Source of the DNA: Candidatus Moraniibacteriota bacterium
Lineage (GTDB): Bacteria; Patescibacteriota; Minisyncoccia; Moranbacterales; UBA1568
Assembly: GCA_052034935.1 (NCBI GenBank)
Contig: JBPOIB010000003.1
Location: 1 to 32,406, forward strand
DNA length: 32,406 nt
Direction: 5' to 3'
Each line of letters opens with the position of its first letter. Positions within the stretch are counted from its first letter, which is position 1. A program made the translations under genes and the position numbers. The notes below the pieces were generated by a model that was given only the letters and a program-made list of their open reading frames with translations, ran no database searches and had not been told where the DNA came from. Positions 1-32,406 of the stretch are shown here, piece by piece.

Positions 1-1780
1 CTGCTTTGGGCTCGGCGGCTTTTTTCTTGGCCGCTTTGGCAGATTTACTCGCTTCCGCAATCGCTTTCATCGCATCGACGACCTTATCTTTTTCCTCTTC
101 GGTGTAGGCGTAACGAATGTCTTTTCCTTTTTGGAGACGATAGAGTGGCGGCTGAGCGATATAGATATATCCACCTCGGACGAGCTCTTCGTAGTAACGA
201 TAGAAAAAAGTGAGGAGCAGTGTCCGAATATGCGAACCGTCGACGTCGGCATCCGCCATGATGATGACTTTATGGTAGCGCAGCCGGCTCATATCAAACG
301 TCTCACCGATACCGACGCCAAGCGCGATGATGATCGGCTTCAGAGTATCCGACTTCACCACTTTGTCGATCGTCGTCTTTTCGACGTTCACGAGCTTGCC
401 ACGGAGTGGAAGAATTGCCTGAAACTCGCGATTACGACCTTGCTTGGCGCTGCCACCGGCCGAGTCTCCCTCGACGATGTACACTTCGGAACGGCTCGCG
501 TCCCGGCTCGAACAATCAGCAAGCTTGCCTGGAAGTGTCATCCCCTCAAGAGCGCCCTTACGAATCACCGCGTCTTTGGCAGCCCGCGCCGCAATCCGGG
601 CGCGAACGGTCAGGACACACTTGTCGATGATGTTGCGCGCGTCGGCCGGATGAGTTTCGAGGTATTCGGCAAAAGCTTCTGAGACAACGGTTTGCACGGC
701 GCCGCGCACTTCGGAATTATTGAGCTTATCCTTCGTCTGGCCCTCGAACTGCGGATTGGGAAGCTTGACCGAGACGACGGCAGTCAGACCTTCACGGAGA
801 TCATCCGAGGAGAAAGCGCCCTCCTTTTCCTTGATGAGATTGTTTTTCTTAGCGTAGTCATTCAAGACACGAGTCAAAGCCATCTTGAGCCCGGTCACAT
901 GCGTTCCGCCGCCTGGGTTCACGATATTGTTCGCAAAGGAAAAGAGATGCTCTTTGAAGCTGCCCGTATACTGGAGCGAAGCCTCGACGTAAATATCATC
1001 GATAGTCTTCTCGACATAAAACGGCGTCGCATTCTTCACTTCCTTGCCGCGGTTGAGGAACTTCACGAACGAGATGATACCAGAATCGAAATAGAAGCCG
1101 TGCCGGACCGCGAGATGGAGATCCGCCTCGGTCACCACTTTACGATGGTCTTCACAGAGAATCTTCACGCCTTTGGTAAGGAAGGCCTGGTAGCGGAGAT
1201 ACTCGAGAATCTTGCCCCAGCTATAGGCGATCTCGGGGAAAATTTCCGGATCAGCCTGGAAGGCGACGGTCGTACCGGTCTCGTCGGATTTGCCAATTGG
1301 CTTCACGTCTGCTTTCGGTTTCCCCTGCTTGTACTCCTGGAACCAGATTTTCCCCTGACGCCGGACGGTGACGCGAGTGATGGCCGAAAGTGCGTTCACG
1401 ACCGACACACCGACACCGTGGAGGCCACCGGAAATCTTGTAGCCTTCGCCGCCGAACTTGCCGCCCGCATGGAGGACGGTCAGTACGGTTTCGAGTGCCG
1501 ACTTCTTCGTTTGAGGATGAATATCGACCGGGATGCCGCGGCCATTATCGGTCACCTCGACCCAGTTATCCGGCAAAAGCTTCACGTGGATTTCACTCGC
1601 ATGCCCAGCCATCGCCTCGTCGATCGAGTTGTTCACTACCTCCCAGATGAGATGATGCAAACCTTCCGGTGACGTGCCACCGATATACATGCCTGGTCGC
1701 TTCCGGACCGGATCGAGCCCTTCGAGGACTTGAATCGATTTAGCGCCGTAACTCTCTTCGGTTGTCTTTGATTTGGCCAT
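1..1780 (-). CDS. gyrB: DNA gyrase subunit B (C-terminus truncated by window edge)
   Basis: Minus-strand frame is open from ATG 1780-1778 to position 1, so it is absent from the ORF track (no stop in window). My translation starts MAKSKTTEESYGAKSIQVLEGLDPVRKRPGMYIGG...HHLIWEVVNNSIDEAMAGH (GHKL ATPase). It later reads YHKVIIMADADVDGSHIRTLLLTFFYR...YIAQPPLY (Toprim). Confidence 0.95.
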   Translation of the reverse strand, partial: MAKSKTTEESYGAKSIQVLEGLDPVRKRPGMYIGGTSPEGLHHLIWEVVNNSIDEAMAGHASEIHVKLLPDNWVEVTDNGRGIPVDIHPQTKKSALETVLTVLHAGGKFGGEGYKISGGLHGVGVSVVNALSAITRVTVRRQGKIWFQEYKQGKPKADVKPIGKSDETGTTVAFQADPEIFPEIAYSWGKILEYLRYQAFLTKGVKILCEDHRKVVTEADLHLAVRHGFYFDSGIISFVKFLNRGKEVKNATPFYVEKTIDDIYVEASLQYTGSFKEHLFSFANNIVNPGGGTHVTGLKMALTRVLNDYAKKNNLIKEKEGAFSSDDLREGLTAVVSVKLPNPQFEGQTKDKLNNSEVRGAVQTVVSEAFAEYLETHPADARNIIDKCVLTVRARIAARAAKDAVIRKGALEGMTLPGKLADCSSRDASRSEVYIVEGDSAGGSAKQGRNREFQAILPLRGKLVNVEKTTIDKVVKSDTLKPIIIALGVGIGETFDMSRLRYHKVIIMADADVDGSHIRTLLLTFFYRYYEELVRGGYIYIAQPPLYRLQKGKDIRYAYTEEEKDKVVDAMKAIAEASKSAKAAKKKAAEPKA

Positions 1781-1786
1781 ACAGGT

Positions 1787-2176
1787 TTATTGAGAAATCG
1801 AGGGTCGATGGAATTGGCGGGATGTGAATTCGATGAGGAGGACGAGAGCGAGGAAGAGGAGCGCGCCCCACCAGGTCAGGTAGCGGAAGAACTGGGCCAC
1901 CGCGATCCCGGCGACAAAAATGCCGATAAGCCCCCCCTGCCGCAGGGCCCCGGGAAGATACGCCTCCGCGGCCCGCGAATCGAGAAAGCGTGTCGCAAGC
2001 CCGGCGAGCGTGAGGAAGACGAGTGCCGCCACCGAAGCCCAGAGTGAGAAGAAAAACAAGACCTGGCCCGGAGTGGTCAGCGTGAGCGGATCAACGCCGA
2101 AAATGAAAACGCCGAGGACCCCTAGGCCAGCGAGCGCGATGATTCGAGCAGTGATAATCGACGGAGAAAGCCGCAT
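1787..2176 (-). CDS. Hypothetical 4-TM membrane protein, immediately upstream of gyrB
   Basis: ORF 1787..2242. I prefer the start at the internal Met (MRLSPSII..., ATG 2176-2174) because a TTGCCA-17-TATACT promoter-like site lies inside the longer N-terminal extension. The sequence is strongly hydrophobic with about four predicted helices. No family recognised. Confidence 0.55.
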   Translation of the reverse strand: MRLSPSIITARIIALAGLGVLGVFIFGVDPLTLTTPGQVLFFFSLWASVAALVFLTLAGLATRFLDSRAAEAYLPGALRQGGLIGIFVAGIAVAQFFRYLTWWGALLFLALVLLIEFTSRQFHRPSISQ

Positions 2177-2213
2177 GCAAAAGGTACTTACATTCACAGT
2201 CACATATGCTTTC

Positions 2214-2242
2214 AGTATAAAGCTTTTCCGAGGCCTTGGCAA
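2214..2242 (-). promoter_or_regulatory. Sigma70-like promoter candidate for the membrane-protein/gyrB unit
   Basis: On the minus strand: TTGCCA (2242-2237), 17-nt spacer, TATACT (2219-2214). It lies directly downstream of the efp terminator. Confidence 0.35.
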
Positions 2243-2264
2243 GCGATATTAGGCTTTAAATAAA

Positions 2265-2300
2265 GGAAAAACCTGCTCATTTCCGGCAGGTTTCCTTGGT
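2265..2300 (-). terminator. Rho-independent terminator after efp
   Basis: The stem AAACCTGC / GCAGGTTT (2269-2276 with 2286-2293) has a 9-nt loop. On the minus strand it is followed by TTTTTCCTTTATTT. Confidence 0.6.
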
Positions 2301-2316
2301 TCGGTTTTGAATCGTT

Positions 2317-2880
2317 TTAGTCATTGGCCCGGGAAACATAGGTCCCCTTTTCCGTGTTCACAATCACTCGGTCACCCGCCTTCACGAAGAGAGGCGTCGT
2401 GAGCTGCATCCCCGTCTCGAGCGTCACCACTTTGTCACCACCCGAAGCCGTATCGCCCTTCAGTCCCGGCGGGGCATCAGCGACGGTGAAGGTCATCTTG
2501 ATCGGCAGTTCGACATTGAGCGGTTTCCCATTCCAGTTCAGCATCGTGACTTCGGTCCCATCGATGAGGTACTCCGCCAAGGGACCAAGCACACTTTTGT
2601 CGAGTGCGAACTGATCGTAGTCATCCATACTCATGAACGTATACTCGTCGCCGGCATGGTAGAGATACTGCGCTTTCGATTTGGTCACCTCAGCCTCATC
2701 AACCTTATCCTTGTCTTGGAAGGTATAGTCGATGATCGCTCCAGAGAGCAAATTCTTCAGCTTGGTACGCATGACCGCGCCGCCGCGGCCGAGAAAACTG
2801 TGCTGGTACTCGACGACGATATACGGCTCGTCGTTCCAGAGGATACGCTTGCCAGTCTTGATTTCAGTGAGATTGAGCAT
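2317..2880 (-). CDS. efp: Translation elongation factor P
   Basis: The 187-aa protein aligns along its full length with E. coli EF-P: EPYIVVEYQHSFLGRGGAVMRTKLKNLLSG versus [30 protein letters not shown]. It also has the C-terminal PPGLKGDTASGG and PLFV motifs. Confidence 0.95.
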   Translation of the reverse strand: MLNLTEIKTGKRILWNDEPYIVVEYQHSFLGRGGAVMRTKLKNLLSGAIIDYTFQDKDKVDEAEVTKSKAQYLYHAGDEYTFMSMDDYDQFALDKSVLGPLAEYLIDGTEVTMLNWNGKPLNVELPIKMTFTVADAPPGLKGDTASGGDKVVTLETGMQLTTPLFVKAGDRVIVNTEKGTYVSRAND

Positions 2881-2920
2881 GATGGGATCACTTTGTGTTT
2901 AGAGAGTCGTCAAAGACTGT

Positions 2921-3121
2921 CTATTTCACGACGTACGGGATGAGTGCCATAAACCGGGCGCGCTTGATCGCGAGCGAGAGGTTGCGCTGCTCAGTCGAGG
3001 TCAGGCCGAAACGCTTCGGAGGATAGATCTTCCCCTGTGAGTTGAGAAAACGGCGGAGAAAATAGGCGTCCTTGTAGTCGAGACGGCCGAGCTTCTTCCG
3101 GGAGTCTTGGTCGAGAGTCAT
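2921..3121 (-). CDS. rpsR: 30S ribosomal protein bS18
   Basis: 66 aa with DYKDAYFLRRFLNSQGKIYPPKRFGLTSTEQRNLSLAIKRARFMALIPY, the typical S18 core. It sits in the conserved rpsF-ssb-rpsR context. Confidence 0.9.
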   Translation of the reverse strand: MTLDQDSRKKLGRLDYKDAYFLRRFLNSQGKIYPPKRFGLTSTEQRNLSLAIKRARFMALIPYVVK

Positions 3122-3147
3122 AGTGTGTGCGAGATTACAAAATTGGT

Positions 3148-3627
3148 TTAAAACGGAACGTCTTCGATCTTGATTTCCTTCTCATCATCGAGGTTGATGG
3201 TCGGAATCTCCTCCTCCTGAACCGGTGCAGCATTTCTCTGTGCTGCCCCAGCATTCGACTGCGGACGCGGCGCGCTATTTCCACCGGCCGCGGAACCACC
3301 GGCCCGGGATCCAAGCTGCATATTCTCGCCGACGACTTCGGTCGTACGGCGCTGACTGCCGTCTTTCGCAGTATATTCCCGGGTCTGGAGTCGTCCTTCG
3401 ACGAAGAGTTCCTGACCCTTGGTTAGGTACTGGCCGGCGATTTCCGCCTGTCGGCCCCAGAGGATAACCGTATGGAACTCCGTCTTCTCCTGTTTCTGTC
3501 CACCCTTATCAGTCCAGAAATTATTCGTCGCCATGCCGATGGTTGCGACGCTTTGACCGGTCGGCGTCGTTCGGATTTCTGGATCCCGAGTGAGGCGCCC
3601 GACGAGGATGACTTTGTTCACGTTCAT
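3148..3627 (-). CDS. ssb: Single-stranded DNA-binding protein
   Basis: 159 aa. OB-fold N-terminus MNVNKVILVGRLTRDPEIRTTPTGQSVATIGMATN...FHTVILWGRQAE, then a Gly/Ala/Gln-rich linker and an acidic C-terminal tip ...KIEDVPF. Confidence 0.95.
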   Translation of the reverse strand: MNVNKVILVGRLTRDPEIRTTPTGQSVATIGMATNNFWTDKGGQKQEKTEFHTVILWGRQAEIAGQYLTKGQELFVEGRLQTREYTAKDGSQRRTTEVVGENMQLGSRAGGSAAGGNSAPRPQSNAGAAQRNAAPVQEEEIPTINLDDEKEIKIEDVPF

Positions 3628-3663
3628 AGCTTTTTTGCTAAGAATTTAGGCTGTGACTATGAT

Positions 3664-4206
3664 TTAGATATCAAGTTTCTCTTTGAGTTTGGCATCGATC
3701 TCTTCCTTGCTCACCTGCTTTGCCGGAGCGGCTGGAGTAGTGGGGGCTGCTGTCGGAGCGGCTGACTGGGCGGCCGGGGCATACCCAGTTGTGGGACGCT
3801 CGCGGCGAAAACCACCTCGGGCACGAGGATCCTTCTTGGTATACTCAGTACGCTCAATCGGCTTCAATTCAGGAAGCGAATCAGCACGGAGAATGAGCAC
3901 CCGGAGAATATTTTTCGAGAGCGCAAACTTCCGGTTAAGGCGAGTGATTGCATCTCCCTTGGCCATTTCGGCTTCGAATTCCTTTGAGGAAAGCTCGCTC
4001 TTGTCCGGCAAAGTGAAGCGGCGGGCGATATAAACGCCCCGAGTCTCGTCCTCAACTTCATAGGCAAGCTTCCGCTTATCCTGGGTTTCTGGAGCAAGGA
4101 ACTCAGCTCCTTCCTCCCGGCAGATTCCTTCGACCTCAGCACGGATCGCATCAAGCATTGGCTCTTTGCTCTCCCCGACGAGATAAAACAGTTCGTATTC
4201 ACGCAT
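3664..4206 (-). CDS. rpsF: 30S ribosomal protein bS6 with long Ala/Pro-rich C-terminal extension
   Basis: The N-terminal ~110 aa fit S6 (MREYELFYLV...KRKLAYEV...GVYIARRF...ILRVLILR). It is first in the rpsF-ssb-rpsR order. The tail RARGGFRRERPTTGYAPAAQSAAPTAAPTTPAAPAKQ...KLKEKLDI is extra. Confidence 0.88.
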   Translation of the reverse strand: MREYELFYLVGESKEPMLDAIRAEVEGICREEGAEFLAPETQDKRKLAYEVEDETRGVYIARRFTLPDKSELSSKEFEAEMAKGDAITRLNRKFALSKNILRVLILRADSLPELKPIERTEYTKKDPRARGGFRRERPTTGYAPAAQSAAPTAAPTTPAAPAKQVSKEEIDAKLKEKLDI

Positions 4207-4337
4207 ACCGCTTCGTACTTAAGAGTTTACAGATAACAAAAGCCCACAAACAATTTCGAAAGTCGTGGGACGGGCGGACTCCTATCTCTCGCAGGGCGAT
4301 GAGCGGGAATCACTCGGACTTTCTCTGTTGTCTCAAG

Positions 4338-4366
4338 AGGATACCAGAATCCCTTCTTTTTGGCAA
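4338..4366 (-). promoter_or_regulatory. Promoter candidate for the rpsF operon
   Basis: On the minus strand: TTGCCA (4366-4361), 17 nt, TATCCT (4343-4338). This would give a leader of about 125 nt. The -10 is weak. Confidence 0.3.
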
Positions 4367-4411
4367 GCCAACGTGATCGGCGCGAGAGGATTAATAAACG
4401 ACCGGTTTTTA

Positions 4412-4449
4412 TAAAAAAGAGAGGCTTTCGCCCCCTCCTCTCTTTTTTC
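4412..4449 (-). terminator. Rho-independent terminator after the 1247-aa surface protein gene
   Basis: The stem AGAGAGG / CCTCTCT (4418-4424 with 4437-4443) is flanked by an A-run and a T-run. The minus strand reads ...CCTCTCTTTTTTAT. Confidence 0.6.
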
Positions 4450-4461
4450 ACTGCCTATTAT

Positions 4462-7400
4462 TTATTGCCCGACCTCTTTCCAGTTGAAGTCGCAGGTCCG
4501 AGTACCGTTACAGACGATGGTGCCGCTGCAACCATCATTGATATTGAACGTATTACCGGCACAAGTATTGGCGGCGGTCGCCGCTGGGCCGGCATCGGTG
4601 CAGGCCGCGGTCGGGGTGCAGGAGACCGTGAAGCTTTCCGAGTCTGAGCTTGTCATATACGTCGCGGAGATATTCGTCGTGCCGCTCGCGACCGCTGTGA
4701 TAAGTCCCTTACTTCCCGCATTGTTCACGGTCGCGATGCCGGCGTTGGCGCTCGACCAGTTGATGCTCGGATCAGTGGTTACTTCGATTGCCCCGGCGAG
4801 ATTGCTGCAATTCACTGTGCCGCTTGTGACATAGTAGGCGCGCATCTGAGAAGTGGCTGTCGGAGCGACCGGAGCAGGTGTCGTCGGACAGAGTTTGAAA
4901 TCAGTCGGCGGCGCGACAATGACAGCTGTCGAATCGCCCGCATTACCAGAGACGCCGGTACAGCTTATGGTAAACGTATACGTCGTTCCTGGGCTAAGGG
5001 AATTTGCTGGGATAGTATAACTCCCGTTATTTATTGGCATTGGCGGCATTACGAGAGGAAACCCCGGAACAAACGAGCTCGGTGTTATCGTACAGGAGCT
5101 GACGCCAGAAGAGGTCCAGCCTAGATCGAGATTCTGATTCACAACGATACTCGCTGATCCGGAGGCCTGCACGACAGAGTGAGCGCCGCGAAGGTATTTC
5201 CACAGCTTCTGCCACCAGGTATCCGGTACAGACGAAACCACGGCCCCGGGAGTGGCGAAGACGCTCGCTCCGGCACCAGTACAGACAGAGCGATACGCTT
5301 TCGCCATACACATCCCCGTCTCATAGGTCGGAGCAAAGCCCTTGAACTTAGTCGAGGAGTCATAACACCGATACCCGCTCGCATAAGCGGACGAATCCCC
5401 GCCGGTGGCAACCGAGCCCGGACAGACATTCGGGATAAACCAGGTGACTTTTGTGGGATCGCAGATATCCTCCGTCCGAGAGTTATTCTGAACCTCGGCA
5501 AACCCATTCACGGAACCGATGTCTTCCCAAGCGCAGGCCGGACCACAGGCAAGTGTGACCGGTGCGCAGAAAGCGTCCGTATGTTCTTCATCGAGCCCTG
5601 TCCCCCATTGAAACCAGTTCACCCCGACCATGACGTGATTCGGCGGACAAAGCGTCTCTTTGAATGAGCTCGAGAGAACCGCCCCGGATCCGTTGACTCT
5701 CACTACCGGGGCACCGAGAGTCGTCCCAGCTGGCGGCGTCGCACAGTAGGCATCAATATGCTCTTCATCAACCGACGAAAAGACCCCGTACATCCGGGTC
5801 CCGACCATCACCTGGCCGGCTGGGCACATGACCGTTTTATCTCCCGGCCTCAGATCAGCAAACGCATTCGCCGCCTCATACCAGGCAGGCGAACCGAAAC
5901 CAGCCCCTAGCGGAGCACAGCGCGCCTCTTCATACTCCTCATCGACTTCGTTGTGATGCTGCCAGGAGCGTGTCCCAGTCATCACGTGACCGGCCGGACA
6001 AAGCGAGGTTTTGATCCGTTCGCTCACTCCTGAAGCCGCGCCGCCGAACCAGAAATTCGGAGTGGTCAGCCCGGCCCAAGCGTTCGCCCCGAGAACGCAG
6101 ATCGGCGGTGCGGGTGTCGCGCAGACTGGGATGGAACTGATTTCCGCCATCGTATGCCCGCTCAAGGGGTAACCAGCGCAGGTACCGGAGCAGATACCCG
6201 GCGCCGCGGTCGTATTCCACCAGCCCTGGTTATACGCTCCCGTGCTCGGATTCCTCACCCGATAAATATCGGCATTGAAACTGCAATTGACCGCACAAAC
6301 GTCGTTCGACTGGACCGTCGTCCCGGTGCGGCAAGCGGAACAGGAGAGGTCGGCAGAGCAGTAGCCCCGATTTCCTGTATAGGAATATGCGTTCATGGGA
6401 GCACAACTCACCGTACTGGGATTTGAATCAACGAAGGCGCGCTCTCCTGGAGCGCAATCTGTCATTACTGGCTCTCCCGCCACGCAATTCACTCCACCGC
6501 TCCAGACGGAATCACCGCAACCCGCCGGACTATAGCTAGAAGCAACAGTGAACGGAAGTGGCCCCTGATCCGTGGTACCTCCTGAACAACCACCCCAGCA
6601 ATTACCGATCATTTGTAAAAAAATACTACGAACACTATGAGGACCAGCGACAAGAGAAACCGGTATCGTAATCGATTGGTTTCCATTTCCTGAACCGCTC
6701 CCGCCCATAGGAACACTTGCAACGGTCGCGATGCCCTGACGAGTCAGTATGGGTTCTGAATCAAAAGCGGCATTTGTTCCAGAGGTGTTGAGTAGATAAC
6801 TGATCGTACAACTACCAGTACCTCGGGAATCTACATCACCAAACATGCTGACTGAACCGACAAGGGTCGCTGCCTCGCCCGGAGCATAAGGGGTTGCCTT
6901 GTTCATATTGACTGTACCGGTGCAGCTCCAGGCGACTTCAGAACTTCCGAATGTATCAGCTTGCAACGTGATCGCCGATGCCTGCGGCGCTGTCAATACG
7001 AATGCACCAGTACCGAAGAGAACAAAAGAAAAGAGGCTCAGCATACTCCGATGCCTCAACTGGTACCGGACAAGGATGCTAAGAGAGATAAGTAGGATGG
7101 CTCCAATAATCAGAAGTGCTCTCCAGTCGGATTTTTTACTGCCGGAAACTGCCATCGTAACGGGATGGACAGCCGCCTCTCCATCAACAGCTGCTGACTG
7201 CACATTGAATGGTTCTTCGAGCGAATCAAGGGCTTCACCCTGGGCATTCCGGAGCTTGAAGAGGGCTATGCCCACAGTACAAGTTGTTTCAATAGTTACC
7301 TCTTTAACCAGCCCCTCGCCAATTGCCGTCGCTTCACCACAAAGCTCTCCAGCCGTATCCTTCAATGCAACCGACACGACCGTTCCTTTCACGGGTGATG

Positions 7401-8205
7401 CTACCACTGACACGGTTGCCTGCATCTCGGCCGATTCGCTGGCAGCAGCAATGACGGCGTTCCGAATCTGCCCATAGCTTCCTGGCATACGGAATGGGAA
7501 ATAAGTCAGCCGGCCGGTCTCAACTTCTTCTATCGCTACCCAGTAGCGGCCAGCCGGAAGGTCTGGCGAAATCGTTTTGGCTGTGCCGCCGATAATGATC
7601 GCCTCATCCTTTCGGGTGGGTGGAACGAAGAGCGAGTGGGGGTAATACCGTATCGAGACCTCTCTTTCCTCTTTTTCCACGTAGCAAGCGAACGTTGGTT
7701 CTGATACCGAAGCCGCACAGCTTACTGGCTGACGAGAAGCTTCGGGCAGCTTTTTCTCAAGCACTTTCTGCGTACCGAGCGGCAGGCCATCGGTCGTTTC
7801 CGCCTGGACGAAAACCGTCACTATTCCACTGAGAAAACTGGGGAGGCGATAAGAAAACGGGATGGTCTTTATCTCTCCTTGTTGAACGGAGCTGACTTCG
7901 CTTTCAATCGGCTGGACATGGACGAGATTGCCGGCCTTATCCCGGACGATGACCGCGAACGCGATGCGGTTCTGCTGCCCCATATTGCCGAGGAGTGAAA
8001 ACGTCCCGCTCACGACCCCGTCAGCTTCAGCTGCCTGGACATCTCCGACATTGACATCGGCTACGACGAAACTTCTCACCTCTTCAGAAGCGCTCTGATC
8101 GGCAGCTAGCGACGACGAGACGCTCGCGGACTGAGCCAAGACCGCTACCGGGATGAAAAGAATGGAGGCACTGAAAAGAAACAGCGAAAGTATTCTTGGC
8201 AACAT
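4462..8205 (-). CDS. Large exported Cys-rich cell-surface protein (signal peptide, internal TM hairpin, 3x repeat module, Ig-like and Big_2-like domains)
   Basis: Single 1247-aa ORF with an N-terminal signal peptide MLPRILSLFLFSASILFIPVAVLAQSAS. Two hydrophobic segments lie at aa 361-379 and 388-411. I count about 40 Cys in aa 420-1247. There is an Ig-like segment (LGWTSSGVSSCTITP...TTYTFTISCTGVSGNAG) and a Big_2-like segment (INWSSANAGIATVNNAGSKGLITAVASGTTNISATY). Confidence 0.85.
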   Translation of the reverse strand: MLPRILSLFLFSASILFIPVAVLAQSASVSSSLAADQSASEEVRSFVVADVNVGDVQAAEADGVVSGTFSLLGNMGQQNRIAFAVIVRDKAGNLVHVQPIESEVSSVQQGEIKTIPFSYRLPSFLSGIVTVFVQAETTDGLPLGTQKVLEKKLPEASRQPVSCAASVSEPTFACYVEKEEREVSIRYYPHSLFVPPTRKDEAIIIGGTAKTISPDLPAGRYWVAIEEVETGRLTYFPFRMPGSYGQIRNAVIAAASESAEMQATVSVVASPVKGTVVSVALKDTAGELCGEATAIGEGLVKEVTIETTCTVGIALFKLRNAQGEALDSLEEPFNVQSAAVDGEAAVHPVTMAVSGSKKSDWRALLIIGAILLISLSILVRYQLRHRSMLSLFSFVLFGTGAFVLTAPQASAITLQADTFGSSEVAWSCTGTVNMNKATPYAPGEAATLVGSVSMFGDVDSRGTGSCTISYLLNTSGTNAAFDSEPILTRQGIATVASVPMGGSGSGNGNQSITIPVSLVAGPHSVRSIFLQMIGNCWGGCSGGTTDQGPLPFTVASSYSPAGCGDSVWSGGVNCVAGEPVMTDCAPGERAFVDSNPSTVSCAPMNAYSYTGNRGYCSADLSCSACRTGTTVQSNDVCAVNCSFNADIYRVRNPSTGAYNQGWWNTTAAPGICSGTCAGYPLSGHTMAEISSIPVCATPAPPICVLGANAWAGLTTPNFWFGGAASGVSERIKTSLCPAGHVMTGTRSWQHHNEVDEEYEEARCAPLGAGFGSPAWYEAANAFADLRPGDKTVMCPAGQVMVGTRMYGVFSSVDEEHIDAYCATPPAGTTLGAPVVRVNGSGAVLSSSFKETLCPPNHVMVGVNWFQWGTGLDEEHTDAFCAPVTLACGPACAWEDIGSVNGFAEVQNNSRTEDICDPTKVTWFIPNVCPGSVATGGDSSAYASGYRCYDSSTKFKGFAPTYETGMCMAKAYRSVCTGAGASVFATPGAVVSSVPDTWWQKLWKYLRGAHSVVQASGSASIVVNQNLDLGWTSSGVSSCTITPSSFVPGFPLVMPPMPINNGSYTIPANSLSPGTTYTFTISCTGVSGNAGDSTAVIVAPPTDFKLCPTTPAPVAPTATSQMRAYYVTSGTVNCSNLAGAIEVTTDPSINWSSANAGIATVNNAGSKGLITAVASGTTNISATYMTSSDSESFTVSCTPTAACTDAGPAATAANTCAGNTFNINDGCSGTIVCNGTRTCDFNWKEVGQ
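5560..6099 (-). repeat. Three tandem ~60-aa protein repeats inside the surface protein (aa ~703-882)
   Basis: The cores are LCPAGHVMTGTRSWQHHNEVDEEYEEARCAP, MCPAGQVMVGTRMYGVFSSVDEEHIDAYCATP and LCPPNHVMVGVNWFQWGTGLDEEHTDAFCAP. The repeats have diverged at the DNA level. Confidence 0.75.
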
Positions 8206-8261
8206 AGGTAAAAGTATGGTTTTCTTTTGCTTTTATCATAACACAGCTCGGTGTGAAAAAT

Positions 8262-8308
8262 TATAAAAAGAAAAGCGCCCACCCCCCGAAACATCGAGGA
8301 GTGGGAGC
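8262..8308 (-). terminator. Rho-independent terminator after the high-GC lipoprotein gene
   Basis: Imperfect GC-rich stem (CCCAC 8278-8282 with GTGGG 8301-8305, plus flanking pairs). On the minus strand it is followed by CTTTTCTTTTTATAATTTTT. Confidence 0.5.
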
Positions 8309-8322
8309 CGGCACAGTGCGCG

Positions 8323-9801
8323 TTACTGTGCGTTGCCAGGAGCGTAGCTCGCGAGGCCGACGGGCGAATTGCCCAAGGCCAGGGTCCGCGTGACCACGAG
8401 CGAGTCGAGTCCGATGCTCATGACCATCCCGTTACCGCAGGTCACCCAGAGCTCATTGCCGAGGATCGCCAGCTTCTTCGGCCCGCTGCCGGCGCCGAGG
8501 CTGAGCTGAGCGACTTCCTGGCGGCCCGAAAGGCTGTACACGTACACCTTGCTTTCGCCATCGCTGACGAATACGCGGTCCTTCGCCATCGCGAGGGCCA
8601 GGTCTTCGGGGCGCTGCTGCATGCGCGTGAAGCCGAGATCCATCACCTCCGTTCGCCCGTTCGTCGGGTCGACGATGGAGATGTTCTTGTCGCCGGCATT
8701 CGCCACGTAGACGTGTCCGGTCACTTCGTGGACACGGAACGCCATCGGCACGGAACCGACCGCATAGGTCTGTTCGACCGCGTAGGTGGCCGGATTCAGC
8801 CTCACCAGAGTGCCCGGAGTGCCCGCCGGCGGGAAGACTTGGCTCACCGAAGTGGTCAAGGCATTGATGGCGTAGAGCCATTTCGCCGGAGCGGTCCCGT
8901 ACTGGAGCTTCGTCGTGAACATGTCGGCAGCCGCGAGAGTGTTGTTCGCACCATCGAAGGTCGGCAGATTGGTCATCCGATCGAAGCACTTGACCCGGTT
9001 CTGCGAAACACCGTCAGGAACACTTCCGCTCATGGCGGCACAGACGTCGGTCTCGGTGAGCGCAAGGCCCCAGACCAGATCGATTCTCGCCAGCGTCGGA
9101 TCGAGGTCGATCGACGGAAGGACATCATCCGTCACCAGGTCGCGAACGTAGATCTTGAAGCCGCCGCAGGATGCGAAGTAGACCTTGGCCGTTTTCGAAT
9201 CGACTGTGATGGCGCAGAACGGGCCGAAACCCGGCTGGCCATTGCCGGCCTGGAAGCCGACTTGTTTCACGGTACCGGCGGCACTGTCGACGATGGCGAC
9301 GGCCTTACTGCCATCCACTTCGGGAACCAGGCTGGCATAGAGCTTCGCCGTGGTCGCGACAGCCTTCTTCGCCGTCCGATAGTTCACCGTGACCGGCTGG
9401 CCCTTGTTGCCAGCCATGTCGGTCGCAGCCGGAATGGTCGCCGTGACCACCGTATCAGCCGGGAGTTCGGCTTGGGGCGAAAGCGACATCTTCTTGGCTG
9501 CGCCGTCGCAGCCGACCGCAGCATCGACACCGGCGATCTTGACGACCGTCCCGATCACACCGGAGCAAGCCAGGCTTTCGTTGTAGGTCGCTTCGACCGA
9601 CGCGGTCAGAGCGACACCAGTCGCGCCTTCGGTCGGGGTGACACTTGCCACCTGAGGCGGGGTCGTATCACCGGCGACCGGCGGCGGGTTGGCAACCGGC
9701 GGAGGCGAACCTCCGCCGCCTCCGCCACAGGCAGAGAGGGACAGAACTGCGGCCAGGAGAACCCCGGCCGCCCGAGAGCGAGAAAACAGAGCGAAAGCCA
9801 T
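8323..9801 (-). CDS. Lipoprotein with SbsA/Big_5-like Ig domain and YVTN-type beta-propeller repeats (high-GC gene)
   Basis: ORF 8323..9843. The start is set at ATG 9801 (MAFALFSRSRAAGVLLAAVLSLSAC, lipobox LSAC) because AGGAGG lies 6 nt upstream. DTTPPQVASVTPTEGATGVAL is a typical SbsA-like Ig domain start. YVANAGDKNISIVDPTNG resembles YVTN beta-propeller repeats. Confidence 0.8.
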   Translation of the reverse strand: MAFALFSRSRAAGVLLAAVLSLSACGGGGGGSPPPVANPPPVAGDTTPPQVASVTPTEGATGVALTASVEATYNESLACSGVIGTVVKIAGVDAAVGCDGAAKKMSLSPQAELPADTVVTATIPAATDMAGNKGQPVTVNYRTAKKAVATTAKLYASLVPEVDGSKAVAIVDSAAGTVKQVGFQAGNGQPGFGPFCAITVDSKTAKVYFASCGGFKIYVRDLVTDDVLPSIDLDPTLARIDLVWGLALTETDVCAAMSGSVPDGVSQNRVKCFDRMTNLPTFDGANNTLAAADMFTTKLQYGTAPAKWLYAINALTTSVSQVFPPAGTPGTLVRLNPATYAVEQTYAVGSVPMAFRVHEVTGHVYVANAGDKNISIVDPTNGRTEVMDLGFTRMQQRPEDLALAMAKDRVFVSDGESKVYVYSLSGRQEVAQLSLGAGSGPKKLAILGNELWVTCGNGMVMSIGLDSLVVTRTLALGNSPVGLASYAPGNAQ

Positions 9802-9901
9802 AATGGGCCTCCTGTAAGAACAAGTTGTCAAAACCCAAGGCACGAACCCTAGGCAACGGGGGGTTTGAAACCGGGATTAGACCCGACTTCTCACTATCAG
9901 A

Positions 9902-9930
9902 AATGTAAGGATTTTTCCTCTGTTTGTCAA
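9902..9930 (-). promoter_or_regulatory. Sigma70-like promoter candidate upstream of the high-GC lipoprotein gene
   Basis: On the minus strand: TTGACA (9930-9925), 17 nt, TACATT (9907-9902), in AT-rich flanking DNA. Confidence 0.4.
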
Positions 9931-9991
9931 GTTTTTTCGCTTATTTCAAGCTTTTTTTTCGAAAGACACTCCCGAGATCCTGCCGACCAGG

Positions 9992-11263
9992 CTAATTGAA
10001 TAATTTCTTATAGTTTTTGGACCAGTAGACGATGCCATTGTAGTAGTTCGCATTGAATGCCCCGAGGTAATTGATCGAGGCGTTTTTAATCGCCTTCTCG
10101 GAATCCGAAGTCGCGCCCGCCTTCCGAAGCTTGAGTGCCATCGCCATCACCCCATCGGTCAGATTCCACGGATCAGGATTCTTGTGCCCAGTCTTGGCAC
10201 GGATATCAGCCGAGTAGCCAAGCCAGACATCGGACATAAACTGCGCCACGCCCATCGCCCCGCCCTGGCCGATATAGTTAGGCGAGCAGGAAACCTTTTT
10301 ATTCTTGCTGTAGCCGAGATCGTCGACGAGGCCGTAAAAAAGATCACGACGCTTGTAGAGAAGGTTAATCGAAGCTTTATATTTGCTCCCGTACTTCTTG
10401 TAGCGGGCAATGGAGACTTTTTCTACCTCTTTATAGGTACACTGGCCGGTATTAGCACCGAGATTTGTCTCCATCTTGAGAAAGCCGTACAACACACCCT
10501 TCGGAACGCCCGTCTCCTTACTCGCGTCCTCCACCGCCCCGCGGATATCCTTAGCATTGTACGATTTACCGGTCAGCGTCGCGAGGTCTCCTTCGAGTTC
10601 TTCCAACTCTTTTTGAAGCCGGCTTACGATTTTTGCCGCATCCTGAACATCTTCGATCGTCTCCTGCTGATCGGCCGCGAGAGTATTCTTTTCCGCCGCT
10701 TTCTTCTGGAGCAGCACTTCATGGTCTTTTTTCGCGTCTTCGATCGAAATCCGCTCTGATTCCGTATCTGACTTGGTCAGAGAAAGTGACTGGAGAATAT
10801 TGGAAATCTTATCCTGAACAGTAAGCAGCTTGTCCGGATTACTGATCACTTCTGAAAAATGTTCCTGATCGACGAGAATACGCGGGAGCGGCCATTCATT
10901 CTGGTAGTAGAGATCCCTCATCAGTGTCGCGAGGAGCGTTTTTTCCTCATCAATACGCTCTTCGAGGACCGCAAGCTCGGCCTGCTTCCGCTCGATATTG
11001 TTCTCGGCCTGTTTGATCTTGATCTGGGTTTCCGCGATCGCTCGCTGAGTCGAAGAAAGTGACGCATTGATATTGGCGAGCTCATTCTCGAGCGCCTTTT
11101 TCTTCGCCTCCGCCTCTTTCAGCTTCTTCTCGACATCCGATTTCTCTTCTTCGATATCCTCGACTTCTTCGGCAGCAAAAACCGGACTCGGCCAGGGTGC
11201 GAGCGAACAAGCGGCGAGGAAAAGGGCAAGAAGAATCAGTTGTGGTTTTATTTTGACAACCAT
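9992..11263 (-). CDS. Exported coiled-coil protein with C-terminal lytic transglycosylase (SLT_2/MltB-like) domain
   Basis: ORF 9992..11437 would overlap the recA 3' end and its terminator. I prefer ATG 11263 (MVVKIKPQLILLALFLAACSLAPW, a signal/lipoprotein-like start). About 200 aa are heptad-rich (KKLKEAEAKKKALENELANINASL...). The C-terminus has LKMETNLG and GGAMGVAQFMSDVW, which resemble the MltB-family GAMGxxQFMPS motif. Confidence 0.75.
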   Translation of the reverse strand: MVVKIKPQLILLALFLAACSLAPWPSPVFAAEEVEDIEEEKSDVEKKLKEAEAKKKALENELANINASLSSTQRAIAETQIKIKQAENNIERKQAELAVLEERIDEEKTLLATLMRDLYYQNEWPLPRILVDQEHFSEVISNPDKLLTVQDKISNILQSLSLTKSDTESERISIEDAKKDHEVLLQKKAAEKNTLAADQQETIEDVQDAAKIVSRLQKELEELEGDLATLTGKSYNAKDIRGAVEDASKETGVPKGVLYGFLKMETNLGANTGQCTYKEVEKVSIARYKKYGSKYKASINLLYKRRDLFYGLVDDLGYSKNKKVSCSPNYIGQGGAMGVAQFMSDVWLGYSADIRAKTGHKNPDPWNLTDGVMAMALKLRKAGATSDSEKAIKNASINYLGAFNANYYNGIVYWSKNYKKLFN

Positions 11264-11269
11264 TCTTCT

Positions 11270-11275
11270 ATTATA
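11270..11275 (-). promoter_or_regulatory. TATAAT -10 box 6 nt upstream of ATG 11263 (possible leaderless transcript)
   Basis: The minus strand reads GGTATAATAGAAGAATGGTTGTC. I found no good -35. Confidence 0.3.
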
Positions 11276-11282
11276 CCTCATA

Positions 11283-11308
11283 CGAAAAAAGGCCGTTTCA
11301 GGCCTTGA
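11283..11308 (-). terminator. Rho-independent terminator after recA
   Basis: Stem AAGGCC / GGCCTT (11289-11294 with 11301-11306) with a 6-nt loop. The minus strand continues TTTTTTCG. Confidence 0.6.
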
Positions 11309-11330
11309 TTCGAGCGATGACTTCGAGAGA

Positions 11331-12350
11331 CTAGACTGCTTCAGCAGCATGCACTTTCTTCCAGACAGCTTTTTCAATCTCCTTACCGACTTTCGGATTC
11401 TCCTTGAGGAATGTCCGAGCCTGTTCCCGTCCGACACCGATCTTCACCTCGCCGAAACTGTGCGTATTCCCCTGTTTCTTGATGATCTCGTACTTCACGC
11501 CGGTATCGAGCACATCGTCGCTCCAGGAAATTCCTTCGTTATACATGATGAAGAACGATGTGGTTCGGAACGGCGGCGCGACCTTGTTCTTCACCACCTT
11601 CACATTGACCTGATTACCGACGACCTCCTCGCCTTTCTTCACCTGAGCACTCTTCCTGACTTCGATGCGAACCGAGGAGTAGAACTTGAGCGCGTTCCCA
11701 CCAGTGGTCGTTTCCGGATTGCCGAACATCACACCGATCTTCATACGAAGTTGGTTGATGAAAACGACGACGACATTCGAGCGCGAAATAATCGCCGTTA
11801 ACTTCCGAAGTGCCTGACTCATGAGCCGGGCCTGACGGCCGACATGCTGATCACCCATCTCCCCCTCGATTTCGGCACGTGGCACAAGTGCCGCCACCGA
11901 GTCGACAACGATAATATCAACTGCATTGGAACGAACCAGTGTCTCGACGATATCGAGCGCCTGTTCGCCCGAATCCGGCTGGGAAATAAGGAGCTCATTG
12001 ATATTCACACCAATTCGTTTGGCGTATTCAGGATCAAGTGCATGCTCGGCGTCAATGAAGGCAGCAACACCACCCGCCTTCTGAGCATTGGCAATCGTAT
12101 GGAGCGTCAGCGTCGTCTTGCCGGATGATTCCGGCCCGTAGACCTCGACGATCCGGCCGCGCGGGATGCCGCCAATACCGAGCGCGATATCGAGCGAAAG
12201 TGAACCAGTCGGGATCGCTTCAACATCCACTCGGCGGACATCGCCAAGCTTCATAAGCATTCCCTCGCCGAACTTTCCTTTGATTTCATCTACGACTGCA
12301 TCGACACTTTTTCTCCCATTACCCTTCTCTGCTGCTTTCTCTTTTGTCAT
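11331..12350 (-). CDS. recA: Recombinase RecA
   Basis: 339 aa with [36 protein letters not shown] (Walker A), [10 protein letters not shown] and [10 protein letters not shown]. Confidence 0.97.
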
Positions 12351-12359
12351 AGTAATGAA

Positions 12360-13349
12360 TTACGGGTTATCATTTACCGGTATTGATTTTACATAGACTT
12401 TTCCACTCACGGGTTCTTCGTCATTGCCAACCGGTTCCAGCGGGATGCCATCGAAATTGGCCTCGGTGTGGAGGGCATCATCCGTCGACAACCGGACCTC
12501 TCCTGGCACGTTTTCGAAGCGCTCCTCTTTCCCAGAAGCAATCGTTCCACTATAGAGGACTTTTCCATTACTCTCGAGAGTTATACTCACCGAACGATCG
12601 CGTGCCCGGACAATAAACGCTGGTCCTGGCAAGGTAAGCGGCGCGACCGAATTCTCAGCCTGAGTGCCGCTCGGTGGGCGACTTTCAATCGCTACCGATT
12701 CCTCTTTCGTTTTATCAAATCGATTCGTTGCCTGAACAGTGATCCGATTGAGTCCCGACTGAAGCGTCAACGATTCAGCGAATATACCATCTGCCCCAAC
12801 AAATACCGGCTCGCCGTTTACAGTGATACTAACACCCGGGTCCGTTTTCCCACGAACCACGATGCCGGCGCCATCTATTGTAGCACCTGAAACCGGATTG
12901 AGTATGACCAGATGTGGCTCAGCGACAAAACTGCGGAATTCTGAGAAAAGATAGAGAAAAGTACCGCCTAGGATAAAAACCAGCAGGCCAATGATAGCCG
13001 CCCGCGGCGTGACGACCCAGGCATTCATTAGGGGGTAGCGCTGAGCCTCAACCACTTTCTTCTCCTGACCCAGATTCTGCCGGATATTCTTCTCCTTATC
13101 GTACAGCTTCAAAAAGGCCTCATCATCGAGCCCGAGATATCGCGCATAGCTCCGCAGGAAGCCTCGTACATAGACCTCGGCCGGGAGCCTCTCATAGGCC
13201 CCGCTCTCGAGCGCCTCGAGGTATTTCGCCTGGATCCGTGTCGCTTTGGCGATATCAGCATAACTCATCCGATACTGAAGCCGGAGCTTCTTCAGCTTCT
13301 CGCCGAGGGTCAGGGACTCAACTTTTTTCCTGATAAATCCATCAGTCAT
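12360..13349 (-). CDS. RodZ-like protein (XRE-type HTH, single TM, C-terminal DUF4115-like domain)
   Basis: The N-terminus LGEKLKKLRLQYRMSYADIAKATRIQAKYLEALESGAYERLPAEVYVRGFLRSYARYLGLD is typical of the RodZ HTH. The TM helix is AAIIGLLVFILGGTFLYLF. The C-terminal beta-rich region ends in a DUF4115-like stretch. Confidence 0.7.
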   Translation of the reverse strand: MTDGFIRKKVESLTLGEKLKKLRLQYRMSYADIAKATRIQAKYLEALESGAYERLPAEVYVRGFLRSYARYLGLDDEAFLKLYDKEKNIRQNLGQEKKVVEAQRYPLMNAWVVTPRAAIIGLLVFILGGTFLYLFSEFRSFVAEPHLVILNPVSGATIDGAGIVVRGKTDPGVSITVNGEPVFVGADGIFAESLTLQSGLNRITVQATNRFDKTKEESVAIESRPPSGTQAENSVAPLTLPGPAFIVRARDRSVSITLESNGKVLYSGTIASGKEERFENVPGEVRLSTDDALHTEANFDGIPLEPVGNDEEPVSGKVYVKSIPVNDNP

Positions 13350-13456
13350 AGCGGGAATAATTCTCGAAGAGAGAGTAAAGGATAGAGGATTGCCGAAAAA
13401 AAATCAAACCAGCAGGGTCTTACTCCTTCTCTTTTATTTTGTTTCTGATTCTCCTA

Positions 13457-15835
13457 TCAGAGCTGCCATTTTTCGCGATCGGCCTGATCTCTGAGCGGAT
13501 CATCACCGTATTGTTTCCCCTCATCTATTGTCTTCAGGAGAACTTCGCGCTTCTTGTTGACTTCGGGACCGACGACGCCGCGTTGTTCCAGTGTCTGCAT
13601 CACGCGAGCCGCTTTCGGATAACCGATCTTGAGAAATGTCTGGAGGTAGGTCGTTGAAGCACGTTGCGTATCAACGACAAGTTTTTTCGCCGCTTCGTAG
13701 ATCGGGTCATGCTCATCCTCTCCATCGCCGTTTCCGCCGATATTATCGAGGTCGATTGGACTGTCATCGCCGCCGAAATCCTCGCCGATCTCATCCAGTC
13801 CTTTTTCAATCTTCTGTTGCTCGAGAAAATGAACTACTTTTTTCACCTCGTCCTCCGAGACAAATACACCCTGAATACGCTGGAGGCTGGAGGCTTCCGC
13901 TGAAGAATAGAGCATATCGCCGTTCCCCAGAAGCTTTTCCGCGCCGCCCGTGTCGAGGATGGTCCGAGAGTCGATCTGCGACTTGAGCTGGAAAGAGATG
14001 CGAGCCGGCATATTCGCCTTGATGAGGCCGGTGATAACATTCACTTCCGGCCGCTGCGTCGCAAGGATGAGATGGATGCCGACGGCCCGGGCCATTTGTG
14101 CGAGCCGGATGATAGCCGCTTCAACTTCTTTGCCGTGCGCCACCATGAGGTCGGCCATCTCGTCGATGACGATGACAATCTGCGGAATCGGAGCGAGCGC
14201 CTCTTCACGGACTTCATTCGTTTCGGGATCGACTGTCCGCTTTTTCTCACCACGGAGCACTTTCTCCCGGTATGAACCGAGATCGCGCGAGCCAGCTGAT
14301 TCAAGCACTTTGTAGCGCCGTTCCATCTCGGAGACCGCCCATTTGAGAGCATTCACCACCTTGTGGTTATCGACGATCACATCTGTCTTCAGATGGGGAA
14401 TCCCTTTGTAGAGCGAGAGCTCGACACGCTTCGGATCGACGAAAATGAACTTCAGATCCTCGGGCGAGTTCTGATAGAGGAGTGAAAGGATAATCGTATT
14501 GATGCAGACACTTTTCCCAGACCGCGTCGTCCCGGCAATGAGGAGGTGCGGCATGCGGCCGAGATCGGCATACATCGATTTTCCCGAGACATCTTGGCCG
14601 AGCACGATGGTCAGATCCGATTTCCGTTCGCGGAATTCCTTCGACTGGAGCAATTCTCGAAGCCGGACATTGACCTTGGCCTTGTTCGGCACCTCGATTC
14701 CGATGAATGCTTTGCCCGGGACCGGTGCTTCGATGCGGATATGATGGGCCGCGAGAGCGAGAGCGAGGTCGTTATGGAGCGTCATGATGCGCGAAACCTT
14801 CACGCCGACCGCTGGACGGAACGTGTACTGGGTTACGGTCGGACCAACAAAGACTTCGCCTGGTTCGACTTCAATATGAAAGTGGCGGAGCGTCCGGATG
14901 ATGATTTCCTTGTTCAGTTCGATATCACCGCCGCCGCCCCTACCATCAGACGTCGCCAAAAGCTCATGAGGTGGCAAATCCCAACGATATGCCGTCCGGC
15001 GCTTTTTTGGCCGGATGAAAGCCGGCACGAGGACCGTTTCATCATCATTTCCCTTATCTGTCTCGTTTGCTATCGACTCTTCCTCATCTTCCGGACTACC
15101 CTCAGCAAAACGAATATTCTGAACATTCGCCGAGAGCGGTACTGTCGTTTCATCAGTTACGGACGCGTCGAGCGGGGATGCAGTGTCAGAGGGCGCGACT
15201 GGATCGAGTGCTGCTTCGAGAGAAAGCGTTTTATCTTCCGTTGGTGTGGCGGGGTTTTCTACGCTGCCGATTTCTTCTGGCTTCTTGAAACGAGCAAAAG
15301 CCTGCTCGAACCAGTGCAAAAGCGAAACATTGAATGCGGCGATGACACCCATAACGAACAGGGCGAAGAGGACGACAAAGGCGGCGATCTTTCCCATCGC
15401 CCCATCGAGACCGCTCGCGAGAAAGTACCCAATCATACCGCCGCCCTCTCCTGCGTCAGCCACGGCTCGCAAAGCTTTAGATGTGTCACCAAGAAAAAGA
15501 TGCGAAAGGCCAAGGAAGGAAAGGAAGGAAAATCCGAGGCCAATGTACCGGATCACATCCGAAATCGTCGTCTCGTGACGACGAATGATGAGATAACCGA
15601 TGAGCGGGAGGAGCGGGAGGAGTAACCATTTGCTCCAGCCAACCGAGAGACTGACCGTCTCATCAATGAGCCGCCCAAACGAACCAGCCTGGCCGATGAA
15701 GGAAAGAAGAAAAAGAATTGCGACAGCAAAAAGAAGGACGGCCACAATACCTCGCTTCGCGTCGCCTCCCAAGCCGTGGGATTTTTCCGATTCAGTTTTT
15801 TCTTCCTTCGCGTCGTTTTTCTTTTTCTTTGCCAT
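13457..15835 (-). CDS. ftsK: DNA translocase FtsK/SpoIIIE
   Basis: ORF 13457..15946. The start is set at MAKKKKNDAKEE (ATG 15835). There are N-terminal TM helices and a motor domain with PHLLIAGTTRSGKSV (Walker A) and IVIVIDEMADL (Walker B). A C-terminal gamma-like winged helix reads TTYLQTFLKIGYPKAARVMQTLEQRGVVGP. Confidence 0.9.
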   Translation of the reverse strand: MAKKKKNDAKEEKTESEKSHGLGGDAKRGIVAVLLFAVAILFLLSFIGQAGSFGRLIDETVSLSVGWSKWLLLPLLPLIGYLIIRRHETTISDVIRYIGLGFSFLSFLGLSHLFLGDTSKALRAVADAGEGGGMIGYFLASGLDGAMGKIAAFVVLFALFVMGVIAAFNVSLLHWFEQAFARFKKPEEIGSVENPATPTEDKTLSLEAALDPVAPSDTASPLDASVTDETTVPLSANVQNIRFAEGSPEDEEESIANETDKGNDDETVLVPAFIRPKKRRTAYRWDLPPHELLATSDGRGGGGDIELNKEIIIRTLRHFHIEVEPGEVFVGPTVTQYTFRPAVGVKVSRIMTLHNDLALALAAHHIRIEAPVPGKAFIGIEVPNKAKVNVRLRELLQSKEFRERKSDLTIVLGQDVSGKSMYADLGRMPHLLIAGTTRSGKSVCINTIILSLLYQNSPEDLKFIFVDPKRVELSLYKGIPHLKTDVIVDNHKVVNALKWAVSEMERRYKVLESAGSRDLGSYREKVLRGEKKRTVDPETNEVREEALAPIPQIVIVIDEMADLMVAHGKEVEAAIIRLAQMARAVGIHLILATQRPEVNVITGLIKANMPARISFQLKSQIDSRTILDTGGAEKLLGNGDMLYSSAEASSLQRIQGVFVSEDEVKKVVHFLEQQKIEKGLDEIGEDFGGDDSPIDLDNIGGNGDGEDEHDPIYEAAKKLVVDTQRASTTYLQTFLKIGYPKAARVMQTLEQRGVVGPEVNKKREVLLKTIDEGKQYGDDPLRDQADREKWQL

Positions 15836-16027
15836 AGTAGCTTCAGTATAGCAGCCGAGGAGTCGGCTCAAAAGACTTGGTAATACCCGTTGGGCAAAAA
15901 AAGAACGCCGAGGGCGCACCCCTCCGCGTTTCTGACTTTTACCCATCTAGTATAGCACAAAAATTGCCCATCCGCAAGTATTTTCGATCACGAGAAACAC
16001 TATCATTTTTCGTCTTTAGTCGAAGCA

Positions 16028-16060
16028 AATGAAAACACCCCCATGAGGAGGTGTTTTCGC
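16028..16060 (-). terminator. Rho-independent terminator after rpoC
   Basis: Stem AAAACACC / GGTGTTTT (16032-16039 with 16050-16057). The minus strand is followed by a TTTTCATTT tract. Confidence 0.6.
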
Positions 16061-16076
16061 CGCTTCAAAACGGAAA

Positions 16077-19000
16077 CTACTGCCGTGCGAGCCCTTCACG
16101 GTAGCCCGTACCAGCTGGGATAAGCCGTCCGATAATGACGTTTTCCTTGAGGCCACGGAGCCGGTCTTCGCGACCTTGGACAGCCGCATTAATGAGGACA
16201 CGAGCGGTTTCCATGAAGGAGGCAGCGGAGAGGAATGACTCAGTCGAAAGTGCGACCTTCGTGATGCCGAGCACCATGACTTCACCCGTCGCAGTCTGAC
16301 CGCTGGTCTTTTCGATTTCCTCATTCGCTTCGTTGAATTGATCTTTCTCAACGATATCGCCCGGGAGAAGCATCGTATCGCCTGGATCAGCCACCCGCAT
16401 GCGCGAGAGCATCTGGCGGATGATCACTTCGATATGCTTGTCGTTGATGCCTTCACCCTGTGCCGCATAGATCTCTTCGATCTCACGGATGATGTAGCGA
16501 TGGACCGCCTCTTCCCCCATGACTTCGTGCAGCTTCTTCAGGTCGAGATGGCCTTCAGAGAGCACCGATCCCTTGGCGACGAGGTCACCAATCTTCACTT
16601 TCACCGCAGCATTCGCTGGAGCGGAGTACTCATGTTCAGTCTTCGTCTCATCGATGACGGTCACCTTTACAACTTTCACTTCCTTCTCGATCGCGGTCAC
16701 CTGACCATCGACTTCAGAGAGGATTGCTTCAGTCTTCGGTGTACGGGCCTCGAAGATTTCTTCCACCCGTGGGAGACCCTGAGTGATATCCGATCCGGCG
16801 ACACCACCGACATGGAACGTCCGCATGGTCAGCTGGGTTCCCGGTTCACCGATTGCCTGTGCTGCCACGACACCGACGGAAGCACCGAGTTCGACGAGGG
16901 CACTGCGGCCGAGGTCGAGACCATAGCACTTCTGACACACGCCACGGCGAGAGCGGCAGGAAACGAGGGAACGAATCTTCACTTTCGGAATCGCTTTTCC
17001 TTCGATTTCTTTCGCTTTGGCACGGGAGAGAAGCTCACCCTTCTTTGCAATAATGTCACCCGTTTCTGGATCCTTCATCGTTTCAGCAAGCGTCCGACCT
17101 TCAATCCGGCTCGCGTACGACATACCGATCTTGTCAGAATCCTCACGATAGAGATAGGCACCAGTCGTGTCCGCGCAGTCGTTCTCACGGACGATGATGT
17201 CCTGGGACACATCGACGAGACGGCGGGTCAGGTATCCAGCAGTTGCTGTACGAAGCGCGGTGTCAGCCATACCTTTACGAGCACCATGAGTCGAGATGAA
17301 GTATTCGAGAACATTGAACCCATCTTTGAAGTTCGACTTCACCGGGAGCTCGATCGTCTCGCCGGTTGGGCCGGCCATGAGACCCTTCATACCTGTCATC
17401 TGCACAACAACGGATTCGGAACCACGAGCCTTGGAATACACCATGGCGTAGACCGGACCTTCTTTGTCGAGCGTTGCACGGACCGCGTCGGTGATCTCAT
17501 TCTTCGTTTCGTTCCAGATCTCGATGACGCGTGTCTTGCGCTCCTCATTTGTGAGGAGACCCATATTGTACTGGTCCTTCACCAGCTTGATCTTCTCTTC
17601 TGCTGCCTTGATGAGATCATTCTTTTTTGCCGGCACTTTCAAATCATCCATGCCCCAGCTGAAACCCGAGCGTGAGACGAACTTGAAGGTCAAGTCCTTG
17701 AGACGGTCCGCAAAAAGTGCCGCCTCGTCTTGACCCATCGTCTCGAGGATACGGGAGACGAGCACCTTCAAGTCTTTCTTCGTCATTTCTTCGTTCACGA
17801 AACGTAGTTCCGCCGGCATGATGTCATTCAGGAGAATGCGGCCGACCGAAGTCTCGATCATCTGGCCGTTGAAGAGAAGCTTTACTTTCGCGTTTACCGC
17901 GACATGGCCGCAGTTATGTGCCAGGATCGCTTCATCCATCGAACCGAACGCTTTCCCTTCGCCCTTACCACCATCTTTAGTGTGCGTCAGGTAATAAGCA
18001 CCGAGCACCATATCGAGTGTTGCCGAGACAATCGGCTCGCCAGAAGCCGGCTTCAGGAGGTTCTTCGAAGACAGCATAATCGTCGCACACTCGGTGCGCG
18101 CCTCAGCGGTGAGCGGGACGTGAACCGCCATCTGGTCACCGTCGAAGTCAGCGTTGAAGGCGGAGCATACCATCGGGTGAAGGCGGATTGCCTTTCCTTC
18201 GATAAGTACCGGCTGGAATGCCTGAATCGACAGACGATGAAGCGTCGGAGCGCGGTTCAAGAGTACGTAGTGGTTCGGGATGATCTCGTCGAGGATCTCA
18301 TAAGCTTCTTCGCTTTCTGCATCCACCATCCGGCCGGCAGTCCGGACGTTGTGAGCATGCTCTTTTTCGATAAGCTTGTTGATGATGAATGGTTTGAAGA
18401 GTTCAAGTGCCATTTTCTTCGGCAGACCGCACTGGTAGAGTTTGAGTTTTGGTCCGACGACGATAACGGAACGACCAGAGTAGTCGACACGCTTACCGAG
18501 GCGGTTCTGACTAAAACGACCCTGCTTCCCCTTGAGAGCATCGGCGAGCGAGCGAAGCGGACGGCGCTGCCCCGTCGACGCGGCGGTCGAGGCCTGGCCA
18601 CGACGAGCCGAGTTATCGAAGAGGGCGTCCACCGCTTCCTGCAGCATACGCTTTTCATTGCGCGTAATAACTTCTGGTGCACCGATGGCCATCAGCTTCT
18701 TCAGACGGTTGTTCCGGTTGATGATACGGCGATAGAGGTCGTTTAGGTCAGACGTCGCAAAGCGGCCACCATCGAGCGCCACCATCGGGCGAAGATCCGG
18801 CGGAATGACCGGGATTGCGGTCGGGAGCATCCACTCGAGACGGAGGTTCGCCTTCTGGAAACCCTGATAGACCTTTAGGCGCTGGAGGAGTTTCTTCTGG
18901 TCAGCGGATTCATCTTCGGAGAGCTCCTTCTTCAGGATCTCGACCATTTCGCCGATATCCATCTTTTCGAGGATCTTGCGGATGGCTTCCGCACCGATAC

Positions 19001-19661
19001 CAGCCGTGAAGACCTGGCCAAAGCGGCTCGAGAGATTGAAGTACTCGACTTCCGAAAGAATCTGGTTCGGGCGGAGGTTCTTGATATCGTCCTTCGTGGT
19101 CCGATACTGTTCCTTCAAATCATCAAGTGCTTTCTCGAGCTTGGTTTCATCTTTCTCGGCAGCACGAATCTCTTTTGTCTTGGACTTGTATTCCTTCTCG
19201 AGCGCTTCGAGTGTCTGCTCCTTCAATGCTTCTTTCACTTCCATGATGACATACGAGGAGAAGTAGATAACTCGTTCGAGTTCTTGCGGGGAGATGCCGA
19301 GCGCGAGACCGATTTTCGACGGGACACCACGGAGGAACCAGATATGCGAGACCGGGGTCGCGAGTTTGATGTGACCCATGCGTTCACGGCGAACGATGGC
19401 GCGGGTCACTTCGACACCACACTTGTCGCAGACGATGCCCTGGTAGCGAATCCGCTTGTACTTGCCGCAATAGCATTCCCAGTCCTTCGAAGGACCAAAG
19501 ATCTTCTCACAGAAAAGACCATCTGGTTCGTAACGCTGAGTTCGGTAGTTGATGGTTTCCGGCTTGGTGATTTCACCCTTGGACCATTCGAGGATGTCGG
19601 CAGGCGAGGCGAGGGTCAGTTTGACTGAGTCGAAGTCGCTAACTTTAGTGATGTTTTCCAT
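16077..19661 (-). CDS. rpoC: DNA-directed RNA polymerase subunit beta'
   Basis: 1194 aa. Zn-binding [23 protein letters not shown] and the catalytic [12 protein letters not shown] motif are present. It lies directly downstream of rpoB. Confidence 0.97.
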
Positions 19662-19684
19662 ATATATGGTGTAAGGATAGCGAA

Positions 19685-22600
19685 TTAGACTGTTTCGATG
19701 TCATCCTCACCGTCGACCGGAATGGTCTTGGCTCCCTTGAGCTCGACGTTGAGACAGAGACCCTTGAGCTCGTTCACGAGCACATGGAAGGAAGCAGGAA
19801 TGTTCGGACTCTTGATGGCCTCACCCTTGATGATCGATTCGTAGGCCTTCGAGCGGCCGAGTACATCGTCAGACTTGATGGTAAGCATCTCCTGGAGCGT
19901 ATGCGCCGCACCGTAACCTTCGAGCGCCCATACTTCCATTTCCCCAAAGCGCTGACCGCCGAACTGCGCTTTGCCGCCAAGCGGCTGCTGAGTGATGAGC
20001 GAGTAGGGCCCGATTGATCGCATGTGAATCTTATCGTCGACCAAGTGGTTCAGTTTCATGATATACATGACACCAACGGTCGTTTCATTGTCATACGATT
20101 GCCCGCTCTTACCATCGACGAGACGAATCTTACCGGATTCCGGGAGGCCGGCTTTCTTCAGTTCGGACTTGATGTCTTTCTCCGACACGCCGTCGAGCGA
20201 AGAGCTCGCGACTTTGTAGCCAAGTGTACCGGCGGCCCAACCGAGATGCGTCTCAAGGATCTGACCGATGTTCATACGAGAAGCAACACCAAGCGCGTTT
20301 AGAACCACGTCAACCGGCGTACCATCCGGAAGATACGGCATGTCCTCAACCGGAGCGACATGCGAGATGACGCCTTTGTTACCATGACGACCGGCGAGCT
20401 TGTCACCGACCTGGATTTTACGGAGCTGCGCAACCGAGATCTGGATCTGTTCGAAGACGCCCATCGGGAGCTTGTCGCCCTTGTCGCGGGAGAAAATCTT
20501 CACATCGACAACTTTGCCGTGCTCGCCGTGTGGGAGATAGAGCGAAGAATCCTTCACATCGCGGGATTTCTCACCGAAGATGACACGAAGGAGACGCTCT
20601 TCCGCTGTCAGATCGCCTTCGCCTTTCGGCGTGATCTTGCCGCAGAGGATGTCACCAGAGGAGACTTCCGCTCCGATGCGGATAATACCGTTCTCATCGA
20701 GATTCTTCAGGCGGTCTTCGCCGATGTTCGGAATATCGCGAGTGACAACTTCTGGTCCAAGCTTGGTGTCACGCACGTCGATCGAGAAATCTTCGATATG
20801 AATCGAGCTCCAGCGATCACGCTGCACGACACGCTCAGAAATAACGATAGCGTCTTCATAGTTGTACCCCTCCCACGGGATGAACGCGACGAGCATGTTC
20901 TGGCCGAGCGCGAGTTCACCCTGTTCGGTCGAGGCACCGTCCGCGAGGAGGTCACCTTCGTCCACTTTCTGACCCTTCGTCACGCGCGGCACCTGGTTCA
21001 TCGAGGTGAAGGCGTTAGATTTTTCGAAACTCTGGAGCGTGTATTCACGGTCGAGATGTTCTTTCTTAGAGCCGACTGGGGCTTTCGAGCGGACGATAAT
21101 ATGATCAGCATCAACTTCGATGACTTCACCCGGGTCGAGCGCGAGTACAACCTGACCCGAATCACGGGCAGCCTTGTCCTCGATACCAGTACCGACAATC
21201 GGTGATTCCGGAACGACACAAGAGACGGCCTGGCGCTGCATGTTCGAACCCATGAGGGCACGGTTGGCATCATCGTGCTCGAGGAATGGGATAAGCGCCG
21301 TCGCGATCGAGATACACTGCTTCACCGAGACATCGATGTAGTCGACGGATTCGGCTTCAATCGTTTCCGGATGACCTTTCACGCGGGCCTCGACCTGCAT
21401 TTCTTTGATATTGCGATGATCATCGAGCGTGATACCGGCATGAGCAATGATCTTGCGGTCTTCGACGATAGCATTCAGATATTCGATCTCGAGCGAGACG
21501 AACGGCATGACGAGAACTTCCTCGCCTTTTTTCTTGGCCGCGACTTTCTCGGCGAGCGCTTCAGTCAGGTGTTCACCCTTCTTAGCGACACCGTCAATCG
21601 TCTCACGGAGGATACGATTCACAAGCTCTTCCTTCTTCCCGGTGACCTCATGCTTGACGATGAGGTATGGGGTCTCGAGGAAACCGTATTCGTTCACACG
21701 AGCATACGTCGCGAGGTGGCCGACGAGACCGATGTTCGGACCTTCCGGGGTTTCGATCGGACAGATGCGGCCGTAGTGAGAATGATGGACGTCACGGACT
21801 TCGAAACCGGCACGCTCACGAGTGAGACCGCCGGGACCCATCGCTGACAAACGGCGCTTGTGCTCAAGTTCGGCGAGCGGGTTCACCTGGTCCATGAACT
21901 GGGACAACTGAGAGCTCGAGAAGAATTCCTTCACGGCGGCAGCGACCGGACGCGGATTGATGAGCTGTCCAGGGACAACCGTTTCGACATCGCAGGTCGA
22001 CATGCGATCCTTGATGTTGCGAACCATACGATAGAGTCCGACGCGGAGTTTGTTCTGGATGAGTTCACCTACGGCGCGCACGCGACGGTTACCGAGGTGG
22101 TCGATATCGTCCGCCTTGCCTTCCGGATCATTGTTGAGACGGATGACTTCCCGGATGATGAGGATGAGGTCGTCAAGATTGAGGACGCGGTTCTCTTCCT
22201 TGTCAGGACGGTCGACTTCGAGGCGCTGGTTCAAGCGATAGCGGCCGACGGCACCGAAGTCATAGCGTTCGAAATTGAAAAACATTCCGTCGATCATCTG
22301 CTTGGCATTCTCCTCGGTGGCGAGGTCGCCCGGACGCAGACGCTTGTAGACTTCGCGATAGGCTTCGCCCTGGTTGGCGGCACCGTCTTTCGCCAAAGTT
22401 GTTTCAATATAAGTAATATCGCCCTTGTCGATATCGACGAAGGCTTTGCGGATTTCTTTTTCCACCATGCCGAACGCCTTGAGGAGCGCGGTTACGGCGA
22501 GCTTACGCTTACGGTCGATCTTGACCGAGAGAACGCCGTCGAGGTCGGTCTCGATCTCGAGCCAGGCGCCGCGGTTCGGGATGATCTTCGCGCCGAAGAG

Positions 22601-23092
22601 TTTCTTCCCCTTCTGATACTCCATGGTGAAAAACACTCCTGGGGAGCGGATGAGCTGGGAGACGACGACACGCTCCACGCCATTGATGATGAAGGTGCCG
22701 CGCTCGGTCATGAGCGGGACTTCGCCGAGATAGATTTCCTGCTCTTTCACTTCGCCGGTCTTTTTCATGAGCAAGGTCGCCTTCGCGCGAAGCGGCGCCT
22801 CATAGGAGATATTCTTGTCTTTCGCCACCGAAGCGATGTACTTCGGCTCGTCGAGGTAATAGCCATCGAGGGACAGCTCGAGGTCTTTACCGGTAAAGTC
22901 CGTGACCGGGTTGATCTCATCGAGGAGCTCCTGGAGCCCTTTCTTCCAGAACCAGTCGTACGAAGCCGTCTGAACCTCGATCAAGTCCGGGAGAGAGACC
23001 GTAATCCGGTTCTTGAAGAACTTACGCTTCATGAGAGACGAGCTCTCGCTGATAGCATCTTTGACACGCAACCCTTTCTTGCCCTTGGTCAT
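19685..23092 (-). CDS. rpoB: DNA-directed RNA polymerase subunit beta
   Basis: 1135 aa with conserved blocks GTFIINGVERVVVSQL, SQLSQFMDQVNPLAELEHKRRLSA, GRHGNKGV and GGQRFGEMEVWALEGYGAA. Confidence 0.97.
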   Translation of the reverse strand: MTKGKKGLRVKDAISESSSLMKRKFFKNRITVSLPDLIEVQTASYDWFWKKGLQELLDEINPVTDFTGKDLELSLDGYYLDEPKYIASVAKDKNISYEAPLRAKATLLMKKTGEVKEQEIYLGEVPLMTERGTFIINGVERVVVSQLIRSPGVFFTMEYQKGKKLFGAKIIPNRGAWLEIETDLDGVLSVKIDRKRKLAVTALLKAFGMVEKEIRKAFVDIDKGDITYIETTLAKDGAANQGEAYREVYKRLRPGDLATEENAKQMIDGMFFNFERYDFGAVGRYRLNQRLEVDRPDKEENRVLNLDDLILIIREVIRLNNDPEGKADDIDHLGNRRVRAVGELIQNKLRVGLYRMVRNIKDRMSTCDVETVVPGQLINPRPVAAAVKEFFSSSQLSQFMDQVNPLAELEHKRRLSAMGPGGLTRERAGFEVRDVHHSHYGRICPIETPEGPNIGLVGHLATYARVNEYGFLETPYLIVKHEVTGKKEELVNRILRETIDGVAKKGEHLTEALAEKVAAKKKGEEVLVMPFVSLEIEYLNAIVEDRKIIAHAGITLDDHRNIKEMQVEARVKGHPETIEAESVDYIDVSVKQCISIATALIPFLEHDDANRALMGSNMQRQAVSCVVPESPIVGTGIEDKAARDSGQVVLALDPGEVIEVDADHIIVRSKAPVGSKKEHLDREYTLQSFEKSNAFTSMNQVPRVTKGQKVDEGDLLADGASTEQGELALGQNMLVAFIPWEGYNYEDAIVISERVVQRDRWSSIHIEDFSIDVRDTKLGPEVVTRDIPNIGEDRLKNLDENGIIRIGAEVSSGDILCGKITPKGEGDLTAEERLLRVIFGEKSRDVKDSSLYLPHGEHGKVVDVKIFSRDKGDKLPMGVFEQIQISVAQLRKIQVGDKLAGRHGNKGVISHVAPVEDMPYLPDGTPVDVVLNALGVASRMNIGQILETHLGWAAGTLGYKVASSSLDGVSEKDIKSELKKAGLPESGKIRLVDGKSGQSYDNETTVGVMYIMKLNHLVDDKIHMRSIGPYSLITQQPLGGKAQFGGQRFGEMEVWALEGYGAAHTLQEMLTIKSDDVLGRSKAYESIIKGEAIKSPNIPASFHVLVNELKGLCLNVELKGAKTIPVDGEDDIETV

Positions 23093-23320
23093 AGAAAAAC
23101 ACTCACGTCGCTCCGTCTTGTCTGGCGAAAAACAAGCCGGGGAAATGAGATTAACGTTATTTACTTGTCCCTACTCTGGCCGAACCGGTCGAACATTCGA
23201 CTGTATGCATCACCCGAACTTTAGCGAGTAAGCCTATCGAGAAACCACTTTCTTGGCTTGAAAACAGTTTTTCGACAGACCTCGTTCCAGAAATCGAAAA
23301 CTTTCTCCAAAGTACCTACG

Positions 23321-23349
23321 AGTGTAACAAAGGGAGAAAATTCTGTCAA
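23321..23349 (-). promoter_or_regulatory. Sigma70-like promoter candidate for rpoBC
   Basis: On the minus strand: TTGACA (23349-23344), 17 nt, TACACT (23326-23321). This implies a leader of about 220 nt before ATG 23092. Confidence 0.4.
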
Positions 23350-23426
23350 ATAGAGCATGAAAACCCGTGGCTCAGTGGGAGTCTTGGGTTCTTTTTCGGC
23401 TATTTTTTGTCTGTTTTGGCTTCACT

Positions 23427-23714
23427 CTATTCTTTAGAGTTTCGCTTCTCACTCACGGCCCAAGTATACACTTTGGCGACGGTTTCGGCAATTTTTACCG
23501 AGGTAAAATTGTCAGAAACCCCTGTTTCAAGCCGAAAATCGGCTACATCTTCAGGATTGAGGTTATTTTCTGAAAGGAGAGCCTCAATCCCCTGGAAAAG
23601 CTGCCGTCCCAGATCCCGGCTCTCCTGCCAGCTTTTTGCGGCAATCATCTCCCCATCACGGAAAAGTTCGAGTCTCGCATCAGTCTTATTGAGTATCAGG
23701 AGAAAAGAATACAT
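23427..23714 (-). CDS. Short TsaB/YeaZ-like N-terminal-domain protein (degenerate)
   Basis: From Met25 of ORF 23427..23786, MYSFLLILNKTDARLELFRDGEMIAAKSWQESRDLGRQLFQGIEALLSENNLNPEDVADFRLETGVSDNFTSVKIAETVAKVY runs parallel to E. coli TsaB. The TsaB sequence, recalled from memory, is [21 protein letters not shown]...[21 protein letters not shown]. The start is ambiguous (23786 or 23714). Confidence 0.45.
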   Translation of the reverse strand: MYSFLLILNKTDARLELFRDGEMIAAKSWQESRDLGRQLFQGIEALLSENNLNPEDVADFRLETGVSDNFTSVKIAETVAKVYTWAVSEKRNSKE

Positions 23715-23776
23715 AAGGTGGTCTAAAAATATTTTGGCCCCGTGACAGTAGTACTGTATCACGGGGCCGGACGGAC

Positions 23777-24235
23777 TCAATGCCAAAGCGGCTTCCTTCG
23801 AGGTCGCCTACCTAGGCGGCGGCGATACTCCGTGGTGAAGTGTTCACGGAGGATTTCGAAATTTACTTCACCTTCGTAATAGCCCTTGAGCGCCATATCC
23901 TCCATTTCCCGGAGAATCGGATCGATGTAGCTGGCTTCTTCCCAGAAAAACCGCTCGCTGCGGGTGGGATCGTAAGGCCACTTTGTTCGCACCTCAATCT
24001 TGAGCCGATGGCTGCGTTCAGAAAAAGTTCTTGTCCGAGCCGCCAGATTGGGATGGGAAACCGCAAAACGCATACCCACCGTGTACACCAGGAAATCCTT
24101 GCCCCCGGAACGGCTCTGCGGCCGGGCATCGTAGGCTTCGACGGATACCTGAACCGCCGTATCAACCGGCAGGAGGAGTTTTTCGCCGAAAAGGGTGCAC
24201 GGGACCGGATCTTGGTACTGCTGAGCGCCGCTCAT
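23777..24235 (-). CDS. Hypothetical protein with strongly basic C-terminal tail
   Basis: ORF 23777..24328. The start is set at ATG 24235 (MSGAQQYQDP...) because GGAGG lies 6 nt upstream. It ends ...EYRRRLGRRPRRKPLWH. No family recognised. Confidence 0.55.
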   Translation of the reverse strand: MSGAQQYQDPVPCTLFGEKLLLPVDTAVQVSVEAYDARPQSRSGGKDFLVYTVGMRFAVSHPNLAARTRTFSERSHRLKIEVRTKWPYDPTRSERFFWEEASYIDPILREMEDMALKGYYEGEVNFEILREHFTTEYRRRLGRRPRRKPLWH

Positions 24236-24393
24236 GATGAGCCTCCAAGTTGGACGAGTTAGGAAAGAGCAGGGGTTCCTGCACGCCCCTACTAAAGCAC
24301 AATTTAAGAGACTTAGGGAAGGGGGCAAAAATTTTCAAATCAAGAATACAATACTGCAGATCACGTAACTTGGGAGGTAATGTGTGGGAGAGC

Positions 24394-24954
24394 TTACCTG
24401 CGGATATTTTGAATGTCATAAATAAGTCGTCCGAGATCACTGCCCTGACTAGATACTTTATCTGACATAAAGTAAATCGCTTTATAGTATTTTTTTGTAG
24501 AATTGTACATCTTTAAGTCACACGTAAGAATTTTTGCATCTAGTGCAATTCCTTCAGTGACCACTAAGAAATCGATAGCCGTAAGTTTTTTGATTTCTTG
24601 GCGAGAGCACTTTATATAGTTATCAAAAATTTCGTCAAAGCTGTGCTTTTTAACACGCCCATGGGCAGTAAGCTTCTCTCCAATTAATCTTAATATTTTA
24701 GAGCGAGCAGATTTTACAGGAATCTTGTTTACCCTTATTAGGCGCGACATTAATTCCAGCGCCACAAGTACGGGGACATAAAATTTTGGTTTATAAGGAA
24801 GTAACGCGCCTAATGAAGAAGTTGCGGCGGTATGATGTGAATCCTTTTCATCAAGAATAGCTACAAGCCAAGACGTATCTGGAAGAATTAGAAAACGCCC
24901 CTCCTCTTCGCTGCCCGCCTTAGTTTCTTTCATAGTCTGTGCCGCAGTAGACAT
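24394..24954 (-). CDS. PIN-domain (VapC-like) ribonuclease, orphan
   Basis: The four acidic residues have PIN-like spacing: D26 (ILPDTSWL), E67 (VALELMS), D128 (LTAIDFLVV) and D146 (ILTCDLK). The gene body is markedly AT-rich. An alternative start is Met8 at 24933. Confidence 0.65.
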   Translation of the reverse strand: MSTAAQTMKETKAGSEEEGRFLILPDTSWLVAILDEKDSHHTAATSSLGALLPYKPKFYVPVLVALELMSRLIRVNKIPVKSARSKILRLIGEKLTAHGRVKKHSFDEIFDNYIKCSRQEIKKLTAIDFLVVTEGIALDAKILTCDLKMYNSTKKYYKAIYFMSDKVSSQGSDLGRLIYDIQNIRR

Positions 24955-24971
24955 AGAAGAAAAAATTACCT

Positions 24972-25742
24972 TTATTTCAGCTTCTTCCAGTCGAATTTCC
25001 AGGGATCGGTTTTCCTTGCCGGGGCGATATCGCCATGACCAACCACCGACTTGATCTTGTACCGGGTTTTGATATCAGCGATCAGATCGTTCACTGCGGC
25101 ATACTGCTTTTCGGTATAGCCATCCTCCAGATTCGCAATCATCTCGATGCCGATTGAAAAATCATTCACGTTTTTTCGCCCATCAGTCATCTTCGACGAG
25201 CCCGCATGATAGGCAATGTTCGCCTCCTCGACGAGGCGATAGATGACCCCCTTTCGATCGATGATATAGTGAGCGCCGACACCATACGTTTCGTATTGGG
25301 AAATCGTTTTTTCTAGATCATATTCATCGCCACCGGAAGCATTGTACGAAGAATGGAGCACTACGGTATCGATTGTCCGGGGTGTAGGCGGCAAACGGTA
25401 GCCGAAACGGATCGGCCGAGATTCGATTGGGATGTTTGCCTTTTCGGAAACGCCTGCCTCAGGCGTTGAAGCAGCCTCTGTCGGTGGAACTGGGGCAGTC
25501 CACTGGTCGACCGGCTCGGCGGAAGACGGTCCTGGTGACAGCGTCGGCTCCGGGAGAGGAACCGGAACTTCTTCGATTACGACTGGATTCTCGGGGGGAA
25601 TATCTTCTTTCGACGATGTTTCGAGAATAATAGGCTCATTTTCAAAGGCCGTCTCGGCAATCGGATCACCGAAAAACCCGTACCACATACCGCTGATGGA
25701 AACGGTCAGAAAAGAGACGATGACTAGAAAGAGTCGAATCAT
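24972..25742 (-). CDS. Membrane-anchored N-acetylmuramoyl-L-alanine amidase (Amidase_2 / AmpD-PGRP type)
   Basis: N-terminal TM MIRLFLVIVSFLTVSISGMWYGFF, then a Pro-rich linker and a catalytic domain. The domain has IDTVVLHSSY, AHYIIDRKGVIYRLV..IAYHAG, NDFSIGIE and VVGHGDIAPARKTDP. The His-to-Asp spacing of 10 matches the AmpD Zn ligands. Confidence 0.85.
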   Translation of the reverse strand: MIRLFLVIVSFLTVSISGMWYGFFGDPIAETAFENEPIILETSSKEDIPPENPVVIEEVPVPLPEPTLSPGPSSAEPVDQWTAPVPPTEAASTPEAGVSEKANIPIESRPIRFGYRLPPTPRTIDTVVLHSSYNASGGDEYDLEKTISQYETYGVGAHYIIDRKGVIYRLVEEANIAYHAGSSKMTDGRKNVNDFSIGIEMIANLEDGYTEKQYAAVNDLIADIKTRYKIKSVVGHGDIAPARKTDPWKFDWKKLK

Positions 25743-25756
25743 AGGCTTGTGCCCCG

Positions 25757-25762
25757 ATTATA
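25757..25762 (-). promoter_or_regulatory. TATAAT -10 box 14 nt upstream of the amidase ATG
   Basis: The minus strand reads GAGTATAATCGGGGCACAAGCCTATG, immediately after a terminator. The -35 is poor. Confidence 0.3.
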
Positions 25763-25772
25763 CTCTATACAG

Positions 25773-25796
25773 GAAAAAACGGGGCTACCCCCGTCT
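25773..25796 (-). terminator. Rho-independent terminator after the small 2-TM protein gene
   Basis: Stem ACGGGG / CCCCGT (25779-25784 with 25789-25794) with a 4-nt loop. The minus strand is followed by TTTTTTCC. Confidence 0.65.
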
Positions 25797-25830
25797 CGGA
25801 CAAACACTTTTTTCCCGCGCGCCATACTCC

Positions 25831-26169
25831 CTACGTACGACGCCGACTGGACAGTATCATGATGCCCGTCACAAGAAGAATAAACGTGCCGACGACCATT
25901 TGGCCAACACCGGGGAAATTGACGAGGCCATTGATCGCGTCAGCACCGCCGAAGAGGAAGAGGGTGATGCCGACTCCGAGGAGGAACAGCAGAAAAAGCC
26001 GCTGAATCGCCCGATTAACGAAAAGTTCAGCCCGACCGGTTGCGATATCCGTCAGCCGCCCGACAAATTTCTCCGCCGTCCCGAACATCTGTTCGACGAC
26101 ATAGGGAACAAAACTCCAGCGATCATTCTCTTCATCTGACTCTTTTATCTTCTTTTTTACTTCAGTCAT
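25831..26169 (-). CDS. Small 2-TM membrane protein (holin-like topology, function unknown)
   Basis: 112 aa. It has a charged N-terminus, two hydrophobic helices (LFLLFLLGVGITLFLFGGA and VGQMVVGTFILLVTGIMIL) and a basic C-terminus SSRRRT. Confidence 0.55.
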   Translation of the reverse strand: MTEVKKKIKESDEENDRWSFVPYVVEQMFGTAEKFVGRLTDIATGRAELFVNRAIQRLFLLFLLGVGITLFLFGGADAINGLVNFPGVGQMVVGTFILLVTGIMILSSRRRT

Positions 26170-26177
26170 ACAGTTTT

Positions 26178-27563
26178 TTACCGGGTACCCTGCTGCTGGG
26201 TAAAGCGTGCGCCAAAGATTGCTAATGCATCGCCGATATTCCGCTCACCGCGGACGATTGTGTTGATCACATCCACGAGGAGCCCCTCGGCCTGCTCGGT
26301 GTTCGCCGGCTTCCAGGTCTTCGCGATCAAATTCCCTCCCGTATACACACCGAGAATCACATCGTTCCTCTGGGTTTCCAAGAGATCGCGCCGGGCTGCA
26401 GGCTTTTTCGTTGCTTCGAGATACTGCTTTGCTGGATCAAAAGGAAGGACTACATCGGCCGGTTCTGTCCCGAAAGCATTGACCAGGCTCATAGTATTCG
26501 TTGGATGTGGCAAAGTCAGATAGTCCAGGAACTGCCACGCTTCATGGATTCGTGCCTTCTGATAATCGTCCGAGGAAAGCACTGAACCCGGCTTCGGATT
26601 GACAACGATTGGCTGTGTCTTGTTCTTCGCGACAGCAAAACCCCAATAGTTCGCAAAATTCACCGGGGCTTTGTCTTTAAACTGAGGCAGCGGCGCGACG
26701 GCGAAATTCAGCTTCGCATTCTTCTGCTTGATAGTCGGGTAATGGTATGAATAGTTCAGCATCATGGCAAGCGTTCCCTCATAGAAGGCATCGATCGAGT
26801 AGTGCTGACGCTGGTTCCATGTATACGTCGGGAGACCGAGCCGCGCGAATCGCGTGTAGAAATCAACGGCCGCCTGATCGCTCTCATCAATGAATTGATT
26901 GTCCGTAATCGAACTACCGAACTGCATCATGAGATTGAGCAGAATATCTGAAGATCGATTGATATTATCCCCCGTACCGAGCGCAACCGCGGACTGGTTG
27001 ATATTGCCAAAGGAGTCAACTTTCGTCAGGATCGGGACCATCGCGATGAGTTCCTCCCACGTTTTCGGCGGTGCCGTAATACCGGCAGCATTAAAAATGT
27101 CTTTATTGTAATAAAGAGCGAGTGAGTCGACCGAGAGTGGAGTCGCGATGACGCGCTTCTCGCCATCGAGGAAGTCTTCCGCTACGACATCGACGAACGA
27201 TTCTCGCACAGTTTTTTCATCAATAATCCCTACCGGCGCCGGCGCGGCTTTATCGATGAAGCTCGGCAGCCAGGTATTCTTAATCATGAAGATATCCGGC
27301 CCTGTTCCGGAGGCCATCGCATTGATAAGGTCCTCTTTGTATGTTTCTGGAGCGAGCTTACGATAGCGGACCTCTTTTATGTACGGGTTGACATCCCGAT
27401 ACTTCAAGGCGACTTGAGCAATCGCCTCCGTGTCATCAAATGTTCCCCATATTTCAAGACTCATCTCGTACGGTGGCAACTTTTCTTCGCCGCAACCGGA
27501 AAGCATAAGGAAAGAGCCGCCAAGCAAAACAGCTGAAGAGAATCGTGCAAAGTGCTTTTTCAT
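26178..27563 (-). CDS. Extracellular solute-binding lipoprotein (ABC-type, sugar-binding family 1-like)
   Basis: 461 aa with lipobox LMLSGC. LEIWGTFDD...GTGPDIFMIKNTWLPSFI...LALYYNKDIFNAAGITAPPKTWEEL is typical of SBP_bac_1/8 proteins. Confidence 0.8.
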   Translation of the reverse strand: MKKHFARFSSAVLLGGSFLMLSGCGEEKLPPYEMSLEIWGTFDDTEAIAQVALKYRDVNPYIKEVRYRKLAPETYKEDLINAMASGTGPDIFMIKNTWLPSFIDKAAPAPVGIIDEKTVRESFVDVVAEDFLDGEKRVIATPLSVDSLALYYNKDIFNAAGITAPPKTWEELIAMVPILTKVDSFGNINQSAVALGTGDNINRSSDILLNLMMQFGSSITDNQFIDESDQAAVDFYTRFARLGLPTYTWNQRQHYSIDAFYEGTLAMMLNYSYHYPTIKQKNAKLNFAVAPLPQFKDKAPVNFANYWGFAVAKNKTQPIVVNPKPGSVLSSDDYQKARIHEAWQFLDYLTLPHPTNTMSLVNAFGTEPADVVLPFDPAKQYLEATKKPAARRDLLETQRNDVILGVYTGGNLIAKTWKPANTEQAEGLLVDVINTIVRGERNIGDALAIFGARFTQQQGTR

Positions 27564-27566
27564 AAC

Positions 27567-28133
27567 CTAATTCCGCTTAACAACAAAGGCGTAGTGGAAC
27601 CCCCCAACCGAAGGCTGGCCGACGACGGATAGTCCGGCCGCTTCGATCATTTTCGCAAGGTCTTCTGGCTTGATCCGAAGTTCTTTCTCTGGGCCGACAA
27701 TCGCTTCGCTTGGATCCCACTCGATAATGAGCGCGCGCCCTTCGGGCCTCAGGATGCGCGCCACTTCGCGAAGAATGACAGATTTATCCTTATTCTGGAG
27801 CAAGACATCCTTGGCGATAACCCAGTCAACCGACGCTGTTTCAAGACCGGAGCCGTTCGCTCGCTCGAGATTGCAGCGTTGAGCGATGATATTGCCAAGA
27901 TTGAGTGTCTTCGCCCGACCCGCGATCGCTTCAAGTGCAGATGGAAGGACATCGAGGGCGTAGACTTTCCCATCTCTCCCAACCGCTCGGGCGAATTCGA
28001 AAGAGAAATACCCCGAACCGGCGCCGAAATCAGCCACGGTATCCCCCGGCGCAACAGAGAGCGCCCGGATGACAATGTTCGGTTCGACAAAAGTAAGTCC
28101 CTGGGGTGCATCCATAAGAAAGATTCTTCTCAT
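27567..28133 (-). CDS. Class I SAM-dependent methyltransferase
   Basis: Start is at the internal Met (MRRIFLMDAPQG...) of ORF 27567..28370. The longer N-terminus is antisense to the tRNA-Ser. Motif I is VADFGAGSGYFSFEFA, and the post-I/II regions are KVYALDV and DWVIAKDVL. Confidence 0.8.
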   Translation of the reverse strand: MRRIFLMDAPQGLTFVEPNIVIRALSVAPGDTVADFGAGSGYFSFEFARAVGRDGKVYALDVLPSALEAIAGRAKTLNLGNIIAQRCNLERANGSGLETASVDWVIAKDVLLQNKDKSVILREVARILRPEGRALIIEWDPSEAIVGPEKELRIKPEDLAKMIEAAGLSVVGQPSVGGFHYAFVVKRN

Positions 28134-28277
28134 CAATTGTATACCGAATAGACAATCTTTCCAAAGGCGAAACCGGTTCAGTTGCTCTCTCGACGTTCTT
28201 TCGCTACACTGTGCTCGTCGTGCTAAAACCGTATTTAAACAGGATTCAAAAGACTTTGGAGAAGCGAGCAAGCAAAC

Positions 28278-28364
28278 GGAAAGGTGGCCGAGTGGTTTAA
28301 GGTACTTGCTTGGAAAGCAAGCGTATGAGAAATCGTACCGGGGGTTCGAATCCCCCCCTTTCCG
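28278..28364 (+). tRNA. tRNA-Ser (anticodon GGA), type II with long variable arm
   Basis: Hand-folded. Acceptor GGAAAGG/CCTTTCC, D region GCC-GAGTGGTTTAA-GGT, anticodon stem CTTGC/GCAAG with loop TTGGAAA. Variable arm GTATG-AGAAAT-CGTAC, T arm GGGGG-TTCGAAT-CCCCC, discriminator G. CCA is not encoded. Confidence 0.9.
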
Positions 28365-28374
28365 CACCAAAGAT

Positions 28375-28402
28375 TCCCTCGTTTCTTGCCGAGGGATTTT
28401 AT
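28375..28402 (+). terminator. Terminator hairpin after tRNA-Ser
   Basis: Stem TCCCTCG / CGAGGGA (28375-28381 with 28390-28396), 8-nt loop, followed by TTTTATATT. Confidence 0.5.
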
Positions 28403-28410
28403 ATTCATCC

Positions 28411-28986
28411 TCAGCTGTTTTTCTTGAGAAAACGGCCGGTCAAATGCGCTACGAGCGTAAGGAGAGAGACTGCTGTTACCGTCCGGACGATAACCTGGTA
28501 TGTCGTTTCAGCGCTCTCGTTTCCCCGACCAACAAGCAGCCCGATACCGCCGATTACCGCCACATAGAGAAGGATGCCGAGGATATCGTACGCGATAAAT
28601 GTTCCAAGGGGAATACGTTTCTTCGCGACAAGATACATCGTCAAAAAAAGTCGGATTCCAAAGAGAAACTTAATAAAAAGCAGGGCAAGAAACACATTAC
28701 CGAGAAAAAATCGTTCGAAAAAAGAGGCGGATTTCAAATCATCAGCAGACGCTGGCTTCAAAAACCGCTCCGCTCCGTAACGAGCGATTACATACAGAAT
28801 AAGGTCGTTGGTAAGCGCGCCAGCCGCCGAAACAAGGGCGAGAATGCAAAGGTGTGCTCGTCCCGAATCCGAAGCGAGCGAAAAAGCGGCGAGAATAGCG
28901 CCCTCGTTCACCGCCATGACACTGAGATATGTCGAGAGTACCCAGTGGTCAGCAAGCTGATTAAAAAGAGCCTCCCACATAATCAA
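28411..28986 (-). CDS. DedA/VTT-family-like membrane protein
   Basis: 191 aa and polytopic. ...AAGALTNDLILYVIARYGAERFLK...FFERFFLGNVFLALLFIKFLFGIRLF... resembles the DedA core. The ATG overlaps the upstream gene stop by 4 nt (ATGA). Confidence 0.55.
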   Translation of the reverse strand: MIMWEALFNQLADHWVLSTYLSVMAVNEGAILAAFSLASDSGRAHLCILALVSAAGALTNDLILYVIARYGAERFLKPASADDLKSASFFERFFLGNVFLALLFIKFLFGIRLFLTMYLVAKKRIPLGTFIAYDILGILLYVAVIGGIGLLVGRGNESAETTYQVIVRTVTAVSLLTLVAHLTGRFLKKNS

Positions 28987-30746
28987 TGCTTTCCCGCGGT
29001 CTCGCGAGAAGTCGAGAATGAGAATTCGTTCCCAAGCACTCGGTACACCACAAAGATACTATGCACCGGGTCGCTATATTCTCGCCGGAAGCGTTTCGAA
29101 CTGTCCATGAGCCGGATGAGTTCGGTGCGATCCGTGCGTGTCACCACGATGTCTGTTGTGAAGTCGTCACGGATCACATCGGCGATACGACCCCCCTCTT
29201 CTCTCAGAAAACGTTCTTTCGCTAATGGATTACGAGACATTTCTGCTTTCCGTGCAAGTTCATCCGAACAGGTAGGTTGCTCGCAATAGATGCCATTCTC
29301 GCCGATATGACGCCAGAGCCAGTACAGCCGCGCGTCATAGTCGTAAAGAAAGCGCGGCTCGAGACCGGTCGCAAAACGGAACTGGTCGCCGACGAAGTAA
29401 TACAGAAGAGGATGCGCGTCCCAATCGGAATTAAAGATAAGCGTCCCGGGAGCGAGATTGAGTTTCATCCAGTCGGTCGGACCCTGGGCGGACAGATAGG
29501 ATGGAAAGGTACGGGTGTCCTGGTAGAGTTTCGGACCGATGTGGATAATGAAGATTGCCAGTACAGCGAGAACCCCGATTTTTAGCGAATGCCATAACCT
29601 GGCATCCTCGACGCGCACGACGGCCAGGAAGTCCTGGGCAGCCAGGGCGACATAGAGAATAGAGAAGTAGACGAAGTAGTCAGCGAAGCGCAGACTGAAA
29701 AGCGAAGCCGCGAGAAGGACAGCTGAGCCGACAAAGAGTGTCATGCGGAGCGTTTCGAGCGAAGTATTCACTGCCGAATGATCGCCCGACTTTTTTTTAA
29801 GACGAAGCAGCCGTCCCGGTTCGGCCGAGCCGAAAATAAGAAATAGCCCGATGAGCGGGGCGAGCGAGGAGAAAATGAAGAAGAAATCAGCACCGTATAC
29901 CTCGACCCCCTCGAGCACCCCAGCACCGCCCGGTAACGCCGCATCAAACAGCACCGGGATTGTGATGTCTCTGAGGTAAGAAAGTGCTCCTGGGAAGATG
30001 AGGTAGGAGCTAAGGACTGCGGCAACTGTTCCGATAAGCGGCATGACGATTATGCGCCATTCGGTCCTCATCGCTGGGTATTGAAAACGACTGAACACGA
30101 AGTATGCTACCGCCGTCAGGAGCGGGAGAAAGAAAGTGGCCGTGTGCCAATAGAAATACGAGAGCGAGACCAGTGCAACGGACCAGAATTTCTTTCGGTA
30201 GATCAAATAGAGCATCCCGATAATAAACACTGGGGCAAGGGTAAACGGCCGCGCGGCGAACAAACGGATGAGGATCCCCGATTCGGCGAGAATCACGAGA
30301 AAGAAAAGCGTCCACAGAAAAGCGTAGCGGACATACATCGCTCGCAGGAAAAGATATACTACCGTGAGCGCGAGCGCCATCGCGAGCGCCCCAAAGAGTT
30401 TGATTCCGAGCACCGCTGGGGAAAGGAGCGAGAAAGGCAACAGCACCAGATAGAAAAGAAAGTTGTAGTAGATGAGGTGCTCCCGATGGGCGACAATCTC
30501 AGAGAAATAGACCGATTGGAAATCCGTAAAGGCTGCTGGTCCCCTGGCGAGTATCGACTCCGCAAAGCGGATATGGAAGAGGTGGTCATCAATCGCGAGC
30601 ACATCGCCTAATGAGAGATACGCCGAAAGAAAAAAAACAGCAAAAAAGAAAAAGGCATACAGTCCGTACAGGCGTTCTTGCCGGAAAATCAGGGCATAAT
30701 GGGCGAACGATTGACTAAGAAGGAGACGGATTTTCTGCAGCGGCAT
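28983..30746 (-). CDS. Polytopic GT-C-like glycosyltransferase (PMT/ArnT-like) with C-terminal soluble domain
   Basis: 587 aa with more than 10 hydrophobic helices. The first extracytoplasmic loop carries LAIDDHLFHIRFAES, reminiscent of the DE/DD-x-HF motif of PMT/ArnT-type GT-C enzymes. The C-terminal ~170 aa are soluble. Confidence 0.55.
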   Translation of the reverse strand: MPLQKIRLLLSQSFAHYALIFRQERLYGLYAFFFFAVFFLSAYLSLGDVLAIDDHLFHIRFAESILARGPAAFTDFQSVYFSEIVAHREHLIYYNFLFYLVLLPFSLLSPAVLGIKLFGALAMALALTVVYLFLRAMYVRYAFLWTLFFLVILAESGILIRLFAARPFTLAPVFIIGMLYLIYRKKFWSVALVSLSYFYWHTATFFLPLLTAVAYFVFSRFQYPAMRTEWRIIVMPLIGTVAAVLSSYLIFPGALSYLRDITIPVLFDAALPGGAGVLEGVEVYGADFFFIFSSLAPLIGLFLIFGSAEPGRLLRLKKKSGDHSAVNTSLETLRMTLFVGSAVLLAASLFSLRFADYFVYFSILYVALAAQDFLAVVRVEDARLWHSLKIGVLAVLAIFIIHIGPKLYQDTRTFPSYLSAQGPTDWMKLNLAPGTLIFNSDWDAHPLLYYFVGDQFRFATGLEPRFLYDYDARLYWLWRHIGENGIYCEQPTCSDELARKAEMSRNPLAKERFLREEGGRIADVIRDDFTTDIVVTRTDRTELIRLMDSSKRFRREYSDPVHSIFVVYRVLGNEFSFSTSRETAGKH

Positions 30747-30795
30747 AACCGGACGGAAAGCGCGATTTAAAGCCGAAAGATGTTACCAGTGTATC

Positions 30796-32328
30796 ATGGG
30801 AGATATGCCTCAACCTACCTCGCCGGAAGGATACGAGAAAGCCCGATCCGTGTTCAGGGAACACCGGGTTGCGCTTTTCATCGTAACCTACAATGCCGAA
30901 AAGCAGATTGCCCAGACCCTTGCCCGGATACCTGAATGGTGCCGGCCGCTTTTCGCGGAAATTTTTGTTATTGATGATTCTTCCACGGATGCGACCGTCG
31001 CGACCGCGCTCTCCACTGGTCAAAGGCTCAGCCTCACAAACTTCTCAGTAATGAAGACTCCAGGGAACCAGGGTTACGGGGGGAATCAGAAAATCGGCTA
31101 CAGCTATGCAATCAAACAAGGTTATGACATCGTGATTCTTCTCCATGGCGACGGCCAGTATCCTCCGGAGCGGCTGCCGGCACTCATTGCGGGTTATGCC
31201 GACCCCGCCGTCGACGCCGTATTCGGATCACGGATGATGAACCGGGCTGACGCGCTCAGGGGAGGGATGCCACTCTACAAATGGATCGGCAATCAGACGC
31301 TCACGAAAATGGAAAATCTCATTCTCGGTACGCGGCTCAGCGAATTCCATAGCGGCTATCGTTCTTACCGGACGAACGCGCTCAAAAAAGTCCCATTCGC
31401 GCTCAATAGCGACAGTTTTCACTTCGATACCGATATCATCATTCAGTTCCATTTGATTGGCCAGCGAATCCTCGAAATCCCGATGCCGACATTCTACGGG
31501 GATGAGGAATGCCACGTCGACGGCATGAGATATGCCTGGAACTGCCTGAAGTCCGCCGTGAAGTCACGACTCCACCAGGCCGGATTCTTTTTCCAGCCCG
31601 GTTTTGAATTTCCCGAAGAGTCCGTCCGGAATTATCGAATGAAGGCAGCTGATACCTCGCTCCACGCCTATATCCTGAGGCAAAAATGGAGCCAGGGCGA
31701 ACGAGTAGCCGATCTCGGGGCAAATGACGGCGTCCTATCACAAAAAATCGCGAACCAAGGGGCTACTGTAACCGCGGTCGACATAAACCTTCCGGAGACG
31801 GTCACCGGGGTCGAGGTTTTCCGAATCGACTTGAACACCGATTTTCCCGCCATACTTGGCGACCGTACCTTTGATACGATTATTGCACTTGATGTGATTG
31901 AGCATCTTTACTCGCCGGAGACTTCAGTCAGACGTATCAGCCAGCTCCTTGAGAACAGAGGGTTTTTGCTCGCCTCAACCGCAAATATCGGCTATTTCAT
32001 CATGCGCCTTACGCACCTTTTTGGTTGGTTCAATTATGGCAAGCGGGGAATTCTCGACCGGACTCATCATCGATTGTTCACTATCCGCTCATTCCGACGG
32101 CTGTTAGAAAATTCCGGGTTCCGTGTCGTTCGTATCAAAGGTTTCGGCCCGCCAATCCGCGATGCATTCGGGGAAGGTATCGTCTGGCGTATTGCTGATC
32201 GTATATCTGCTTCCCTCGCTCATTTCTGGCCCACCCTTTTCGCCTTCAATTTTCTTATCATCGCGCGAAAAATTCCAACAACTGAGGGAAAAACTGCGGA
32301 CACAATAGCTTCAAAGCGGTGTTGTTAG
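30796..32328 (+). CDS. Fusion protein: GT2 glycosyltransferase (polyprenyl-phosphate sugar synthase-like) + class I SAM methyltransferase
   Basis: The N-terminal half has FIVTYNAEKQI, FVIDDSSTD and ILLHGDGQYPPERLPALI...FGSR...SEFHSGYRSYR, a GT2 of DPM1/GtrB/ArnC-like type. The C-terminal half has VADLGANDGVLSQKIANQGATVTAVDIN and FDTIIALDVIEHLYSPE (methyltransferase motifs I and II-III). It ends in a hydrophobic tail. Confidence 0.85.
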   Translation: MGDMPQPTSPEGYEKARSVFREHRVALFIVTYNAEKQIAQTLARIPEWCRPLFAEIFVIDDSSTDATVATALSTGQRLSLTNFSVMKTPGNQGYGGNQKIGYSYAIKQGYDIVILLHGDGQYPPERLPALIAGYADPAVDAVFGSRMMNRADALRGGMPLYKWIGNQTLTKMENLILGTRLSEFHSGYRSYRTNALKKVPFALNSDSFHFDTDIIIQFHLIGQRILEIPMPTFYGDEECHVDGMRYAWNCLKSAVKSRLHQAGFFFQPGFEFPEESVRNYRMKAADTSLHAYILRQKWSQGERVADLGANDGVLSQKIANQGATVTAVDINLPETVTGVEVFRIDLNTDFPAILGDRTFDTIIALDVIEHLYSPETSVRRISQLLENRGFLLASTANIGYFIMRLTHLFGWFNYGKRGILDRTHHRLFTIRSFRRLLENSGFRVVRIKGFGPPIRDAFGEGIVWRIADRISASLAHFWPTLFAFNFLIIARKIPTTEGKTADTIASKRCC

Positions 32329-32406
32329 TCGATACAGACATCCTAAGCTCCGCCGTTTCGTTCTGCGGACCTGTTTGATATTCCGCATTGACTGAATTGA
32401 TGTTAG

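Follow-up and report, generated by a model that had tools for sequence, protein, structure and literature searches.

The amelioration model of Lawrence and Ochman concerns compositionally atypical islands that were acquired horizontally. The gene described here resembles such islands in that its GC, GC3 and oligonucleotide usage deviate sharply and over the length of one gene. It differs from them in that its distribution among relatives is not patchy, its CAI is not low, it has no mobility signatures, and no donor was found. Considered as a genomic island, it shows the atypical composition but neither poor codon adaptation, nor absence from close relatives, nor mobility signatures, nor a distant donor. 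A different comparison is with Borrelia ospC, a variable surface-lipoprotein locus with allele exchange. As at ospC, one lipoprotein gene at a fixed chromosomal site has deeply divergent alleles between conserved flanks, together with intragenic mosaicism and phylogenetic incongruence with the neighboring genes, although the fold and the organism are unrelated.

For the gene product, the described relatives are relatives in fold. Methanosarcina mazei 1L0Q likewise joins a beta-propeller to an Ig-like domain in a protein of the cell surface, but it is an archaeal S-layer protein without a lipid anchor, is 18% identical, and carries its Ig-like domain at the C-terminus rather than the N-terminus. 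E. coli YncE is a periplasmic protein for which ssDNA binding has been reported. It matches the product in its propeller fold and both are secreted, but YncE is only 14% identical and has neither an Ig domain nor a lipobox. With respect to composition, recombining bacterial genes have been found to be GC-richer, independent of selection on codon usage (Lassalle et al. 2015, PMC4450053). The gene resembles the genes in that study in being recombining, in having a GC3 above that of its genome, and in having a bias that runs partly against the T-ending codons favored by housekeeping genes. That study describes a statistical trend over many genes, whereas here a single gene shows +0.10 in GC and +0.15-0.20 in GC3. 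It is also unlike the trend in that its excess extends across lineages of ~30% identity and its codon choice is host-optimal.

The gene, its signals and its product

The window is a 32,406-nt stretch of a Candidatus Moraniibacteriota contig, and the gene, its signals and the downstream partner gene lie on its minus strand. The GC-rich "island" is one ORF at 8323..9801, encoding a 492-aa lipoprotein from an ATG at 9801. Its neighbors are a gene for an SLT_2 transglycosylase and, downstream at 4462..8205, a partner gene for a giant, 1247-aa secreted surface protein, identified from the ORF list and Pfam, with a Big_2 domain at its C-terminus (Pfam) and a host-like gene GC of 0.558. The earlier note had pointed to a promoter, a terminator and a Shine-Dalgarno sequence (SD) belonging to this one gene, and all three are present. 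A predicted sigma-70-type promoter, TTGACA-17-TACATT, occupies 9902..9930; it makes 10/12 consensus matches in a consensus scan, where shuffles lead one to expect 0.4. Every homologue examined is preceded by TTGACA, 17 nt and TAxxxT, and the -10 element is often TG-extended. The TTGACAA box farther downstream was considered as a second promoter and rejected, there being no -10 element after it. At the other end, a terminator scan places an intrinsic terminator at 8268..8305, with a GC-rich stem at 8305-8278 (12 bp, 8 of them G-C pairs) that is followed by a T run. AGGAGG (9808-9813) stands 6 nt before ATG 9801. As claimed, there is no SD before efp, ssb, rpsF, recA, ftsK or rpoC, and rpoB has only a far-upstream GGAG; SD use is unusual for the lineage. 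A strong SD precedes 8/8 homologues checked and, being conserved throughout the family, is not a donor relic. Indeed, promoter, SD and leader are kept in all homologues examined.

The translation begins with a predicted lipoprotein signal peptide (9727..9801) ending in the lipobox L-S-A-C. The signal MAFALFSRSRAAGVLLAAVLSLSA-C25 has a positively charged n-region and a hydrophobic h-region, and the lipobox fits the pattern [LVI][ASTVI][GAS]C with its invariant Cys. A Gly6 run and a Pro-rich linker come directly after the lipobox, and Cys25 and the Gly residues after it are invariant in both alignments (17 distinct sequences). A Big_5 bacterial Ig-like domain (Pfam PF13205) follows at aa 45-143 (9373..9669), with an E-value of 8.5e-14 and 52.6 bits against a gathering score of 23.6, covering profile positions 1-105 of 105; the same domain is recorded, in precomputed form, for all 7 close homologues. 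The remainder (aa ~150-489; 8335..9354) is modeled by AlphaFold2 as an all-beta C-terminal domain of ~340 residues (pLDDT 80.5, pTM 0.72), which Foldseek places in the YVTN/YncE structural type. The best PDB match is 1L0Q, a YVTN propeller plus PKD S-layer fragment (E 1.3e-11, target-normalised TM-score 0.63). The 7-bladed YncE structures 3VGZ/7SEU give target-normalised TM-scores of 0.70-0.73 with an rmsd of 3.0-3.8 A, and the 7-bladed designer protein 7BID and YncE give 0.70-0.82. The predicted fold is that of a beta-propeller. The sequence models stay below their cut-offs: 13.6 bits against 27.85 for the YVTN repeat model TIGR02276, 16.8 against 20 for Pfam NHL, and 19.3 against 400 for the YncE equivalog NCBIfam NF052280. 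The earlier note had described a lipoprotein with an Ig domain and YVTN propeller repeats; the lipobox, the Ig domain and a predicted propeller fold agree with this, with the YVTN repeat model below its cut-off. We infer a surface lipoprotein in which an N-terminus with a lipid anchor is followed by a Gly/Pro linker, a Big_5 domain and a propeller; exposure at the surface and a binding role would fit this architecture.

Between promoter and start codon lies a predicted structured 5' leader of ~100 nt (9802..9895), defined from alignments, folds and a covariance model. It would form the hairpins P1 (9867-9890) and P2 (9834-9853), followed by a conserved UUUUGACAA (9825-9833), the SD, and a hairpin P3 (9793-9812) that would pair the SD with the start codon region. 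The leaders of 7 close homologues align with an identity much above that of the coding sequence. P1, P2 and P3 recur in single-sequence folds of most of 11 leaders, including those of copies with 30% protein identity; the leaders of L091 and L093 fold differently. When the leaders are aligned with the covariance model, 94.9% of cells pair and compensatory changes occur in 9/20 pairs, statistics that were reached by 0/500 shuffles and were much lower in slid controls. The covariance model, R1, matches upstream of these genes, its sole other match being a weak one in L031 (E 0.51). R1 retrieved only 2/5 of the most distant leaders at E<=1, so the deep conservation of the leader depends partly on single-sequence folds. 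As judged from this covariation, the leader structure is conserved. The GC content of the leader is ~0.50. Rfam gave no match over the whole window at gathering scores, and over 9750-10000 only a chance-level CRISPR-DR10 (E 6.2), and the leader is a candidate new cis-regulatory RNA. A separate idea, that GGGTCTAATCCCGG is an attachment site or tRNA fragment, was rejected: neither ARAGORN nor Rfam finds anything there, and GGGTCTAATCCCGG makes up the stem and loop of P1.

Base composition and codon choice

The compositional observations in the earlier note were accurate. Its hand counts of G+C, 42/60 at 8341-8400 and 29/60 at 10021-10080, were reproduced, the spacer at 8206-8270 is AT-rich (29% GC), and the long shadow ORFs 8713..9852 (plus strand) and 8453..8989 (minus strand) are in the ORF list. 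The shift is coextensive with one gene: GC in 100-nt bins is 0.38 at 8201-8300, 0.56-0.72 over 8301-9800, and then 0.51 and 0.38. The gene has a GC of 0.639 (GC1/2/3 = 0.631/0.509/0.777) in a window with a mean of 0.535, and the 20 other tabulated ORFs have a GC of 0.39-0.58 and a GC3 of 0.34-0.71. The sliding-window, GC3 and tetranucleotide checks that the note had proposed bear out the deviation. The gene has z=4.5 in a comparison with 559 other windows of 1479 nt (mean 0.531, sd 0.024, max 0.588), and its tetranucleotide correlation with the rest of the window is the lowest of all (r=0.17; others 0.45 +/- 0.10).

What produces this composition? Encoding the same protein with host codon usage gives a GC of 0.590 and a GC3 of 0.63-0.67, against the observed 0.639 and 0.777. 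About half of the GC excess comes from the protein, which is rich in Ala/Gly/Val/Pro/Thr and poor in Lys/Glu/Ile, and the remainder is a persistent, strong bias to G/C-ending codons. Neither is peculiar to this copy. Homologues have a GC of 0.577-0.639 and a GC3 of 0.65-0.78, next to host flanking genes with a GC of 0.44-0.59, and the excess is present in every copy, whatever the GC of the host, down to ~27%-34% protein identity. Four-fold sites differ by 40-64% between allele groups, mostly by >50%, and are near saturation, so third positions should be close to stationary and any donor signal should be erased. The high GC belongs to the gene family and does not reflect a donor genome. When synonymous changes on terminal branches are polarised by parsimony, 64 run from GC to AT and 10 in the opposite direction, but these W>S and S>W counts are judged unreliable, with a bias toward inferring GC-to-AT changes. 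The excess of GC-to-AT changes would fit slow decay from a higher GC; because parsimony is biased for GC-rich, saturated outgroups, the counts were not used to decide between amelioration and maintenance.

Codon usage gives a host-referenced test. With the window's own efp, ssb, rpsF, recA, rpoB and rpoC as the reference set, the gene has a CAI of 0.702, within the range of the reference genes themselves (0.63-0.78), and all 9 other genes have 0.36-0.65. Random codons matched for GC3 give 0.565 +/- 0.020, which places the gene at z=6.8, and housekeeping-gene codon usage applied to the gene gives 0.715. The codon choice is native: the gene uses the same codons as the highly expressed genes of the lineage, to a somewhat greater degree. 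With 10 lineages pooled, GC3 rises from the giant gene (0.51) through other genes (0.55) and housekeeping genes (0.65) to the GC-rich gene (0.71). The GC3 of 0.777 in the window compares with 0.67 predicted from housekeeping-type usage, and the gene prefers GGC/CGC/CTG and avoids the T-ending GGT and CGT that housekeeping genes favor. Because of this excess and this avoidance, translational selection alone is not the full explanation. The codon usage and the expression signals together suggest that the gene is highly expressed.

Residency, allele exchange and the competing explanations

The gene is not confined to one assembly. L002, a Logan assembly of SRR34217545, is 100% identical over 2974-10166 in a 7.2-kb contig that covers both junctions. 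A homologue is also present in contigs from 10 other samples or genomes. In 8 of them it occupies the slot next to the RecA and SLT genes, with a giant gene on the other side wherever the contig reaches that far, and in 2 it is beside another giant protein. Full-length homologues comprise 7 at 57%-100% identity and ~20 more at 30%-45%. Wherever contigs are long enough, homologues with 57%-88% identity are in the slot (L001, L003-L009, L090), as are homologues with 27%-34% identity in L091, L094 and L097; in L093 and L096 a homologue with 27%-34% identity has a different giant protein as its neighbor. Downstream, wherever the contig is long enough, a giant protein (676-1539 aa) is encoded, including at the two loci with another genomic context. 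Among the relatives in the comparison with gene-bearing lineages, only L012, a Moraniibacteriota MAG, has an empty slot; the gene is also missing from the slot in the Parcubacteria relative L010. RecA identity is 81% for L012, against 75%-76% for gene-bearing relatives, and because L012 is no more distant than relatives with the gene, loss in L012 is indicated. As judged from gene order, the slot between the SLT_2 gene and the giant gene was occupied before the lineages of ~75% RecA identity diverged.

Searches for a source elsewhere were negative. The earlier note had proposed to identify a donor clade from homologues, but homologue searches found no donor-like homologue outside the clade's genomic context, and every full-length homologue whose context was read is in a CPR-type neighborhood. 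The lone homologue labeled "Undibacterium sp." is on a contig whose RecA is 96.5% identical to that of the window. A word-indexed protein search with a distant-homologue profile, A4, returned the known close set only, probably dominated by Gly/Pro low-complexity words. The A1 scan of JGI metagenome contigs gave 180 pattern matches, 0 of them confirmed, and that collection seems to lack the clade. A RecA scan of GTDB genomes found no close species representative, the best being 75%-78% identical, so the placement in Patescibacteria near Moraniibacteriota/Parcubacteria is approximate; among species-level genomes, a Candidatus Moraniibacteriota MAG comes nearest. There is no tRNA near the gene (ARAGORN places the sole tRNA of the window at 28278-28365), there are no flanking repeats in 4000-11500, and Pfam finds no integrase or mobility genes among the neighbors at the borders. 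The possibility of a DGR target gene was also rejected, there being no repeats involving the gene and no reverse transcriptase among the neighbors.

What has moved is the allele. Relative to L006, the closest relative, the flanks of the gene in the window have 98%-100% protein identity and a dS of 0.12-0.30, whereas the gene is 60% identical with a dS of 0.96 and a dN of 0.31. Relative to L001 the relation is reversed, with a dS of 1.0-1.4 in the flanks and 0.54 in the gene, and the allele is 86%-88% identical to that of this sister lineage. Nucleotide identity to L006 is 91%-99% from 11600 to ~9702 and then 45%-74% over the remaining gene, which puts the 5' breakpoint at 9650..9750; BLAST homology to L006 restarts at 8283, at the terminator. 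The gene is 93% L006-like over its first 150 nt and 80%-96% L001-like thereafter. The PHI test for recombination among alleles gives p<=0.001. The gene-wide dN/dS of the lipoprotein gene is only 0.13-0.32. Between close relatives the giant gene has a dS of 0.47 against 0.12-0.30 in the flanks. The gene body has been replaced by homologous recombination relative to L006, and the alleles are mosaic. What survives of the idea of an imported segment behind a native promoter is that promoter, leader and signal peptide are native and the body beyond ~9700 comes from a divergent allele of the same family; its donor is a sister lineage rather than a high-GC organism, and GC-richness is not a donor signature.

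Horizontal transfer and misassembly, the explanations offered in the earlier note, can be weighed against these data. A chimeric assembly, with a fragment of a high-GC organism joined into the contig, has in its favor the compositional step itself and nothing else, and can for practical purposes be dismissed: the independent assembly is identical through both junctions, 8 further contigs, which come from different samples, have the gene in the slot, and promoter, leader and signal peptide are seamless, with the leader conserved together with the gene across lineages. Recent import of a foreign, non-ameliorated gene from a high-GC donor would account for the sharp single-gene GC step and atypical tetranucleotide signature, for an SD missing from neighboring genes, and for an allele replaced relative to L006. 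It is nonetheless very improbable, given that the same slot and the same GC excess are found in all relatives examined, to ~30% identity, that the replacement allele is so close to that of L001, that the CAI is housekeeping-like, and that the borders have no mobility genes, tRNA or repeats. An older event, in which the ancestor of the clade acquired the gene from a high-GC donor and protein and codon selection have since held its composition, would be compatible with the slots without the gene in L012 and L010, the atypical composition and tetranucleotide signature, and the SD use that is unusual for the lineage. We consider it improbable too: L012 is not an outgroup to the gene-bearing lineages, codon usage is host-specific, third positions are near saturation, and no donor-like homologue is found outside CPR-type contexts.

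The explanation that we favor, and consider likely, is that the GC-rich segment is a native, old resident surface-lipoprotein gene of an uncultivated lineage of Patescibacteria (CPR), with alleles swapped by recombination in a family that is itself GC-rich. In this reading the gene keeps its slot with its own near-consensus promoter, structured leader, strong SD and terminator. Its GC comes from the Ala/Gly/Val/Pro/Thr-rich protein and from G/C-ending codons that are probably linked to high expression. Divergent mosaic alleles of the mature protein pass between related lineages through homologous recombination, which is anchored in conserved flanks, namely the leader and signal peptide at one end and the terminator at the other, and the window holds an L001-type body behind a native 5' end of L006 type. 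GC-biased gene conversion, or another force that favors GC, may strengthen the codon bias at a recombination-prone locus. That such conversion, in which G/C alleles are favored in heteroduplex repair during frequent recombination, is instead the main cause of the extra GC3 we regard as possible but rather unlikely, and it could act alongside the favored explanation. Recombination at the locus is demonstrated, the GC excess persists whatever the host GC, GGC/CGC/CTG are preferred over the housekeeping-favored GGT/CGT, and the gene fits the pattern of recombining genes in PMC4450053. Against it, the recombining segment does not extend past the gene borders, the leader has no high GC, substitutions on terminal branches are mostly from GC to AT, and gene conversion does not predict the host-specific codon match (CAI z=6.8). 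The adjacent giant gene is divergent (dS 0.47), yet no gene class has a lower GC3; because this gene evolves fast with a low GC3, recombination alone is argued against as the driver of GC.

Implications of the locus

An abrupt rise in GC over one gene that has an SD of its own resembles horizontal transfer or misassembly, and here it is neither. The compositional inference was overturned by comparative context and by the host-referenced codon test, which is a reason for care when islands are called in metagenome-assembled genomes. In the Patescibacteria lineage, interactions at the cell surface are regarded as central, yet they are poorly understood. The locus is a clade-specific, probably abundant, allele-swapping surface lipoprotein with a constant giant partner downstream. 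We tentatively suggest, as a possibility that is more doubtful than the residency of the gene, that the two form a module for variation and control, pairing a hypervariable, abundant lipoprotein with a giant adhesin-like protein. The lipoprotein would be a determinant of interaction with partner cells or phage, and its alleles would be shuffled between lineages. The leader RNA, with P1, P2, the UUUGACAA box and a hairpin sequestering the SD and AUG, would govern translation, and GC-biased gene conversion at a hotspot would keep a GC set-point of ~0.6. With a GC of ~0.6 in hosts of 0.44-0.58, the family is a natural test case for expression-linked codon selection versus GC-biased gene conversion.

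Composition, signals and product of the lipoprotein gene

The lipoprotein gene (8323-9801, minus strand; ATG at 9801, 492 aa) has a GC content of 0.639 (GC1 0.631, GC2 0.509, GC3 0.777), against a mean of 0.535 for the window and 0.39-0.58 (GC3 0.34-0.71) for the 20 other ORFs tabulated there. High GC in a single gene, as the earlier note claimed, is borne out at z=4.5 against 559 other windows of equal length (mean 0.531, sd 0.024, max 0.588). The tetranucleotide correlation with the rest of the window is also lowest for this gene (r=0.17 vs 0.45 +/- 0.10). The hand counts of G+C were exact on recount (42/60 and 29/60, with the spacer at 29% GC), and the described minus-strand signals are all present: an AGGAGG Shine-Dalgarno (SD) sequence, as read from the sequence, 6 nt 5' of the ATG at 9801; a promoter, TTGACA-17-TACATT, at 9930-9902; and a terminator with a 12-bp GC-rich stem at 8305-8278 followed by a T run. 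Both shadow ORFs were found as well.

In the product, a lipobox (LSAC, Cys25) leads into a Gly6/Pro-rich linker and Pfam finds a Big_5 domain (E 8.5e-14), so the proposed lipoprotein with an Ig-like domain stands. The proposed YVTN propeller stands as a fold: AlphaFold2 (pLDDT 80.5) models the C-terminal 340 residues as a beta-propeller whose best PDB match is 1L0Q, a YVTN propeller plus PKD S-layer fragment, and the modelled propeller also resembles 7-bladed YncE. It does not stand by sequence, since the YVTN and YncE sequence models both scored under cut-off. The product would be an Ig plus propeller surface lipoprotein, an architecture of a known kind.

Residence of the gene and exchange of its alleles

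Is the gene an assembly artefact or a recent arrival? A chimeric join is ruled out because L002, assembled by Logan from run SRR34217545, matches window 2974-10166 at 100% identity, both junctions included, and because 10 further samples or genomes yielded contigs with a homologue. Eight of these share the slot, in the order FtsK, RodZ-like, RecA, SLT_2 transglycosylase, lipoprotein gene, followed 3', where the contig reaches further, by the giant secreted protein, S6, SSB, S18 and EF-P; on one short contig, L090, the neighbours were not identified. Full-length relatives at 57-100% identity number only seven among 5.8 billion proteins searched, and ~20 more proteins with this architecture, 30-45% identical, came from searching 1.84 billion representatives with a profile. 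Genomic context was read for five of these distant relatives: three (L091, L094 and L097; 27-34% identity by tblastn) occupy the same RecA-SLT slot, and two (L093 and L096) lie in a different locus, yet again directly 5' of a giant secreted protein gene. Recent import from a high-GC donor, as the earlier note proposed, must be rejected: the slot is shared at 27-34% identity, the GC excess is family-wide, and there is no sign of a high-GC donor.

By RecA, the organism falls within Patescibacteria; at species level the best genomes are a MAG of the Parcubacteria group and a Candidatus Moraniibacteriota MAG (75-81%). One homologue from NCBI carries the label "MAG: Undibacterium sp." (L007, GCA_041730415.1, contig JBGSBW010000036.1), which would suggest a betaproteobacterial donor. 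This candidate is ruled out because the contig's RecA and the window's, which is of Patescibacteria type, are 96.5% identical; the contig also has the window's gene order, and is probably mis-binned, the name being a binning or labelling error. In the Moraniibacteriota MAG, L012, the slot is empty and SLT directly adjoins S6. Gene loss would be the simpler reading, because the slot-bearing L091, L094 and L097 are at least as distant from the window as L012 by RecA, SLT and FtsK. At L012 10990-16800 (JBBCGM010000001.1), the genes for a SulP-type transporter, SLT, S6 and EF-P are each split into several overlapping ORFs, reflecting either long-read indel errors or pseudogenes.

The borders of the lipoprotein gene carry neither a tRNA nor an integrase nor repeats. 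The only RNA gene found in the window is tRNA-Ser(GGA) at 28278-28365 (plus), overlapped by a mechanical ORF (27567..28370, minus) whose 5' end is probably spurious. A PIN-domain gene (24394-24954, minus; Pfam E 2.3e-5) lies in a low-GC stretch at ~24250-25000, with GC 0.389, GC3 0.342 and the window's lowest codon adaptation index (CAI), 0.358. Composition and codon usage make it a better candidate for recent acquisition than the GC-rich lipoprotein gene.

Transfer of another kind is apparent within the clade. The window's closest relative, L006, is 98-100% identical in SLT, S6, SSB and EF-P (dS 0.12-0.30), but its copy of the lipoprotein gene is only 60% identical (dS 0.96, dN 0.31); the copy in L001, which is farther away (flank dS 1.0-1.4), nevertheless reaches 86-88% identity (dS 0.54). 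Identity to L006 runs at 91-99% through SLT, promoter, leader and signal peptide, falls to 45-74% at ~9700, and returns at the terminator, 8283. Indeed, the first 150 nt of the window's gene are L006-like (93%) and the remainder is L001-like (80-96%). Thus, the earlier note's imported body behind a native promoter holds in form, with a breakpoint at ~9700, but the donor is a sister lineage with the same GC-rich family. Among other allele pairs the nearest neighbour also switches along the gene, and the PHI test gives p<=0.001 (593 informative sites). There are at least five allele groups, with mutual identity of about 51-62%, and dN/dS over the whole gene is 0.13-0.32. Horizontal exchange thus takes place, but among related lineages inside the clade, and the locus is a variable surface-protein locus with allelic replacement, a known kind.

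Between the lipoprotein and giant genes, L006 carries two extra genes (3461-5939; 188 aa and 600 aa), and the 3' end of the 600-aa gene has 73% DNA identity to that of the giant gene (window 4462-4992), which points to the whole SLT-to-S6 interval being a variable surface-protein region. The giant protein (4462-8205, minus, 1247 aa) has an N-terminal signal peptide and, at residues ~360-420, a transmembrane-like segment with a second signal-peptide-like stretch after it. Its gene has high GC2 (0.55) and low GC3, and the protein is diverging much faster than the flanks (88.5% identical to L006, vs 98-100%).

Sources of the GC excess

In every lineage examined, the lipoprotein gene has GC 0.577-0.639 and GC3 0.65-0.78, whereas the GC of flanking genes is 0.44-0.59. 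The lipoprotein gene stands at 0.579 in L097, the host lowest in GC, against flanks of 0.44-0.54; in the highest-GC host (L093) the values are 0.597 and 0.58, and the anomaly is gone. Four-fold sites differ by 40-64% between allele groups, mostly >50% and near saturation; therefore no donor signal is left at third positions, and the composition is being maintained. An excess of GC is intrinsic to the gene family.

If the protein were written in the codon usage of the window itself, GC would be 0.590 and GC3 0.63-0.67 (actual values 0.639 and 0.777), so about half of the excess is due to amino-acid composition: Ala (13.8%), Val (11.4%), Gly (10.2%), Thr (8.5%) and Pro (6.3%) are abundant, and Glu, Lys and Ile are few. 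The rest is synonymous, and the codon choice is the host's own. With the window's efp, ssb, rpsF, recA, rpoB and rpoC as reference set, the CAI is 0.702, compared with 0.63-0.78 for the reference genes and lower values for all nine other genes (0.36-0.65). Random codons matched for high GC3 give only 0.565 +/- 0.020 (the gene lies at z=6.8 above), and housekeeping-gene usage for the same protein gives 0.715 +/- 0.018. Pooled over ten lineages, codon preferences agree with those of housekeeping genes in most codon families, and GC3 rises from the giant protein (0.51) through other (0.55) and housekeeping genes (0.65) to the lipoprotein gene (0.71). The gene is probably highly expressed, in keeping with a promoter close to consensus and with its strong SD and terminator.

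Translational selection alone does not fit two features: GC3 exceeds the housekeeping-usage prediction, and GGT and CGT, favoured by housekeeping genes, are avoided. Biased gene conversion (Lassalle et al. 2015, PMC4450053) or a similar GC-favouring force may add to the bias, but as main cause it is opposed by the fast-evolving giant gene next door, which has the lowest GC3.

Translation starts and a conserved leader RNA

A 5-6-nt SD stands at the right distance in 8/8 lipoprotein-gene homologues checked, whereas GGAG or GAGG lies nearby in only 9/65 other genes of these loci. Most genes lack an SD, and several have a -10-like TATACT/TATAAT box 2-10 nt before the start codon (ftsK at 15946, SLT at ~11266, and the same genes in L001, L003 and L091). 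A box so close to the start suggests that leaderless mRNAs are widespread in the lineage.

The lipoprotein gene has a leader of ~100 nt (9802-9895, minus) between promoter and start codon, conserved far above the coding sequence and found upstream of homologues in L001, L003, L006-L009, L090, L091 and L093-L097. It comprises P1 (a GAGAA...UUUUC closing stem), P2, a conserved UUUGACAA box, and P3, which pairs the SD with the start-codon region. This three-hairpin layout recurs in single-sequence folds of most of 11 leaders, 30%-identity homologues included; L091 and L093 fold differently. In a covariance-model alignment, itself fitted to the model and drawn from few independent sequences, 94.9% of cells pair and 9/20 pairs show compensatory changes; 0/500 shuffles matched this covariation, and slid controls were much lower. 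The model matches upstream of these genes and elsewhere only weakly, in L031 (E 0.51), and an Rfam search returned no match. Sequestration of the SD and AUG by P3 suggests translational control, a role that stays a candidate because the alignment is model-fitted and few of its sequences are independent.

Taken together, this is a resident gene, probably highly expressed, for a surface lipoprotein with swapped alleles, and its GC-richness is intrinsic to its family. What makes it noteworthy is an unusually persistent gene-specific GC set-point, together with a leader RNA not described before.
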